Shown: piece after piece, positions 1-64,000 of the stretch
Layout of the letters: every line of letters starts with the position of its first letter
Position numbering within the stretch: the stretch's first letter is position 1
DNA from: Candidatus Omnitrophota bacterium
GTDB lineage: Bacteria; Omnitrophota; Omnitrophia; Omnitrophales; Aquincolibacteriaceae
Length of the DNA stretch: 64,000 nucleotides
Assembly (NCBI GenBank): GCA_043808175.1
Contig: JAZDFE010000004.1
Span: 21 to 64,020 of the forward strand
Direction of reading: 5' to 3'
The notes under the pieces: generated by a model
Told to the model about the DNA's origin: nothing
Seen by the model: only the letters and a program-made list of their open reading frames with translations
The model's database searches: none
Made by a program: the position numbers and the translations under genes

Positions 1-136
1 CGTCCGGCATGAATTCTTTAAGCTTCTCCAAAGCATCCTCACCCGAATGTACCATTGTCACTTTAAAACCGGCTCTCATAAGCACGCGCGTAGCTATCGT
101 CGCCATCGCCACTTCATCATCTACGACTAGGATCTT
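1..136 (-). other. CheY-like receiver (REC) domain 2 of the giant protein, truncated by the window edge
   Basis: Codon-by-codon translation of 160..2 gives QPLEKPIEKILVVDDEVAMATIATRVLMRAGFKVTMVHSGEDALEKLKEFMPD. This is a typical receiver N-terminus and begins about 12 residues after the RSEMR copy at 170-184. Confidence 0.7.
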
Positions 137-3100
137 CTCGATCGGCTTTTCCAAAGGCTGCCTGTCCTGGCGCATTTCGGAGCGGCCAGAAGACGGAGCC
201 CCGGGATCGAGGAATGCGTATTTTGCGGCGAGGGCCTGGGCGCGCGCGTCAATATTCAGAGCCTCCCGTACGGCGGTATAAAGAGCTTCAACGCGATCAG
301 ACTTTTCCGCGATGCGGTAGAACTGCGCCATGATCTGAGTATTTTTATCCAATGTCACGGCCGCCCGTGAGGACACCTTTTCACCGGGTTTTGGCTTCTG
401 TAACACCTCCACTTTCAATCCCGTTTCTACCACATCAATACCATAGCGGATGGGATTCCGGTTCAGCTCTTTCGAAACCGCGGCAAGGATATCGGCCTGG
501 GCCTTGTCGGAATTCAAGACCGGCCAGATCTCGGACTGTATCGTTGCTAATAAACTCACTAAATAAACCGCCGGGACTTCTTTGAATGCCTCCAGGCGGG
601 CGTTCTGTTCGATCAATCTTTCCGCGTCATCGATGTCCTTTCGAGGAACCTGCCGGTCACTTGCCGGTTGGATCATCTGCCAGAGAGTGCGCCACACGAC
701 CCTGTGGGAATCGTTGACATGCGTTATTTCATGTTTGGCCGTTTCAAGATACCGAGCCAAGTGCCAAAGTCCGAAGTCAAAAACAGTTTTGCCCTTATCA
801 AGGGACCGAATAGCGGCTACCATCAACTTCATGGCGGCGTATTCCACGGTGGCGTTCAGATTCGTGACCGGGAACGAAATGACTCTGATTGTCTTTTTCC
901 CCTGGGTGACCGTAGGCTCACCCACACGCACTCCGGTGATAACATCCCGAAGTGAAAGGTCCTCCGCCAAAAATCCCAGATCGACTTTCTCTAGGCTCGC
1001 GCGGTCATATTTCAAGGCCTGTTCAATGAAGTCCGCCCTTAAAAACGCCGTCACACCATCCGCAAAGCCGAGCTCGTTGCGCTGGCCTTCTCTCCACTGT
1101 TCCGCATAGGGCGAAAACCGGACCTGACCTCCGCCAATCTGGATACGGACCGGTTGAACGAGGATGAGCGGCGTTCTTTCGTCGCCAAGGACCTGCGGCG
1201 GCATCTTGAGGTCCCTTCGCGCATTTGCTTTCAGCACAAAAAAGTATTTGTCCGGCATCGTGAGCATCGGGTAAAAATAATCCTGCGACCGGACAACTTT
1301 CCCGCCTTGTGTCACCTGCATAGTCAGATTTTCCACGGACACGCCTTTGACATTGAAGACCAACCCTTGAGCAGCGAAAAATTGCGGTAGATCCTTGTGG
1401 ATCAGACGGGCAGCGGCCCTCACATAATCCAGTCCGTAGCCCTCAGGAAACCGGATCCCGGAATTGATCCTTTGGGCCAGATTCTGGAAAAAGGCGCGAT
1501 GCATTTCCCCTAGTTTTTCTGGAGCGACGTCTTGCTTCGGCATTCTTTTCCATTGTTCTGCAAAGGAATTCAGCTCTCCCAAGACCGTGGCGATCACATT
1601 CCCTTTTGTGCCGTTCCAATCATTGAATTGCAACGGCTCAAGCGATGTCGCATAACGTACCTGATTCATCACCCTCATCGCTTGGGAAGCAGCATCTGTG
1701 GAAACAGTTCCGGAGGGCCTCGCTGCGGCTGCGGGTTTTCGGACTTGTCCCGCGAATGTCGTCGCACCGCCTAATGCCAACCACACCGCGCCAAAGACCC
1801 CGACCATTCCGGCCATTTTTAAGAAGTTCCGTCTCCCCGCCAACTCAAGCTCCGGTAACACAACAGGCATTTCATAAGAACGCGTCAGGAGCCCCATGGA
1901 AATAGGTTGTCCGCCCTCCAAAAAACCTCTTTCGGTCAATGCTCGGAGGTTTTCCAAAGCTCCAGGCGTCATGGTCGTTACATCAATGACCTTCTCCTCG
2001 ATCCGGACCTCGGAACGTTTCACTTCAACTTGAGGACCGTTTGCGGGAAATTCTTTTTTAATAAAATCATCTAATTGATCAAGCTTGATTGCTTCCAAAT
2101 TCTCGAAAGCCGCCGTCATCCTCTGCATGCCTTTTCCAAAACGTTCTTTCAATGCCGGAAGCACCTTCTCCAGCAGATCGGACACTTTTTTCCATCGCGC
2201 ATATTCGCCCTTACCTCTTCCCTCGGTAAGTTTCAGCCGATCATAGGAAGCAGCAACATTGGCCTCCATATTCTTTTGGTAAGGGATGTACTCTGCTTTG
2301 ATCCCCATCAGAGCGCCAAAATCTTCTTTTTGTGCCAATGCCAACGCCACATGGAGCAGCGCCACGCCGGGGCGGAATCCAAACTCTCCGGGGAAAATAT
2401 GTTTAATTTCATTTTCTTGCCCGCGTACCCCGTTCATCATGACAATCCTTAGCGCTTCGCCGCCTTGGGTCAGTTGAGTGTCAAGGGCGATATGATAAAT
2501 TCGCTGGGTCCTGCCGCTTGCAACTTTGTCCAGAAAGACCGAAACCCCTGAGGACCCTTTCACCGAGCCGTAACGCATCCCTAACAAATACGGTGTCCCT
2601 TCAATGTGGGCCGCCAAAACAAATTGCCTCGTCAGAAAACCCGGAGAGAAGAGGCTTTCCATTCTTTTCATGTTCCGTGTCGCCATCACTATTTTTGCTT
2701 CACTGTCGATTCCTTGGGGCAAATTATAAAAAAATCTGGTCTCAGGTTTCCGGTCCATACGATAATGCCGACTGTATGTTTTGAAAAAATCTTCGAAGAC
2801 GGCTGGTGAAATTCCTCTAAGAAACACGTCGTAGTCCCTTAGCCAGTCAAACAAACTCACAGTCTGCTCTTCACTGATGTTCAGAACCCGTTGAAGTTTG
2901 CGCGATATCAGCCGAAGCAATATTTCGTCTGCTCTGTTCTGAGCCCTCACTCTAACGATGTAGTAAAAAACATCCTGCAGCACATTCGTCGGCAGCATCT
3001 CAGAGCTCTCCTTGTCAAGAAGCCACCGGGCGACATAGTCCGCTTTTCCCGTATCAAGGATCACTTTCTTTTTTACTTTTATGGATAAAGCTTTGACCAC

Positions 3101-6100
3101 ATCTTCGTTTGTCAACCTGTCGATGTCAGGCCTCTCCTGATCGCGCATTGCGCCGTCGGAGGATTGACTATTGTCCCGCATCTCAGCACGGCGGTAACCC
3201 AGACTCGCCTCCTCGGCCTCCGGCTCGCGACTGTTTCCTCTGATTTTTGAAGAACCTCTCCTATCTTCATCCCTGCGTTCTCTCTCCTGGCCCTCAACGT
3301 CAGGGAGCCCTCTTTTGCTACTTCGCAAAGATGGCGCATCCCCAATGACCGGTAAATGAAGCTCGGAGCCCGCATCCGAGTCCCCCCTGCCTCGCCGGGC
3401 AAGGCCCGTTCCTCCCGGAGCAGTACGCATCTCCGCGCGGCGGCGACCCAAACTTGCCTCCACGACGGCACGGCTCTTGATCTGCTCTGCCATCAATCTT
3501 GCCAATGCTAAGCCGACTTCCTGTTGGAGCGCGACACCGCTGAGGTTCCCCCTTTTCAGAACCTCTGCCAATGCTCCATGGATTCCTCGGGAAATATCTA
3601 AAGGCGGAAAGTAGTTCAACATTCTCTCAAGAAGGTCCTTTTGCTCCGCGGGAAGACCTCGGAACAAGCCGTTTCTAGCAATGAGCGCTGCGGGTAGATT
3701 TGTCACATTTTCGTCCAAAAGATCTGTTGCCGGAATACCGTCGGTGGATTTTTTAAAAATATAAAATGGTGTATTTTCTCTAAAACTTTTATTTACATCG
3801 ACGGAAAATAAGAAAGAACCCTTTTGTTGTTGATAACCTCTATCCTTTTGGAGAGCCTTGATCGCGTCCGAATGATAGATCGCCAGATGATAGGGCTTAA
3901 TGTAGACCTTTCCTCCCATCTTGAGTTTGGCGATATACCCTGGATCGGCAAGGAATTTTGCCAGAGGTTCCGGTTCGGGATGGAGAAGAACAATGGCGTC
4001 CAACATTCCGTCCGGAACATCCTTAAGTATTTTCTCGAAATCGGCATTGAAGAGGACGAGGTTATCGCGCAGGACAGCTTCTCGCTGGATAGCTAGGCTA
4101 TGATCCAGGAAACCCCAATGGTATCCGGGATATTCCCTCCCATAAGGATCCGCAGCCACGACGACATACCGGGGATCGCGGGCAAGTGCCGCTTCGAATT
4201 GTCCGTCACCGGGCCCGATCGAGAAAATGATTTTTGAGACCCCCATTTGTGTTCTTTTTACGGGGTCCATCAACGCGGCGAAACGTTCCGTCATGATTCC
4301 GGAATTTCCGCGTGCTTCAGAGCGTTTCATTTCTAATGCGGACTTGATCCCGGGATCAAAAAGCTCTCTTAGAGCTTTTATAATTCCATATTTCGTGACA
4401 ACAGGGATCTTCGCCTCCAATTCCCAAAAGAGATTGTTTCTGCCTGCACGATCCTCTCTTGTGGCCATGATGCTCTTGACCTTCAGGCCTTTTTGTTGGA
4501 TCTGCCGAATCAGCTCCGCCCCGGTCATTTCTGGCATGTGGGCATCCGCCACAAGCGCATCGATATTCTCTTTCTCTAATATTTTTAAGGCCTCACTCCC
4601 CTTGGCGACGGAAATGACTTCCGCTCCAAAAACTTCGAGAGAACTTTTTACCAGCTCCCTGTCATCGGGATCATTATCCACATGAAGGATTTTCCGTCCC
4701 TTCAAAAATTGCTCTGTCTTTTTCGGCGTGCCATTATCAGGTGAGCGCATTTCAGAGCGAACATCTTCGGCGCCGGCTTCAAGTTGAGCATTGTTCCGCA
4801 TTTCTGAACGATGATCCCCTTGATCTTCGTCGATATTAGGCTCAGTACGGTTTCTGCTGCCCCTTTGAGCGTGGTCAAAAACTTCCGCCCCTAATCCAAG
4901 CATCAAAAAAGCAAGCGCCTTTCCGCGGAAGATCCTACCGAAGAATCCTCTCTCCGGTTCATAGCGGAAGATCAGCGGTAAGAGAGGCAGGATCACGGTC
5001 CCATCGGAAAGTTCTTTAACGCCGGGATGAAGCTTTTTTAAATGCTTGAGTTTTGCATCGTGAATCATCCGCTCTTCTTCCGGACGATGTTCTTTGATCA
5101 CGTCTGGATCGTAATGCCAAAACTTTTTGGAAACGCGCTGTTTGACATCCTCCATTTCTTCATCCAGCCTTTGAAACGGCGCTTTGAGGTCTCTGGACCA
5201 TAACGGCCCCAGGTAAGGGATCCATCTTGAGAGTCTGTCCGAATCATCTTTTAGACCTCTGAAAACCAGTTCTCGAATGACCAACCCGGTGTCCGTTTTC
5301 TGAAAAACCAGGAATTGAGAATCATGGTCCACAGGATCGAACGCGATCAGTTCCTCTTGCGTGTCCAAGTCCTGGACGATATCCTGAGGTCCTCCGCTGC
5401 CGATCACAAGCAGACCCCTGTTCTCGATTTTTTCCGCCATCTGTTCGATCATGGGCCAGAGAGTACGCCGATCATAATGATTCAGGACATTGAATGACAA
5501 AAAGATCTTGATACCCTTGATCGCGCTCCCCGCTTGCATGAGCCGATGATCATCTTGGATGAATTCCAAATTCAGATCCCGGCGCAGAGAATCCGGATCC
5601 GCACCCTCTATTTGGCCGCCATGCTCGCCCGGATCCACACCGTAGACTCGAACCCCCGTCCCCAGTTCCGCCAGTCGCTGGGCAAGATCAAGGGTCGCGT
5701 AGCCTCTACTGCTTCCGCCATCGACCACAGATTTTCCCTTGAGCGAAGACAAAGGGACATGCGATTGATGCTCAAGGTAATTGATGAGAGCGTCGTACCG
5801 TCCGGGATAATTTCTCGGGTTGATCCTTTCCGGGGCCCGGTCCGCCTTTCTTTGAAGCCATGCTACCGTGCGATCGAACCATCCTCCTTGACCCGTCTGC
5901 TCTCTGCGGACTTCGGAACGTGCAGCTCCCGCCGCCGACGTGTCGGTCAGACCGCCAAACAGTAATCCCTGATTAACGACTGCGCCCCCGGAGATCACTT
6001 CAGAGAGAGCAGCGTTGGCGATCCGGGTGATCTCCTCCTTGTCGTACCCCCACCCCTCGCTATCATACGGTTTGGAAACGATCTGCAATGCCTTCAGAAG

Positions 6101-9100
6101 CCTCTCCCTATATCCGGATATTTCCTCCTGAGGCATCGAGTCGGGGAACGTGATTTTGTAATAGGTCACACTCGAGTCGGGCGATTCAACCCAGATCGTC
6201 CGCGCGCTGGCGCGATACCAAACACCCAGTTGATGGCCCTCATCATGCGCCCGTACCCATTCGACCACATCCGCGTCCACTGGCCGCTCGCCTTCCCGTA
6301 CTTCGGAACGGGTCGCAGGACGCGTTCCTAAAGCAACCGAAAACGTTCCGGCGGTGGTTCCATGGCCCGCAATAGTGCGATGGATGTGCCCGTTTGAAAG
6401 GATCTTTAATAAATAACGGAAAAGAATATAGGCGGACATGAATTGTGGGATCGACCTTTGCGTGTGGGATGCTTGCTCGAACGCAAGACGCGTCATCGAT
6501 AAATATTCGCGGGTTGTTTTTGGAGCAAACCAAATAAGGGCCCCATTCACCGCTGCAAGGGACGCCTCGGAGCGCGAGGCAGCCCAGTCGGAGAGTTTTT
6601 GAAATTCTTCCGGATGCCTCTCGTTCGCTAAAGCTAAGAGCAGGTTCGGCTGAATGCCAAAATCCTGGAAATAATCCATCCAATCATCAAGATGCTGACA
6701 GAAAATCGCTACTCCGTGTAGCAACGATTCTCTCACCCGAAGCTGGACCGGATCGAGCTTTTGAAACACTGACGCTGCGATTTGTATCAAAGGGCGGAAA
6801 TCGTCTTTTTCGGTAAAAATTTCGCGCGTGCCTTGAAACGACGGGAAAAGCCCCGTCTTTCTTTCGAGGAGGTAAGAATGCAGGAACAACCGAGAATTTT
6901 GCCAGAAGGCGTCCCGTACAACCTCCCGTTCCTTCTCATCAAGCGGTGTTGAGAGAAGGGCTTGTTCAAAGCGCTCCGGGAACGAGTTAATGATCTGGAG
7001 TCCATCCCTGGAATCTGAAGGAAATACCGCGGAGAACGGCGAGGCTCGAAGCTCTTCTGCCCCAACCTTCGAATGAAGACGCAGATCGATCCTCCGGGTG
7101 TGATCCGCACCAGCGAGAATTTCCGTCATCTCGTCAATGGACAGCCGGCTTCCAAAACGGTCCAACAGGTCGTCGCCGACCATCATGTACTGGGACCATA
7201 ACCAGAAAAGACGATCAAAACCTTTGGCGTGCGACTCTTCGGGGGTTATCTCGAACAATTCGATCAAAAAGTAATAAAGGCCCGCCGCTCGGGTCGTCAG
7301 CTTAACACCCAGTTGGCGGCTCAGCTCCCGGTCCCGGGCAGACCCCTGCCATATGTTCCAGCCAATCCGCAGAGGAGAAAACCATTTTAAAGCCTTTGGA
7401 GTTCTGGCCTCTCCGGGTTCCACCGCTCGATCGCCTTCCCTCATTTCCGAGCGTTTGTTTTCCGCCGACCGGGTGCCACCATCCCTTACCAGCCCGTGCT
7501 CCCGCATTGTCCGGATCTGTAAGTACACGCTATCAGATACCGGAATAACCGGGTCAAACCATTCCTTCAATTCCCCCTGTCCGTCATAGGTCGCATTTGA
7601 CTCTTTTGCGTCAAAGAAAAACAGCGTGCGGTAACGTTCCTTCGCGGCCGTATACCATTCACGGTAAGAACGATAAGCCCGATTGACCTGGGGAGAGCCC
7701 GTTCCGAAGCGTTCAATCAGTTCGGACAACATAAAACCCTTCGCCTTTCTTTGTCGGATCCGGGTCGGTGATTCGAGGCGAACCGTCAAGACCGGAAATC
7801 CATCATCATGCATCTTTTGATGAGCGGCGACGAGGCGACGCGCAATTTCCTGCCGTTCTTCTTCTGAAATAGGCAGAACATCCCCTAAAACATCTTTTAC
7901 CTCTTTCACCATATCGCCGCCATCAGGCCAAACGGTTAAAAACCAGCCTCCGCTGAAGCCGCTCAAAGACGGCTGCTGGACATTCTGCAAGAGCCCCGCG
8001 TCTCCCCTTGATTTGGAGCGGGCTGTATCAGGAGCGGACACAGCAGGAGCTACTTCCGGACCGGTTATGTCCTGTCTCACGCTCAGGGTCAGAGCCTTGG
8101 CAGCACCAAATTCAACGGTCATGGGAACGGACGTTTCACGAGTCTGATCTTCCGTGAGACTCCGCAGAAAAGAGGTTTCAGCAGTATTCGCGGGCGCGGC
8201 GATTGCCGTGTTCTGCGGGGTCAGCATCCTTGGAATGAAGCGCAATGCCGGCTTTCCATCTCCCGCCAGAGAGCTCGCCTCAACAGCGCCTGAGAGGACG
8301 GGATGGCTGTTCGCTGCCTGCGCGACAGCTGATGCAATGCGGGCAGGTTCCATTTTGTATTTTTCAAAAAGGACCGGCGCCGCCGTTTCGAGTAGTTCCT
8401 TGAAAAAGAGAGCCTCCTGTTTAGTCGAAAATGGATTTTTGACCTTGAAATAAGCGCTGAGATCGGCATGATCGCCGGCCATCACTTTTTGATAAAGTTC
8501 CCCGCGATCCGTGCGGCTGATATGCGGCGTGAGCGTCGCGTAACTGATCTTTTGTTCTCGAAGTAACGTGTCGATCCCCCCCGTATGAAAGCCCCCGGTG
8601 ATCAAGACAACGATCCTCTGACGCTCCTTCGGTGACGTCCCCCCCAAAGCCAGAGCATTTTCCATGAGTGCCCGGTCCCTTTGAAGGGCCGTCGCATAAA
8701 AATGTTTTGCGCGCTCAAGGAAGTTCCTCAATTCCGGCGCTCCTTCCACAAAAGCTTCCAAGTCTCCCCGCTCCGCTTCGCTCCGTTCGTACTCCTCCCG
8801 CGTCAGCTCCAGAAAGAGTAATTTTTCGAAGAGATGAAAGACCTGCAGTCGCCGGACAAGCTTTTTTTCCGCGTCGGTGCGAGCGAGCTTTTCGGTCAGA
8901 AGCGTTTCCAGGGAATTCATTTCCTGAAGAAGACCGGCCGCCTCCATTTCGGCTTGAAAAATGACCGGTTCCAGACTCTTGAAAAAAGAATCATGCCCGG
9001 TGAATGCCAAGGAATGCTTTTTCGTAAAAAGGAACAATTGCTCCAGAAGCTTTCTCGGGTAGAGGGCCGCGTCCACGGTCGCGGGAACCGGTGCTCCGCC

Positions 9101-10165
9101 CTGCGGCTCCGTCAAAAAACCTTTTCCCAAGCCAAAAGAGCTCAAGGCGCTGACGAATTCCAGGTCCGCGTTCTTTGTCGCGACTGCCTTGAGCGATGCA
9201 AGAACGTTTTTCCAATCTTCACGAACTTTTGTGTCATCGAGCCCCTTTTGCACTTCCCCGGCCAGAATGATCCGGACAAGGTTCGGGAAACGCAGCTGTT
9301 CGAGGGGATCTTTGAGATCGATCTTGAGGAATTTCAAAGCCTCCTTTTTCAAGTAAAGAACGTAAGCCTGAAGATTGGGGCCTCCGCTGACACGGTCCGG
9401 AGCGTACCTCCCTTCTTTGCGACGGTCCCGCTCATTCAGAAAATCCCGGAGGTTCGCGTTCAGGGTCCGAGAAATCTCAGTCTGAAATCGGGCCCGCAAA
9501 GGGGTTAAACGTGCCTGAATCTCGTCGCGGCTAAAAAGAAGTTCCCGGTAGGTCTTTAAGTTCTCACGATAAAGTTCCGCATTCTCCACGCCGCGAACCG
9601 GAATGACAGCGTCCCCGGACTTTGCTTTCTCGACATCTTGTCCGCTAATACTTTGCGGTGCGTCCTGCAGGTCCTGGAATTTTCCCCAGGCAAAAAGTTC
9701 CGCACCGCCAAGCTCTCCCTTTTGACGAAGGTCCTCGATGACGGCCTGGCTGGCTTCGGGAAATTCATGGAAAAATTGAAGGTATTCAGGATGAAGCGGA
9801 CCCGCGGCGCCCTCGATGCCGATCGCAAGGTCCGGATATTTCTTCGCTAGAAATTTGAGGATCTCAGAAATGTTTTGCTGGGCTTCGGGATTGGCGTGAG
9901 CATCCTGGATATGGACCACAAAACTTCGATGAGAAGTTCCGGCGGGAGGTTTCCAAGAGGACACGAGAGAACCGAGTTCGGCGGGCATGGCGTAGAGGTC
10001 TTTGAGAAGTTGGGTCTGCGCTTTGACTCCGCCTGCCGGATCAAAAACTCCGGCGGAAGCAAAAGCTTGAGGCAAACCTCCCGTGAGAGTGGTCATTGTG
10101 AAAATGATGGCCACAAACAAAGAAATCCCCCTACGAATCCAAGGCTTTTGAGATAAGGTTGCCAT
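1..10165 (-). CDS. Giant multidomain protein of unknown function; N-terminus complete, C-terminus runs off the left window edge (at least 3388 codons in window)
   Basis: Not in the supplied ORF track. Hand translation of the minus strand from ATG 10165..10163 (MATLSQKPWIRRGISLFVAIIF...) stays open. I checked it codon by codon at more than a dozen places from 10165 down to 1, always in the frame whose first codon base is at a coordinate equal to 1 mod 3. The track lists no ORF starting at 10165, which it would if an in-frame stop existed inside the window. All track ORFs in 1-10200 are 224 aa or shorter and in other frames. The last codons in the window read ...EKILVVDDEVAMATIATRVLMRAGFKVTMVHSGEDALEKLKEFMPD. 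Confidence 0.85.
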   Translation of the reverse strand, partial: MATLSQKPWIRRGISLFVAIIFTMTTLTGGLPQAFASAGVFDPAGGVKAQTQLLKDLYAMPAELGSLVSSWKPPAGTSHRSFVVHIQDAHANPEAQQNISEILKFLAKKYPDLAIGIEGAAGPLHPEYLQFFHEFPEASQAVIEDLRQKGELGGAELFAWGKFQDLQDAPQSISGQDVEKAKSGDAVIPVRGVENAELYRENLKTYRELLFSRDEIQARLTPLRARFQTEISRTLNANLRDFLNERDRRKEGRYAPDRVSGGPNLQAYVLYLKKEALKFLKIDLKDPLEQLRFPNLVRIILAGEVQKGLDDTKVREDWKNVLASLKAVATKNADLEFVSALSSFGLGKGFLTEPQGGAPVPATVDAALYPRKLLEQLFLFTKKHSLAFTGHDSFFKSLEPVIFQAEMEAAGLLQEMNSLETLLTEKLARTDAEKKLVRRLQVFHLFEKLLFLELTREEYERSEAERGDLEAFVEGAPELRNFLERAKHFYATALQRDRALMENALALGGTSPKERQRIVVLITGGFHTGGIDTLLREQKISYATLTPHISRTDRGELYQKVMAGDHADLSAYFKVKNPFSTKQEALFFKELLETAAPVLFEKYKMEPARIASAVAQAANSHPVLSGAVEASSLAGDGKPALRFIPRMLTPQNTAIAAPANTAETSFLRSLTEDQTRETSVPMTVEFGAAKALTLSVRQDITGPEVAPAVSAPDTARSKSRGDAGLLQNVQQPSLSGFSGGWFLTVWPDGGDMVKEVKDVLGDVLPISEEERQEIARRLVAAHQKMHDDGFPVLTVRLESPTRIRQRKAKGFMLSELIERFGTGSPQVNRAYRSYREWYTAAKERYRTLFFFDAKESNATYDGQGELKEWFDPVIPVSDSVYLQIRTMREHGLVRDGGTRSAENKRSEMREGDRAVEPGEARTPKALKWFSPLRIGWNIWQGSARDRELSRQLGVKLTTRAAGLYYFLIELFEITPEESHAKGFDRLFWLWSQYMMVGDDLLDRFGSRLSIDEMTEILAGADHTRRIDLRLHSKVGAEELRASPFSAVFPSDSRDGLQIINSFPERFEQALLSTPLDEKEREVVRDAFWQNSRLFLHSYLLERKTGLFPSFQGTREIFTEKDDFRPLIQIAASVFQKLDPVQLRVRESLLHGVAIFCQHLDDWMDYFQDFGIQPNLLLALANERHPEEFQKLSDWAASRSEASLAAVNGALIWFAPKTTREYLSMTRLAFEQASHTQRSIPQFMSAYILFRYLLKILSNGHIHRTIAGHGTTAGTFSVALGTRPATRSEVREGERPVDADVVEWVRAHDEGHQLGVWYRASARTIWVESPDSSVTYYKITFPDSMPQEEISGYRERLLKALQIVSKPYDSEGWGYDKEEITRIANAALSEVISGGAVVNQGLLFGGLTDTSAAGAARSEVRREQTGQGGWFDRTVAWLQRKADRAPERINPRNYPGRYDALINYLEHQSHVPLSSLKGKSVVDGGSSRGYATLDLAQRLAELGTGVRVYGVDPGEHGGQIEGADPDSLRRDLNLEFIQDDHRLMQAGSAIKGIKIFLSFNVLNHYDRRTLWPMIEQMAEKIENRGLLVIGSGGPQDIVQDLDTQEELIAFDPVDHDSQFLVFQKTDTGLVIRELVFRGLKDDSDRLSRWIPYLGPLWSRDLKAPFQRLDEEMEDVKQRVSKKFWHYDPDVIKEHRPEEERMIHDAKLKHLKKLHPGVKELSDGTVILPLLPLIFRYEPERGFFGRIFRGKALAFLMLGLGAEVFDHAQRGSRNRTEPNIDEDQGDHRSEMRNNAQLEAGAEDVRSEMRSPDNGTPKKTEQFLKGRKILHVDNDPDDRELVKSSLEVFGAEVISVAKGSEALKILEKENIDALVADAHMPEMTGAELIRQIQQKGLKVKSIMATREDRAGRNNLFWELEAKIPVVTKYGIIKALRELFDPGIKSALEMKRSEARGNSGIMTERFAALMDPVKRTQMGVSKIIFSIGPGDGQFEAALARDPRYVVVAADPYGREYPGYHWGFLDHSLAIQREAVLRDNLVLFNADFEKILKDVPDGMLDAIVLLHPEPEPLAKFLADPGYIAKLKMGGKVYIKPYHLAIYHSDAIKALQKDRGYQQQKGSFLFSVDVNKSFRENTPFYIFKKSTDGIPATDLLDENVTNLPAALIARNGLFRGLPAEQKDLLERMLNYFPPLDISRGIHGALAEVLKRGNLSGVALQQEVGLALARLMAEQIKSRAVVEASLGRRRAEMRTAPGGTGLARRGRGDSDAGSELHLPVIGDAPSLRSSKRGLPDVEGQERERRDEDRRGSSKIRGNSREPEAEEASLGYRRAEMRDNSQSSDGAMRDQERPDIDRLTNEDVVKALSIKVKKKVILDTGKADYVARWLLDKESSEMLPTNVLQDVFYYIVRVRAQNRADEILLRLISRKLQRVLNISEEQTVSLFDWLRDYDVFLRGISPAVFEDFFKTYSRHYRMDRKPETRFFYNLPQGIDSEAKIVMATRNMKRMESLFSPGFLTRQFVLAAHIEGTPYLLGMRYGSVKGSSGVSVFLDKVASGRTQRIYHIALDTQLTQGGEALRIVMMNGVRGQENEIKHIFPGEFGFRPGVALLHVALALAQKEDFGALMGIKAEYIPYQKNMEANVAASYDRLKLTEGRGKGEYARWKKVSDLLEKVLPALKERFGKGMQRMTAAFENLEAIKLDQLDDFIKKEFPANGPQVEVKRSEVRIEEKVIDVTTMTPGALENLRALTERGFLEGGQPISMGLLTRSYEMPVVLPELELAGRRNFLKMAGMVGVFGAVWLALGGATTFAGQVRKPAAAARPSGTVSTDAASQAMRVMNQVRYATSLEPLQFNDWNGTKGNVIATVLGELNSFAEQWKRMPKQDVAPEKLGEMHRAFFQNLAQRINSGIRFPEGYGLDYVRAAARLIHKDLPQFFAAQGLVFNVKGVSVENLTMQVTQGGKVVRSQDYFYPMLTMPDKYFFVLKANARRDLKMPPQVLGDERTPLILVQPVRIQIGGGQVRFSPYAEQWREGQRNELGFADGVTAFLRADFIEQALKYDRASLEKVDLGFLAEDLSLRDVITGVRVGEPTVTQGKKTIRVISFPVTNLNATVEYAAMKLMVAAIRSLDKGKTVFDFGLWHLARYLETAKHEITHVNDSHRVVWRTLWQMIQPASDRQVPRKDIDDAERLIEQNARLEAFKEVPAVYLVSLLATIQSEIWPVLNSDKAQADILAAVSKELNRNPIRYGIDVVETGLKVEVLQKPKPGEKVSSRAAVTLDKNTQIMAQFYRIAEKSDRVEALYTAVREALNIDARAQALAAKYAFLDPGAPSSGRSEMRQDRQPLEKPIEKILVVDDEVAMATIATRVLMRAGFKVTMVHSGEDALEKLKEFMPD
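719..733 (-). other. HExxH motif (HEITH, followed by VNDSH) in the C-terminal module of the giant protein
   Basis: Translated in frame: ...FDFGLWHLARYLETAKHEITHVNDSHRVVW... This could be a zinc-metalloprotease motif, but such a short motif could also occur by chance in a protein this long. Confidence 0.25.
1748..1870 (-). other. Internal twin-arginine (Tat) signal-like segment or internal TM helix, at about residue 2778 of the giant protein
   Basis: Codon-by-codon translation of 1921..1742 gives LEGGQPISMGLLTRSYEMPVVLPELELAGRRNFLKMAGMVGVFGAVWLALGGATTFAGQV. RRNFLK matches the Tat consensus (S/T)-R-R-x-F-L-K. It is followed by an h-region of about 20 residues and an A-x-x-x-A-G end. An in-frame ATG lies at 1870..1868. 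Confidence 0.55.
3790..4240 (-). other. Methyltransferase-like module 2 of the giant protein (TrmB-like pattern)
   Basis: Hand translation gives KIIFSIGPGDGQFEAALARDPRYVVVAADPYG...NLVLFNADFEKILKDVPDGMLDAIVLLHPEPEP. IGPGDG resembles motif I, and LLHPEPEP resembles the FPDPWPK-type motif of N7-G methyltransferases. Boundaries are approximate. Confidence 0.4.
4345..4693 (-). other. CheY-like receiver (REC) domain 1 inside the giant protein
   Basis: Hand translation gives KILHVDNDPDDRELVKSSLEVFGAEVISVAKGSEALKILEKENIDALVADAHMPEMTGAELIRQIQQKGLKVKSIMATRED. This shows the acidic pair, the phospho-acceptor context (D-x-H-M-P-x-M-x-G) and the conserved T. It begins about 17 residues after the RSEMR copy at 4745-4759. 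Confidence 0.7.
5390..5750 (-). other. Class I SAM-dependent methyltransferase-like module 1 of the giant protein
   Basis: Hand translation gives ...LKGKSVVDGGSSRGYATLDLAQRLAELGTGVRVYGVDPGEHGG...NRGLLVIGSGG. VVDGGSSRG (5702-5728) resembles Rossmann motif I (VLDxGxGxG) and VYGVDP resembles post-I. Module boundaries are approximate. Confidence 0.5.
10054..10165 (-). other. N-terminal signal peptide or signal anchor of the giant protein
   Basis: Hand translation gives MATLSQKPWIRRGISLFVAIIFTMTTLTGGLPQAFASAG. It has a basic n-region containing RR, a hydrophobic core of about 20 residues, and an AFA-S cleavage-like site. Confidence 0.6.
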
Positions 10166-10258
10166 ATTTATAGTGTTTTTCTTAGTCTAGTCTCTTGTTG
10201 TTTTTCTTAAAAAGGGAGTCTCTTCTAAGGACTTTTTTAAAGTTTTACCGTATGGGGA

Positions 10259-10287
10259 AGTATCACACCTGTCAGGAGATTTGTCAA
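10259..10287 (-). promoter_or_regulatory. Candidate sigma70-type promoter for the giant gene
   Basis: The minus strand reads TTGACA (10287..10282), a 17-nt spacer ending in TGT (extended -10), then GATACT (10264..10259). It sits about 95 nt upstream of ATG 10165, inside a 370-bp AT-rich non-coding region. Confidence 0.4.
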
Positions 10288-10537
10288 ATTCACAACTTTC
10301 CATTAGCTATTGAAAACAATAGGGTTACATCATTTCTAAAAGGCTTCTGCATCAGAGGTTTTAAAAATGGTCTACCGGGCAGGATAATGAGTAACCGCTC
10401 AGGTCGCCCAGATTTGACACCCGGTCTTGATTCCCGGTGCCAAATTCGATTTTTATCGACAAATCGCGGGGATCTGAACAGTTACGATAATAACTTGGGC
10501 GTTGCAGGGAAGCCATGCGATCATCAAACTCACCGTT

Positions 10538-10837
10538 TTACTTTACGACAAAAAGCAAAGCCAACACGACTCCCCAGATAACCGTTTGGAATGATAAAAA
10601 CCCCACGAAGAATTTGAGATTCCTTTTTTCCGTCTTACCCTGAAAATAGAGATGGATAATGTATAAATAATAGGCGAGGATGATCCCGTAAGCTACCAGA
10701 CTGGCCCAACGATAACGCGTGCTTACAACAAAAAAATCCTGCCAAAAAACAATGAGCGCCAAAAAGAACGACGCCGCATACGGCCAGCAACAATCATACC
10801 TGTAAAACGTGTAAATATTTTTGAGGAGTGATCGCAT
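10538..10837 (-). CDS. Small integral membrane protein (99 aa, about 3 TM segments), function unknown
   Basis: Track ORF with hydrophobic stretches (AASFFLALIVFW, LVAYGIILAYYLYII, VIWGVVLALLFVV). Same strand, lying between the ABC-F gene and the giant gene. Confidence 0.5.
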   Translation of the reverse strand: MRSLLKNIYTFYRYDCCWPYAASFFLALIVFWQDFFVVSTRYRWASLVAYGIILAYYLYIIHLYFQGKTEKRNLKFFVGFLSFQTVIWGVVLALLFVVK

Positions 10838-10901
10838 CTTGGTTTTGATCCTTTCCCGGTTAAGTTTTAACGCCCGCTCTTCTACTGCCCCACCCCTTCG
10901 A

Positions 10902-12794
10902 TCAGTTCTTCAATTTCTCCAAATGCTCCCAACGTCCATACATTTGAGCGAGCTCCGCCGAATACGCCTCTGCCTGCAATTTGATCCGGGAAATCTCTTT
11001 GGGATCTTTTTGATAAAAGCCGGATGCGGCCATAAGGCTGTAAAGCTCTGCCTGCCCCGCTTCGACCTTTTCGATCTTCTTTAAAAGATCCTTCAGTTCA
11101 TGCTGTTCTGCCGGAGAAACTTTCGAAGTGCTTGAACCTTTTTCAGACGCCGCGAGGCCTTTAGCTTTTGAAGTCCCCGATTCTTTAGTTTGGGGTTTCG
11201 TGATGCGTTGACTCAGCCAATCATCATATCCACCCGGATATTCACGGACCACGCCCTTGCCTTCCATCGCCAGAGTTGAGGTGACCACATTGTTGAGAAA
11301 CGAGCGGTCATGGCTGACTAAAAGCACCGTTCCTTTGTATTCGACAAGCAATTCCTCGAGCAGTTCCAGGGTCTCCACATCCAGATCATTGGTGGGTTCA
11401 TCCATGACAAGCAAATTGGAAGGCTTGGCGAAAAGCCTCGCGAGAAAAAGGCGGTTCCGCTCCCCTCCCGATAACACCTTCACCGGGGTCCTGGCCCTGT
11501 CAGGGGAAAAAAGAAAATCCTGCAAATAACCGATAATGTTCTTGGGCTTGCCGTTCACGATCACCGTATCCCCGGATTCGTTCACGTTTTGAGCGACCGT
11601 TTTTTCGAGATCGAGTTGTTCCCGCAGTTGGTCATAATAAGCAACCTCAAGACCTGTCCCGACGTGCACCGAACCCTTTTCGGGCTCGATCTGTCCCAAA
11701 AGAAGACGCAGCAGGGTCGTCTTACCGCATCCGTTCGGCCCGATCACACCGATCTTATCCTCGCGCATGATCTTGGCCGAGAAATCCTGGATCAGATATT
11801 GGCCGCCGTATCCGTGGCTGATATGGTGCACTTTTGCGATCAAGTGCCCGGAAGGTTCGATGACTTGTGCTTTCATACGGACACTCCCGATGTCGCGACG
11901 TTCGGCCCGCTTCTTTGCCCTCAACCGCTCCAGCGCCACCACGCGGCCCTGATTGCGCGTCCGCCGCGCTTTGATCCCCTGCCGGATCCAGAGCTCTTCT
12001 TTCTCCAGTTTTTTCTCAAATCGCGCGTGTTCGGCTTCTTCCGCATCGAGGGCCATCCGTTTGCGTTCCAAAAAAGTCGTGTAATCACAGGCCCAGCTAA
12101 AAAGCCTCCCCCGGTCCAACTCCACGATCCTCGTCGCCAAATGTGTCATGAATGTCCGGTCGTGTGTCACAAAGAAAAGGGTTCCCGGGTATCCTTTCAG
12201 GAAACCTTCCAACCAATCAATCGACTCGATATCTAAATGGTTGGTCGGCTCGTCCAAGAGAAGGATCTCGGGCTTGAGGACAAGCGCCCGGGCCAAAAGC
12301 GCCCTTTTTTTCTGGCCGCCCGACAGTTCTTCAAACTGACTTTCGGGATCGAGCTTAACATGCGAGATCACCTCTTCGACCTCGCGGTTCGTTTCCCAAC
12401 CCTGCGTGTGATCCATTTCGGCCTGAAGGGTGTCCAACTGCCGCATGAGCTGTTCTGAGTATTCGGTCTGAAGGCGGTGGTTCACATGGTGATAATCGCT
12501 TAAAAGCTTGACGCGCTCACCCAATCCCGAAAGCACAAGATCGAACACATTCCCCGAAATCCCCGGAGGAACTTCCTGCGGCAGATGTGTGATCCGGACG
12601 CCTTTTTGGTAGACCACTTTGCCCGAGTCGGGCTGCAGATGACCGGCCATCACTTTCATGAGGGTGGTCTTCCCCACTCCATTACGGCCCAAAAGGGCCA
12701 CGCGCTCCCCTTGTTCCAACTGGAGGTCCATGTGATCAAAAAGAGGCGGTCCCCCATAAGCCAACGTGATGTCTTGCAGACTGATCAATGCCAT
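10902..12794 (-). CDS. ABC-F family ATPase (Uup/EttA class, tandem ABC domains with a C-terminal coiled-coil tail)
   Basis: Two Walker A motifs (GRNGVGKTT, GPNGCGKTT), two ABC signatures (LSGGQKKR, LSGGERNR), no TM domain, and a K/E-rich C-terminal tail. Confidence 0.9.
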   Translation of the reverse strand: MALISLQDITLAYGGPPLFDHMDLQLEQGERVALLGRNGVGKTTLMKVMAGHLQPDSGKVVYQKGVRITHLPQEVPPGISGNVFDLVLSGLGERVKLLSDYHHVNHRLQTEYSEQLMRQLDTLQAEMDHTQGWETNREVEEVISHVKLDPESQFEELSGGQKKRALLARALVLKPEILLLDEPTNHLDIESIDWLEGFLKGYPGTLFFVTHDRTFMTHLATRIVELDRGRLFSWACDYTTFLERKRMALDAEEAEHARFEKKLEKEELWIRQGIKARRTRNQGRVVALERLRAKKRAERRDIGSVRMKAQVIEPSGHLIAKVHHISHGYGGQYLIQDFSAKIMREDKIGVIGPNGCGKTTLLRLLLGQIEPEKGSVHVGTGLEVAYYDQLREQLDLEKTVAQNVNESGDTVIVNGKPKNIIGYLQDFLFSPDRARTPVKVLSGGERNRLFLARLFAKPSNLLVMDEPTNDLDVETLELLEELLVEYKGTVLLVSHDRSFLNNVVTSTLAMEGKGVVREYPGGYDDWLSQRITKPQTKESGTSKAKGLAASEKGSSTSKVSPAEQHELKDLLKKIEKVEAGQAELYSLMAASGFYQKDPKEISRIKLQAEAYSAELAQMYGRWEHLEKLKN

Positions 12795-12832
12795 ATTCTT
12801 TTTTTCTTGAGATGAGAACGTCTTGAAGGGAA

Positions 12833-12997
12833 CTAGACTCCCGTAGGGTTCGTTCCCTCAACAGACGGGGTTCCCTCCGCAGACGGCATTTGAGGATTGT
12901 CACTATTGCGACTGAGGCGTTTCATTCTCTTCGCTTCTTGCTCTTGGCGGCGCGCGGCCTCTTTTTTCATCTTATTTCCTTTATAATTGACTCTCAT
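12833..12997 (-). CDS. Small lysine/arginine-rich protein (54 aa from MRVNYKG...), function unknown
   Basis: ATG 12997..12995 overlaps the TGA stop (12996..12994) of the upstream DUF2132 gene as ATGA, a classic translational-coupling arrangement. The sequence is MRVNYKGNKMKKEAARRQEQEAKRMKRLSRNSDNPQ... Confidence 0.45.
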   Translation of the reverse strand: MRVNYKGNKMKKEAARRQEQEAKRMKRLSRNSDNPQMPSAEGTPSVEGTNPTGV

Positions 12998-13248
12998 TGT
13001 TTTCCTTTCGTTGAGGTTGTGCAAAAACGTTTTTTAAAAACTTTGACGTAAAGATCTTCGACTTTTTTCCGGGCCCAGGGCGTTTTCCTAAAGAATCTCA
13101 GACTAGACGTGATCGTGGGATCGAAAAGAAAACAGCGGACTGGCATGCGGTTTGCCAGTTCTTTCCACCCCACATGCTCCACCAAACGCGTCAGGATCAC
13201 CTCCAGCGTCACGCCGTGAAGAGGATCTTTCAAGTTCTGATGGGGCAT
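12994..13248 (-). CDS. DUF2132 (VF530-like) small putative DNA-binding protein
   Basis: The pattern PLHGVTLEVILTRLVEHVGWKELANRMPVRCFLFDPTITSSLRFFRKTPWARKKVEDLY matches the conserved pattern I recall for the DUF2132/VF530 family. Confidence 0.7.
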   Translation of the reverse strand: MPHQNLKDPLHGVTLEVILTRLVEHVGWKELANRMPVRCFLFDPTITSSLRFFRKTPWARKKVEDLYVKVFKKRFCTTSTKGKQ

Positions 13249-13429
13249 CGATCGCTTCGGTCCTTTAAGGTAATGCTTTTGGGAATAGATAAATTGAGTA
13301 AAAAAATCACACCTTTTCTGAACCCGGATTGGACTCTGACCGGCCCGCCCACGCAGGGGCCTGCAGAAAACGCGAGCAATCTTCTATGTTCTTCCTGATT
13401 TAAAATTTAACCGTAATACGGCTTTCAAA

Positions 13430-13798
13430 TTAAATGGCATTGTTGGCATGACCGTCTGCGCTGAGAAGGGGGGGAAAGGTCGTGCCGGCGTCATCACGCT
13501 CCGTCCGGTAATAATCCCCAGGAATAAAATACCCCATCCTAAGGTTAATATCCAGATACTTCGTCGCTTCCCAAAGAGCGCCGAAATCGAACTCATTGCC
13601 AAGGTCTCTTGAGAGCTTCTTGGACTCCCCGTTCCAAAAACCCTCTCCTTTTTCAAAAGACGAAAAATGCCACCAGTTGAATGAAAATGTGATCGCCAGA
13701 TAGGGGGTGATGTCCAGCCCGAGGTTCGGCGTGATGAGATTCTCAAACTGGACAGGATCGTTAAAAGTGCCCGGACGGAGAACACCGGGGTTGTTTTC
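13430..13798 (-). pseudogene. Start-less C-terminal remnant (122 codons) of a beta-barrel outer-membrane protein (alginate-export/porin-like)
   Basis: Hand translation of the minus frame ending at TAA 13432..13430 gives ENNPGVLRPGTFNDPVQFENLITPNLGLDITPYLAITFSFNWWHFSSFEKGEGFWNGESKKLSRDLGNEFDFGALWEATKYLDINLRMGYFIPGDYYRTERDDAGTTFPPLLSADGHANNAI*. It shows an alternating beta-strand pattern and is bounded upstream by TGA at 13801..13799, only 58 nt from the rlpA stop. There is no ATG, GTG or TTG start that would give a sizeable product. The overlapping track ORF 13384..13857 is R/S-rich and not protein-like. Confidence 0.35.
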
Positions 13799-13859
13799 TC
13801 ACGCGTTTCCCATATAAAGGAGCGAGCCTTTTGGAGATCAACCGTTTCTTTTCCCACAT

Positions 13860-14324
13860 TTAGTCATTAAAGGGCATTACGGAAACCGTCACGAGCCCCT
13901 TTCGCGGATCCGAGATCTTCTTGAAAGCTGCGCGGGTCAGGTCGATCGCGCGGCCCAGGCGTTTGGCCGGACCCCGGTCGTTGACCACGCAGATCACGGA
14001 TTTCCCGTTATCCAGATTCGTGATCCTCAGACGGGTTTTGAGCGGGAACTTCCAGGAAGCGCACGTCATCCGCTTATCATCAAAGATCTCAGCACTGGCC
14101 GTGCGTTTTTTGATCTTGGGGCTTGACTTGCTGTACCAGGACGCCGTTCCTAACACGACCGGGGGCAGTCCCAGGGCCATGTTCTCTTCCCCCGAGGACG
14201 GCATCTGGATCACCGAGGCAACCGGAAGAGTAGCTTCCTGAAGGGCGGAGGTGAGACTTGGGGAAACGAATGGACTCGTTACAAACACTATCAGAATGAG
14301 CGAGCGCCTGATCCCTTGTTTCAC
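13860..14324 (-). CDS. rlpA: Septal ring lytic transglycosylase RlpA-like protein (DPBB domain), GTG start
   Basis: Signal peptide followed by GTASWYS...TASAEIFDDKRMTCASWKFPLKTRLRITNLDNGKSVICVVNDRGP...RAIDLTRAAF, the hallmark RlpA double-psi beta-barrel pattern. Confidence 0.85.
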   Translation of the reverse strand: MKQGIRRSLILIVFVTSPFVSPSLTSALQEATLPVASVIQMPSSGEENMALGLPPVVLGTASWYSKSSPKIKKRTASAEIFDDKRMTCASWKFPLKTRLRITNLDNGKSVICVVNDRGPAKRLGRAIDLTRAAFKKISDPRKGLVTVSVMPFND

Positions 14325-14339
14325 GAGAAGTGCTCCTTC

Positions 14340-14504
14340 CCGGCGACCCAGCTTCCCTCACGAGGGTCGATTCCCTGCGTGTTCGGGACTGTGGCTTTGC
14401 AACGGGAGCGACGTTCATCGCCGCTCCGATGTCCCGCAAGTCCTACTGATCTTGCGGAACGCCTCCTGATCTCTCAGGATTTGCCCTTACTCAAAGCGTG
14501 CTCT
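14340..14504 (-). promoter_or_regulatory. Structured GC-rich 5' leader of rlpA; candidate ydaO-yuaA (c-di-AMP) class riboswitch
   Basis: The minus-strand RNA has three strong hairpins. The first is CCUGA-GAGA-UCAGG (plus strand 14465-14478). The second is CCGCAAG...CUUGCGG (14434-14457). The third is GGAGCGGCG-AUGAA-CGUCGCUCC (14405-14427). There is also a mutually exclusive AGGG/CCCU/AGGG trio just before the SD GGAAGGAG. Segments AAAUCC[hairpin]GGAGGCGUUCC, AAGAUCAGUAGGAC and GUCCCGAACACGCAG...CCCUCGUGAG resemble my recollection of ydaO conserved blocks (AAUCC..GGAGGAACC, AAUC..GUAGGGA, CCCGAA..CAGCUAACCUCGUAAG). No covariance-model search was run. Confidence 0.4.
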
Positions 14505-14571
14505 ATAAAGTATTTTTTTACAAGCCCGTAGCGTAAAAAAGTTTTGCGCAAGGAAAAGTCCGGATGGATTT

Positions 14572-15945
14572 TTAACTATGGGATATTGGGAACGCGAGAC
14601 GGAGGATCGTCCCCTTTCCAAGCGTTGATTCCACCTCAATCTTTCCCTGATGCATTTCCACGATCTGCTTCGTGATGGAAAGACCCAATCCCGTTCCCTT
14701 CTTCTCCCGGCTCTTGGCGTTACTGGCGCGGTAGAATTCTTCAAAAACATGCGGCAGATCTTCTGCCGGAATGCCGATCCCCGTGTCTTCGATCCGGATG
14801 GATACCCAATCACCGGATGCAGCGACTTCAAAAACAATCTTTCCTCCAGCGGGGGTATATTTCAGTGAATTTTTGAGTAAATTCAATAATGCTTCTTCGA
14901 GGTAGACTCTCACTCCGCGGATCACGATGGGAGCATCATCCATTTTGCACTCGAAAGCAAGCTGTCTGTTTCTAGCCAATTCACTGACCTGTCCCGAGAT
15001 ATCTCGCACAAGCTCATTAAGGGAAACGGATTCCATTGTGAGCTGCTCGGTCAGCTTGAGTTTTGTAATATCCAAGAGAGCATCAACATAAACGATGAGC
15101 TGGATGCTCCGTTCTATGGCTCGATGAAGCAAATCCTCTTGAGCGCTACTGAGAGGTCCCGTGATCCCCATGGTCACTGGTTCAATACAACTTTGGATCG
15201 CCGCAAGGTCTTGGCGAATATCATGGGTCACCCGCAAAACGTACTCGCTTTTGATCTTGTCTTTTTCTCTTAAAAGTCTGTTGACCGCGGCCAGGTTTTT
15301 TTCTCTTTCGCGAAGTTGGGCGGAGATCGATGTGGCCAAAAAGACGGTGATATAGAGGGTGCTTATAAAAACAAACGACACTCCCATGCCATAGAAAATG
15401 TTTTCGTGCAAAGGATAGGAATAAATGGATCGGAGACAGTGATGCGGAAGGATCCCGGAGGATTCCGAAAACATAAGCAGAAAAAAAAGAAAGACGGCGT
15501 AGGTGGCTTGAAAAAAAGACGCCCTTCGTGTCAACAGAATGCTGGCGAAGATCATATGGAAGATAAAATAAAAAATAAAGGGATTTTCGATCCCGCCTGA
15601 AAAATGGATCAGATAACCGAGGCAGGTCAGGTCAATGGAGATCTGGACATTCGCAAAGAAATGAATCCATCGCTCTGAAAACGAAAGCTTCTTTCTCTTT
15701 CGAAAAGAAAGGACAAGAAAAAGAGCAGCATTGTAAAGAGCCAGGAATGCGGCCGTCCCATACATGGGCGCAGTATTGAGGAAAAGACGATTGTGAAATA
15801 TCCGGGGCAACAGGAAAGCGACGCTCAACACGCCCGCGGCAGCGACCCACCGAAGGCGAATAAGCCAATAAACACGCTCGAGCAAGTAATCGGATCGCCC
15901 GATATCGTCCCGGCCTTTTCGCATGCAGCCTCTCTCGGAATTCAC
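14572..15945 (-). CDS. Membrane-bound sensor histidine kinase
   Basis: N-terminal multi-TM region, H-box VTHDIRQDLAAIQ, and HATPase_c motifs DTGIGIPAEDL and GTGLGLSITKQIVEMHQGKIEVES. Confidence 0.9.
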   Translation of the reverse strand: MNSERGCMRKGRDDIGRSDYLLERVYWLIRLRWVAAAGVLSVAFLLPRIFHNRLFLNTAPMYGTAAFLALYNAALFLVLSFRKRKKLSFSERWIHFFANVQISIDLTCLGYLIHFSGGIENPFIFYFIFHMIFASILLTRRASFFQATYAVFLFFLLMFSESSGILPHHCLRSIYSYPLHENIFYGMGVSFVFISTLYITVFLATSISAQLREREKNLAAVNRLLREKDKIKSEYVLRVTHDIRQDLAAIQSCIEPVTMGITGPLSSAQEDLLHRAIERSIQLIVYVDALLDITKLKLTEQLTMESVSLNELVRDISGQVSELARNRQLAFECKMDDAPIVIRGVRVYLEEALLNLLKNSLKYTPAGGKIVFEVAASGDWVSIRIEDTGIGIPAEDLPHVFEEFYRASNAKSREKKGTGLGLSITKQIVEMHQGKIEVESTLGKGTILRLAFPISHS

Positions 15946-15974
15946 AGCGCTAAAATCAGGAAGGAGACCTTGCC

Positions 15975-16364
15975 CTATTTCGTTCCCAGCAATTTGCTGA
16001 CTTTTTTAAGCAATGCATCATGATTAAGAGGCTTTGCGCAATAGTCCTCGACGGGCAACCAGTCTTTATCTCCCGCTTCTTTTTGAAAATCCAAGCCCGT
16101 TTTATCTTTGATGGCCGTTAACATAAGGATGGGAATACGTTGGGTTTGGGGGTCCTTTTTTATTTCTCTTGCAATTTCAAACCCGTCCATCCCCTTGGGC
16201 ATCATTATATCTAGGATAATAAGGTCGGGCTTTTCCTTTTTCGTCCGCGTCAGCCCCTCCAAACCGTTGAAAGCGCTCGTGACGCCATACCCTTGGCTTT
16301 CCAGCACCACCCGGATGGATTCCACAATGTCCGGATCATCATCAATGATCAATACTTTTGCCAT
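15975..16364 (-). CDS. Single-domain response regulator (CheY-like receiver)
   Basis: KVLIIDDDPD...DLIILDIMMPKGMDGFEI...ILMLTA...KP; 129 aa with no output domain. Confidence 0.9.
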   Translation of the reverse strand: MAKVLIIDDDPDIVESIRVVLESQGYGVTSAFNGLEGLTRTKKEKPDLIILDIMMPKGMDGFEIAREIKKDPQTQRIPILMLTAIKDKTGLDFQKEAGDKDWLPVEDYCAKPLNHDALLKKVSKLLGTK

Positions 16365-16489
16365 GTTATTCTCCTTGCATGATTTTAAAATTCTCGAATC
16401 GAACGGCGTGATTATACTCTAAAAAATGCGCCTGGGGAACAAAGACAGGCTCTTCTTTCAGAAGAAGATCCGAAGGGCCCGGTTTTGTT

Positions 16490-17449
16490 TCATAAAGCAC
16501 GGGAAGTTCCCGAAGCGCCCGCAGCCGTGACTTTCTGAATCAATGTCCTCAGCAACGTCACGATCTTAGGATGGCAAAGAACGGTTCCTGCGCGCAGGTA
16601 TTCCATCCCCGATTTTTCGATCACTTCGCGCGCCGCATGGTCCAGGTCATAGAGGATCTCGGCATGGTCGCAAAGAAAACCAAGCGGCACGACCAGGACC
16701 CTTTTTTCACCCCCCGCCGCCAAAGAATGGATCTTTTCTCCGATCTCAGGACTTAACCATGCCGTTTTGGCCGACACCGGACGGGATTGATAAGCCACGG
16801 CCCATTGCTTGTGCCCCAATCGCTCCGCCACAAGGGCGCTCGAGACGCGGGCTTCCTCCGCGTAGCAGGACATCGAATCAGCCGGATCACGGCAGACCGG
16901 CAACGAATGAAATGTGAACAGGATCGGAGTTGCGACGCGTTCCACGGGATCGATCGCTTGCAACACATGTGAGACTTCTTCGGCCTCCGCCTCGATAAAA
17001 AGCTTTTGATCGTGCCATCCCTCGATCCATTGATAACTAAGATCGTTCATTTCTGAAGCAGAACGGACGGATTCCAGACTTTTCTGGTATCCGGCTCCAG
17101 ACGAAGCCGACGGGAAAGGCGTAAGCGGAATGGCAAGTCCTTTCCGGAAACCCTTTTGATAGATCTCCGGCAGGACATCCTTGAGAAAAGGATGCCAATT
17201 TTTCATTCCCGCGAAGACCGGCAGCGAGATTCCCGACGAACGGAGTTCCTGTTCCAAACGGACTTTGAAGTTTGAAACCTGCTCGTTGTACGGCGAGCCT
17301 CCTCCGATCACTTCATAGTGCTTGGCGACAGCCTTCAAGCGATCTCCCGGAACCCCCCGTCCTTCGCTCATCGCCCGGAGATAAGGCATGACCTCTTCTG
17401 GTTTGGAAGGTGCGCCATATCCGACAAGCAGAACGTGATCGAATTTCAT
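16490..17449 (-). CDS. hemH: Ferrochelatase (protoporphyrin or coproporphyrin ferrochelatase)
   Basis: Ferrochelatase pattern (MKFDHVLLVGYGAPSKPEEVMPYL..., FSLHSLP-like FTFHSLP, CDHAEILYDLD). The likely start is ATG 17449, 1 nt after the hemY stop; the longer track start at 17503 overlaps hemY. Confidence 0.85.
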   Translation of the reverse strand: MKFDHVLLVGYGAPSKPEEVMPYLRAMSEGRGVPGDRLKAVAKHYEVIGGGSPYNEQVSNFKVRLEQELRSSGISLPVFAGMKNWHPFLKDVLPEIYQKGFRKGLAIPLTPFPSASSGAGYQKSLESVRSASEMNDLSYQWIEGWHDQKLFIEAEAEEVSHVLQAIDPVERVATPILFTFHSLPVCRDPADSMSCYAEEARVSSALVAERLGHKQWAVAYQSRPVSAKTAWLSPEIGEKIHSLAAGGEKRVLVVPLGFLCDHAEILYDLDHAAREVIEKSGMEYLRAGTVLCHPKIVTLLRTLIQKVTAAGASGTSRAL

Positions 17450-17450
17450 T

Positions 17451-18914
17451 TCAGTGTTTCTCCAAAACAGGGCCGCTTTTTTGCGCATGTTCCGGTCGCA
17501 CATACTTCATGATGGCATCCGCCGCGAACTCAGCGCTTTTGACGCAGTCCGGAACGCCGATGCCGTTGTAGGCGTTCCCGGCAAGATAAAGCCCCGGAAA
17601 GACGGCAAGCTGGGAACGGATCGATGCGACATGGCTGAGATGGCCAACCTGATATTGGGGCATGCTTTGCGGATAACGGCTGACGGAAGTAAACGCCGGC
17701 CGGGCTGTGACCCCAAGATAATGACGCAGCTCTTCCATCACCGCGCGGACCATGGCATCATCTTCCAATGCGTACACCTCCCGGTGGAGCGCGCCTCCTA
17801 CGAAAGTGCGCAAGAGCGCCATTCCTTCGGGAGCACGACCTACAAATTTCACGCTCGAAAAACTGCAGGCCACGATCTTCCTCCGGGTGAACGCAGGGAC
17901 CACGAAGCCGAACCCCCCCAGCGAATGCGGAATATCCTGGCGACGGTACGCGAGATTGACCGTAGCGACCGATTCGTATGGGACCGCCGCGAGGTCGCGT
18001 GAAAGAGAGGGCGCCGGTCCCGCAAGAAGCCGGGCCGCCTGCGGGGCCGGCAAAGCGATGCACACGGCATCCGCATCAAACGTATCGCCTTGCTGGGTCA
18101 TGACCTCCCAATCGGCGGATCGCTTGATTTCTATCGCAGAGGAAGACACCTCGAACCGGACCTTCGGCAGCTTCGACACGATCGTTCGCGTCAATTGTTC
18201 CATGCCGTTCTTGTATGAAAGGAAAAGACTGTAACGCGGGCCGCTTGCAGCCTTGGCCGCGTTCTTTTTCCCGAGCTTCTTCCGCGTAAAAAGTCCGCGG
18301 ATTACGCTGCCATAATGACGCTCCATTTCAAGGAATTGCGGCATGGTCGCTTCCAGGCTCAAATGTTCCGGATCTGCGGTATAGATGCCTCCGATCATGG
18401 GTTGGGCGACCTCTCGCAGCGTGGTCTCGCCGAACCTGCGCCGGACAAAACTCCCAACGCTTTCATCCCCTCCCCCTGGACGTTTGGGAATGAAAAGTTC
18501 GCACCCCATCCGGAGTTTGGTCGCCAAGTCAAGGAGAGGCGTTTGGATGAATGCCTGGATCTGCGACGGCGCGATCAAATAGAAACCTTCGGGAACTTGG
18601 ATCAGTTTCCCGTTTTTGTAAATAAAACTGCGGCGAAATTTTTCGTTGGTCCCGATCACTTCCTGCGCGATTCCGAGACGCTTGGAGAGTTCCAGGGCCG
18701 CGGGTTTCTCTGAAATAAAGGAATCCGGTCCGCCTTCGAGGAGAAAACCTTCTTGGAATCTTGTTTCGATCACGCCGCCAAGACGCGACTTAGCTTCCAA
18801 AAGCGTGATCTCAAGCAGAAAAGATCCTTGCCGGGCGAGCTCCGACAAACGGTAAGCAGTCACAAGACCCGATATCCCGCCGCCGATGATGATGACCTTT
18901 TGGGGAGTGGCCAC
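17451..18914 (-). CDS. hemY: HemY-type FAD oxidase (protoporphyrinogen/coproporphyrinogen III oxidase)
   Basis: N-terminal FAD fold KVIIIGGGISGLVTAYRL, 487 aa, and operon context between hemE and hemH. Confidence 0.85.
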   Translation of the reverse strand: MATPQKVIIIGGGISGLVTAYRLSELARQGSFLLEITLLEAKSRLGGVIETRFQEGFLLEGGPDSFISEKPAALELSKRLGIAQEVIGTNEKFRRSFIYKNGKLIQVPEGFYLIAPSQIQAFIQTPLLDLATKLRMGCELFIPKRPGGGDESVGSFVRRRFGETTLREVAQPMIGGIYTADPEHLSLEATMPQFLEMERHYGSVIRGLFTRKKLGKKNAAKAASGPRYSLFLSYKNGMEQLTRTIVSKLPKVRFEVSSSAIEIKRSADWEVMTQQGDTFDADAVCIALPAPQAARLLAGPAPSLSRDLAAVPYESVATVNLAYRRQDIPHSLGGFGFVVPAFTRRKIVACSFSSVKFVGRAPEGMALLRTFVGGALHREVYALEDDAMVRAVMEELRHYLGVTARPAFTSVSRYPQSMPQYQVGHLSHVASIRSQLAVFPGLYLAGNAYNGIGVPDCVKSAEFAADAIMKYVRPEHAQKSGPVLEKH

Positions 18915-18916
18915 AG

Positions 18917-19960
18917 CTACCTTGCACTCAGCTCATGGACCAGATTGATCAGGCGGATCACATTGTCGACCGGCGTTTGAGGCACGATGCCATGTCCTAA
19001 ATTAAAAATATGGCCCGGTCTTCCATGCGCCTGATCCAGGATTTTCTTCACCTGGGCTCTCAGTTGATCGACAGGCTCGCAGAGCGCCATAGGATCCAGA
19101 TTTCCTTGAATGGCAACATCATAGCCCACCCGCTTCCAGGCCTGATCCAGCGCGATCTGGTGATCCACACTGATCACATCTCCCCCCGCTTCGCGGAACA
19201 TTTTAAGAAAAGGCCCTGTGCCCGTACCGAAATGGATCACGGGAATTCCTTTTTGGATCCCCTGGATCACGACGCGGGTGTGCGGTAAAACATATTCGCG
19301 GTACTCTCCGGGAGCGAGGCATCCGATCCAGCTGTCAAAAAGCTGGATCGCATCCGCACCGGCCTGGATCTGGCCGTTGATGTAGCCGACGACGGCGCGG
19401 CTGATCTTTTCCATGAGGGCATGCCAAGCGACCGGCTGGGAGGTCATAAAATTTTTCGCCTTGGAAAAAACGCGGGAGCTTTTTCCTTCGAGAATGTAAG
19501 CCGCCAAGGTGAAAGGCGCACCGGAGAATCCGATGAGCGGGATATCCGGCTTGAGACATTCGCGCGTCTTCCGGACCGCATCAAAAACATATCGAAGCGA
19601 CTGGGCCGCATCCACTTCCGAGATCCGGTCCACATCTTCCCGTGACTCCATCCGCCCCGTGATGACCGGTCCGCCTCCTGAGGTGTATTCCAAACCGAAC
19701 CCGAGAGGCTCGAGAATCAGCAAGAGATCGGAAAACAGGATCGCAGCGTCGGCTCCTATCCTTTCCTGGGCCGTCACGGTCACTTCCGCGCAAAGGTCCG
19801 GGTTTTTGCAAAGATCGAGGAAGGATACCTTATCGCGCACTTCGCAGTATTCTTTCATGTAGCGCCCGGCCTGCCGCATGAGCCAGACCGGCGTAAACGA
19901 GGTTTTTTCGCGCCAGCAAGCTTTCAGGAAAGGTGACACCTTGGGAGAATCCATGATCAT
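18917..19960 (-). CDS. hemE: Uroporphyrinogen decarboxylase
   Basis: The [15 protein letters not shown] motif and overall URO-D pattern. The likely start is M43 of the track ORF (ATG 19960), forming an ATGA overlap with the upstream radical SAM gene's stop. Confidence 0.9.
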
Positions 19961-21099
19961 TTCCTGGTCCCGGAAGGAACCGGCTGGTAGGAACAACAAG
20001 GCTCTTCCGCCAGATAATCCCCCGTAACGGCATAGGTCCTGGAACGTGAGCCGCCGCAAAAATCCTTGTAGGGACAGATCCCGCATTTCCCTTTAAGGCA
20101 TGCCGGATCACGAAGTTGTTTGAGCAGAGGAGAGTTCCTGTAAATCTCGGAAAGATCATTTTTCCGGAGATCACCGGCCTTCAGCGGAAGGAATCCGCTC
20201 GGAAACACCTCACCCCGGGAGGATACGAAGAGAAACCCCTTGCCTGAATTGACGCCTTTGGGCGCGAGTCCGATGCTCCCGCCCGGGCCCTCCGCGCGGC
20301 GAAGAAGTTCCGGCAAAGTGATCTGCCCCCCATCGATCGTGCGGGGGTTGATCCCCCGTTCCAACAATTTTTGCTCGAAGACATATTTTCGATAATGTTG
20401 GGCTTCCGTCACTTTAATGACAAAAGGGACGCGCTTCTGCAGGGCATAGATCTTTTCGAACGCCTCATCGAACTTCGCGGCGCTTAAAAGATCCAGATCC
20501 GCGCCCCGGCCCGTCGGAACGAGAAAGAAAACTTCCCAGAAAACGATCGGGAGAGATTCGACTAGAGCGATGAATTCCTCGAGCTGGCGGCTGTTATGCA
20601 CATTGATCAAAGAATTGATCTGGGCGGCAAGCCCGCATGATTTTGCGATCTTTACGCTCTCAAGGGTCTTGGCGAAAACCCCCGGGGTTTTCCGGAAGGC
20701 GTCGTGATCCGCGGCATTCGGGGCGTCCAGGCTGAATGCGATCTGATCCAGCCCCGCGTCCTTCAATTCGCGGATCCTTGCTTCGGTCAAAAGCGGTGTC
20801 ACGGCCGGGATCGCCCCGGTTTTCATCCCGAGCGATTTGCCGTACCGGATAAGTTCGTTCAACCCTTTTTTCTTTAGGGGATCACCGCCCGTAAAGATCA
20901 GGATCGGAGTCCCCATCTCGCGGACTTCCCGGACAAGGCGCATACTTTCTTCGAAGTTCAGCTCGTCCGGGGCCGGTTCCGATTGGGCCGAAGCGCGGCA
21001 ATGGACGCACGCGAGGTCACAGGCATTCGTGGTCTCCCAGCAGACCAGGAACGGTCTTTGATCGAAATCGAAATTCGAGAAATCCATCTTTTTTTGCAT
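19957..21099 (-). CDS. Radical SAM/SPASM enzyme of the AhbD/AhbC/NirJ family (candidate anaerobic coproheme decarboxylase)
   Basis: CxxxCxxC cluster in the context [18 protein letters not shown], an FFLVPTGRG motif typical of the NirJ/Ahb group, and a Cys-rich C-terminus ([21 protein letters not shown]). Embedded in the haem operon. Confidence 0.7.
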
Positions 21100-21208
21100 A
21101 GATGTTACAAAAAATCCGTTTTATCCGGAGCAAGAAAGCCTTGGGGAATTTAAAAGATTCTCTCTTTTTTAGAGAACTTGAGGCGAGATTATACCACGAA
21201 AAAGAAGC

Positions 21209-22735
21209 TCATAAACTTCTTGCCTCAATATCCATGAGAAGTTTTTTAAAGATCCTGTAGTGAAAAGGAATGCAGGCATACCAGTACAATTTTCCCCATA
21301 AACTTTTCGTATCATAATGGGCCACGAGCAATAGCCGCCTTTTGTTTTCAAATTCCACGATCCTGAATTCAAGCCACGCCTTTCCGGGCAGTTTCATCTC
21401 GGAGCGCAAAAGAAGTTTCCTGTTCTTCTGAAGGTCCTCAATGCGCCAGAAATCGATGACATCATTGATCTTTAAACTGGTATAACTCCGGCGTCCGCGG
21501 GAGGTCCCCACCCCTCCCATGAGGCGATCGATTAGACCGCGCAAACGCCACATCCAATTATTCTGGAACCATCCCTCCTTTCCGCCCACATTGCAAAGTG
21601 ACTTGAAAAGCGAAGACGTGCTTTTGGGGGTCACCAGGGAACAAAAGGTATGGTAAGCCGGCTTGTTCTTCAATTCGCGAAGCTTGAGCGCTAACTCGTG
21701 AGCCGGCGGATAAGCATCAGACCACCGTGTATGGACCCTGTCTTGTTCCTCTCGGGTCAGGGCCCTGACGATTGCTTCCTTGTAGGATATGGGCTCGAAA
21801 GGAAGATACTGTTTGATGCTGTTTTCAAGACACACGACATCATTTTTCAATCCTTCCATCAGACATTGCGTAAGCGGAACCGGCACGGGTGTGAACAGAC
21901 TCGTGAAATAAGCATAAATCCCGATATTGGAAAAAGGAACCGCCACGAAGACCCGCTTCAAGTTCAGGAGCCGGCTCAAGATCATCAGCATCTCCTCATA
22001 GGTCAGGACCTCTTTTCCCCCGATATCAAAATGCTTTCCGGCCGTTCCGGAGACCTCGAGCACGCCGACCAGGTATTTAATGACATCCCGGATCGCAATC
22101 GGCTGGCACCGGCTCTTCGCCCAGCGAGGTACAGGGATGACATAAAGTTTCCTCACCAAATGCTGGACGATCTCATAGGATGCGCTGCCCGCCCCAATAA
22201 TGATGGCCGCCCTGAGAATGGTGACAGGGACCTTCCCTTTCGTCAGCTCTTCGGCCACCTCCATACGGCTTCGCAGGTGGGATGAAAGGGAGACCCGGAT
22301 ATCTCCCAATCCGCCGAGGTAAATAATGCGGCGGATCTTTTGTTTCTCGGCGGCCTTCCGGAAATTCATGGCGGCCTGAATGTCCGCGGCTTGAAATTCT
22401 TTTGGCCCGAGGTTCAAGGAGTGCAGTAGATAGTAAGCCGTGTCGATACCCTCCAGCGCCTTTTCCAAGGATCCGGAGTTCGCATCGAGAATATCCGCCA
22501 CAGCGATCTCCGCACCAGGCCAGAGCTGGTAATATTCAGGAGAATCCCGACGGACCATGGCCCTCACCCGGTATCCCCTTGCCAACAACTCCGGGACCAA
22601 TCGCCCTCCGATATATCCGGAAGCACCCGTCACGAGGATTTTTCCCAGAGTAGGGTCCAGGCTCGACGGTAGGCCGTCGCAAAAAAGATCTTCCTTATTG
22701 GGAAAATTGGAAGGACCTAAGGGCGTGTTAATCAT
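21209..22735 (-). CDS. Atypical SDR/NmrA-like NAD(P)-binding domain fused to a DUF2867-like C-terminal domain
   Basis: The Rossmann motif ILVTGASGYIGGRLVPELLARGYRVRAMVR and a C-terminal region of about 150 aa resembling DUF2867. Its ATG overlaps the hemL stop as TAATG. Confidence 0.65.
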   Translation of the reverse strand: MINTPLGPSNFPNKEDLFCDGLPSSLDPTLGKILVTGASGYIGGRLVPELLARGYRVRAMVRRDSPEYYQLWPGAEIAVADILDANSGSLEKALEGIDTAYYLLHSLNLGPKEFQAADIQAAMNFRKAAEKQKIRRIIYLGGLGDIRVSLSSHLRSRMEVAEELTKGKVPVTILRAAIIIGAGSASYEIVQHLVRKLYVIPVPRWAKSRCQPIAIRDVIKYLVGVLEVSGTAGKHFDIGGKEVLTYEEMLMILSRLLNLKRVFVAVPFSNIGIYAYFTSLFTPVPVPLTQCLMEGLKNDVVCLENSIKQYLPFEPISYKEAIVRALTREEQDRVHTRWSDAYPPAHELALKLRELKNKPAYHTFCSLVTPKSTSSLFKSLCNVGGKEGWFQNNWMWRLRGLIDRLMGGVGTSRGRRSYTSLKINDVIDFWRIEDLQKNRKLLLRSEMKLPGKAWLEFRIVEFENKRRLLLVAHYDTKSLWGKLYWYACIPFHYRIFKKLLMDIEARSL

Positions 22736-24096
22736 TACGGATTACGATGGGCAGAAGATACTTTGCATTGGTGAGCCGCTTTAAAAGCAGCGCATACGGC
22801 TTGAACCGTTCTGTGAAGGTCTTTTTTGCTGTGGGCCACCGACAAAAAGTTCGCCTCAAACGCGGAAGGCGAAAAGTAAACCCCTTTCCCAAGCAGTGTG
22901 TGATAGAACTTCCGGAACGAAGCCGTGTCCTGAAGGCATGCCGCGGGATAATCGCGGACCTTCTGGTCCGTGAAGAAAACCGTGAACATGGATCCGATGC
23001 TATTGATGCACACCCTAACGCCCTGCGACTTCGCGGCGATTTGAATACCCTCACAAAGTGTGCGGGTCGCAGCGGCCAACCGATCATACGGCCGCAAATG
23101 CGCCAGACATTGCAAGGTAGTGATCCCCGCGGTCACAGCGACCGGGTTGCCGGAAAGTGTTCCCGCCTGATAGGCGCCTCCGAGCGGTGCCAGGACCTTC
23201 ATGACTTCACGCGATCCTCCGAACGCTCCGAGCGGCAGGCCGCCCCCGATAATCTTTCCAAGGCAGGTCAGGTCCGGACGAATACCGAAATAATCCTGAA
23301 CGCCCCCGTACCTGAGCCGGAACCCCGTGATCACTTCATCAAAGATCAACAAAGCGCCATGATCGTCGCAAAGTTTCCTGAGTCCTTCCAGAAAACCGGG
23401 CTCCGGCAACACGACGCCCATGTTTCCGGCCACAGGTTCGACAATGATCGCCGCAATTTCTCGGGCATGTTCCTGAAAAATGGCCTGCGTCTTTTTGAGA
23501 TTGTTATAGGGTATAACCAACGTATGTTTTGAAAAATCAGCCGGCACTCCCAGACTGTCCGGGATCCCCAGCGTGCTTGCGCCGGACCCCGACTTTACCA
23601 GAAGATAATCCGCGCCCCCGTGGTAACAGCCCTCGAACTTGATGATCTTGTTCCTTCCCGTAGAAGCCCGTGCGACCCGGACAGCGCCCATGACCGCCTC
23701 GGTCCCGGAACTCGTGAGACGGACCTGCTCTATGGACGGGATCGCATCTACGATCAATTTCGCCAGTTCGGTCTCCAGATTCGTCGGCATTCCGTAGCTC
23801 GTCCCCTTCCGGATCGCCTGTCCGATCGCCCGGATCACCTCCTGATGCGCGTGCCCCAAGATCATAGCGCCCCAAGACAGGCAATAATCGATCATTTTAC
23901 GTCCGTCTTCGGCATAGATCGTGACACCTTTGGCTTTCCGGACAAATATTGGAACGCCGCCGACGGACTTGAAGGACCTTACGGGACTATTTACACCGCC
24001 GGCAAGATATCGCTGAGCGGTTTCAAAAAGCTTGGCATGGTCCTGAAGTCCTGCGACTTTTTGCCGCGCCATGTGTTTTATTTTTGTTTGAGCCAC
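22735..24096 (-). CDS. hemL: Glutamate-1-semialdehyde 2,1-aminomutase
   Basis: GGVNSPVRSF motif, class III aminotransferase pattern, and PLP-lysine context CLGKIIGGGLPLGAFGG. The start may instead be M9 (24072), which would avoid the overlap with hemB. Confidence 0.9.
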   Translation of the reverse strand: MAQTKIKHMARQKVAGLQDHAKLFETAQRYLAGGVNSPVRSFKSVGGVPIFVRKAKGVTIYAEDGRKMIDYCLSWGAMILGHAHQEVIRAIGQAIRKGTSYGMPTNLETELAKLIVDAIPSIEQVRLTSSGTEAVMGAVRVARASTGRNKIIKFEGCYHGGADYLLVKSGSGASTLGIPDSLGVPADFSKHTLVIPYNNLKKTQAIFQEHAREIAAIIVEPVAGNMGVVLPEPGFLEGLRKLCDDHGALLIFDEVITGFRLRYGGVQDYFGIRPDLTCLGKIIGGGLPLGAFGGSREVMKVLAPLGGAYQAGTLSGNPVAVTAGITTLQCLAHLRPYDRLAAATRTLCEGIQIAAKSQGVRVCINSIGSMFTVFFTDQKVRDYPAACLQDTASFRKFYHTLLGKGVYFSPSAFEANFLSVAHSKKDLHRTVQAVCAAFKAAHQCKVSSAHRNP

Positions 24097-25004
24097 TTTG
24101 CCACCTCTCCTGCGTAATAGGTAATGATCTTTTTTGCTCCGGCGCGCCGGATGGCCAAAAGCGTTTCGAACACTGTTCTCTTTTCATCAAAAACGTCTGC
24201 GCGCGATGCTTGCTTCAACATCCCGTATTCTCCGCTTACATGAAAGGCCGCGACCGGAACTTGTGCTTTCTGCTTGAGCCGAAAAATAATATCCAGATAC
24301 GGCAGCGCGGGCTTCACCATTAGAATATCTGCTCCGTCCTTCTGGTCTTTCAAAGCCGACCGCATCACCCGTGCCACATCGGCGGGATCCATCTGATAGG
24401 CACTGCGATCGCCAAACTGTGGGACGGACCCAAGCGCGTCGCGGAACGGCCCGTAAAATGCGGACGCGTACTTGATGGCATAGGCCCAAACACCCGTCCT
24501 GGAAAATCCGGCACGATCAAGCGCCCCGCGGACGGCTTTAACCTGCCCCACCGTCATGGCAGAGGGTCCCACAAAGTCCGCACCGGCTTCAGCCTGTGAA
24601 ACTGCGATCCGGCCGAGCGTCCGGAGCGTCCGCTTCCGGTCGATCTTTCGCCCGTGAAGGATCCCGCAATGTCCGTGGTCCGTAAATCCGCATAAACAGA
24701 CATCGGTAATAATGATGATCTTTTTTCTGAATCGTTTGCGAAGCTCGCGCGTGGCGCTCTGGATCGCGGCCCCTTGATCATAAGCATCCGAACCCAGCGC
24801 ATCTTTCTTTCTCGCGATCCCGAAAAGCAGAACCCCGCGAACTCCGTTCCGGACAAGCGCCGTAACGTTCCAAACGATCAGGTCAGCGGACAAGCGAAAG
24901 ATCCCCGGCATGTTGGGGATCGGCTCTTTCCGGTTCTTTCCGGCAACGGCGAAATAAGGCTGGATGAGATCTTGGGGCTGGATCACCCATCGCTTAGCAG
25001 ACAT
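24078..25004 (-). CDS. hemB: Porphobilinogen synthase (ALA dehydratase), Zn-type
   Basis: The cysteine-rich metal site DVCLCGFTDHGHCG, the active-site region MVKPALPYLD, and a C-terminal ITYYA. Confidence 0.9.
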   Translation of the reverse strand: MSAKRWVIQPQDLIQPYFAVAGKNRKEPIPNMPGIFRLSADLIVWNVTALVRNGVRGVLLFGIARKKDALGSDAYDQGAAIQSATRELRKRFRKKIIIITDVCLCGFTDHGHCGILHGRKIDRKRTLRTLGRIAVSQAEAGADFVGPSAMTVGQVKAVRGALDRAGFSRTGVWAYAIKYASAFYGPFRDALGSVPQFGDRSAYQMDPADVARVMRSALKDQKDGADILMVKPALPYLDIIFRLKQKAQVPVAAFHVSGEYGMLKQASRADVFDEKRTVFETLLAIRRAGAKKIITYYAGEVAKWLKQK

Positions 25005-26352
25005 TTTTCAGGATCTCCGAATGAACTTTGAATTTTTTTAGTTGCGCTTGCGTCACTGGCCCGATAGCCCAAACCTTGATACGCGCCGGGATGTCCTGAT
25101 GGATTTTCAAGAAATTCCTTATCGTGGACGGACTTGTAAAAACGATCTCATCGATCCGCCCCAGGTCCTGTTTCTTTATTTTGGGACAGATATTGCGGTA
25201 AACGGTCACGGGCTCCACAAGGGCCCCTCGCTTCCGCAATTCGTCCACCAACAGGTCCCTTGCCAGATCCGATCGCGGGATCAGAAAATGTTTCCCTTGG
25301 ACCGGGAAATTGCCAAGGAGCTTCGCCATACTTTCGGCAGTTTCCTCTTCGGGCATACACGTGGCACCCAAACCGAAGCTCTTCAGCGCTTCTGCCGTGG
25401 TCTTTCCGATCGCGACGATCATTTTGGAGCGAAGCGCTTCAACGCTTTTCATTTTCATTTTGAGCCTGTCCAGAAAATAGAGGACTGCATGTCGCGACGT
25501 AAATAAAAAACCGTCATACTCATCGATCCGGAGGATCGCGGCATCCAGCGCCTTGAAACTCCTGGCCGGTTTTATCTCGATCATCGGAACATGGATGATC
25601 TTGCCCATGGACTCAAACCGCTTAGAACGGGTCCCTGTAACGAGAACCCTCTTCCGACCCGCTTGGCCCGCAACACAGACCGAAGTCTTCTTTCCGTCCA
25701 GTTTTCCGAAAAGAGCCTTAAGTTCTTCATCCCCCGCGCGGACGGCCACGGCCAAAGATCCTTGGAGCGGATGCGGCTTCAGAATATCAAAACCAATTCT
25801 CTCCGTAATCCGGCGCCCAAGTCCCAAACGGATCAACCCGGCTCCGGCGATCACGATGGCATTCAAGTCTTCCGAGAAAAGCTTATCCAATCGTTCGCCC
25901 ATCGTGCCCCGAATATCGACAAGTTTCAGATCCGGACGGTACGCCCTGAGCTGGTTTTTTCTGCGCTCGCTGCTCGTTCCGACCTTCGCCCCTTCCGGAA
26001 GATCCCGCAACTTCAGATGATCTTTTGAGACCAGCACATCATAAGGATCCACCGATCGCGTGGTGGCCGCGATCACGATCCCTTCGGGGACCTGGCCCGC
26101 CAGGTCTTTGGCGCTATGGACGGCAAGGTCGATCTGGTTCGTTAGAAGTGCCTGATCGATCTCACGGGTAAAAAAGTCCGTCCCTTCCATTTCCGAGATT
26201 GGAGTTTTTTTGTCCCTATCACCCACCGTGTCCATGCTGACGATCTCAAATTCCACGCCAGGAGCAACCGTCTTGAGTAATTGAGCGATCTCACGGACCT
26301 GCGCCAAAGCAAGCGGACTGGTCCTTGTGCCAACGCGAAGGATCTTCTTCAT
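24994..26352 (-). CDS. Fusion of hydroxymethylbilane synthase (HemC domains 1-2 only) with uroporphyrinogen-III synthase (HemD)
   Basis: Residues 1 to about 212 match HemC (LRVGTRTSPLALAQ, AVHSAKD, GTSSERR, IRGTMGERL). From about residue 225 the sequence follows the HemD pattern (RVLVTGTR...IEIKP...DGFLFTSRHAV...). The region that normally forms HemC domain 3 is replaced by GKKTSVCVAGQAG. Confidence 0.75.
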   Translation of the reverse strand: MKKILRVGTRTSPLALAQVREIAQLLKTVAPGVEFEIVSMDTVGDRDKKTPISEMEGTDFFTREIDQALLTNQIDLAVHSAKDLAGQVPEGIVIAATTRSVDPYDVLVSKDHLKLRDLPEGAKVGTSSERRKNQLRAYRPDLKLVDIRGTMGERLDKLFSEDLNAIVIAGAGLIRLGLGRRITERIGFDILKPHPLQGSLAVAVRAGDEELKALFGKLDGKKTSVCVAGQAGRKRVLVTGTRSKRFESMGKIIHVPMIEIKPARSFKALDAAILRIDEYDGFLFTSRHAVLYFLDRLKMKMKSVEALRSKMIVAIGKTTAEALKSFGLGATCMPEEETAESMAKLLGNFPVQGKHFLIPRSDLARDLLVDELRKRGALVEPVTVYRNICPKIKKQDLGRIDEIVFTSPSTIRNFLKIHQDIPARIKVWAIGPVTQAQLKKFKVHSEILKNVC

Positions 26353-26354
26353 CT

Positions 26355-27620
26355 TTAATCCTTATCCTTCGGACCAAGATCGAAAAGAGAGTGGAGGGCA
26401 TGCAGGTAACGGGCCACCCCGCCGTTTTGCGAAGCCTCCTTGATCTTTGTAAGAGGTACATGAAGCAGTTTGGCACGGATCCGGTCCCGGAGCTCATCCT
26501 TGCGCTCGTTCGGAATGCCCGTTTTTTTCGCGAACTCCCTCAATTCATCCTCGAGAATCTTGTCCAAATGCCGCTCGAAGGACTCGATGGTGGGCCTCGC
26601 CTCAAGCTGCTGAAGCCAGCTTTGATAGCTCGTCAGGGCTTTCTCCACCATGATCTCGACTTTTTCGATCTCGCGACCACGGTGCTTCAGGTTCCTGTCC
26701 GCCACGCTTTTGAGGTCATCGATATTATAAAGATAGACGTCATCCAGCTGATGGACCGTAGGATCGACATTGCGCGGCACCGCGATATCGATCAGAAAAA
26801 GCGGCCGGTGACGCCGCTCGACCATGAGTTTTTTGACCTGTTCATATTTGACGATCGGATAGGGACAACTGGTCGCGGTGATAAAAATATCCACGGCCCG
26901 GATCTTTTCCTCCCACGTTTCGAACGGAACCCATTCGCTCCCGCATTCGGCGGTCAATTTTTCCGCGCGCTCCTGACTTTGACTGACCACGTAGCGAATC
27001 GTAGCGCCGGCGCTCTTGAGGTTCTTGACTGTCAACGCTGCCATCTCCCCGGTCCCGAGCACCATGACATTCTCGGAAGCAAGATGCCCGAAGATCTTTT
27101 CCGCAAGCTCGACCGCAACGGAAGGAATGCTCACCGCTCCTTCGTTGATAAGCGTCTCCGCTCTGGCTGCCTTTCCAAGTTTTAAGGCCTTTTCCATCAA
27201 ACGGTAAAGGAGTGAGTGAAGACAACCCGCGGCATGAGCCGTCTGGAAAGCTTCACGAAGCTGACCCAGAATCTCATTTTCCCCGATCACAAGCGAATCC
27301 AGTCCCGCCGCAACGCGAAAGAGATGCCGGAGCGCTTCTTTACCCTGATGGCGATAAAGATAATGTTCAAAATCTCTAGGGTCCACGTCATGGATCTCTT
27401 TCATCATTGCGAAGTAGCGGTCTTCCGGGAGGTCTTCGGAATCCGTATGACCGTAGAATTCGACGCGATTACAGGTCGACAAGATCATGAATTCGGAAAA
27501 TGGGTCTGTGGTTTTGGTATACGCAAGACCGTCCTGGAGTTTCCGTGAAGTAAAATGAAGCCTTTCACGCACTTCGACCGGACAATCCTTGTGGTTAATA
27601 CCGATGACAAAAAATCCCAT
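26355..27620 (-). CDS. hemA: Glutamyl-tRNA reductase
   Basis: The catalytic motif ILSTCNRVEFY and the NADPH Rossmann motif VMVLGTGEMA; 421 aa. Confidence 0.9.
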   Translation of the reverse strand: MGFFVIGINHKDCPVEVRERLHFTSRKLQDGLAYTKTTDPFSEFMILSTCNRVEFYGHTDSEDLPEDRYFAMMKEIHDVDPRDFEHYLYRHQGKEALRHLFRVAAGLDSLVIGENEILGQLREAFQTAHAAGCLHSLLYRLMEKALKLGKAARAETLINEGAVSIPSVAVELAEKIFGHLASENVMVLGTGEMAALTVKNLKSAGATIRYVVSQSQERAEKLTAECGSEWVPFETWEEKIRAVDIFITATSCPYPIVKYEQVKKLMVERRHRPLFLIDIAVPRNVDPTVHQLDDVYLYNIDDLKSVADRNLKHRGREIEKVEIMVEKALTSYQSWLQQLEARPTIESFERHLDKILEDELREFAKKTGIPNERKDELRDRIRAKLLHVPLTKIKEASQNGGVARYLHALHSLFDLGPKDKD

Positions 27621-27635
27621 GTTGGGTCCGTTCTT

Positions 27636-28481
27636 TTAGAGAAAGTTATGTTTCCCAAACAGAAAAAACGTTTCGATGAAACCCGTCACAATGACGATGA
27701 AGGCGATAAGACTCAATACCGCTATTTCCTTACCGCGTACGGCCGCGACCCAATGACGGTAGAGGATCAAAAGATAACACCCCAGGACCAGAAATGTCAC
27801 GATCGTCTTAGGATCCAAGAGGAGGAAGGACCCAAAAGCGTGTTTGGCCCAGGCAAGGCCCGTGGCTGTGGCGAAAAGGAGAAGCGGCGCGCCCCAGTTG
27901 AGCGGAAGACAGACCATCCTTTCGAGACGCTCCAGAGAGGGTAATTTGTGGTAGAAGTTGCCTATGTTCCTTTTTTTCAGTTCATGGCATCCGATCAAAT
28001 AGAGAATACTCGCGATGAATGAGATGGCGAAATTCGCATACGCAAAGAAGGCGCTGACCACATGCAGCACAAAAGTGGGATTGAGAAGATAGGGATGGTC
28101 CCGGACCATGGCCTGAATGCCCCGGCCACGCCCGAAAGAAGCAAGCGATCCAGCCATGAGAACACAGAGGAGAAACGCCAGAAAAATGCTGAAAGATTCG
28201 GTGCGTATTTTTCCAAGCAAGACCAGGTAAACAAAAGCCAGGGCCCATGCGAAAAACGCGAGCGCGGCCGATATATTCACCACAGGAAGAAAATAACCCG
28301 ACTGAAAACCCTGGCTCAGGAAATAGAGCGTCCCTAGAAGAAATCCCGCCTGCAACATGACAAAACCCGCGCGTCGCCCCCCTTTCCAGATCTCAGCAAA
28401 GGAAAGAACGTGGAGCAGAAAAGCAACGCCGTAACTCACACAACCGACACCCAGAATCACGAACGCCAGAGACATGAACAA
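27636..28481 (-). CDS. Cytochrome c assembly (CcsA/HemX-like) family membrane protein
   Basis: A polytopic membrane protein with about 8 TM segments, immediately upstream of hemA in the same operon. This resembles the hemA/hemX pairing of Bacillus-type hem operons. The assignment rests on family resemblance and context only. Confidence 0.55.
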   Translation of the reverse strand: MFMSLAFVILGVGCVSYGVAFLLHVLSFAEIWKGGRRAGFVMLQAGFLLGTLYFLSQGFQSGYFLPVVNISAALAFFAWALAFVYLVLLGKIRTESFSIFLAFLLCVLMAGSLASFGRGRGIQAMVRDHPYLLNPTFVLHVVSAFFAYANFAISFIASILYLIGCHELKKRNIGNFYHKLPSLERLERMVCLPLNWGAPLLLFATATGLAWAKHAFGSFLLLDPKTIVTFLVLGCYLLILYRHWVAAVRGKEIAVLSLIAFIVIVTGFIETFFLFGKHNFL

Positions 28482-28559
28482 GCCCTCAACGGAATAGATC
28501 TACTGTCATGGCCACACCTTGAAGATGTAAAGTTTAGCACTACGAATGAGCTGTGGGAA

Positions 28560-29063
28560 TTATTTTGAGGAAGGGAGAAAGATCACTTTGTCCACACCCA
28601 GCGTGGTGGTCATGAAGGTCGTATTCGTAGTAAAGTACTGTCGCACCTGATTGCCGGGAGTGGTCACTAAGTTAATGGCCGGCATGCCAATGGAGGACTC
28701 CACCGAAAGGGTTGTGTCCTGTGCAATCTCCCACCGCTGGTCTCCGATGAAATGATAGCCTTTTTCCGTATAATCTCCCTTAATCCCGAAGGTATCCACA
28801 GATTCTTTGATCTCCTTCCAGGCGGGACAGATCTTTACTGTTGCAAAACCAGTCATGGATGCCCAATCCAGCATCGATTCCACCCCGCCCTTGTAATCAT
28901 GGTCGTAGTAAACGCTTATATTAGGAAGATCCGGCATTGCAATGCCCTCCTCAATGCCGAAATGCCCAATCAAGAAAGAGATCGCGGCTAAGACTTGGGA
29001 AAAACCCTTTCCAGATACCGCCGCAGGTATCATAATATTTCCGGAATTATTTAAAATCGACAT
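28560..29063 (-). CDS. Hypothetical protein (167 aa)
   Basis: A track ORF occupying an otherwise empty interval. No motif recognised. Confidence 0.4.
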   Translation of the reverse strand: MSILNNSGNIMIPAAVSGKGFSQVLAAISFLIGHFGIEEGIAMPDLPNISVYYDHDYKGGVESMLDWASMTGFATVKICPAWKEIKESVDTFGIKGDYTEKGYHFIGDQRWEIAQDTTLSVESSIGMPAINLVTTPGNQVRQYFTTNTTFMTTTLGVDKVIFLPSSK

Positions 29064-29132
29064 TCATGCAGTTGACATCTTTTTTTATTTACGAAGCTTA
29101 TTTCGTTCTTCATACTGGAGGGGAGGGTTTTT

Positions 29133-29438
29133 ATGTCAAAAATATTTGTCGCGATTGACCGCCATAGCCGCTGGATCCTGTTCGTCATCATACTTCTTTT
29201 CATACTCACGGGATTCGGCATGACCAAAAACATCATGGACCCGCGATTGGCGAAACAGCTCCACGGAAATATCCTGCCCATCCCCTTTTACGTCCTTCTC
29301 CTGCTCCATGTTTTCCACCCGCTTCCCGCCAACCTCGTGCGCTGGAAGGCCTTCAAAAGTGAGGCCGTAGCCGCCGTGTATGTCTACTTCCTTGCCGCGA
29401 TCTTTTTGGGGCTTTTCCTATGGCTCCATTTCAGATGA
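29133..29438 (+). CDS. Small membrane protein (101 aa, about 3 TM segments), function unknown
   Basis: A strong SD (GGAGGGGAGG) lies 6-8 nt upstream of the ATG. The protein has hydrophobic segments, and its 3' end overlaps the next gene by 19 nt. Confidence 0.55.
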   Translation: MSKIFVAIDRHSRWILFVIILLFILTGFGMTKNIMDPRLAKQLHGNILPIPFYVLLLLHVFHPLPANLVRWKAFKSEAVAAVYVYFLAAIFLGLFLWLHFR

Positions 29439-30568
29439 ACCCCGGTGATCCATCCCGACGGCTCCTGGCTGTCCTGCTCCTGATAGGTGTTTTGGGATCG
29501 GCCCTTTTTTTCATAGTCGCACGTGAAAAGGCCCGCGGAATGGAAGTGAAGGATGCCGCGACTTCACAGGAGGCGCTCTATTACAAATCCCTGCCCGGCA
29601 ACATGGTGCAATGCTTCCTCTGTCCAAACCGGTGCGTGCTTTCCTCCGGAGAATGGGGCTTTTGCAAAGCGCGCAAAAATATCCGGGGGAAACTTTACTC
29701 GATGGTTTATGGAAAGATATCAACCGTACACGTCGATCCGATCGAGAAAAAACCTTTTTTCCACGTCCTGCCTGGAAGCAACGCCTTTTCCATCGCCACC
29801 ACCGGATGCAACATGCGGTGCCTTTTCTGCCAGAATTGGGAGATCTCTCAGACCTTCCCGAAAGATCTTGAAACGCAACCTGCGACTCCGGAACAAGTCG
29901 TCGCGAACGCCAAAGCAAGCGGCGCAGAGATCATCGCCTTCACCTACAATGAGCCCGTTATTTCTTATGAATACACGCTGGATATCGCAAAACTCGCCAA
30001 AAGCCATGGACTCAAAACCGTGATCGTTTCAAACGGTTATATTGAGAAGGAACCGCTCCGCGAACTTTTAAAATACGTGGATGCCTACAAAGTTGACCTT
30101 AAAGCATTTAATGAAAAATTCTATAAAAAATTCACGGGCGGATATTTAGAACCCATCCTCGAAACCTTAAAGACGATCAAACAAAGCGGCGTGTGGCTTG
30201 AGATCGTGACGCTGCTTGTCCCTGGCGAGAATGACAGCGATGCAGATCTTCACGCGATGACCCGGTGGATCAAGAAAAACTTGGGCGACAGTGTGCCGCT
30301 CCATTTCAGCCGCTATTTTCCGCAGTACAAATTGAAAAACCTTCCGCCTACGTCACCCGAAACCATTGTCCGCGCGCGCCAGATCGCCATGGAAGAAGGC
30401 CTCAAATATGTTTATACCGGGAATATCGCTTATCCGGAAGGCGAAGCTACTTATTGTCCGGGCTCAAAAGAAAAAGCCATTGCGCGACAAGGTTATTTTA
30501 TCATCGCTAATCATTTAAAAAATGGCGCCTGCCTTGACGGAGAAAAGATCCCCGGGATTTGGAGTTGA
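29420..30568 (+). CDS. AmmeMemoRadiSam-system-type radical SAM enzyme (AmrS / PFL-activase-like), with an N-terminal RR-containing hydrophobic extension
   Basis: CFLCPNRCVLSSGEWGFCKARKN plus the radical SAM cluster TTGCNMRCLFCQNWEISQ and the conserved tail HFSRYFPQYKL. The N-terminus DPSRRLLAVLLLIGVLGSALFFIV looks like a Tat/TM segment. An alternative start at the internal MEVKD would remove it. Confidence 0.8.
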   Translation: MAPFQMNPGDPSRRLLAVLLLIGVLGSALFFIVAREKARGMEVKDAATSQEALYYKSLPGNMVQCFLCPNRCVLSSGEWGFCKARKNIRGKLYSMVYGKISTVHVDPIEKKPFFHVLPGSNAFSIATTGCNMRCLFCQNWEISQTFPKDLETQPATPEQVVANAKASGAEIIAFTYNEPVISYEYTLDIAKLAKSHGLKTVIVSNGYIEKEPLRELLKYVDAYKVDLKAFNEKFYKKFTGGYLEPILETLKTIKQSGVWLEIVTLLVPGENDSDADLHAMTRWIKKNLGDSVPLHFSRYFPQYKLKNLPPTSPETIVRARQIAMEEGLKYVYTGNIAYPEGEATYCPGSKEKAIARQGYFIIANHLKNGACLDGEKIPGIWS

Positions 30569-30669
30569 TCTCCCGTCCAAGATCGAATCGAATGTCGCTT
30601 TTTAAAGAGACGGCATTCGTTTTTATGAACAACAGCCGGAACTTTATCGGAGCGTTTTCTCTTCAGATG

Positions 30670-31062
30670 TTACTTGGAAGGGTCCTGCAAAGGCGGGAGA
30701 TTTTTAAGAGATCCCGCGTTCGCCGAAATCAAATGCGGCATGCCGTAGATGTTGAATTCATACGTTTTCCCGAAAATTTGTTGCCGAGTCTCCGCCACGG
30801 ACCCTAACATCCCCAAGCCCACCAGTAAAAGAAGCCCGACCACCCCTAGCGTCATGGAGATCGGCCGTTTTAAAGGATTTCGCTCCTTCCCTCTGTCCAG
30901 AAAAGGTAAAAGGACCAGCAGCAACGGCCCGAGGGAAGTGACAAAAATGCCTATCAGTTTGGGGAAATATTTGATCACTTGGCACATTGGCATAAAATAC
31001 CACTCGGGCTTGATTGCAAAGGGCGTTTGAAGCGGATCCGCCCAACGCTTTACATCAGACAT
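30670..31062 (-). CDS. Orphan cytochrome b C-terminal domain (bc/b6f subunit IV-like) protein, N-terminally short
   Basis: ADPLQTPFAIKPEWYFMPMCQVIKYFPKLIGIF matches the (A)DPxxTPxxIKPEWYF signature. The likely start is M64 of the track ORF (ATG 31062), because the longer ORF overlaps gltA. Confidence 0.55.
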   Translation of the reverse strand: MSDVKRWADPLQTPFAIKPEWYFMPMCQVIKYFPKLIGIFVTSLGPLLLVLLPFLDRGKERNPLKRPISMTLGVVGLLLLVGLGMLGSVAETRQQIFGKTYEFNIYGMPHLISANAGSLKNLPPLQDPSK

Positions 31063-31133
31063 AGACCGATGCCCACAAAGAGAGTCGGTGCGGTAGAAAA
31101 GATCGGCCAGAAACGTCAGAGCCTTCCCGAATG

Positions 31134-32450
31134 TTACGTGCGTTGCTCGATCGGGATGTAGGCTGACTTGGCGGGACCCGTATAGATCTGGCGGGGACGG
31201 CCGATGCGTTGGGGTTTCGTTTCGCGCATTTCTTTCCAGTGTGCGATCCAACCCGGAACCCGGCCGATGGCGAACATCACAGGAAACATGGTCGTGGGGA
31301 TCCCCAGGAAGTTATAGATCAAGCCGCTGTAAAAGTCGACATTGGGATAAAGCTTGCGGCTGATAAAAAAGTCCTCTTTGAGCGCCCTCTCCTCCATCCT
31401 TAGGGCGATCTCAAGAAACTCCTCTTTGCCGCGGAATTTGCTTTTCCCATGGACCAACCGATGAAAGGCTTCTTTTAAAACCTTGGCACGCGGGTCATAG
31501 GTCTTGTAAACGCGGTGCCCAAAACCGGACAAACGCTTCGTGGAACCCGGTTTCATCGCTTCATTGATGTAGTGATCGATCTTCTCGCCAGAGATACGAA
31601 TATCCTCCAGCATTTCCATGACCTCCTGATTAGCGCCACCATGCAAGGGACCCCAGAGTGCGCAAATACCGGCCGCAACCGAAGCGAACAAGTTCGTCCG
31701 GGCGCTCCCGACCAACCGTACGGTCGATGTGCTGCAATTCTGTTCGTGATCGGCATGAAGGATCAGGACCAGCTCAAGGGCCCGGGTCATATCGGGATCG
31801 GGGACATAGTCTTCCCCCGGATATGAGAACATCATGTGCAAAAAGTTCTGGCAATATTTTAGTTTTTGACGGGGGTAAATAAACGGTTCCCCCACGGATT
31901 TCCGGTAGGAATAAGCCGCGATCGTCCTGGCCTTGGAGATCAGCTGGAATGCTGTAGAAGTGATCTCCATTTCATCCTTTTTAGGGTCGAGGGAATACGG
32001 ATAATACCCGGACAGGGCCGATACGACCGAGCACAAAATGGCCATCGGATGCGTTGCGCTCGGAAAAGCGCCGAAAAAATGCTTGATGTCTTCATGCAGC
32101 GGTGCGTTTTCGGTCAAACCGTTGGAAAAAGCGGTAAGCTCTTTACTCGTCGGAAGCTTTCCAAAAATCAGCAGATAAGCTGTTTCAATAAAGGAAGATT
32201 TTTCCGCGAGCTCCTCAATGGGAATACCGCGATACCGCAAGATCCCTTTATCGCCGTCAATGAAAGTGATGCCGCTCGTGCAGGATCCTGTGTTCATGTA
32301 ACCGGGGTCCACGGTGATATGCTCCGTCGTTTCGCGCAACGTTGAGACATCGATCCCGCGTTCGTTCTCGGTCCCCTCATAAATGGGGAGCTCGAGGCGT
32401 TTGTCCCCGATCTTCAGTTCCGCTTTTCCCACGTTTTCATAACGACTCAT
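31134..32450 (-). CDS. gltA: Citrate synthase
   Basis: Full-length citrate synthase pattern (GFGHRVYKTYDPRA, HADHEQNCSTS); 438 aa. Confidence 0.9.
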   Translation of the reverse strand: MSRYENVGKAELKIGDKRLELPIYEGTENERGIDVSTLRETTEHITVDPGYMNTGSCTSGITFIDGDKGILRYRGIPIEELAEKSSFIETAYLLIFGKLPTSKELTAFSNGLTENAPLHEDIKHFFGAFPSATHPMAILCSVVSALSGYYPYSLDPKKDEMEITSTAFQLISKARTIAAYSYRKSVGEPFIYPRQKLKYCQNFLHMMFSYPGEDYVPDPDMTRALELVLILHADHEQNCSTSTVRLVGSARTNLFASVAAGICALWGPLHGGANQEVMEMLEDIRISGEKIDHYINEAMKPGSTKRLSGFGHRVYKTYDPRAKVLKEAFHRLVHGKSKFRGKEEFLEIALRMEERALKEDFFISRKLYPNVDFYSGLIYNFLGIPTTMFPVMFAIGRVPGWIAHWKEMRETKPQRIGRPRQIYTGPAKSAYIPIEQRT

Positions 32451-32833
32451 TTTCCGTTCCTCGCTGTGAATTCAGATTTTTATATGGCCATAAAATCAGC
32501 TGATTTGAACTATTAAAATTCCGATCTACCGAAAACTTAAAGATACCGGCATCCCTTTACCAGGCGTTTTTTACAACTTCCTTACCCTCTTTTCTATAAA
32601 AAACCCGCATGGCCAGGCGATCTTCTTTGTTTCAACTTGTGGCTCCGACATTTGAGAAAATCATCGTTAGTAGAAACTGAGCTTAAAAATAAAATTTTTT
32701 ATAAAAAACCTGAAAGTGTCAAAGAACTTGCAATATCCACATTCTAAGATTTTGGATTATATCATGAGCTTTGGTTGAGTCGAGAGAATTTGCCTCATTC
32801 CCCCATGCAAAAAATGGTTAATAATACGGCGTC

Positions 32834-34699
32834 CTATTTGATGATATCCGACTCAAGCCATTCGTACTGCCCGCTCAAAACTTTTTTTGCAACGGCTTTT
32901 TTGAGACCGTCCTGGTTGTAACAGACCTCATGGAATCGACGGGCGATCCTTGTCCGGGTCGTGCGACAGAAAAGATCGGCAAGAAGCGTTAGATCCTCCC
33001 TGGCAGTTCCGTCTTTGATCTTGCTCGCCGCGTAGGAACAGACCACGGAGATGGCAAAAAGATCACACCCGATTTCCACGAACCGGGCAGCCAGGCTTTC
33101 TTTTTTCGCCATCGCCTGCTGGTAGATCATCATGCTGTGAAACATGCTGCGTGCAAGGCGCTGGGTCATGCGTTTTGCATAAAGGAGATGCGGTTTCAAC
33201 TTGGACGGGATCCCTTCCGAGTTGCCGAATCCGAAGACAGGCAGCCAAAGCCCCGGATACCAAAACGCGTAAGAGATACTCATTTCAAAAACAGCTTTTA
33301 ATTTCGCAAAGAGTCCGGCCTTGGGGTTGAAAAGCGGGAGCATGCGCTTGAGATGGATGTCCAGGGCTTCGCGCGTGATAAAAAGATTCATGATCTCGCT
33401 TGTCCCTTCGATGATCGTGTTGATCCTGGAGTCACGAACCAGGCGCTCGATGGGATAAGCCGTTTCACCCTCTCCTCTTTCTCTTAACGATTTCGAGGTC
33501 TCATATCCGCGGCCGCCGCGGACCTGCAGAGCTTCGTTTGTGACATGCCAGCACATTTCAGTACAGAATTTTTTTGCGACCGCGGCCTCGAGCCGGATAT
33601 CCGCATGAGTCCGCATGGCTGTGTGGGTCACATACCAAGTCATGGCCTCCATGGCCAGAACGGAAGCGGACATGCTTGCGAGCTTATCAGCGATCGCCTC
33701 GTGTTCACCGATCGGAGAGCCCCACTGCACGCGTTTCGCGGCCCAGATCCTGGAAACACGCAGCGCGTATTTGCAGGCTCCGGTGACCGCCGCAGGCATC
33801 GTCAGGCGGCCCGTGTTAAGCGTGGTAAGGGCAAGCTTCAGGCCTTCCCCTTCGCCTGCGACGATGTTCTCGCGCGGGACCTTCACATTCGTGAATTTGA
33901 GAAGCCCGATCTTCGCACCGCGGATGCCCATGAACTCGCAGCGGTGCTTGACCTCAAAACCCGGGGTGTTCGTTTCCACAATGAACGCTGTGATCTGCTT
34001 TTTTTCCTTTCCGTGAACCATTTTGGGCGGTGTCAGCGCCATGACTATCAGGATGTCCGCGATCACGCCGTTCGTGCACCACAGCTTCTCGCCGTTCAGC
34101 AGAAAATACTTTCCGCCTTCGACCGGTGTGGCCGTGGTGGTCATTTTGCTCGGATCGCTGCCGGCACCCGGCTCCGTAAGCGCAAATCCAGAGATTACAT
34201 CCTTGCGGAAGCGGGGCAGGAATTTTTTCTTCTGCTCTTCAGTGCCGAAATCAAGCAGCGGTTGGGGAACGCCGATGCTTTGATGCGCGGAAAGAAGGAC
34301 CGCGGTGGAACTACAGTAACTGGAAATCAGGTGCATCACCCTCCCATAGTTCACCTTGCTTAGCCCCAAGCCACCGTAGCTTTCGGGGATCTTGAGAGCG
34401 AAGGCACCTATTTCAAAAAGCTTCCGGACCACCTCGGCCGGGATCTCCCCTGTCAGGTCGACTTGTTCCGGATCGAGTTTTTCACACAGAAGCTTTTCGA
34501 TCGCAGCCAGATACTCATCACCTTTTTTCTTATCCTCAGGGGTCTGTTCCGGAAAGGGATAGACCAAGTTCCACAGGAATTTACCTTCGTAAAGCCCGCG
34601 TAAAAAACTGCCGCTCTTCCATTCTGTTTGCCGGGACGCTTCAGCAATTTCAAGCGAGGCCCGTTCTTCTTTTCCGACTTTTTTCCCGAACATGTCCAT
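32834..34699 (-). CDS. Long-form acyl-CoA dehydrogenase
   Basis: ACAD motifs (GFALTEPGAGSD, QVRGGRGYETS) with a C-terminal extension; 621 aa. First gene after the 383-bp AT-rich spacer... it is the last gene of the beta-oxidation operon on the minus strand. Confidence 0.85.
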   Translation of the reverse strand: MDMFGKKVGKEERASLEIAEASRQTEWKSGSFLRGLYEGKFLWNLVYPFPEQTPEDKKKGDEYLAAIEKLLCEKLDPEQVDLTGEIPAEVVRKLFEIGAFALKIPESYGGLGLSKVNYGRVMHLISSYCSSTAVLLSAHQSIGVPQPLLDFGTEEQKKKFLPRFRKDVISGFALTEPGAGSDPSKMTTTATPVEGGKYFLLNGEKLWCTNGVIADILIVMALTPPKMVHGKEKKQITAFIVETNTPGFEVKHRCEFMGIRGAKIGLLKFTNVKVPRENIVAGEGEGLKLALTTLNTGRLTMPAAVTGACKYALRVSRIWAAKRVQWGSPIGEHEAIADKLASMSASVLAMEAMTWYVTHTAMRTHADIRLEAAVAKKFCTEMCWHVTNEALQVRGGRGYETSKSLRERGEGETAYPIERLVRDSRINTIIEGTSEIMNLFITREALDIHLKRMLPLFNPKAGLFAKLKAVFEMSISYAFWYPGLWLPVFGFGNSEGIPSKLKPHLLYAKRMTQRLARSMFHSMMIYQQAMAKKESLAARFVEIGCDLFAISVVCSYAASKIKDGTAREDLTLLADLFCRTTRTRIARRFHEVCYNQDGLKKAVAKKVLSGQYEWLESDIIK

Positions 34700-34723
34700 G
34701 GCAATCCTCCTAGGGGATCAAGT

Positions 34724-36832
34724 TTATGATGGGTAGAATGTTTGCCCGTTCGAGGCCAAGCGCGCGAGGAGCGGAGCGACCGCGAACCGTCCACGATCCA
34801 CCGATGCCGCCAAGCGACCCAGATCTTCCGCGATATTCTTCAGGCCCGTGTCATCGGCGTAGCGGAGCAGTCCCGCACGGAACGGAGGGAACCCCGTCCC
34901 CATGATCATGCCGATATCCACAACCCCCGCCTCAGTGGCCACCTTTTCTTCCAAGCACCGGCTCGCTTCATTGATCATGATGTAGATCAGCCGCTTCAGG
35001 ATCTCTTCGTCTGAGATGTCCCTTGCCGGCTTCGGCAGGTCCAAGCCTGCGTTGGGCGTCATCTTCTTGCCCTTGTACCGGTACAAGCCGAGTGATATCT
35101 TTTTTCCATGAAAGCCTTTGCTTTTTAACCGCTCGAGGATCGGCGCTACTTTCATGCGCGTGCCGTAAGCCACTTCCAGGATATGGGCGACCTTGAATCC
35201 GATGTCGATCCCGATATGGTCGAGAAGTTCCCCGGGGCCCATGGGCATTCCGAACCGCTTGGCGACAGAATCGATTTGTTGCGGGCTCACGCCTTCTTCC
35301 ATTAAGTATCCCGCTTCGTTGAGGTACGGAACCAGGATCCGGTTGACGAGAAAACCGCGCACATCTTTCACGATGATCACCGTTTTCCCGAGTTCTCGCG
35401 CGAATTGGACGGTCCGTTCGATCGTTTCCTGGTTTGTCACGTCGGCCGGGATCACTTCGACAAGCGGCATGCGGTTGACGGGATTAAAAAAATGAAGCCC
35501 GATGACCCGTTCGGGATGCGACGTTACCTTGGCTATTTCATTGATAGAGAGGGACGAAGTGTTGGAGGCCAGGATCGTTCCCGATCCGGTGATCTCGCCC
35601 AGTTCGCGGAAAACCTTTTGCTTGATACCGAGGTCCTCAACCACGGCTTCGATGATGAACCCGCAGCGGCGCATGCCTTCCTGAGTCAGTCCCGCGGAGA
35701 TCAGACACATTTTCCGGTCACGCTCAAAGGGTTTCATTCTTTTTTTGCGCACCGATTCGGAGTAGAGCCGGTAAGCTTCCCTCAAAGCACCGCCTAGCGC
35801 GTCGGTATTGATATCTTTAACGCGAACGGGAATGTTCCGGTTACTTAAAAGCTGGGCGACCCCTCCTCCCATAACACCGGCTCCTATCACCCCGGCCTGC
35901 AGGACCGGCTCGGGACGGAGTTTCAGGTCCGTCCACGGAAATTTCTTGTACCGCTCGTTGAGGAAATAAAGCCGGATCAGGCACTTCGAAACCTCCGTGC
36001 CTGCAAGGTCCGCAAATCCTTCGCTTTCAATCCGGGAACCTTGATCCACAGAAAGCCTATAGGATTTCCGGACCACTTCGATCACTTTGAGTGGGGCGGG
36101 ATAAAAGCCGCGCGTTTGCTTGAGTGCGTTTTTCTTCGCAGTGTGGTAAACCAGCATGCGACCCAGCGGGGTTTTTTCAAAGAACCACGGCAGAGGCTGC
36201 CTCACGACCTTTTCTTGCCCCGAAATGAGGGCCTTTGCGAATTCGATCGCCTGAAAGAGCAGGGTTTTTTCAGGGAAAAGCCGGTCGACAAGGCCGGACT
36301 TCAATGCCTCTTTTGCCCCGACCACCTTGCCCGCCAGGATCAGCGGCAGCGCTTTGACGATCCCGATAAGTTTCGGAAGCCTGAGTGTGCCCCCGAATCC
36401 CGGCAGGATCCCGAGCTGAACTTCGGGTAGTCCGATCTTGACCCCGTCCGAAAAACTTGCGACACGGTACTTGCACGCCAACGCAAGTTCGAATCCCCCG
36501 CCGAGGCAAGCGCCGTTGATCACCGCGATCGTCGGGACTTTGATATCCGTGATCATCCGGAGAATGGCTTTTCCGCCCTCGGTCTTTTCGATCATCTGCT
36601 CCCGGTCCGTCAGCCCCTCGATCTCGTGAATGTCGGCCCCGGCAATAAAGATCTTTGGCTTCGCGCTCGTCACGAGCACGGCGAAAAGGTCCGTCCGTTT
36701 TTGAACGGCGCACAAGACCTCTTGCAGTTGCAGCATGGTGACCGTATCCAGCAGATTGACCTCTTTTTCCGGATGATCGAATTCGATCCGTGCGATGCCG
36801 TCTTCTTCTTTCAGATGAATGCGTGTTGTCAT
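34724..36832 (-). CDS. Multifunctional enoyl-CoA hydratase / 3-hydroxyacyl-CoA dehydrogenase (FadB/FadJ-like)
   Basis: N-terminal crotonase fold (FIAGADIHE, GGGFELALAC) and a central NAD Rossmann motif (AGVIGAGVMGGGVAQ); 702 aa. Confidence 0.9.
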   Translation of the reverse strand: MTTRIHLKEEDGIARIEFDHPEKEVNLLDTVTMLQLQEVLCAVQKRTDLFAVLVTSAKPKIFIAGADIHEIEGLTDREQMIEKTEGGKAILRMITDIKVPTIAVINGACLGGGFELALACKYRVASFSDGVKIGLPEVQLGILPGFGGTLRLPKLIGIVKALPLILAGKVVGAKEALKSGLVDRLFPEKTLLFQAIEFAKALISGQEKVVRQPLPWFFEKTPLGRMLVYHTAKKNALKQTRGFYPAPLKVIEVVRKSYRLSVDQGSRIESEGFADLAGTEVSKCLIRLYFLNERYKKFPWTDLKLRPEPVLQAGVIGAGVMGGGVAQLLSNRNIPVRVKDINTDALGGALREAYRLYSESVRKKRMKPFERDRKMCLISAGLTQEGMRRCGFIIEAVVEDLGIKQKVFRELGEITGSGTILASNTSSLSINEIAKVTSHPERVIGLHFFNPVNRMPLVEVIPADVTNQETIERTVQFARELGKTVIIVKDVRGFLVNRILVPYLNEAGYLMEEGVSPQQIDSVAKRFGMPMGPGELLDHIGIDIGFKVAHILEVAYGTRMKVAPILERLKSKGFHGKKISLGLYRYKGKKMTPNAGLDLPKPARDISDEEILKRLIYIMINEASRCLEEKVATEAGVVDIGMIMGTGFPPFRAGLLRYADDTGLKNIAEDLGRLAASVDRGRFAVAPLLARLASNGQTFYPS

Positions 36833-36834
36833 GG

Positions 36835-38112
36835 TTATCTTTCCAGGATAAGGGCCGCGCCCTGACCGCCCCCGACACAGGCTGAAACAAGCCCTCTTCG
36901 CAGCGACCGCCGCTTCATTTCCTTCAGACAGGTGAGTACAAGGCGCGCACCGCTGGTCCCTACCGGATGTCCGAGAGCGATCGCGCCTCCGTTCACGTTC
37001 AAGATTTCCAGGGGGATCTCGCCTAACGGCATTCCGGATGAAAAATGTTTCTTGCAGAATTCTTCGGATGCGAGCCCGCGCAGGCAGGCCAGAACCTGGA
37101 CCGCAAAAGCTTCGTTAATCTCAAAAAGATCGATGTCTTTCAGAGACATTTTGTTCCGCTTCAGGATCTTTTCGATCGCGATCGCCGGGCCGAGTCCCAT
37201 GCGCGCGGGTTCAAGCCCCACATAAAGATAGTCCCGCAAGTAACCCAGGACTTCATAGCCCATCTGTTTTGCTTTTTCTTCCGGCATGATGAGAAGCGCG
37301 CAGGCGCCGTCCGTGATCTGCGACGCATTCCCGGCCGTGACCGTCCCCGTATGCTTCTCAAAGATCGGTTTGAGCTTTTGAAGCGCTTCGTAGGTCTGAT
37401 TCTTGCGGATCCCATTATCATCCCGGACGCACATCTTGTAATCGGGAGGAACGAGAACATCCATGGTTTCCTCGCGAAGCTTCTCCTTGGAGATCTCGGC
37501 GCGCCGGTGGCTTTCCAAAGCGAAACGGTCCTGTTCCGCACGCGAGATCCCGAAATCCTTGGCAAGAAGCTCGGCCGTTTGTCCCATATTTAGTCCACAG
37601 GTCGAGTCACTCAGGCCGAGTACCAGGGACGGCGTCGGGGCGAAATGGTGCGCCCGCATTTTTGTGAAGATCTTCAGTTTTTGGAGGAAGGTCCTGGCTT
37701 TGGAGAGCTTCAGGAAAAGCGCCGCAGTCTCTTTTTTGAAAAGCATCGGCATATTGGACATAGATTCCGTACCGCCCGCGATCACGATCTCATCCACTCC
37801 GCACTGGATCTTTTCAGCCGCGCTCGTGACCGCCTCGAACCCCGAAGCGCAGTTACGCCCCACGGTGTAGGCTCTTTTCTCCTGCGGGATCCCGGCAAGA
37901 AGGCTGATCACGCGCGCCACGTTTGCGGCTTCCGCGGGCTGACCCACGCACCCCATCACCACTTCATCGATCAGACGGCTGTCAAGCTCGGTCCGCTGAA
38001 GAAGTTCAGTCACGCACAAAGTGCCGAGTTGATGGGCCGGGATATTGTCAAAGGATTCCCAGGCTTTGATAAACGGCGTCCGGACGCCGTTGACGATCGC
38101 GATCCTCTTCAT
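36835..38112 (-). CDS. Acetyl-CoA acyltransferase (3-ketoacyl-CoA thiolase)
   Basis: Thiolase signatures (NCASGFEAV active Cys, NVNGGAIALGHPVGTSGARL, CVGGGQGAALILE). Confidence 0.9.
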   Translation of the reverse strand: MKRIAIVNGVRTPFIKAWESFDNIPAHQLGTLCVTELLQRTELDSRLIDEVVMGCVGQPAEAANVARVISLLAGIPQEKRAYTVGRNCASGFEAVTSAAEKIQCGVDEIVIAGGTESMSNMPMLFKKETAALFLKLSKARTFLQKLKIFTKMRAHHFAPTPSLVLGLSDSTCGLNMGQTAELLAKDFGISRAEQDRFALESHRRAEISKEKLREETMDVLVPPDYKMCVRDDNGIRKNQTYEALQKLKPIFEKHTGTVTAGNASQITDGACALLIMPEEKAKQMGYEVLGYLRDYLYVGLEPARMGLGPAIAIEKILKRNKMSLKDIDLFEINEAFAVQVLACLRGLASEEFCKKHFSSGMPLGEIPLEILNVNGGAIALGHPVGTSGARLVLTCLKEMKRRSLRRGLVSACVGGGQGAALILER

Positions 38113-38132
38113 CGATCCCCCCTTTTTACCGT

Positions 38133-39608
38133 TTAGACTTGCGGACGACGGTCCACGATCTTCTTGGCCTTGACGGCCGATTCCAGTTCCAACCGTTTCT
38201 TCATTTCTTCGGCTGTAACGAATACGATGCGATTGAAGGTCATCTCGCAGGATGTCGACACCCTATCGTTCAAGAGCTTCCCGAACCGGGCCTCGTCCAC
38301 CGAGCCGTGCACGCTCAGATAAACGTTCAGCTCATCCACTTCGTAAGGGTCATTATCCTTTTTTGAGATCTCGATCTGCCACTGGTCGATTATTTTTTCA
38401 TCGTCCAGCAAGTACTCCAGATGGTTCAGGTTCACGAGAGTCCCCTTGATCTTCGAAAGCTGGAGATTTTTCATGTTGAAGGCGCGGGAAATATCGCTCG
38501 AAAGGCGCGGAAGATTACATCCGCAGTGGGGACACGGCGCGTAAGTGATCCCGCTCTTGACCAGATCCCCGGTCCGGTAACGCAAGACACAGGATCCCCG
38601 GCCGGAGATCGAAGTGTAGACGATCTCGCCGTCCTCCCCCTCCCCAAGCACCTGTCCGCTTACGGGATCAATGATCTCGAAAACCTCCTGGTCCGGATAA
38701 ATATGGTATCCGCTTGACGATCCGTTCCGGGCTGGACATTCGGTCCAGGCTCCGCGCGCTTCGGTGAATCCGTAAGTGCCGAACACGCTGGCCTCCGGCG
38801 AGTTCATGGAACTCATCAGCTCTCTCAACTTCACCTTGAATCCCGGAGGCACCCGGGAAGCGCCCAACGCGATGTTTTTCACGAAGTTCAGATCACAGCC
38901 TTTTTCCTTGGCCGCTTTCAGGATGTGATAAACAAAATCCGTGGTCCCGATAATAAAGCTCGGTTTGATCTTCATGAGGGTCTGAAGGGTCAGATCGGTC
39001 CCGAACACTTTGCCGCCCCCGGTACTGAAGATGAAAGTACCGCTCGCGAACCCGGTAAAGACCGTCTGCCAGAAAGCCAGATGCGGGGCATAAGGGAAGA
39101 GATTCAGTGCGCGGTCTTTCGCTTTGAAATCAAGAATGGCCGCCAGGCGTTTTCCGTAAAGCTTGAGCCTCTCGAGATCGTAGGCCGTGTAAAAAAACGA
39201 GACGGGGGTCTTGGTCGTGCCGGTAGTGGCCGTAAGGAATATGGGGTTGTACTCTTCTTCCAGGGCCTTCTGGACGCATTCCGGCCCGTACACCGTCTTT
39301 TTCCATGCTAACCCGACGAGTTCCGCGGCAGAAGCAAACTTCCGGATCGAGGCTTCATTGGGTTGAAGGACAAAATCAAGCGGATCATTTGCAAGAGCGC
39401 TGATCAGGTCCTCTTTGGAGGTGAATGGAATACTCTGGAGGTCTTCCGTCCTTTTGATCTTCCTGGGGTCGATGCGGTGCTGATCAAAGAGTTTCCGGTA
39501 ATGAGGGCTAAAGGGATAAAGTTTCCGGTTAATGAACGAGGTGAGTGTCCGGTCCTGAATCTCTTTTATTTTTTTTTTCGGGTAATGAAAGATCTTTTCG
39601 TCTCTCAC
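38133..39608 (-). CDS. Adenylate-forming acyl-CoA ligase of the PaaK/F390-synthetase type
   Basis: A TATTGTTKTP P-loop-like motif and an N-terminal pattern typical of phenylacetate-CoA ligase-like enzymes. Operon context with beta-oxidation genes. Confidence 0.7.
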   Translation of the reverse strand: MRDEKIFHYPKKKIKEIQDRTLTSFINRKLYPFSPHYRKLFDQHRIDPRKIKRTEDLQSIPFTSKEDLISALANDPLDFVLQPNEASIRKFASAAELVGLAWKKTVYGPECVQKALEEEYNPIFLTATTGTTKTPVSFFYTAYDLERLKLYGKRLAAILDFKAKDRALNLFPYAPHLAFWQTVFTGFASGTFIFSTGGGKVFGTDLTLQTLMKIKPSFIIGTTDFVYHILKAAKEKGCDLNFVKNIALGASRVPPGFKVKLRELMSSMNSPEASVFGTYGFTEARGAWTECPARNGSSSGYHIYPDQEVFEIIDPVSGQVLGEGEDGEIVYTSISGRGSCVLRYRTGDLVKSGITYAPCPHCGCNLPRLSSDISRAFNMKNLQLSKIKGTLVNLNHLEYLLDDEKIIDQWQIEISKKDNDPYEVDELNVYLSVHGSVDEARFGKLLNDRVSTSCEMTFNRIVFVTAEEMKKRLELESAVKAKKIVDRRPQV

Positions 39609-39638
39609 GAAATGCGTCTCCTTTGGTTTTGCTCCGGG

Positions 39639-40073
39639 TTACCGCCCGATCTTTGTGGGGCGGCCCTTGGGATCGACCGCCACCATGACCAGGTCCGCCG
39701 AACCGATCCGGACAGCCTTTCCTGTCCTAAGATCTTCAGATTCGATTGCAATCTTGAGCTTCACGGAAGTGCGGCCGATCGAACCGATATGCGCGCGAAG
39801 CGTCAGCAAGCTCCCGACCTTGACCGGACGGTCAAAGGATGCGCGATTGACGGCGGCAAGAACGACGTTTTTTCCGGTCAGTCGTGTCGCAGCCACGAAC
39901 GCGACTTCATCGATGAATCCGAGTATCACGGCGCCGTGAATGCTGCCGTAGTGGTTGGTATGCAGGGGAAGCATCACATGAGACAGGACAGTTTCGGTTC
40001 CGGAGCACAGAGTTCTGTTCTTTGAAGCCATGGCAGAGGTCCTTTCTTTCGCTTTGCAAACTTTGAGGTTCAA
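39639..40073 (-). CDS. Acyl-CoA thioesterase (hotdog fold, YciA-like)
   Basis: HTNHYGSIHGAVILGFIDEVAFVAATR, a typical hotdog thioesterase motif. The start may instead be M15 (40031). Confidence 0.75.
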   Translation of the reverse strand: MNLKVCKAKERTSAMASKNRTLCSGTETVLSHVMLPLHTNHYGSIHGAVILGFIDEVAFVAATRLTGKNVVLAAVNRASFDRPVKVGSLLTLRAHIGSIGRTSVKLKIAIESEDLRTGKAVRIGSADLVMVAVDPKGRPTKIGR

Positions 40074-40221
40074 GCACCTGCATGAAGTGCCTGCCTATGT
40101 AACGGCATTTTTCCTTCTAATTTGAGCGTACGGCTCCCCCCTCATCCAGTAAAAGAAAATGAAAGTCAGGATAGATCGAAAAATGCGAAGATATAGGGGG
40201 CCTAAAAATGGCCGGAAAAGT

Positions 40222-40250
40222 ACAAACCCCCGAACGCCTTGGGGGTTTGT
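40222..40250 (-). terminator. Rho-independent terminator-like hairpin downstream of tRNA-Lys
   Basis: A 10-bp GC-rich stem (ACAAACCCCC / GGGGGTTTGT) with a 9-nt loop. On the minus strand it is followed by ACTTTTCC. Confidence 0.6.
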
Positions 40251-40344
40251 ATCTCTGTCCGGTAGAGATAGACAAGAGAAATGCGGTGCGGTAGCGGGTT
40301 ATCATTAAACCCGCACAGCACCGTATTTGTTCATAAAGAACAAA

Positions 40345-40417
40345 TGAGCCCGGATGGATTCGAACCATCGACACCCGCCTTAAAAGGGCGGTGCTCTACC
40401 AACTGAGCTACGGGCCC
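40345..40417 (-). tRNA. tRNA-Lys (anticodon UUU)
   Basis: The minus strand reads GGGCCCG TA GCTC AGTTGGTA GAGC A CCGCC CTTTTAA GGCGG GTGTC GATGG TTCGAAT CCATC CGGGCTC A. This folds as a full cloverleaf with a T-loop TTCGAAT and anticodon loop CT-TTT-AA. No CCA is encoded. Confidence 0.9.
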
Positions 40418-40459
40418 GTGAAAATCAAAATCAGGGATTTGTTAAAATCTCTCGTTTTT

Positions 40460-40489
40460 CGAGTCCCTAGTCCCGAGGAACGAGTCCCT
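40460..40489. repeat. GAGTCCC-unit repeat element, copy 1
   Basis: CGAGTCCCTAGTCCCGAGGAACGAGTCCCT lies between the frr stop and the tRNA-Lys 5' end. It shares units with the element at 43805-43867. Confidence 0.6.
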
Positions 40490-40499
40490 TTTTGCGGCT

Positions 40500-41072
40500 T
40501 TAGATGGAATGTATTTCCGCTTCTTTGTGCTTCAGGGCTTCATCGACTTGGGTGATGAACTGGTCCGTGAATTTCTGGACCTCTTTTTGCGACGCATGCG
40601 ACATGTCCTCGGGGATCGTCTTGGCTTTTTCGAGCTTCTTCACCTGCTCGATCGCCTCGTGACGTGCATTGCGGATCGAGATACGGCCTTCTTCAGCGAC
40701 TTTGCGAATGACCTTGGTTAGCTCATTGCGCCGCTCTTCCGTGAGCGCCGGGATCTGGATGCGGAGGACCTTCCCGTCGTTGGCGGGCGTAAGGCCGAGA
40801 TCGGATTTCAAGATCGCTTTTTCGATCTCCGCCACGGCCGTCACGTCCCACGGTTGGATCTGGATGGTCCTGGCGTCCGGCGTGGAGATCGTCCCGAGGC
40901 TTTTGATCGGCGTGGGCGTGTTGTAATAGTTGACCTGAATACCTTCGACTAAAGCGATGGACGCGCGGCCGGTGCGGATATTCTGGAATTCTTTTTTGGT
41001 GGATTCCACGCTCTTGGTCATTCTTCTTTTTGTCTCTTCAGCGAGCTTTTTTACATCTGTAATATTATTCAT
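40500..41072 (-). CDS. frr: Ribosome recycling factor
   Basis: Full-length RRF pattern (RTGRASIALVEGIQVNYY..., LTEERRNELTK); 190 aa, with an AGGAG SD. Confidence 0.92.
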   Translation of the reverse strand: MNNITDVKKLAEETKRRMTKSVESTKKEFQNIRTGRASIALVEGIQVNYYNTPTPIKSLGTISTPDARTIQIQPWDVTAVAEIEKAILKSDLGLTPANDGKVLRIQIPALTEERRNELTKVIRKVAEEGRISIRNARHEAIEQVKKLEKAKTIPEDMSHASQKEVQKFTDQFITQVDEALKHKEAEIHSI

Positions 41073-41130
41073 AAGATCTCCTTTTAAATGAGCGTATCCT
41101 CTACGGAGTGAACGCGACTTCCGGCCTCAT

Positions 41131-41844
41131 TCAAGAAACCAAAGTCCCGATCTTCTCTCCCATAACCACGCGACGGATATTGCCGGGCTGGTTCAAGTTA
41201 AACACCACGATCGGCAGATTGTTCTCCATACATAGCGAGGTCGCCGTTGTGTCCATCACACGAAGCTGTTTTTTGATGACGTTGAGGTAGCTGAGGGTCG
41301 TGAACTTTTTGGCGTCTTTGTGTTCCATCGGGTCCTTGTCGTAAACCCCGTCCACTTTGGTCGCCTTCAAAATAACTTCGGCGTTCATTTCGACGGCGCG
41401 AAGTGCGGCGGCCGTATCGGTCGTAAAATAGGGGTTCCCGGTACCGGCAGCAAAGATCACCACACGGCCTTTTTCAAGATGGCGTATGGCCCGGCGACGA
41501 ATATAAGGCTCGCAGAGAGCTTTGATCTCAAGCGCGGATTGGACACGCGTTTGGACCCCGACCTTCTCAAGCGCGTCGGACATCACAAGCCCGTTCATGA
41601 CCGTAGCGAGCATTCCGATGTAATCCGCCGTGGCCCGGTCGATCCCGTTCTTTTCGCCTTCGACGCCCCGGAAAAAATTCCCGCCGCCGATAATACAGAC
41701 AATGCCGACACCCAACTCACGGACTTTTTTGATCTGCTGGGCGATAGAGGCGACGGTCTTGGGATCGATCCCGAAACCGCGTTCGCCTTCGAGGGCTTCT
41801 CCGGAGAGCTTGAGTACGATGCGTTTATAGATGGGTTTTTTCAT
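41131..41844 (-). CDS. pyrH: UMP kinase
   Basis: [13 protein letters not shown]...GGGNFFRG...[11 protein letters not shown]; 237 aa. Confidence 0.92.
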
Positions 41845-41850
41845 GTTTTT

Positions 41851-41917
41851 CAGTGATAAGTGATAAGCGTTAAGCGGTATTTTTTCTTATCTCTTACACC
41901 TTACCGCTTACCGCTGA
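41851..41917. repeat. Imperfect hairpin built from about 7-nt G(T/C)G(A/G)TAAG units (pyrH-tsf spacer)
   Basis: The left arm is CAGTGATAAGTGATAAGCGTTAAGCGGTA. The reverse complement of the right arm is CAGCGGTAAGCGGTAAGGTGTAAGAGATAAG. By my position-by-position count, about 20 of 29 positions pair. Confidence 0.5.
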
Positions 41918-41918
41918 T

Positions 41919-42557
41919 TTAATTGCCGCCGACTTCAAAGCGCACGAAACGACGGATGATGATATTTTCACCGATCTTCGCGATAAATTCCGTCAAAATA
42001 TCCTGCACGGTCCGGCTGTCATCCTTGACGAATCTTTGATTGAGAAGGCAGATATCCTCATATCGCTTCGTGAGCTTGCCTTCGATGATCTTGTTACGGA
42101 CCTGTTCCGGCTTGTCCTTGACCTGTTCGAAAAAGATCGCTTTTTCTTTTTCGAGGTCCGCCGCCGGGATGTTCTCCGGGCCCACATACAGAGGGTGCGC
42201 CGCCGCGATCTGCATCGCGATATCGCGCGTGAAGGATTGAAAGGTCTCGTTCTTGGCCACAAAGTCGGTCTCGCAATTGATTTCCAAAAGCACGCCCAAC
42301 TTGCCGCCGGCGTGGATATAGGAAATGATCTGGCCTTCGCGGGCCTCCCGGGTGGACTTTTTCTTGGCGATATCAAGACCCTTTTTACGGATCACGTCCT
42401 GGGCGCCCTTTAAGTCCCCGCCCGCTTCCACAAGAGCGTTCTTGCAATCCATCATCCCCGCCCCGGTCAATTCCCGGAGTTTCGTCAGATCTGAGCTGTT
42501 AAATTTTGCTTCTCTGGTCGTCATGATATCTGTCCTTATATTTTTGAAGTCACTCAT
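41919..42557 (-). CDS. tsf: Elongation factor Ts (short form)
   Basis: The LRELTGAGMMDCKNAL UBA-like N-terminus. The start may instead be M12 (42524). Confidence 0.9.
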   Translation of the reverse strand: MSDFKNIRTDIMTTREAKFNSSDLTKLRELTGAGMMDCKNALVEAGGDLKGAQDVIRKKGLDIAKKKSTREAREGQIISYIHAGGKLGVLLEINCETDFVAKNETFQSFTRDIAMQIAAAHPLYVGPENIPAADLEKEKAIFFEQVKDKPEQVRNKIIEGKLTKRYEDICLLNQRFVKDDSRTVQDILTEFIAKIGENIIIRRFVRFEVGGN

Positions 42558-42622
42558 GCTTATGAGAAAACGCCCGAGGATCCATGTCCGCTTGGCGAAT
42601 ACGAAAACCGCCTACGCCAAGG

Positions 42623-43528
42623 CTAAAGCTCGCCTTCTTTTTTCTTGGCGGTCTTCTTGGCTTTTGGTTTTACTTCGTCCGTCGCCACCACGCCGGCCAA
42701 GATCTTCGGATCCAGCTTCTCTTCGATGACATCTTCATCGATCACCGTCTCTGCCTCCACGGCTTCTTCCGCGGCCTCTTCCGCGGCGAGTTCTGCTTGG
42801 AGCGCATCCGCTTTATCCTGAGCGATCTTCTGGAATTCCTTGCGACCTTCCGCAACTGCACCTGAAACCGCTTCGCAGAAAAGCTTGATCGCCTTGATCG
42901 CGTCATCATTGCCGGGCAGGGGATATTCGATATTGTCCGGGTTGCCATTCGTGTCCAGCACGGCCACAACGGGGATCCCGAGTCTTGTCGCTTCCGCGAT
43001 CGAGATCTTTTCCAGTTCCGCGTCGATCACAAAAACGGCCCCGGGGACCTTCCGCATCTCGCGGATCCCCGAAAGATTCTTGATGAGCTTTTCGCGTTCC
43101 TTCTTGAGAGAGCCGGTTTCTTTTTTCGTGATGAACTGAAAGCTGCCGTCCTGCTCCATCTTGTCGATCGCATCGAGTTTTTTGATGGACTTGCGGATCG
43201 TCTCAAAATTGGTGAGCATCCCGCCGAGCCATCGCTGGTTCACGTACGGCATCCCGCACGCCACCGCGGCGTCTTTGAGAGGGATCTGCGCCTGTTTCTT
43301 GGTGCCGACAAAGAGGACATCTTTGCCTTCCGCGGCAACCTGCTTGAGGAACAGAAGGGCTTTCTCGAGGCAACCGAGGGTCAGCTCAAGATTGATGATA
43401 TAAATACCATTGCGTTCCCCGAAGATGTACTTTTTCATCTTGGGGTTCCAACGCGCTGTTTGATGTCCGAAATGGACACCGGCTTCAAGTAACTGCTTGA
43501 TAGTGATAGGGGACAAAACTTCCTCCAT
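42623..43528 (-). CDS. rpsB: 30S ribosomal protein S2 with an acidic/lysine-rich C-terminal extension
   Basis: ITIKQLLEAGVHFGHQTARWNPKM. The true start is M43 of the track ORF (ATG 43528); the upstream 42 codons lie in the leader. Confidence 0.9.
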   Translation of the reverse strand: MEEVLSPITIKQLLEAGVHFGHQTARWNPKMKKYIFGERNGIYIINLELTLGCLEKALLFLKQVAAEGKDVLFVGTKKQAQIPLKDAAVACGMPYVNQRWLGGMLTNFETIRKSIKKLDAIDKMEQDGSFQFITKKETGSLKKEREKLIKNLSGIREMRKVPGAVFVIDAELEKISIAEATRLGIPVVAVLDTNGNPDNIEYPLPGNDDAIKAIKLFCEAVSGAVAEGRKEFQKIAQDKADALQAELAAEEAAEEAVEAETVIDEDVIEEKLDPKILAGVVATDEVKPKAKKTAKKKEGEL

Positions 43529-43720
43529 GGGTGTTGAAACGAAACATGACGAAATAATCGCACTTGAGCCCCGGAAAATTCCAGAGGGGTCAGTATTGTC
43601 ACCCTCCCTTTCCCTTCGGCTCGGAGGGTTCGTCATTTTCCAACCTGCGGACAAAAAAACGAAGACCTGACGTCGCCCGAAAGCGCTCCAAGTACTGATG
43701 GTCTTTAAAGTTGGCGCGTT

Positions 43721-43748
43721 ATTATACAGAAAACGGCTTTAGCGACAA
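43721..43748 (-). promoter_or_regulatory. Candidate promoter of the rpsB-tsf-pyrH-frr operon
   Basis: The minus strand reads TTGTCG (43748..43743), a 16-nt spacer, then TATAAT (43726..43721). This implies a leader of about 190 nt containing the stem ACCCTCC...GGAGGGT. Confidence 0.45.
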
Positions 43749-43804
43749 GGCTTTTTTTGAAAGAGACCTTTGTTAGACAAGGAACCGGACGATGCTCGTC
43801 TCTT

Positions 43805-43867
43805 GGGACTAAGGACTCGCTTGCCTCCTGGGTTGTTCGAGTCCCGAGGTGCGAGGAATGAGTCCCT
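43805..43867. repeat. GAGTCCC-unit repeat element, copy 2 (inverted arrangement forming a long imperfect hairpin)
   Basis: GGGACTAAGGACTCG (43805-43819) is the reverse complement of CGAGTCCTTAGTCCC (compare copy 1, CGAGTCCCTAGTCCC). It is followed by CGAGTCCCGAGG (43838-43849) and GAGTCCCT (43860-43867). GGACTCG/CGAGTCC forms a 7-bp stem. The element lies just 3' of the aspA-like gene. Confidence 0.6.
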
Positions 43868-43875
43868 GGCGCGGG

Positions 43876-45273
43876 CTATTTCGACGGTCGTGTCAGATTT
43901 TCGGGAGAGAGGATACAGGCAAGTTCTTTTTCACTTAAAAGTCCTTTGGAGAGAACGACTTGCCGCAGGGTCTGCTTCTTCTTGAGGGCCTCCTTGACGC
44001 ACTCCGCGGCCTTGGAATAGCCGATGTAAGGATTCAAAGCCGCCGCGATCCCAAAGCTATTTTCCGCGTACTGCCGGCATTTTTCACGATCCGCCCGGAT
44101 TCCTTCAACGCAACGTGTTTTCAGGATCTTGAGGGTATTCTTAAGGATCTCGAAGGACTGCAGAAGATTATGGATGATCACAGGGCGCATGACGTTCAGT
44201 TCACATTCCCCGCTCGCCGCAGCGAACGCGATCGCCGTGTCGTTCCCGATCACCTGAAAACCTACCTGGGCAGCCACCTCCGGGATCACGGGATTCACTT
44301 TACCGGGCATGATCGATGACCCGGGTTGAAGCGCCGGCAAACGGATCTCACCCAACCCCGTATTCGGACCTGAGCTCAGAAGACGGAGATCGTTGGCGAT
44401 CTGAATCATCGAAAGAGAATAATCCCGGAGCGCACCGGACACCGCTGCGAAATCCGCGTCATTTTGCATTATCGCAAATAAGTTCCGCGCGCACTTGACC
44501 GGAAACCCCGTCAGTTTTTTCAGGTTCCGGACGACCGTTTTTGTGTACCGGAGCGACGTATTGAGTCCCGTCCCGACCGCCGAACCGCCGATCCCAAGTT
44601 CCAAAAGTCCCCGGGTCAAAAGTTCCAGGCGCTGTCTTCCCTTTTGCAGTTGAACGGCCCAACCCGAGAATTCCTGGCCCAACGTGACGGGCGCGGCGTC
44701 CTGGAGATGCGTGCGCCCGGACTTAACGATCTTGTGAAATTCCCGGGCTTTCTTCAAGAAAGATTTCTCAAGCGCCTGCGAAACAAGGCGGAATTCCCCC
44801 GAGAGCTTCAGCGTTGCCAGACGGAGTGCCGTGGGGATCACATCATTGGTGGATTGACCCATGTTCACGTGATCATGAGAATGAAGATGGGCGTGATCGC
44901 CTTTTTCCCGGCCCAGGATCTCAAGTGCTCGGTTCGTGATGACTTCATTTGCGTTCATATGGATCGAGACCCCGGCTCCGGACTGCAACGCGTCGGTCAC
45001 GAATTCGCCGTTATGAATTCCCGCCATGACTTCATTGCAGGCTTTGACAATGGCCCCTGCGCGCCGGCTATCCAAGCGTCCAAGCGAACGATTCGAAAGA
45101 GCGCACGCCTTTTTAATCACAGCGAGCGCCCAAATAAAATCAGGATGGAACCCAAGACCCGAGACCGGAAAATTCTCAACTGCGCGCACCGTTTCAATGC
45201 CGTAATAAGCCGCCGCGGGAACAGGTTTTGTCCCGAGGGAATCTTTCTCGATACGCGTCTTCTGATTTTTCAT
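43876..45273 (-). CDS. aspA: Aspartate ammonia-lyase (fumarase/aspartase superfamily)
   Basis: The GSSIMPGKVNPVIPE signature (the VIPE variant points to aspartase rather than FumC) and an N-terminal RIEKDSLGTKPVPAAAYYGIETVRAVENF lacking the FumC GAQT motif. The likely start is M12 (ATG 45273). Confidence 0.75.
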   Translation of the reverse strand: MKNQKTRIEKDSLGTKPVPAAAYYGIETVRAVENFPVSGLGFHPDFIWALAVIKKACALSNRSLGRLDSRRAGAIVKACNEVMAGIHNGEFVTDALQSGAGVSIHMNANEVITNRALEILGREKGDHAHLHSHDHVNMGQSTNDVIPTALRLATLKLSGEFRLVSQALEKSFLKKAREFHKIVKSGRTHLQDAAPVTLGQEFSGWAVQLQKGRQRLELLTRGLLELGIGGSAVGTGLNTSLRYTKTVVRNLKKLTGFPVKCARNLFAIMQNDADFAAVSGALRDYSLSMIQIANDLRLLSSGPNTGLGEIRLPALQPGSSIMPGKVNPVIPEVAAQVGFQVIGNDTAIAFAAASGECELNVMRPVIIHNLLQSFEILKNTLKILKTRCVEGIRADREKCRQYAENSFGIAAALNPYIGYSKAAECVKEALKKKQTLRQVVLSKGLLSEKELACILSPENLTRPSK

Positions 45274-45354
45274 GCTAAAGCTCCTGTCGTAACACCCGAT
45301 TGTCATTAATTTTTCTATTTGGAAATCAGTGCTGTCCTGGTTTTTAATTATGTT

Positions 45355-45807
45355 TCACTTTGAAACCAGGACGTTTTGGCCGTCGTAATGCTGACTGATC
45401 GCGATAGTGACCGCGTCAGGCGTGCAAAGCACCGCTTTGATATTGGAAACCTTGGCAAGCGCTGCGATCTCAGCATTCGGCAATGCCGCGCGCGGGTCGC
45501 TCGTCCCGATCACCAGGATATCTTCCTGTATTTCGATCGGAACAAATCTGTATTTGACCGCCACGCTTTTTGGAACTCGCTCGATCGCGCGGGGATCGAT
45601 GAACACGTGCGACAGGTCCACAAAGGGCATCGCGTGTCTTTCCGCCAGCGCTTTAAAAAACAGGAATTTCGGAATGTATTGTTTCCGGGTCAGCACTTCC
45701 CCCACGAACTCATGGGTCCGTTTCTGTTCGTTCAAAGCGTCTTCGAGCTGTTCCCAATTGATCAGCTTTTTCCGGATCAATATCTCTCCGATGTGCCATT
45801 GTTCCAT
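45355..45807 (-). CDS. Stand-alone T2SSE_N / MshEN-like domain protein (150 aa)
   Basis: HIGEILIRKKLINWEQLEDALNEQ fits the 24-residue MshEN c-di-GMP-binding motif RLGxx(L/V/I)(L/V/I)xxG(L/V/I)(L/V/I)xxxxLxxxLxxQ at all but two positions (R to H, G to K). The remainder follows the GspE N-terminal pattern (MPFVDL..., VPIEIQEDILVIGTSDP). Confidence 0.65.
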   Translation of the reverse strand: MEQWHIGEILIRKKLINWEQLEDALNEQKRTHEFVGEVLTRKQYIPKFLFFKALAERHAMPFVDLSHVFIDPRAIERVPKSVAVKYRFVPIEIQEDILVIGTSDPRAALPNAEIAALAKVSNIKAVLCTPDAVTIAISQHYDGQNVLVSK

Positions 45808-45829
45808 AAGAAATGCCTATTTTACGGGA

Positions 45830-46717
45830 TCATTCCGTACGCGCAAGATGAAGATTGGTAAAGATCTGACGGGTCGCAAGCGATTGGTTCAAGGTGTAAA
45901 AATGAAGCCCGGGTGCGCCGCTGCCGAGGAGTTCCTCGCATTGGCGCGTGGCATATTCGATCCCGAATTTCGTGATCGAGGCCTGATCTTCCCCGAACCG
46001 TGTGATCGCTTCATGGATCGTCCCGGGGATCTCCGCTCCGCACATCTGCGAAAATTTCTCGATCTGGGGACCGTGCGTGACCGGCATGATCCCCGGAACG
46101 ATCGGGACCTTGATGCCGATCTTGCGAGCGCGATCCACAAAATCAAAATAGTGACGGTTATCAAAAAAAAGCTGCGTCACTACCGCGTCCGCGCCCTCAT
46201 CGACTTTCCGCTTGAGGTGTTCGAGATCTTTCTGTTTATCTTTGCACTCCGGATGACCTTCCGGATAACCGGCTACGCTTAGATCGAACGCATGCCCGAG
46301 CCGGAGATGCCGGCGGATGAACCGCACGAGCTCTGTCGCATAGCGAAAACCGTCTGGCGGAGCCTTGAACTGCGTCTCGCCCTGAGGGGGATCGCCCCGG
46401 AGTGCAACGATGTTCTCAATGCCTTTTGCGCGGAGCATCGTAAGGATCTTTTCGATCTCTCCCCGGCTGTGAGCCACGCAAGTCAAATGGGCGGCCACTT
46501 CGAGGCCGATCTTGTATTTGATCTCTTCCACAATACGCAGGGTATTTGCCTGCGTATTCCCCATCGCCCCGTAGGTCACCGACACAAAGGAGGGCGCGAG
46601 CTTCTTGAGGTCCGTCACGGTCTGAAAAAGCCTCGCTTCCCCTTCCGCGGTCTTGGGCGGAAAGAATTCGAATGAGATCGTGTATTTCTTTTTTCTGTAA
46701 CATTCGGATATTTTCAT
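45830..46717 (-). CDS. metF: Methylenetetrahydrofolate reductase
   Basis: ISFEFFPPKT..., VSVTYGA, LRGDPP, TQLFFD: a full MetF pattern; 295 aa. Confidence 0.9.
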   Translation of the reverse strand: MKISECYRKKKYTISFEFFPPKTAEGEARLFQTVTDLKKLAPSFVSVTYGAMGNTQANTLRIVEEIKYKIGLEVAAHLTCVAHSRGEIEKILTMLRAKGIENIVALRGDPPQGETQFKAPPDGFRYATELVRFIRRHLRLGHAFDLSVAGYPEGHPECKDKQKDLEHLKRKVDEGADAVVTQLFFDNRHYFDFVDRARKIGIKVPIVPGIMPVTHGPQIEKFSQMCGAEIPGTIHEAITRFGEDQASITKFGIEYATRQCEELLGSGAPGLHFYTLNQSLATRQIFTNLHLARTE

Positions 46718-46935
46718 AAGGGATTTCCTAGATTCTACTTCAAAAAGCCCGATATTCTCAGAAAATTCTTGAAGAGAACTTCGGAACTTTGTTCTAATTC
46801 CAGGCGCACAGCCGAAAAATCCAGGCGAAGCTTCACGGCATTCACTTAACGAAAAAGTCCGGCCGCTTCATGCGTCTTATTTTTAACGAACCATATTTTA
46901 GCGGTCATGTTTTTACCGGAGATTGGAGGGAGGCA

Positions 46936-47307
46936 CTACGATTTTTTATTCAAAACCTCTTTCACCTTTTCAAGAAGCTCTTCCGGAGAGAAGGGCTTAA
47001 AAAGGCAGTCCGCAGCTCCTCGCATCCGAGCCTCCCCGACTTTCACTTTTTTAACGTCAGCCGTGAACATGAGCACCGGAATATGATTCGTGAGCGGATC
47101 TTTTTTAAAATGGTCGAGCACTTCCCCCCCATCCATCCCGGGCATCACCTGGTCCAGAAGAATAAGGTCGGGCATTTCCTCTTTCGCCTTTTTCAGTCCC
47201 CGTTCCCCCGAGGAAGCCGTGATCACAGCATAACCATTCGCTTTGAGCCGGTTGGACGAAAGCAAAAGGATCTGAGGTTCATCATCGATGATCAGTATTT
47301 TTTTCAT
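46936..47307 (-). CDS. Single-domain response regulator (receiver)
   Basis: MKKILIIDDEPQILLL...DLILLDQVMPGMDGGEV...VLMFTA...KP. The start was chosen at M32 of the track ORF to remove the overlap with the kinase gene. Confidence 0.85.
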   Translation of the reverse strand: MKKILIIDDEPQILLLSSNRLKANGYAVITASSGERGLKKAKEEMPDLILLDQVMPGMDGGEVLDHFKKDPLTNHIPVLMFTADVKKVKVGEARMRGAADCLFKPFSPEELLEKVKEVLNKKS

Positions 47308-47329
47308 CTTAAACCTCCGGACCCTCGTA

Positions 47330-48883
47330 TCATGAGTAGATCCTGTCCAGGATCTCTTCCAGGGTCTTTGCTTCCTGGGGAAAACAAACCACATTGCCAT
47401 GGACCTCGATCCCGACTGTTTTTTGCTCCCGGGCCAGATGATCTTCGAGGATTTGGGAAATGCGTCCTAGCGCAATGAACGCGCTTTCCCGAGAAGTCTC
47501 CGGCAAAAGGACCATGATCGCTTTCGCGTCCTTGACCGCAACGTCGACCACGCGCCGGAGAGCGTCGTTGATGATCTTTTCCATTTTAAGAACGATCCGC
47601 TCCACGTACCGCACGCCCAATTTTTTTTCGAGCGCTTCGAAATCCAAAATGTCGAAAATAATGACCGACAGAGGGCTCTCCTTCCCCTCGCAACGGCCCA
47701 TGGCCTCACGGATCGCGGATTTAAAGTACTCCCGGTGGTTATATTGGGGCAATACAAAGGTTGCCGTCGTCCCCTTCGCCGGAGCGCTTTCGATCTTGAT
47801 GCGTCCGTGATGAAGCTCGATCAGTTGCTTGCAAATAGAAAGCCCGAGACCCGTCCCGCGATCGCCGGGCCCTGCCATGCGCCCAAACTGACTGAAATTT
47901 TGGAAGGCATGGGGCAGGTCTTTGGCGGCGATCCCCTTCCCCGTGTCCGAAACTTTGCATTCCACAAAACCTTCCCGGACCCGGAGATGGATCTTGATGT
48001 GCCCCTTGTCCGTGAACTTCAACGCGTTATGGATCAAATGGTTCAAAACCTGGACGATCTTGTCGCGATCGATATAGATCTCGATCGTTCCGGGCATGAA
48101 GTCCGTAAAGATCTCGAGTTTTTTCCGTTGCGCGATGGGCTTGAAATTTTCCGCCACTTCCTGGGCCACTTCGACCAGATCACAACGTCTTCGATGAAGA
48201 TTGACCTGGCCCGCCTCCAACCTTGAAACATCCAAAAGTTCCTCGATAATCCGACCTAAACGGTCTGAGTTCTGCAACACCATATCCAGAAAAGCTTTTT
48301 GATTGTCCGGCACCGGCCCCAAAAGCTCGTCCCGGATCTGGGAGACGCCTTCACGAATGACGGTAAGAGGCGTTCTGAGTTCATGGGAAACGGTGCTGAT
48401 GAATTCCCCTTTTAACTGATCATAATGTTTATACCGGGTCACATCATGAAAAACACCAGAAAGAGCGAAGGGTCTGCTTCTATGCAAAATCCGGGTCACA
48501 GCACCTTCCACTTTGAGCTCTTTTCCGCTTTTTCCGATGAACGTCGCCTGAAATTTCCGGGGCTTACCGTCTCTCAGGACCGCGAGAAAAACATCTTCGG
48601 CTTCCTTCTTGTCTTTAGGGTGGATGATATTGAAGACCGTAAGCTGCGGAATGTCCTTTTCGTTATATCCGAGCGCCTGGTGCCAGGCGGGGTTGGCGTC
48701 CAGGAGCGCCCCCTCGACCTTGAACACCTGGATCATATCGCTCGTCAACCGGCAGAAGCCATGACATTCCTTTTCCCCGAACGGCTTGCCGTAGGGCTCC
48801 GACGACCGGCGAGAGAATGCGGTCTTTTTCTTGGAATGAGGCTGTCTTGGGGAGTGTTTTTTCATCGTTGGGTTTATCGTCAT
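47330..48883 (-). CDS. Soluble PAS-histidine kinase with a C-terminal degenerate GGDEF-like domain
   Basis: PAS (LDANPAWHQALGYNEKD...), H-box FISTVSHELRTPLTVI, and HATPase (DTGKGIAAKDL, GTGLGLSICKQLIELHHGRIKIES). About 150 aa then parallel the GGDEF fold (LSVIIFDILDFEALEKKLG...MVLLPETSRESA...), with DAKAI where GGDEF or GGEEF would be. The start was chosen at M74 (48883) to avoid overlap. Confidence 0.75.
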   Translation of the reverse strand: MTINPTMKKHSPRQPHSKKKTAFSRRSSEPYGKPFGEKECHGFCRLTSDMIQVFKVEGALLDANPAWHQALGYNEKDIPQLTVFNIIHPKDKKEAEDVFLAVLRDGKPRKFQATFIGKSGKELKVEGAVTRILHRSRPFALSGVFHDVTRYKHYDQLKGEFISTVSHELRTPLTVIREGVSQIRDELLGPVPDNQKAFLDMVLQNSDRLGRIIEELLDVSRLEAGQVNLHRRRCDLVEVAQEVAENFKPIAQRKKLEIFTDFMPGTIEIYIDRDKIVQVLNHLIHNALKFTDKGHIKIHLRVREGFVECKVSDTGKGIAAKDLPHAFQNFSQFGRMAGPGDRGTGLGLSICKQLIELHHGRIKIESAPAKGTTATFVLPQYNHREYFKSAIREAMGRCEGKESPLSVIIFDILDFEALEKKLGVRYVERIVLKMEKIINDALRRVVDVAVKDAKAIMVLLPETSRESAFIALGRISQILEDHLAREQKTVGIEVHGNVVCFPQEAKTLEEILDRIYS

Positions 48884-49005
48884 TTCTGGAAAAGTCCTAC
48901 AGCGAAATTTGTCGGTAAAAACCTCACGCTGTGCCCGTTCTGATTTTAACGATTCGAAGTGCTCCAGGCGTCTTCCGTTGAAATAAATTCCATACCAACG
49001 CTTGA

Positions 49006-50250
49006 CTAGATGGTCTTGGGCTCCGGGAGCGGAATGATGAACTTGACGCCGCGGGCGCGAAGTGGTTCGATCTTTGAAATGATCTCCTTGGCAAAATTCC
49101 ATGCAAAGATCAAAACGTAGTCTGTGGGATGCTCGCCCAGATGTGCGCTTGTCACAATGGGGATCTTCCGGCCCGGAATCAGACGATCCTGTTTGAGGGG
49201 ATTATCATCGACGATATAATCGATCTCGCGCGGCGTCAGCTCGCAGAAATTGATGATCGTGGAGGCTTTAGCCGGTGCACCATATCCGGAGATCGTCTTC
49301 CCCTGTTTCTTGAGAGCCGCGACCATCCCGCTGAGTTTTTCCTTAAAGCTCATCACCCGGGAAGCAAAATCCTGATAAGTCTTCGCATCAAGACAACCTT
49401 TTCCCTTTTCCTCGCGAAGGAACCGGTCCACGATCGCCGTCCGCCGGTAAGGGCCTTCTTTTTTTTGCATAAAGACTCTTAAAGATCCGCCGTGGGTGCC
49501 CGTCTCGGTGATATCGAAGATCTCCATTCCAAAACGCTCCATAAGGAACCCGAGCGCGGTGATCCCGATATAACAGACATGCTCGTGATAGATCATGTCA
49601 AAGAACATCTTTTCGAGCATGGTCACGAGATAGGCAAATTCGATCACAAAAAAACCGTCGTCTGAAAGAAGTTCCCGGACGTTCCGGACCACGGACTGGA
49701 TGTCATCGATATGGGCGAACACATTATTGGCGCTGATGGCGTCCGCTTTGCCGTATTTCGCTACGATCTCACGCACGGTCTCTTCATCGAAATAACGGTT
49801 GAGCGTTGTGACGCCACGTTTGTTCGCGTCTGCAGCGAGGTTTTTGGCGGGCTCCACCCCGACCCCTCGCATCCCCGCCTTTTCATAACAGGAAACGAGC
49901 AGGCCATCATTGCTGCCGATGTCCACCACAAGCGGCCTTTCTTTTTTCAACAAACGGTCTTTCACATCCCCGGCGTATTCGGCAAAATGGGTGCGAAAGG
50001 TCTGCGTCGTGGAGCTCACATAAAGGTATTCGTCGAACATCAAATGCGCAGGCACGGAATGCGTCAGCTGCACGAGATGGCATTTCGGGCACTTGACGAC
50101 CGCAAGCGGGCAATGGAATTCGGTCTTGGCGGCATCTTCTTTACGCGGAAGATTGTTCGCAAGCGGCTGGGACCCGAGGTCCAAAAAAGGTCCCCCGAGC
50201 GGGGTATCGCAATAACGGCATGTTTTTCTTCGATGCGGATCGTTTGTCAT
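49006..50250 (-). CDS. NDP-sugar C-methyltransferase-like SAM methyltransferase (TylCIII-type architecture)
   Basis: N-terminal Zn-ribbon CRYCDTPL...CPKCHLVQL, SAM motif I VVDIGSNDG, and a C-terminal C-methyltransferase-type domain; 414 aa. Confidence 0.7.
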   Translation of the reverse strand: MTNDPHRRKTCRYCDTPLGGPFLDLGSQPLANNLPRKEDAAKTEFHCPLAVVKCPKCHLVQLTHSVPAHLMFDEYLYVSSTTQTFRTHFAEYAGDVKDRLLKKERPLVVDIGSNDGLLVSCYEKAGMRGVGVEPAKNLAADANKRGVTTLNRYFDEETVREIVAKYGKADAISANNVFAHIDDIQSVVRNVRELLSDDGFFVIEFAYLVTMLEKMFFDMIYHEHVCYIGITALGFLMERFGMEIFDITETGTHGGSLRVFMQKKEGPYRRTAIVDRFLREEKGKGCLDAKTYQDFASRVMSFKEKLSGMVAALKKQGKTISGYGAPAKASTIINFCELTPREIDYIVDDNPLKQDRLIPGRKIPIVTSAHLGEHPTDYVLIFAWNFAKEIISKIEPLRARGVKFIIPLPEPKTI

Positions 50251-50257
50251 TAACTCC

Positions 50258-50986
50258 TCAGGCCGCAGGCGGCGGGAAAACTCCGGTGATCTTGCTGTGA
50301 CGGATGATGATATGCCCGCCGGAAAGGACCGAGATCTTCCCGTCCGCGATCTGGGCCATCATATCGCTCACGAACTCCGGGGTTTGCTGGCGAACCGCAT
50401 CCTCGGCCCCGAAAAGTTCCCGGCGCATTTCGGTGTTCATGCCGCCCGGACAAACCGTGATGCAGTGAAGCCCCGTTTCCGAATTCTCTTTGGCGATCGC
50501 CTGCGACAACGCAAGCACTCCGAACTTTGCCGCAGAATACGACACAAGACGCGGCACCGCACGAGTCCCCGCCATAGAAGAAACATTCATGATAAGTGCG
50601 TGCGGCTGTTTTTTCATGATCGGGATCGCATATTTACACATCAGGAATGCCGAATCCAAGTTCTGTTTGAAATGTTCCCGGAATTCCTTGAGGGGAACTT
50701 TTTCGACAGGGGCTAGCGGCGCGCAGTAGCCGGCATTGTTGATCAGGATGTCGATGCGACCGGCCCGGCGCTTGATCCCGGCAAGCAGAGCCTTGACCGT
50801 TTTCTCGGAAGTAATGTCGCCGGCGAGTAGTTTGAAATGATCGGAAGGAACTGCCTTTTTCGCGGCAGGCCAAGAGCGACGGGTTCGGCTGATCCCGAAC
50901 ACCGTATCGCCCAGATTCACGAACTTCCTCGCCAAGGCGAGCCCCAGGCCGCGGCTGGCTCCGGTGATGACGATTATTCTAGGCAT
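50258..50986 (-). CDS. Short-chain dehydrogenase/reductase
   Basis: The TGASRGLG cofactor motif and the YSAAK catalytic YxxxK. Confidence 0.85.
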   Translation of the reverse strand: MPRIIVITGASRGLGLALARKFVNLGDTVFGISRTRRSWPAAKKAVPSDHFKLLAGDITSEKTVKALLAGIKRRAGRIDILINNAGYCAPLAPVEKVPLKEFREHFKQNLDSAFLMCKYAIPIMKKQPHALIMNVSSMAGTRAVPRLVSYSAAKFGVLALSQAIAKENSETGLHCITVCPGGMNTEMRRELFGAEDAVRQQTPEFVSDMMAQIADGKISVLSGGHIIIRHSKITGVFPPPAA

Positions 50987-50999
50987 CGTCCTGTCAGAT

Positions 51000-51413
51000 C
51001 TATTTGGTTTTCAACTCTTTGTTGAGATATCCTTCGATCACGGGATAAGCGATCGTATCCTCTTCATATTTCCCCTCTTCACGCTCGCGGGTCGTCAGGG
51101 ACAGGAAAACAGAATCCTCGGTGAACTTTTGGGCGTGGGCCACCAAAGGCGGCGTGCTCACGATATCACCGGCCTTCGCATAAAGCACCTGCTTGTTCGA
51201 GGGATTCTTCACTTCGCACGAATGGCTTTTATAAGCGCCGCTGATCAGATACATGTGCTGAACGTCTTTTTTATGATAATGGTTCGCGCGGACCGACCCT
51301 TTCTTGGAAGTGATATAAGCGACATGACCGGTCGTGCCTTCAAAGACATTGATGATCTCACCGCGAGCGTCCACAAAAGCCGGTTTGATGTGTCTGATCG
51401 TTTCTAATTCCAT
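51000..51413 (-). CDS. Cupin-fold protein of sugar-nucleotide modification type (WxcM/FdtA- or CapF-C-terminal-like)
   Basis: 137 aa with a RANHYHK...H cupin metal/His pattern, sitting between an SDR and an epimerase/dehydratase in a sugar cluster. Confidence 0.5.
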   Translation of the reverse strand: MELETIRHIKPAFVDARGEIINVFEGTTGHVAYITSKKGSVRANHYHKKDVQHMYLISGAYKSHSCEVKNPSNKQVLYAKAGDIVSTPPLVAHAQKFTEDSVFLSLTTREREEGKYEEDTIAYPVIEGYLNKELKTK

Positions 51414-51510
51414 AATGATTCCTTTCTTTGAAATGAATCAGGTAACGTTGAACAGCGAACAAGGCAGTTACTCTTAAGGAACGTTCCCCGTTTTCTGTTC
51501 CCCGGGATTT

Positions 51511-52626
51511 TTATACTTCGTTAAACCAAGCGATGGTCCTTTGAAGTCCTTCTTTGAGCCGATACTTGGGTCTGAATCCCGTGACCTTTTTGATCTTGGA
51601 AATGTTCGGACAACGGCGTTTCGGATCGCTTTTGGAATAGACCGCGTGCGGCGGATCGATATGCACGATCTTTACGGGATAAGACATCGCATCGGCGACA
51701 TATTTTGCAAGCCCGGCCACCGAGAGCTCTATCTCAGGATTCCCGATATTGAACGATTCCCCGTTGGCGTCCGAAAAAAGGACACGGAAAAGCATCTCGA
51801 TCGCGTCATTGATGTAGCAGAAAGCGCGTGTATTGCGGCCGTCGCCGTGGATCGGGAGCGGTTCTTTGCGGAGCGCGTGCTCGATAAAGTTCGGCAATAC
51901 CCGATAATCATCCGGACGAATGCCGGGCCCGTACACATTGAAAGGACGCACCATCTTGACCGGAACTCCATAGACGTTCCAGAACGTCTCGCACATGGTC
52001 TCGCCGAAGCGCTTCGATTCGTCATAACAGGCCCGCGGCCCGGTCACGGAAACGTTCCCGCGATATTCTTCGGTGGTGGGCACATGTTTGTTATCGGGAT
52101 CTCCGTAGACCTCGCTTGAACTGGTAAAAAGAAAGCTCTTCACTTTCTTCTCGCGCGCAAGTTCCAACATATTCCGCGTTCCGATCGTCCCGACGTCCAT
52201 CGTCTCGACCGGGAACTTGGTGTAATAGACCGGAGACGCGATCCCCGCGGCATGGATGAGGTAATCGATCTTCTTGTCCGTCTTGAAAGGATCGATGACG
52301 TTATGTTTCTGAAAGGTCAGATGGTCGTCAGAAAAGATCTGCTGTTCATAACCGGTAATGAAATTATCGAGCAGGATCGCGGAAAGCTTTTTCTTGAGAA
52401 CTTCCTTATTGAGATAACGAAGAAGCAGGACAATATAGTTGCCGAGAAACCCCCCCGCCCCCGTGACAAGGAAGGTCTTCCCTTCGAAATGTTTGATCTG
52501 GTCTTTGAGATGTTTGGACAGCTTGACGATATCTTCCCGGATGATCTTCGATTCATAAAGACGCTTGTGATGCGATTGAGCTTTGGACATAAGCTTCCTT
52601 CCTTGGAGATATTTCCATAAATCCAA
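51511..52626 (-). CDS. NAD-dependent epimerase/dehydratase (UDP-glucuronate decarboxylase/UXS-like)
   Basis: The Rossmann motif FLVTGAGGFLGNY and the catalytic YDESKR (YxxxK); 371 aa. Confidence 0.8.
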   Translation of the reverse strand: MDLWKYLQGRKLMSKAQSHHKRLYESKIIREDIVKLSKHLKDQIKHFEGKTFLVTGAGGFLGNYIVLLLRYLNKEVLKKKLSAILLDNFITGYEQQIFSDDHLTFQKHNVIDPFKTDKKIDYLIHAAGIASPVYYTKFPVETMDVGTIGTRNMLELAREKKVKSFLFTSSSEVYGDPDNKHVPTTEEYRGNVSVTGPRACYDESKRFGETMCETFWNVYGVPVKMVRPFNVYGPGIRPDDYRVLPNFIEHALRKEPLPIHGDGRNTRAFCYINDAIEMLFRVLFSDANGESFNIGNPEIELSVAGLAKYVADAMSYPVKIVHIDPPHAVYSKSDPKRRCPNISKIKKVTGFRPKYRLKEGLQRTIAWFNEV

Positions 52627-52678
52627 AAAATGAGTTGTGATTATAGCTCGGTTGGTGTATTAGATTCAATAAACAAAT

Positions 52679-52750
52679 CGCGCAACGGTCAACGTTCAAC
52701 GCGCAAAGTCATTCCTTTCGTTGTGCGTTGCGCTTTGCGCTTTGCGTGCG
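52679..52750. repeat. CAACG/CGTTG-unit hairpin element, copy 1
   Basis: CGCGCAACGGTCAACGTTCAACGCGCAAAG-tcattcc-TTTCGTTGTGCGTTGCGCTTTGCGCTTTGCGTGCG. The left arm matches the left arm of the 54362-54440 element at about 24 of 29 positions. Confidence 0.65.
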
Positions 52751-52752
52751 AT

Positions 52753-53997
52753 ATGGAACCTATTCAAAAATTCATAGAATTCATTCTCAATAGAAAGTGG
52801 TTAGGCATCTTGCTCGTCCTGGGCCTGGCCCTCGGCGTCGGCATCTCCACATTCTACCGCGGCGCCATCAGTCCCAAACAGCGGACGGATCTGACCGTAT
52901 TTCTCATTGCAGGCAAAATGATCGCCGAAGGCCGGGCGAACAACTTATACGGGATCGAGAACAAACGAAGCTGGCATTATGTCTATCTCCCAATCCTGGC
53001 GATCCTCCTGGCCCCGGTCTCGAAATGGCCGCTAGGCGCCACGGTCCCGCTCGCTTACCTCTTGTCACTCGCCTGTCTCGCCGGGACCGTGCTGCTTTCC
53101 AGGCGCTTTCCGGAAAACGCCCGACCTGCACCCTGGCAGATCGCTCTCGCCATGTTCTTCTGCCTCCCCATGTTTCTCAATACCCTTACGCGCGGGCAGT
53201 TCGGGATCATCTCACTTTGTTTTATGGCCGCCATTCTCCACAGCTATCTTACGCGCCGCAAGATCCTGGCAGGTCTTCTCCTCGCGCTTGCGGTAGCACT
53301 CAAGATCAGTCCCCTCGTTTTTCTCGTCTTTTTCTTTTCGATGAAACGGGAATGGAGGATCCTCCTGAGTACGGTCGTAGGCTTCGGCCTTTTCCTTTTC
53401 CTGCTCCCTTCTCTGGCCATCGGTTTTCATCAGAACTGGGAACTCCTGAAGATCTGGCAGGGCCTGATGTCGATCTCTCAATCCGATACCGCTTACCATC
53501 ACTATTTGTGGGGCGAACTTTTCACGCCTTTCGCCGAAGATAATCAATCGTTTTACGCGGTCGTCACCCGCTTCGCTTGGCCGTCCCAAGCGCAATTCAT
53601 CGGCCATTCCAACGCGCTGATCCGTTTCATCACATCGGGCCTCGGACTCATACTGCTCGCGCTTCCATTCTTAAAAGCGCAAAAAACATCCCCGGGTACG
53701 GCGCAGGACCCGTTACGGTCACTCGCGGAATTCTCGCTTTTCCCCATGCTCATGTTGTTCACTTCGCCTGTAACCCAAATTCACCATTACACGGTCGTTT
53801 ATTTTCTCTTCCTCGCCGCCCTCATGATGATGGACCGCGCCCCGCGCGGATCCTGGACCCGCAAATGCCTGGGATTCAGTCTCTGGACCTGCGCGCTTTC
53901 TTTGACGCTGGGAATGATCTTCTCCGTGGCGGGTTATTGGGGAATCCCGCTCTGGGGATCGATGTTCTTGTGGGGAGTGGTTTTTTGTTCTATTTGA
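52753..53997 (+). CDS. Polytopic GT-C-type membrane glycosyltransferase (GT87/DUF2029-like)
   Basis: About 11 predicted TM segments with a pattern resembling DUF2029 mannosyltransferase-like proteins. The start was chosen at MEPIQKF (52753), because the upstream 41 codons of the track ORF read through the CAACG repeat. Confidence 0.55.
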   Translation: MEPIQKFIEFILNRKWLGILLVLGLALGVGISTFYRGAISPKQRTDLTVFLIAGKMIAEGRANNLYGIENKRSWHYVYLPILAILLAPVSKWPLGATVPLAYLLSLACLAGTVLLSRRFPENARPAPWQIALAMFFCLPMFLNTLTRGQFGIISLCFMAAILHSYLTRRKILAGLLLALAVALKISPLVFLVFFFSMKREWRILLSTVVGFGLFLFLLPSLAIGFHQNWELLKIWQGLMSISQSDTAYHHYLWGELFTPFAEDNQSFYAVVTRFAWPSQAQFIGHSNALIRFITSGLGLILLALPFLKAQKTSPGTAQDPLRSLAEFSLFPMLMLFTSPVTQIHHYTVVYFLFLAALMMMDRAPRGSWTRKCLGFSLWTCALSLTLGMIFSVAGYWGIPLWGSMFLWGVVFCSI

Positions 53998-54321
53998 TTA
54001 CAAAAGGCCGAGTTGCAACTTCGCGGCTTCGGTCATGCGGGTCGGGTCCCAGGGCGGGTCAAAGGCGATCACCACCGAGACTTTTTTGACACCCGGAACG
54101 GTCTCGACGCGGCGTTCCACATCTTTTTTGATGAGGTCCCCCATCGGACACATGGGGCTGGTAAATGTCATGCGCACTTCGACTGACTTCTTTCCCTCCG
54201 GAAGTTCCTCGATCTTAAAGTCATAAATAAGCCCCAGCTCCACGATATTGACCGGGATCTCATAGTCGTAACAAAGCCGTAACTGGTCCCAGATCTGTTC
54301 TTCGAGTGTTTTATCAGCCAC
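53998..54321 (-). CDS. DUF59/MIP18-family Fe-S assembly protein (SufT-like)
   Basis: YDYEIPVNIVELGLIY...FTSPMCPMG...V: the typical DUF59 pattern, at the distal end of the suf operon. Confidence 0.8.
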   Translation of the reverse strand: MADKTLEEQIWDQLRLCYDYEIPVNIVELGLIYDFKIEELPEGKKSVEVRMTFTSPMCPMGDLIKKDVERRVETVPGVKKVSVVIAFDPPWDPTRMTEAAKLQLGLL

Positions 54322-54361
54322 TTTTCACCTTTTTCAACTGAAGAAGCAATATATATTAACT

Positions 54362-54440
54362 GAGCGCAACGCTCAACGGGCAACGCTCAACGTTAAAATT
54401 CGAGAAAATTCGTTGCGCGTTGTGCGTAGTACGTTGTGCG
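54362..54440. repeat. CAACG/CGTTG-unit hairpin element, copy 2
   Basis: GAGCGCAACGCTCAACGGGCAACGCTCAACG-ttaaaattcgagaaaatt-CGTTGCGCGTTGTGCGTAGTACGTTGTGCG, lying between sufU and the sufT-like gene. Confidence 0.65.
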
Positions 54441-54447
54441 AAAGCTA

Positions 54448-54903
54448 TTATTCCGTCGTAACCTGCTTCCCCGTGGGCTCTAAACACTCAAGCATGGTGT
54501 GCCAGGCGAGTGAAGCGCATTTGACACGCGATGGAAATTCACACACACCGCCGAGCGTCGCGAGCTTCCCGACCTTCGCCGCGTCGAACGGTTCGCCCAT
54601 CCCGCGGGAGAGCATCTTATGGACCTCTTCAAAAAGAGCCTTGGCTTCCCCGCGCGTTTTCCCTTTGAGGACGGAGGTCATCATTGAAGCGGAGGACTTC
54701 GAGATCGCGCATCCCGAGCCGTCAAAGCTGATGTCTTTGATCCTGTCCCCTTCCATCTTGATGTAAACCTTGAAATGGTCGCCGCAAAGAGGGTTATAGC
54801 CTTCCACCGTCCGGTCGGCGTCCGTCATCGCGTGAAAATTCCGGGGATTTTTGTTGTGATCCATGATCATTTGCTGATAAAGCTCGCGAACATCCCCGTT
54901 CAC
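54448..54903 (-). CDS. sufU: SufU/IscU-like Fe-S scaffold / sulfur acceptor
   Basis: The three conserved Cys contexts [13 protein letters not shown] and CASLAW; 151 aa. Confidence 0.85.
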
Positions 54904-56132
54904 CGGAACACCTCTGTCACTTCATGGAGCGCCGCGACCAAACGGTCGATTTCTTCCTTCGTATTATAAAAAGCAAGCGACGCGCGCGTCGTGGCCGGCA
55001 CATTAAAACGCTGCATCACAGGCATGGCGCAATGATGGCCCGCGCGGATGGCGATCCCCTGGCGGTCCAGGATCGTCCCGATATCATGTGCGTGAGCGTC
55101 CCCAAGCACGAAGGAAAGAATGGCGGATTTATGCTTCGCGGTCCCGATCAACCGGAGGCCCGGGACCTGTAAAAGCTTTTCGGTCCCGTACTGTAAGAGC
55201 TCTTGTTCATACGCCTCGATCCGTTCGAGCCCGATCGAGCCGATATAATCGATCGCCACGCCAAGCCCGATCACACCCGCGATATGTGGCGTGCCGGCCT
55301 CGAATTTGTACGGCAGGTCGTTATAGGTAGTTTTTTCAAATGCTACGGAACGGATCATGTCGCCACCGCCCTGATAAGGCGGCATCTTCTCCAGGAATTC
55401 TTTTTTTCCATAAAGCATTCCGATCCCCGTGGGGCCCAGAAGTTTATGCCCGGAAAAGGCGTAAAAGTCGCAATCGAGGTCCTGAACATTCACGGGAGTA
55501 TGCGCCACCGCTTGAGCGCCGTCGAGCAGCACGGGAATCCCTTGCGCATGCGCGAGGCGCACGATCTCTTTGACCGGATTGATCGTGCCAAGCGCGTTCG
55601 AAACATGAACGACGGATACGAACTTCACTTTATCTGTAAGAAGTCTTTTGAAATCTTCCAGAATGAGTTCGCCTTGATCATTGATGGGAGCCACCTTGAG
55701 CTTAACGCCGGCCTCCTCGCCCAGCATCTGCCAGGGGACGATATTGGAATGATGCTCCATGTGCGTGATAAGGACCTCGTCATCCGCTTTGAGAAAAGTC
55801 CGACCATAGCACTGGGCCACGAGATTGATCGCTTCCGTGGCCCCGCGAACAAAAATGATCTCTTTATCCGATGCGGCGCCGATGAATTCCTGAACCTTGT
55901 GACGCGCGCTTTTGTAACGCTTGGTCGCCTGCTCGCTTAGGCAGAAAATGCCCCGGTGGATATTCGCATTCTCCCTGGAGTAATATTGCGTCAGGGTATC
56001 GATCACAACCTGGGGCTTTTGTGTCGTCGCGGCATTATCAAGATATGTGAGCGGTTTGCCATAGACCTGCTCCCGGAGGATCGGAAAATCTTTTCTGATC
56101 TTTTCTACGTTAAAATCTTCCATAGGCGTCAC
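54900..56132 (-). CDS. sufS: Cysteine desulfurase, SufS type
   Basis: PLP-lysine [13 protein letters not shown] and catalytic cysteine RAGHHCA; 410 aa. Confidence 0.9.
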
Positions 56133-56145
56133 TCATTCACCTTTT

Positions 56146-57462
56146 TTATGAACGGCTGCACAGCTGTTGTGTTAGTTTCTCATTCACAAGTTCTACTAAG
56201 GTTTCTTTCATAAAGCCCAAACTCGAACGTTCGATCACTTCCCGGGCAAAACCCTGGGCCAGCATATGCCCGGCCTCTTTTTCACCGATCCCCCGGGAAC
56301 GCAAATAAAAAAGTGCGTCTTCCTGAAGCTGGCCGACGGCCGCGCCGTGACCGCATTTAACATCATCGGCGAGGATCTCAAGCTGGGGCTGCGTATCGAC
56401 CTTTGCGGTATCCGAAAGAAGCAGGTTCTTGTTGGTCTGATGAGCGTCGGTCCTCTGGGCGTCCTGGCGCACCATGACCTGCCCGTGAAAAACCCCCCGG
56501 GAATTCCCGGCCAAAAGCCCCTTGAAAAATTGACTGCTTTTTCCGTCCGGTTTCTGATGGTCCACAAAAGTCCGATGATCCAGCACCTGATCCCCGTCGC
56601 CCAGATAAAGCCCGTTCAGTTCGCAGGATACGAGTTCCGCCGCCAGCATGACGCGACAATCATTTCGCATCAAACGGGACCCGGTCGAAAGCGCGAACGA
56701 GACGAAGGAACTCCCGCGGCGCTGGACCACTTGCGTCGTCGCGATGTGAAAAGCCTCGGGACCCTCCCTCTGGACCTTGCAATGTTCCATCTGGGCACCC
56801 TCCTCAAGAATAATCTCCGTCACAGCGTTCGTGAAATAACTTTTTCCGTTTCCTGCCGCATAGGTTTCCACGATGGCTGCCTTGCTCTTTTTCCCGGCCA
56901 CAATGAGATTCCGCACCTGGAACACACTTGAACCTCTTGAAGCATGCGCTAGGAATACGATATGCATCGGTTCTTTTACGATGAAGTTCTCGGGTATGCG
57001 GATAAAAAGACCCTGCTTGAATAGACCGGCATTCAAGTCCGAAAAAGCGTTGTTCCCGGAAGTAGCACGCCGGCCCAGGTGAGGCTCCACGAGATCGGAG
57101 CGTGAAACGATCGCCTCCGCAAGGTCTGTTACCTCAATCCCTTCTTCGACCGAGGAATGTCCGCGCAAGAATCTTCCGTTCACCACCAGTAAAAAGTTTG
57201 GGCCGCTTTGCCGTTTCAACGCCTCGACAGTTTCAGGGGACAGTTCCGGGGACGCTACATCGAGATCCCATGAGGCCTCCCGGATCGCTGTTACATTTGT
57301 ATACCGCCACGCATCGTCTTTTATCGTCGGAAATCCTTGTTTGACAAATGAAGACATCGCCTCTTCACGCAGACGGAGAAGCCATGATGGCTCGGAATTC
57401 GCGTTTGCCTTCACGTGCTCAAAGGCTTTTAAATATCTGTCCGTTGTTTTGTTTTCAGTCAT
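56146..57462 (-). CDS. sufD: Fe-S cluster assembly protein SufD
   Basis: SufBD-family beta-helix pattern, positioned between sufC and sufS; 438 aa. Confidence 0.85.
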   Translation of the reverse strand: MTENKTTDRYLKAFEHVKANANSEPSWLLRLREEAMSSFVKQGFPTIKDDAWRYTNVTAIREASWDLDVASPELSPETVEALKRQSGPNFLLVVNGRFLRGHSSVEEGIEVTDLAEAIVSRSDLVEPHLGRRATSGNNAFSDLNAGLFKQGLFIRIPENFIVKEPMHIVFLAHASRGSSVFQVRNLIVAGKKSKAAIVETYAAGNGKSYFTNAVTEIILEEGAQMEHCKVQREGPEAFHIATTQVVQRRGSSFVSFALSTGSRLMRNDCRVMLAAELVSCELNGLYLGDGDQVLDHRTFVDHQKPDGKSSQFFKGLLAGNSRGVFHGQVMVRQDAQRTDAHQTNKNLLLSDTAKVDTQPQLEILADDVKCGHGAAVGQLQEDALFYLRSRGIGEKEAGHMLAQGFAREVIERSSLGFMKETLVELVNEKLTQQLCSRS

Positions 57463-57526
57463 ATTTTTTCACTTTCGCTCATCGGGTAACGGGTGACGCA
57501 TGCCTTCGACATTAACCGTTCTCCGC

Positions 57527-58273
57527 TTACCGGTCTTCCTTCACCCACTCATATCCTTTTTCTTCAAGCTTGAACGCGAGATCTCGAGCGCCCGACATCA
57601 CGATCTTCCCGCCCATAAGCACATGCACATGGTCCGGTGTAATGTAGTTGAGCATTCTCTGATAATGGGTCACGAGCAGGATCGCACGACCGGGATTGCG
57701 CATCTTGTCCACCCCGCCCGCAACGATCTTGAGCGCATCAATGTCAAGACCGGAATCAGTTTCATCCAGGATGGCGAGCTTCGGCTCCAGCACAGCCATC
57801 TGAAGGATCTCGTTGCGTTTTTTCTCGCCCCCGGAGAATCCTTCGTTCACGGGACGGTTCAGGAAGCTCTCGTCCATTTCCACGATCTTCATCTTTTCTT
57901 TCAGAAATTCCAGGAACTCCATGGCGTCGAGCTCCTCGAGCCCCCGCGCTTTCCGTGTCTCATTCACGGCGGATTTCAGGAAGTAAGCGTTATTCACCCC
58001 CGGGATATCGATCGGATATTGGAACGCAAGGAAAACGCCCTGACGCGCCCGTTCCTCGATCGCCATTTGAAAAAGATTTTTTCCTTCGTAAGTGGCGCTG
58101 CCGCGCGTCACGACATACGACGGGTGACCGGCCAGCACGCGCGTCAGCGTGCTTTTTCCGGAGCCGTTCGGCCCCATGATGGCGTGCACTTCCCCGGCCT
58201 TGACCGTGAGATCGATCCCTTTCAGGATCTCCACTCCCTCTACGCTGACATGTAAGTCTTTAATTTCTAGCAT
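57527..58273 (-). CDS. sufC: Fe-S cluster assembly ATPase SufC
   Basis: Walker A GPNGSGKST, signature FSGGEKKR, and Walker B LAILDETDSGLD. Confidence 0.92.
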   Translation of the reverse strand: MLEIKDLHVSVEGVEILKGIDLTVKAGEVHAIMGPNGSGKSTLTRVLAGHPSYVVTRGSATYEGKNLFQMAIEERARQGVFLAFQYPIDIPGVNNAYFLKSAVNETRKARGLEELDAMEFLEFLKEKMKIVEMDESFLNRPVNEGFSGGEKKRNEILQMAVLEPKLAILDETDSGLDIDALKIVAGGVDKMRNPGRAILLVTHYQRMLNYITPDHVHVLMGGKIVMSGARDLAFKLEEKGYEWVKEDR

Positions 58274-58301
58274 TTATTCCTCCTCTAATAACTGTAAGAA
58301 C

Positions 58302-58349
58302 CATGTACCACGAGCCACGCACCACGTGGATCGTGCATCGTGGACCGTG
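58302..58349. repeat. CCACG/CGTGG-unit imperfect palindrome (sufB-sufC spacer)
   Basis: CATGTACCACGAGCCACGCACCACG|TGGATCGTGCATCGTGGACCGTG is centred on CCACGTGG (58322-58329). About 18 of 25 positions of each arm are complementary. Confidence 0.55.
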
Positions 58350-58357
58350 TCATCCAT

Positions 58358-59794
58358 TTACCCGACGCTTCCTTCCAAGGTTACGTTCATCAACCTCTGG
58401 GCCTCGACGGCAAATTCCATTGGCAGATTTTTGAACACTTCTTTACAGAATCCGTGAACGATCATGGAGATGGCATTTTCCGTAGACATGCCGCGCTGCC
58501 GGCAATAAAAAAGCTGATCTTCGTTGATCCGGGAAGTCGTAGCCTCGTGTTCGGCGCACGAGGTCCGGTTGTTGACCTCAAGTGTCGGGAATGTATTCGC
58601 GCTGCAGCGGTCCCCCATCAAAAGCGAGTCGCACTGTGTGTAATTGCGAGAACCCGCGGCGCGCGGCGCCATCTTCACCAGCCCCCGGTAAGTGTTCTTT
58701 CCGGACCGTGCGGAAATCCCCTTGGAAATGATCGTGCTTTTTGTATGCTTCCCAAGATGGATCATCTTGGTCCCGGTGTCGGCCTGTTGGTGATTGTTGA
58801 CCACGGCCACCGAATAAAACTCTCCGGTCGAATGATCGCCTTGCAGGACACAACTCGGATATTTCCATGTGATCGCGGAGCCGGTCTCAACCTGTGTCCA
58901 TGAGATCTTGGAATGCGCCCCCTGACAAAGCCCGCGTTTCGTCACAAAGTTATAGATGCCGCCTTTGCCTTCCTTGTCTCCGGCGTACCAATTCTGCACG
59001 GTCGAATACTTGATCGAGGCCTTTTCATGCGCCACAAGCTCGACCACCGCGGCGTGAAGCTGGTTTTTGTCGCGGATCGGCGCGGTGCAACCCTCGAGAT
59101 AGCTCACAAAACTTCCCTCGTCCGCCACGATCAGGGTCCGCTCGAATTGGCCCGTATCCATGGCATTGATGCGGAAGTAGGTGGAAAGTTCCATCGGGCA
59201 GCGTACACCTTTCGGGATATAACAAAAAGAGCCGTCACTGAAGACCGCCGAATTAAGGGCGGCAAAAAAATTATCCTTCACCGGCACCACGGAACCCAGA
59301 TATTTTTTCACCAGTTCCGAATGCTCGCGCACCGCCTCCGAAAAAGAGCAGAAGATGATCCCGTATTCTTTGAGCTTCGCCTTGTAGGTCGTCGCGACCG
59401 AAACGCTATCAAAGACCGCGTCTACGGCCACACCCGCGAGTAGCTTCTGCTCCTCGAGCGGGATCCCGAGCTTCTCGTAGGTCTTGAGGATCTCCTGATC
59501 CACGTCAGCAAGACTTTGAGGGCCGTTCCTTTTTTGCTTCGGCGCGGAATAATAGATAATGTTCTGATAATCGATCTTGGGATAACGGACGCTCGACCAG
59601 TCAGGCTCTTTTATTTTAAGCCACTTGCGGTAAGCGGCGAGCCGCCACTCGAGCATGAAGACGGGTTCGTTCTTCTTTTTGGAAATGAAACGGATCGTAT
59701 CCTCGCTCAAGCCCCGTGGCGCGGCGTCCGATTCGACCGGGGTCACGAACCCATAAGCATAATCCTTAGGTAAAAAAGACCCCGCGTCCGTCAT
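58358..59794 (-). CDS. sufB: Fe-S cluster assembly scaffold SufB
   Basis: Full-length SufB pattern (478 aa), ending with an ATGA-type overlap to the upstream Rrf2 gene region. Confidence 0.92.
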
Positions 59795-60255
59795 GGCTTC
59801 TTCCTCGAAACTGCCGCAAGCTCCGGTTCCTGCGCCGGACCCATCACATCTTCGGCGATCATCTTCAGCGTAATGGCCCGGTAAAGTTCATCCAGGGTTT
59901 TTTGCGTCTTGTACCAGACCGGTTTCAATTTACACAATGAAAAATGAGTGCAGACAATGCTCTTTCGGTGTTTGATATCACAAAAGGCCTCGAAGGTGCT
60001 TCCTTCCAAAGCCTCGATGATCTCTTTGAGGGTGATCTCATCAGACGGCCGGGTCAAGGCCCACCCACCCTTGTTTCCCTGTTGGGAAGTTGTAATACCG
60101 GCCCGCCTCAGCCCTTGCAGGATCTTCTCCGTAAAGGTCACCGAAAACCCCTCCTCTACGGCGATCTCCTTGGCAGTACTGGCCCCCGGCCAAAGCTTCT
60201 TGGCCATATGCGCCAAGCAAATCACTCCATATTCCGTTTTCGTGGTGTACCGCAC
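59791..60255 (-). CDS. Rrf2-family transcriptional regulator (IscR/SufR-like), GTG start
   Basis: The N-terminal w[23 protein letters not shown] and three C-terminal cysteines (C-x9-C-x5-C) that could ligate an Fe-S cluster. An SD GGGGGAG lies upstream of the GTG. Confidence 0.85.
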
Positions 60256-60292
60256 AAGCTCCCCCTACCTTTCCGCTTTACTCTTACCTAGG

Positions 60293-60321
60293 ATTATAAC
60301 AAACCAGACTGTTTCTGTCCA
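60293..60321 (-). promoter_or_regulatory. Candidate promoter of the Rrf2-suf operon
   Basis: The minus strand reads TGGACA (60321..60316), a 17-nt spacer, then TATAAT (60298..60293), about 40 nt upstream of the GTG start. Confidence 0.55.
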
Positions 60322-60382
60322 GTTCGAGCGCCTTTTAAATATGCTCTCTAACTGGTTGGAGATCAATGGGTTGGGGTAATCT

Positions 60383-60769
60383 TTAGGGCTTGCGAAAAAA
60401 AAGATTTTTCAAAAAACTCTTCCCATCGCTTTCTGGAACGAAGCTCTTGGACTGAATGACTTTGACCGTGATACGAATGCCATTTCCCCAAGGCCAAAGG
60501 AGAGCACACTCGGAATGATCTCCGTCCTGGCGAAAATACATCGTCTGATCCTTGCGGATCCCTCCGTAGGATTCGGCACGCCGGTTCGCCTCTCCCGAGG
60601 GCAACTGGCCTTCAGGCTTGAGCGGCGGACCGAAATAAGCTGTCAGGATCTTATGCAAAGGATCAAGATCGGCCTTGGCGATCACGGCTTCAAAATATTC
60701 TTCTCTCTGAGCGCGCAACTCTTCGATCCTGAGGGTCTGGATCTCGACAAGAAAATCCAGGAATGTCAT
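60383..60769 (-). CDS. Hypothetical protein (128 aa)
   Basis: A track ORF with a 4-nt overlap to the upstream gene. No motif recognised. Confidence 0.45.
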   Translation of the reverse strand: MTFLDFLVEIQTLRIEELRAQREEYFEAVIAKADLDPLHKILTAYFGPPLKPEGQLPSGEANRRAESYGGIRKDQTMYFRQDGDHSECALLWPWGNGIRITVKVIQSKSFVPESDGKSFLKNLFFRKP

Positions 60770-61353
60770 ACCGGTTTCCGCGGGGGTATTGGCTTCGCCG
60801 CATCGAACCGGAGCGTACGCATGACGGCAAGAAACGACGGATAGGTCAAAGCAAACCCGTCTTCCGTGTCCTTGAACGTGATGGAAAAAAGTTTGCCTTG
60901 GTGGATCAGGATATAATTGATGTACTTGGCGGGGAGCTTGCCTTCCATGGTTCTTTTGAACTCACCCGGCTTCAGCGTATAAATGCAAAACTTCGCTTTT
61001 TCCCCGCCGAGAAGTGTGACGTTCTGTGTTCGGATATCGATGGACCCGAATTCCGGGCTAAAAAGATCTTCCCATGTCAACTGTTCAATCGTTTTAACTT
61101 CATCGAGATTTCTTTCGGTGATATGGAATGTGGCCAAAGTCCCTTTCTTCCCGTAAGAAACCACCACGTCCTGGAACGGAAGCGGCAGTTCGATCCAATC
61201 CTGCGAAGGTTCGATCGAGAATCCTCTCGACGGAGCTTCAACTTTCTCCGCGCGAAGAAAGTGAACGGGAAGTATTGCAAGTAAAACGATCAAGAGAACG
61301 AGCGCCTTGCGTAACAATCTAATCGATCTCGTTGATGGAAAGGATGCGGTCAA
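60766..61353 (-). CDS. Hypothetical secreted protein (signal peptide)
   Basis: The N-terminal LLRKALVLLIVLLAILPVHFLRAE is signal-like. No catalytic motif recognised. Confidence 0.5.
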   Translation of the reverse strand: MTASFPSTRSIRLLRKALVLLIVLLAILPVHFLRAEKVEAPSRGFSIEPSQDWIELPLPFQDVVVSYGKKGTLATFHITERNLDEVKTIEQLTWEDLFSPEFGSIDIRTQNVTLLGGEKAKFCIYTLKPGEFKRTMEGKLPAKYINYILIHQGKLFSITFKDTEDGFALTYPSFLAVMRTLRFDAAKPIPPRKPV

Positions 61354-62692
61354 AAAGCGACCCGAGATAGGACCGACCGTTCAGTTCCAGATCGGAGACA
61401 ACCACCTGGTTGATCCGGTTCTTGTCATCCGCTACCGGATCGTCGCCGGTGCGCTCGGCCCAGGTCGAATGGATCACATAGAACTGATCGTTCACGGTCC
61501 CGAGATAGATCATCTGGTGCTTCGGCAGCTTCAAGAGCGTAATCCCGGGTCGTGCGGACCTCAGGGTTGCTTTTCTTTGCGCGTCATCCCGGAAAGGTTC
61601 AAAATATCCAAGCTGCGTCCCGACCATGGCTTGCTGTTTGGAATCGCGCGGCAGGTCAACACCCATGCTTAAGAAAACGTCATGCGTAAATCCTGAACAG
61701 TCGCGACCGTTGTATTGCCCGCCCCAGCCATAGCGCGCGCCCAAGAGTTTGAACGCTTGGCGGATCACGTTCGCCTGGCTGTACACCGGAAAACCTTTGG
61801 TCACATCGCTTTTGCGACTGATGTAACATTTCGTAAGCCCCACGGCCCCACCCTCTTTGCGATACGGTATCCACACGGGATAGGGCCCTTCGGAAGACTT
61901 GGAAGAAGCCATCGGGATCACCGTTCCCATGCTCGGCCGTTGAAAAACGTCTTTTAGAGTCACGTCGCGGAACACGCGGACACTTTCACCCGTGACCACA
62001 AGAAAACTGCCAGACTTAAGACGCGTCTTAAGCTCTTCGCGTCCATCGAAGATCGCGATATCTTTCGCCTTGACCCACCCCCGGACATACGGCGCCTGGA
62101 CATAGAACCATTTTTCATCACTGGACTTATGATAGATCGCCACCGGCGTCCAAAGCTTGATCAATGTGAATTGCAACTGATCAAACTCGACATCCCCCTT
62201 TCCTTCGATCATTTTTACCATCGTCGGGACCGCACGCACCGAGGTGGCCCGTGTCGCCACGCCCCACTTCACTTTGATCTTGGAGGGCACTTGGTCGATC
62301 TGTATGAGGGGCTTGACCTCTTGCTCAAAAAAACTTTGGGGAACTACTTTATCGTTTTCGTCGAAAAGCTCGCGGTTTTTGAGTGTGTCATACTCTAATT
62401 GAAGCTGGTCGATGACCGTCTTTCCGGGGCGGGTCTTTTCGAGCTTGAGAATGTCGATGTTCTCAGGCACCATGTGCTTGATCTCATCATTGAAATGTTT
62501 CATTTGATCCATCGTCTTGATGGGCTTTTCCGCGCCCGGAATGCGTTTGATCCAGTAATCCGGTGACTGCATCGCGGGAGTGGCGCTCGTGAGGATCATC
62601 GGACCCTTGGGAAGTGGTGGAAGCTCTTCATCGGCATAGGCTGTTGAAAAAACAAAGAGAAACGCGAGCAAGAATAAAACGCTTCTTTTCAT
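61319..62692 (-). CDS. Secreted NlpC/P60-family peptidoglycan hydrolase with an N-terminal SH3-like region
   Basis: The signal peptide MKRSVLFLLAFLFVFSTAYA and the C-terminal papain-like core GARYGWGGQYNGRDCSGFTHDVF...H. Confidence 0.8.
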   Translation of the reverse strand: MKRSVLFLLAFLFVFSTAYADEELPPLPKGPMILTSATPAMQSPDYWIKRIPGAEKPIKTMDQMKHFNDEIKHMVPENIDILKLEKTRPGKTVIDQLQLEYDTLKNRELFDENDKVVPQSFFEQEVKPLIQIDQVPSKIKVKWGVATRATSVRAVPTMVKMIEGKGDVEFDQLQFTLIKLWTPVAIYHKSSDEKWFYVQAPYVRGWVKAKDIAIFDGREELKTRLKSGSFLVVTGESVRVFRDVTLKDVFQRPSMGTVIPMASSKSSEGPYPVWIPYRKEGGAVGLTKCYISRKSDVTKGFPVYSQANVIRQAFKLLGARYGWGGQYNGRDCSGFTHDVFLSMGVDLPRDSKQQAMVGTQLGYFEPFRDDAQRKATLRSARPGITLLKLPKHQMIYLGTVNDQFYVIHSTWAERTGDDPVADDKNRINQVVVSDLELNGRSYLGSLFDRILSINEID

Positions 62693-62803
62693 GAAGGAAC
62701 CCCATTGTATGCTGTTAAATGCGGAAGGAAACCTTGCATAATCTACTCATAAAAACTGTTTGTGACCATGAAATTCGTTTGCTTTGTAACGGCATAAGCA
62801 GGG

Positions 62804-64000
62804 TCAAGCTTGATGACTCAACTCGCGAATGATCGCCCGCCCGACCACGATCCCGCTTGACCAAGCCCACTGGAAATTGAACCCGCCGATACGGCCGTTT
62901 ACGTCCAAAACCTCTCCTGCAAAAAAAAGCCGGGCGCACAAATTCGATGCTAAGGTCTTCGCGTCAACCTCCCGGAGGTCCACCCCGCCCGCGGTGACCT
63001 CGGCTTTTTCATATCCTTGCGAACCGCTCACTCCGACCGGACAATTAAAAAGGGAACGGATGAAAGGCTCCCTTTCTCTTTTGGAAATCTGATCAAGCCG
63101 CGATCTTGGGTCGATCCCGTTTTTTTTGAGAAGGACTTCCGCGAGTCTCTCGGGAAAATATTGCGTGAGAGAGCGTTTCCAACTCCGGTCCGGATGTTCC
63201 ACGACCCCACGCGCCCACTCCGCCAAAAGATCCGTCTCTCGGCGTACCGGGAGAAAATTCACGACCAGGTCTTTTTGCTTTGCCTGGCAACGGAGCCAGG
63301 GCCCGCTGATATCAAGCATCGCGGGTCCGCTGAAACCGATATGCGTGAAAAGCAACGCGCCTTCGCTTTGGGCGACCTTTTTCCCTTCGGCAATAACGGA
63401 AAGCTTGACCGGCAGCGTAATGCCCGCGAGGGTTTTCCAATCGGGGTCTTCTGTGATGAGGGGCGTAAGCGCGGGCGTGGTCGGGACGATCCCATGTCCC
63501 AAAGACTTCGCCAGAGAGTAACCCGAGCCGTCGCTACCGGTCCCAGGGTACGACAAACCGCCGGTCGCGATCACGAGCGCTTTGGAGGAACACTCGAAAT
63601 CTTCTCCCAGAACACGGAAAATTCCGCACTCTTTAGAAACCGTTTTGACTTTTTCCCCTATTTGGATCGTAACGCCGGCGCGCTTGGAAGCCCGGAGTAA
63701 CGCCTGAAGCACGACTTTCGCGGACTGCCCCTCGGGAAAGTATTTTGTCCCTTCCTCCAAGACCATCTCCACGCCGAATTCTTTGAAAAATTTCAGAGTG
63801 CGCTCGGGAGGAAAGGCGCGCAAAATATTGCGCACGGTCCGCGGTTCGCCGGTTTGATAGTCCTTTTCGCCGGCCTTAAGGTTGGTCACATTGCAACGAC
63901 CGCCGCCCGAGAGAAGAAGCTTGGCTCCGATCGTTTTTTGGGAATCAAGGACGAGAGTTCGAAGTCCGCCTTTGGCACAGGGGATCGCGGCCATAAGGCC
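62804..64000 (-). CDS. HI0933/YhiN/BaiN-like FAD-dependent flavoprotein; N-terminus probably beyond the right window edge
   Basis: The SGGGRCNVTN motif and a C-terminal AGEVLDVNGRIGGFNFQWAWSSG. The frame is still open at 64000 (..GLMAAIPCAKGG resembles the end of the FAD GxGxxG region). Confidence 0.8.
   Translation of the reverse strand, partial: GLMAAIPCAKGGLRTLVLDSQKTIGAKLLLSGGGRCNVTNLKAGEKDYQTGEPRTVRNILRAFPPERTLKFFKEFGVEMVLEEGTKYFPEGQSAKVVLQALLRASKRAGVTIQIGEKVKTVSKECGIFRVLGEDFECSSKALVIATGGLSYPGTGSDGSGYSLAKSLGHGIVPTTPALTPLITEDPDWKTLAGITLPVKLSVIAEGKKVAQSEGALLFTHIGFSGPAMLDISGPWLRCQAKQKDLVVNFLPVRRETDLLAEWARGVVEHPDRSWKRSLTQYFPERLAEVLLKKNGIDPRSRLDQISKREREPFIRSLFNCPVGVSGSQGYEKAEVTAGGVDLREVDAKTLASNLCARLFFAGEVLDVNGRIGGFNFQWAWSSGIVVGRAIIRELSHQA

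Follow-up and report, generated by a model that had tools for sequence, protein, structure and literature searches.

Leaders of the ydaO-yuaA class sense a cyclic dinucleotide and often stand before cell-wall hydrolase genes. In the SAM-III/SMK box, preQ1-II and SAM-II riboswitches, the helix formed by the Shine-Dalgarno sequence (SD) and the anti-SD lies within the ligand-stabilised fold, and there is no separate expression platform. Within GEMM-I riboswitches, an A at position 20 alone separates the cGAMP-selective GEMM-Ib type from the c-di-GMP-selective ones. The GEMM-I architecture comprises a P1 of 2-bp and 6-bp stems with a 3-nt internal loop and a GNRA loop, an AAA linker and an adjacent P2 (PMC1950547). 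In the Vc2 aptamer, whose numbering we use throughout, G20, A47 and C92 contact the ligand: G20 contacts one guanine of c-di-GMP and C92 pairs with one guanine, while C44 and G83 form an inter-helix pair and the pair of A48/A49 with U90 adjoins the pocket (PMC11705072). G14 of Vc2 pairs with C93 and adjoins the ligand guanine paired to C92; ligand binding forms P1a and represses translation (PMC11705072). We compare here the leader of an rlpA-like gene with these systems.

A structured leader before an rlpA-like gene

The DNA analysed is a 64-kb stretch (64,000 nucleotides, hereafter the window) from a Candidatus Omnitrophota bacterium, in which positions 14322..14523 of the minus strand hold the promoter and 5′ leader of an rlpA-like mRNA. 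The rlpA-like gene (13860..14324, minus strand) has a GUG start and encodes a 154-aa product with a signal-peptide-like N-terminus and a DPBB_1 domain, recognised by Pfam at 53.4 bits for a cut-off of 28.8. In sequence this product resembles the RlpA family, though it stays under the cut-off of the NCBIfam model TIGR00413 (67.7 bits for 82.15); its N-terminus has no lipobox Cys and a SPOR domain is also absent. A protein identical to it has been recorded for a MAG designated Candidatus Omnitrophota bacterium. On the upstream side, the spacer is bordered by the gene of a PilS-like histidine kinase (14572..15945, minus strand) and, as originally predicted, it is 247 nt long, from the kinase stop at 14572 to the rlpA-like GTG at 14324. 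It had also been described as GC-rich, which is true of its structured part (60% G+C in 14322..14490) but not of the spacer as a whole, whose 53% is close to the mean of the 64-kb window (52.5%), the promoter-proximal part having about 44%.

The leader RNA (14488..14322, minus strand) reads 5′-AAGGGCAAA...CUUCUCGUG. Folded on the minus strand, the 266-nt leader reaches −98.1 kcal/mol, compared with −78.3 ± 4.6 kcal/mol for 200 dinucleotide shuffles, none of which was as stable (0/200; z = −4.3). Three strong minus-strand hairpins had been drawn in the spacer, and they are indeed present, at 14479..14464, 14460..14431 and 14427..14405. The strings that had been read as an alternative-pairing trio were also found, as AGGG, CCCU and GAGGGA, all of them within a long hairpin (14396..14345) followed by the purine-rich SD.

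Identity of the aptamer

This spacer had been proposed to contain a ydaO-class c-di-AMP riboswitch. The model of that class, RF00379 (ydaO-yuaA), matched nowhere in the whole 64-kb window at its gathering score, and it did not match 14200..14700 on either strand even at E ≤ 10. The case for ydaO was made of short strings, taken for its conserved blocks, and of its known association with cell-wall hydrolase genes. The strings do occur in the sequence, but all of them are parts of a c-di-GMP-I aptamer, namely P1b, the loop of an inserted hairpin (hpA, below) and P2. Although both RNAs are of a cyclic-dinucleotide class, the leader has a different fold from ydaO-yuaA and matches it neither in sequence nor in structure. 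We therefore rejected the ydaO-yuaA class, to which we attach practically no probability.

The comparison with Rfam yielded instead a sub-threshold match to RF01051 (c-di-GMP-I), the only relevant one in the permissive scan (E ≤ 10) of 14200..14700, at 23.3 bits and E = 0.022. This match spans the full model (14495..14339, minus strand), with 79 nt of the window occupying the place of a 19-nt hairpin of the model. It falls short of the RF01051 gathering score of 35 bits and, by Rfam's rule, the window element is not a called member of the family. The entire window clade scores 24–29 bits with RF01051 (29.0 for L161 and 28.6 for L162, against 23.3 for the window), below the curated threshold, and is therefore invisible to routine annotation.

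The elements of the GEMM-I architecture are all present and covarying: P1b with its 2-bp and 6-bp stems, 3-nt internal loop and GNRA loop, the AAA linker, and the adjacent P2. P1b (14461..14484, minus strand) is made of a 2-bp base (G21, C22), an AAA internal loop, a stem UCCUGA/UCAGGA capped by a GAGA tetraloop, and G-G-C44. Its stem, UCCUGA-GAGA-UCAGGA, is the first of the three strong hairpins given by the fold (14479..14464, minus strand). G45 and C46, which pair with C22 and G21, are followed by A47 and A48 of the GCAAA junction (14397..14400, minus strand). The P2 hairpin (A49..C90; 14345..14396, minus strand) has an A82-G83 bulge in which G83 is invariant, is supported by 15 pairs in covarying helices, and houses the AGGG/CCCU/GAGGG strings mentioned above. 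The window has a GAA/A internal loop in P2 and the GAGA tetraloop in P1b; the 11-nt tetraloop receptor is absent from window P2, and receptor-less GEMM types are known (PMC1950547). The exception in this architecture is the 3′ side of the P1b internal loop, where 60 nt forming two hairpins have been inserted.

Taking together the sub-threshold RF01051 match, the above-threshold matches of orthologous leaders and the covariation over 27–48 sequences (both below), we conclude from sequence that the leader is, by descent and by its pocket nucleotides, a divergent c-di-GMP class I (GEMM-I) riboswitch, with c-di-GMP binding predicted. Two features of the class are missing from it: a simple P1b hairpin, and a P1a made from the 5′ and 3′ tails.

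Conservation of the element before rlpA-like genes

Our set of rlpA-like loci comprises 80 from species-representative genomes (Omnitrophota MAGs in nearly all cases), 80 from metagenomes and two close relatives (89% and 86% protein identity). Canonical orthologous leaders match Rfam RF01051 at 63.7 (L003), 58.5 (L052), 57.8 (L030) and 57.6 bits (L024), whereas insert-bearing leaders pass more narrowly, at 48.6 (L073), 43.3 (L077), 42 (L004), 40.7 (L047) and 36 bits (L009). The orthologous leaders in this range of 36–63.7 bits either lack the insert or carry a shorter one. Two alignments were used: A3, which contains 27 leaders, and A4, a model-fitted alignment of 48 sequences (47 relatives and the window). 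In A3, the GGCAAA-hairpin-GAC and GCAAAGCC...GGGUUGCC blocks are common to all leaders, the window differing by the block between them, and an unbroken series leads from canonical to insert-bearing copies.

We tested A3 on the structure written from the canonical L003 copy. In this test, 96.9% of the cells pair and 17 of the 30 pairs change on both sides; none of 500 column shuffles matched the observed pairing, a count that is not a probability since the relatives share ancestry, and slid controls on A3 paired at 34–53%. A4 gives 21 pairs with both-side changes, although a model-fitted alignment leans towards its model. Helices 2 and 3, which form P1b, are 99–100% paired, with both-side changes in 5/6 pairs; the tetraloop columns read G-N-R-A, GAGA in the window, and G45/C46 pair with C22/G21 in 48/48 sequences of A4. 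In P2, helices 4 and 5 comprise 15 pairs, with both-side changes in 10 of them (A3) or 12 (A4). The covariation check on homologous rlpA leaders thus supports a conserved structure, with 17–21 pairs showing double changes, and the frequency of G-U pairs indicates that the RNA lies on the gene's strand.

A covariance model built from A3 (R1, whose E-values are rough, the window being in the seed) has a single hit in the 64-kb window, at 14322..14490 (minus strand). Applied to the rlpA-like loci, R1 detects the element at 47/99 and 26/63 of them (73/162 in total), in every case immediately upstream of the gene and on its strand. The fallback of the original prediction, a conserved cis-regulatory RNA before rlpA, thus holds well beyond the window: the presence of such an RNA before rlpA-like genes across many Omnitrophota is strongly supported by the RF01051 matches and by covariation over 27–48 sequences.

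Nucleotides of the binding site

The status of the ligand-binding positions was read from the columns of A4 (n = 48). The G20 equivalent lies at 14485 (minus strand), in column 6, which holds G in 44 and A in 4 of the 48 sequences. A47 (14398, minus strand) is an A in 48/48, and the whole A47, A48, A49 run of the GCAAA junction is likewise invariant (48/48). C44 and its partner G83 are invariant in A4 and both occur in the window. G91 and C92 are found at 14343..14344 (minus strand), C92 being at 14343 and invariant in 48/48. The A at position 20 was seen in four rlpA-leader aptamers, at L021:1865, L078:1245, L096:736 and L097:992, where each coordinate is the first base of AGCAAA.

The window departs from its relatives at the U90 position, where it has a C (14345, minus strand). 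The corresponding column of A4 (359) holds U in 47 sequences and C in the window alone; L161 and L162, whose leaders are about 90% identical to that of the window, keep U90. Judging from these sequences, U90C may weaken ligand binding in the window; alternatively, it may be a tolerated substitution or an assembly error of the MAG.

Hairpin pairs inserted in P1b

In the window, two flush hairpins, hpA and hpB, stand between C44 and G45. The 30-nt hpA, GUUCCGCAAG...CUUGCGGGAC, starts right after C44 (14431..14460, minus strand) and is supported by its fold energy. hpB, taken with its short flanks, ends right before G45 (14401..14430, minus strand); its 23-nt core folds as GGAGCGGCG-AUGAA-CGUCGCUCC (14427..14405, minus strand). 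With both hairpins placed between C44 and G45, P1b becomes a four-helix junction.

A two-hairpin module is present at the same site in 25 of the 48 sequences of A4 (47 relatives and the window). These C44/G45 modules are 41–64 nt long and differ in sequence between lineages, while the GUYC...GRAC base of hpA is conserved; each of the 25 inserts (25/25) forms a pair of flush hairpins when folded (z between −1.6 and −7.5). Five sequences have a second kind of module, in which two hairpins are placed inside the 5′ strand of the P1b stem. Two leaders, L019:1732-2003 and L104:1278-1503, have both kinds of module and hence four extra hairpins in P1b.

A joint MAFFT alignment of both insert-bearing clades (A2) was discarded: it misaligned the inserted hairpins, and the clades were therefore analysed separately (A5, A6). 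In the sister clade (group B), covariation in the inserts is significant, with 6 pairs changing on both sides and 0/500 shuffles doing as well. In contrast, hpA and hpB show no significant covariation within the window clade (group A), whose sequences are too similar (147/500 shuffles were as good). The support for hpA and hpB in the window thus comes from their fold energy and from the two-hairpin form being kept across lineages, not from within-clade covariation.

Promoter and predicted 5′ end

When 31 leaders are aligned without gaps on G20, they show a TTGnnA element, 17 nt, and a TGnTAnnTT element ending 10 nt before G20; the 17-nt spacer varies in sequence while both elements are fixed in position. 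In the window, the −35 element is TTGTAA (14518..14523, minus strand), in agreement with the TTGnnA conserved at −38..−33 from G20, and the −10 element is CACGCT (14495..14500, minus strand), the hexamer at −15..−10 from G20 where relatives have TGnTAnnTT. CACGCT is a weak match, in which A2 and T6 of the hexamer are retained. The leader was also searched with generic promoter and terminator scans, which returned nothing useful and did not call the window −10.

Counting 7 nt from the −10 position, transcription would start about 3 nt before G20, near 14488, which gives a predicted mRNA 5′ end of AAG (14486..14488, minus strand), equivalent to the A17-A18-G19 joining strand. With such a start, the usual 5′ strand of P1a would be missing. 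The upstream sequence agrees with this, a canonical 5′ P1a strand being absent from window-type leaders: the energy of pairing between the tail that follows C92 and the 12 nt preceding the 5-nt joining strand is +1.2 to −5.4 kcal/mol in these leaders. The same pairing reaches −9.1 and −7.1 kcal/mol in the canonical-type L047 and L077, where the 5′ strand of P1a is normal and the joining strand has 5 nt. What complementarity exists in window-type leaders is weak, U-rich and offset from the joining strand, and falls in the predicted −10/discriminator region.

A hairpin holding the SD and the G of the start codon, a proposed stand-in for P1a

Directly after C92, the window has a 7-bp hairpin, CGGGAAG-GAGCA-CUUCUCG (14324..14342, minus strand), whose last base is the G of the start codon: the partners of C93-G99 are the first base of GUG and the six bases that precede it. 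The SD, AAGGAG (14338..14333, minus strand), is inside this hairpin, shared between its 5′ strand and its loop. The hairpin has a ΔG of −8.8 kcal/mol in the window, and it abuts C92 with zero spacer in all of the 30-odd leaders of the window's type. This helix 6 is 95–96% paired, with both-side changes at 2 pairs in A3 and 4 in A4; among the compensatory changes, the fourth pair goes from G-C to A-U and the last pair from G-C to C-G or U-A. In most window-type leaders, the MFE structure pairs C93 with the G of GUG; this pair never varies and is therefore not itself supported by covariation.

Every window-type leader has GUG as its start codon, and among the 33 checked leaders ending on GUG, this codon shares the frame of the DPBB ORF in 31; AUG is the usual start (13 of 17) of relatives that have a terminator or a 5′ P1a strand. 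The constant use of GUG would be accounted for by a pairing of its G with C93. Given the behaviour of P1a and G14 in Vc2, we infer by analogy that the 3′ hairpin replaces P1a and that the G of GUG is the equivalent of G14. We found no conserved alternative fold that would free the SD. A pairing of the anti-SD CUUCUC with the 3′ strand of P2, GAGGGAAG, can be drawn on paper and was set aside, as no MFE or ensemble calculation favours it.

Proposed mechanism and alternatives

We consider it probable that the whole is a divergent GEMM-I leader in which P1a is replaced by the SD/start-codon hairpin and through which c-di-GMP switches translation OFF. The mRNA would begin about 3 nt before G20, without the usual 5′ strand of P1a. 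On binding the aptamer, c-di-GMP would stack on the C93:G pair, which would lie beneath the pair of C92 with a ligand guanine, and would lock the SD/start-codon helix; the locked helix would lower translation of the RlpA-like protein. The sign of the regulation and the dynamic range of this predicted OFF switch are uncertain, since folding predictions yield the SD hairpin even when no ligand is present and the search for alternative folds gave none that frees the SD. More tentatively, we propose that GEMM-I has been rearranged here as a type, with an mRNA that starts inside the aptamer 2–3 nt before G20, a P1a supplied wholly by the 3′ side, and recurrent pairs of hairpins in P1b. If this is true, the translation-initiation region directly closes the ligand pocket, and the repeated flush hairpin pairs, found at two sites of P1b and sometimes at both, represent a modular expansion of a riboswitch beyond the standard models.

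The same aptamer could also act as an ON switch, the ligand raising rlpA translation, for instance because the SD is posed accessibly in the loop, the 5′ end is shielded from decay, or C93-G96 is pulled from the SD hairpin. The GAG core of the SD is indeed in the loop, with a high unpaired probability, and an ON logic was proposed for many GEMM elements by Weinberg 2007 (PMC1950547). Terminator-type leaders add to this, as their GAAUAG copies the 3′ strand of the terminator and encloses the aptamer, the simplest reading of which is ligand-promoted antitermination. However, C93-G99 has no competing partner in the transcribed 5′ part, the hairpin abuts C92 without a spacer just as P1a does, and the ligand-induced P1a of Vc2 represses translation (PMC11705072); an ON switch is thus an unlikely reading of the window.

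The substitution at position 90 raises another explanation, that the aptamer of this particular genome is degenerate: U90C would disable or weaken binding, and the leader would be left as a structured, constitutive 5′ UTR that contains an SD hairpin. The uniqueness of the window's C among 47/47 relatives with U, its cost of about 5.5 bits with RF01051 relative to L161 and L162, and the position of the U90 pair next to the pocket in Vc2 (PMC11705072) all speak for degeneration. All the other conserved positions and helices are nevertheless intact, which argues for a recent change or for tolerance, and the C could be an error of the MAG assembly. Moreover, C-A can stand in for U-A in trans Watson-Crick/Hoogsteen pairs, and we regard degeneration as improbable. 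A different ligand, such as 3′3′-cGAMP or another dinucleotide, with the four-helix P1b reshaping the pocket, seems highly improbable to us. It would suit the unusual architecture of P1b and the four relatives with A20, the mark of cGAMP-selective GEMM-Ib, but the window has the c-di-GMP signature of G20, A47 and C92, the inserts lie outside the pocket, and canonical copies free of inserts occupy the same position before orthologous genes.

Comparison with known riboswitches

The window shares with Vc2 and RF01051 the parts of P1b, the GCAAA junction, the A-G bulge of P2 and the nucleotides G20, A47, C92, C44 and G83, as well as a place in the 5′ UTR of a gene for a secreted or envelope protein and a helix directly 3′ of C92 that is coupled to translation. 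It differs from them in having no 11-nt tetraloop receptor, a C at U90 and a score below the gathering threshold, and in lacking the 5′ strand of P1a, whose place is filled by the 3′ hairpin with the SD and the G of GUG. Its ligand class is an established one; the departures lie in the proposed rearrangement of P1a, in four-way-junction modules that recur, and in an association with a cell-wall enzyme throughout the phylum. In the literature searched, we found nothing on GEMM-I before rlpA-like genes, in Omnitrophota, or with such P1b insertions.

As proposed, the SD helix of the window is part of the ligand-stabilised fold, as in the SAM-III/SMK box, preQ1-II and SAM-II riboswitches. Those riboswitches have unrelated folds and ligands, however, and the helix in the window would take the place of GEMM-I P1a and includes the first base of the start codon. 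If true, the replacement of P1a is among the most compact couplings of ligand to translation for the GEMM-I class.

Other Omnitrophota leaders (L003, L043, L047, L073, L077 and others) have the downstream gene family and the aptamer core in common with the window. L047, L073 and L077 also carry a two-hairpin module at C44/G45, yet they score above the Rfam threshold and, unlike the window, possess the normal 5′ strand of P1a as well as a joining strand of 5 nt. The L043 type differs from the window in that its P1b is short, its loop is GAAA and is matched by a CCUAAG..UAAGG receptor, its start codon is AUG and an intrinsic terminator is present. This terminator group, in which the GEMM-I aptamer is short and canonical, is composed of L043:1778-1945, L029, L027, L060, L037, L032, L056, L057, L063, L064 and L041; in most of its members other than L041, a conserved leader GAAUAG/GAAUAU copies the 3′ strand of the terminator and may be an antiterminator that encloses the aptamer. 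On the Weinberg 2007 model (PMC1950547), the terminator-type relatives may be ON switches.

The messenger assigned to this leader is corrected, on sequence grounds, from c-di-AMP to c-di-GMP. This change leaves intact the connection that the original prediction had drawn from a second messenger to a gene for cell-wall remodelling: it would now join c-di-GMP with a secreted RlpA-like (DPBB) protein acting on peptidoglycan, across a poorly known and largely uncultured phylum. The leaders also offer natural experiments on a well-studied aptamer, in the form of four-way junctions in P1b and of the apparent replacement of P1a by an SD/start-codon hairpin.

Gene neighbourhood

A motif scan of the 64-kb window for GGDEF, EAL, HD-GYP and PilZ returned two weak GADEF strings only; the one checked, in an ORF at 8834..9508, has no Pfam match, and no GGDEF, EAL or HD-GYP gene was seen within the window. 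Upstream of the leader, 14572-16364 (minus strand) encodes the histidine kinase, whose 6TM domain is PilS-like, as well as a stand-alone receiver protein; a generic scan found no strong terminator between the kinase gene and the riboswitch promoter. Farther upstream, 16490-20086 (minus strand) holds heme-synthesis genes (ferrochelatase, an amine-oxidase-type oxidoreductase and URO-D). The sole Rfam match at gathering level in the window is a tRNA gene at 40345-40417 (minus strand).

Downstream, a 157-aa ORF (13384-13857, minus strand) has a GTG start that overlaps the rlpA stop codon (GTGA). Neither Pfam nor NCBIfam gave a match for this ORF, whose composition is oddly rich in S, R and T, and it may not be a real gene; the generic scan gave no terminator-like site between rlpA and 13159. 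Synteny on this side differs among close relatives: L161 and L162 have a cold-shock-domain gene just 3′ of rlpA, and none follows the rlpA of the window. Sub-threshold matches to the cspA thermoregulator (gathering score 78) stand before that cold-shock-domain gene, at L161:1162-1601 (47.7 bits) and L162:2075-2364 (24.9 bits).
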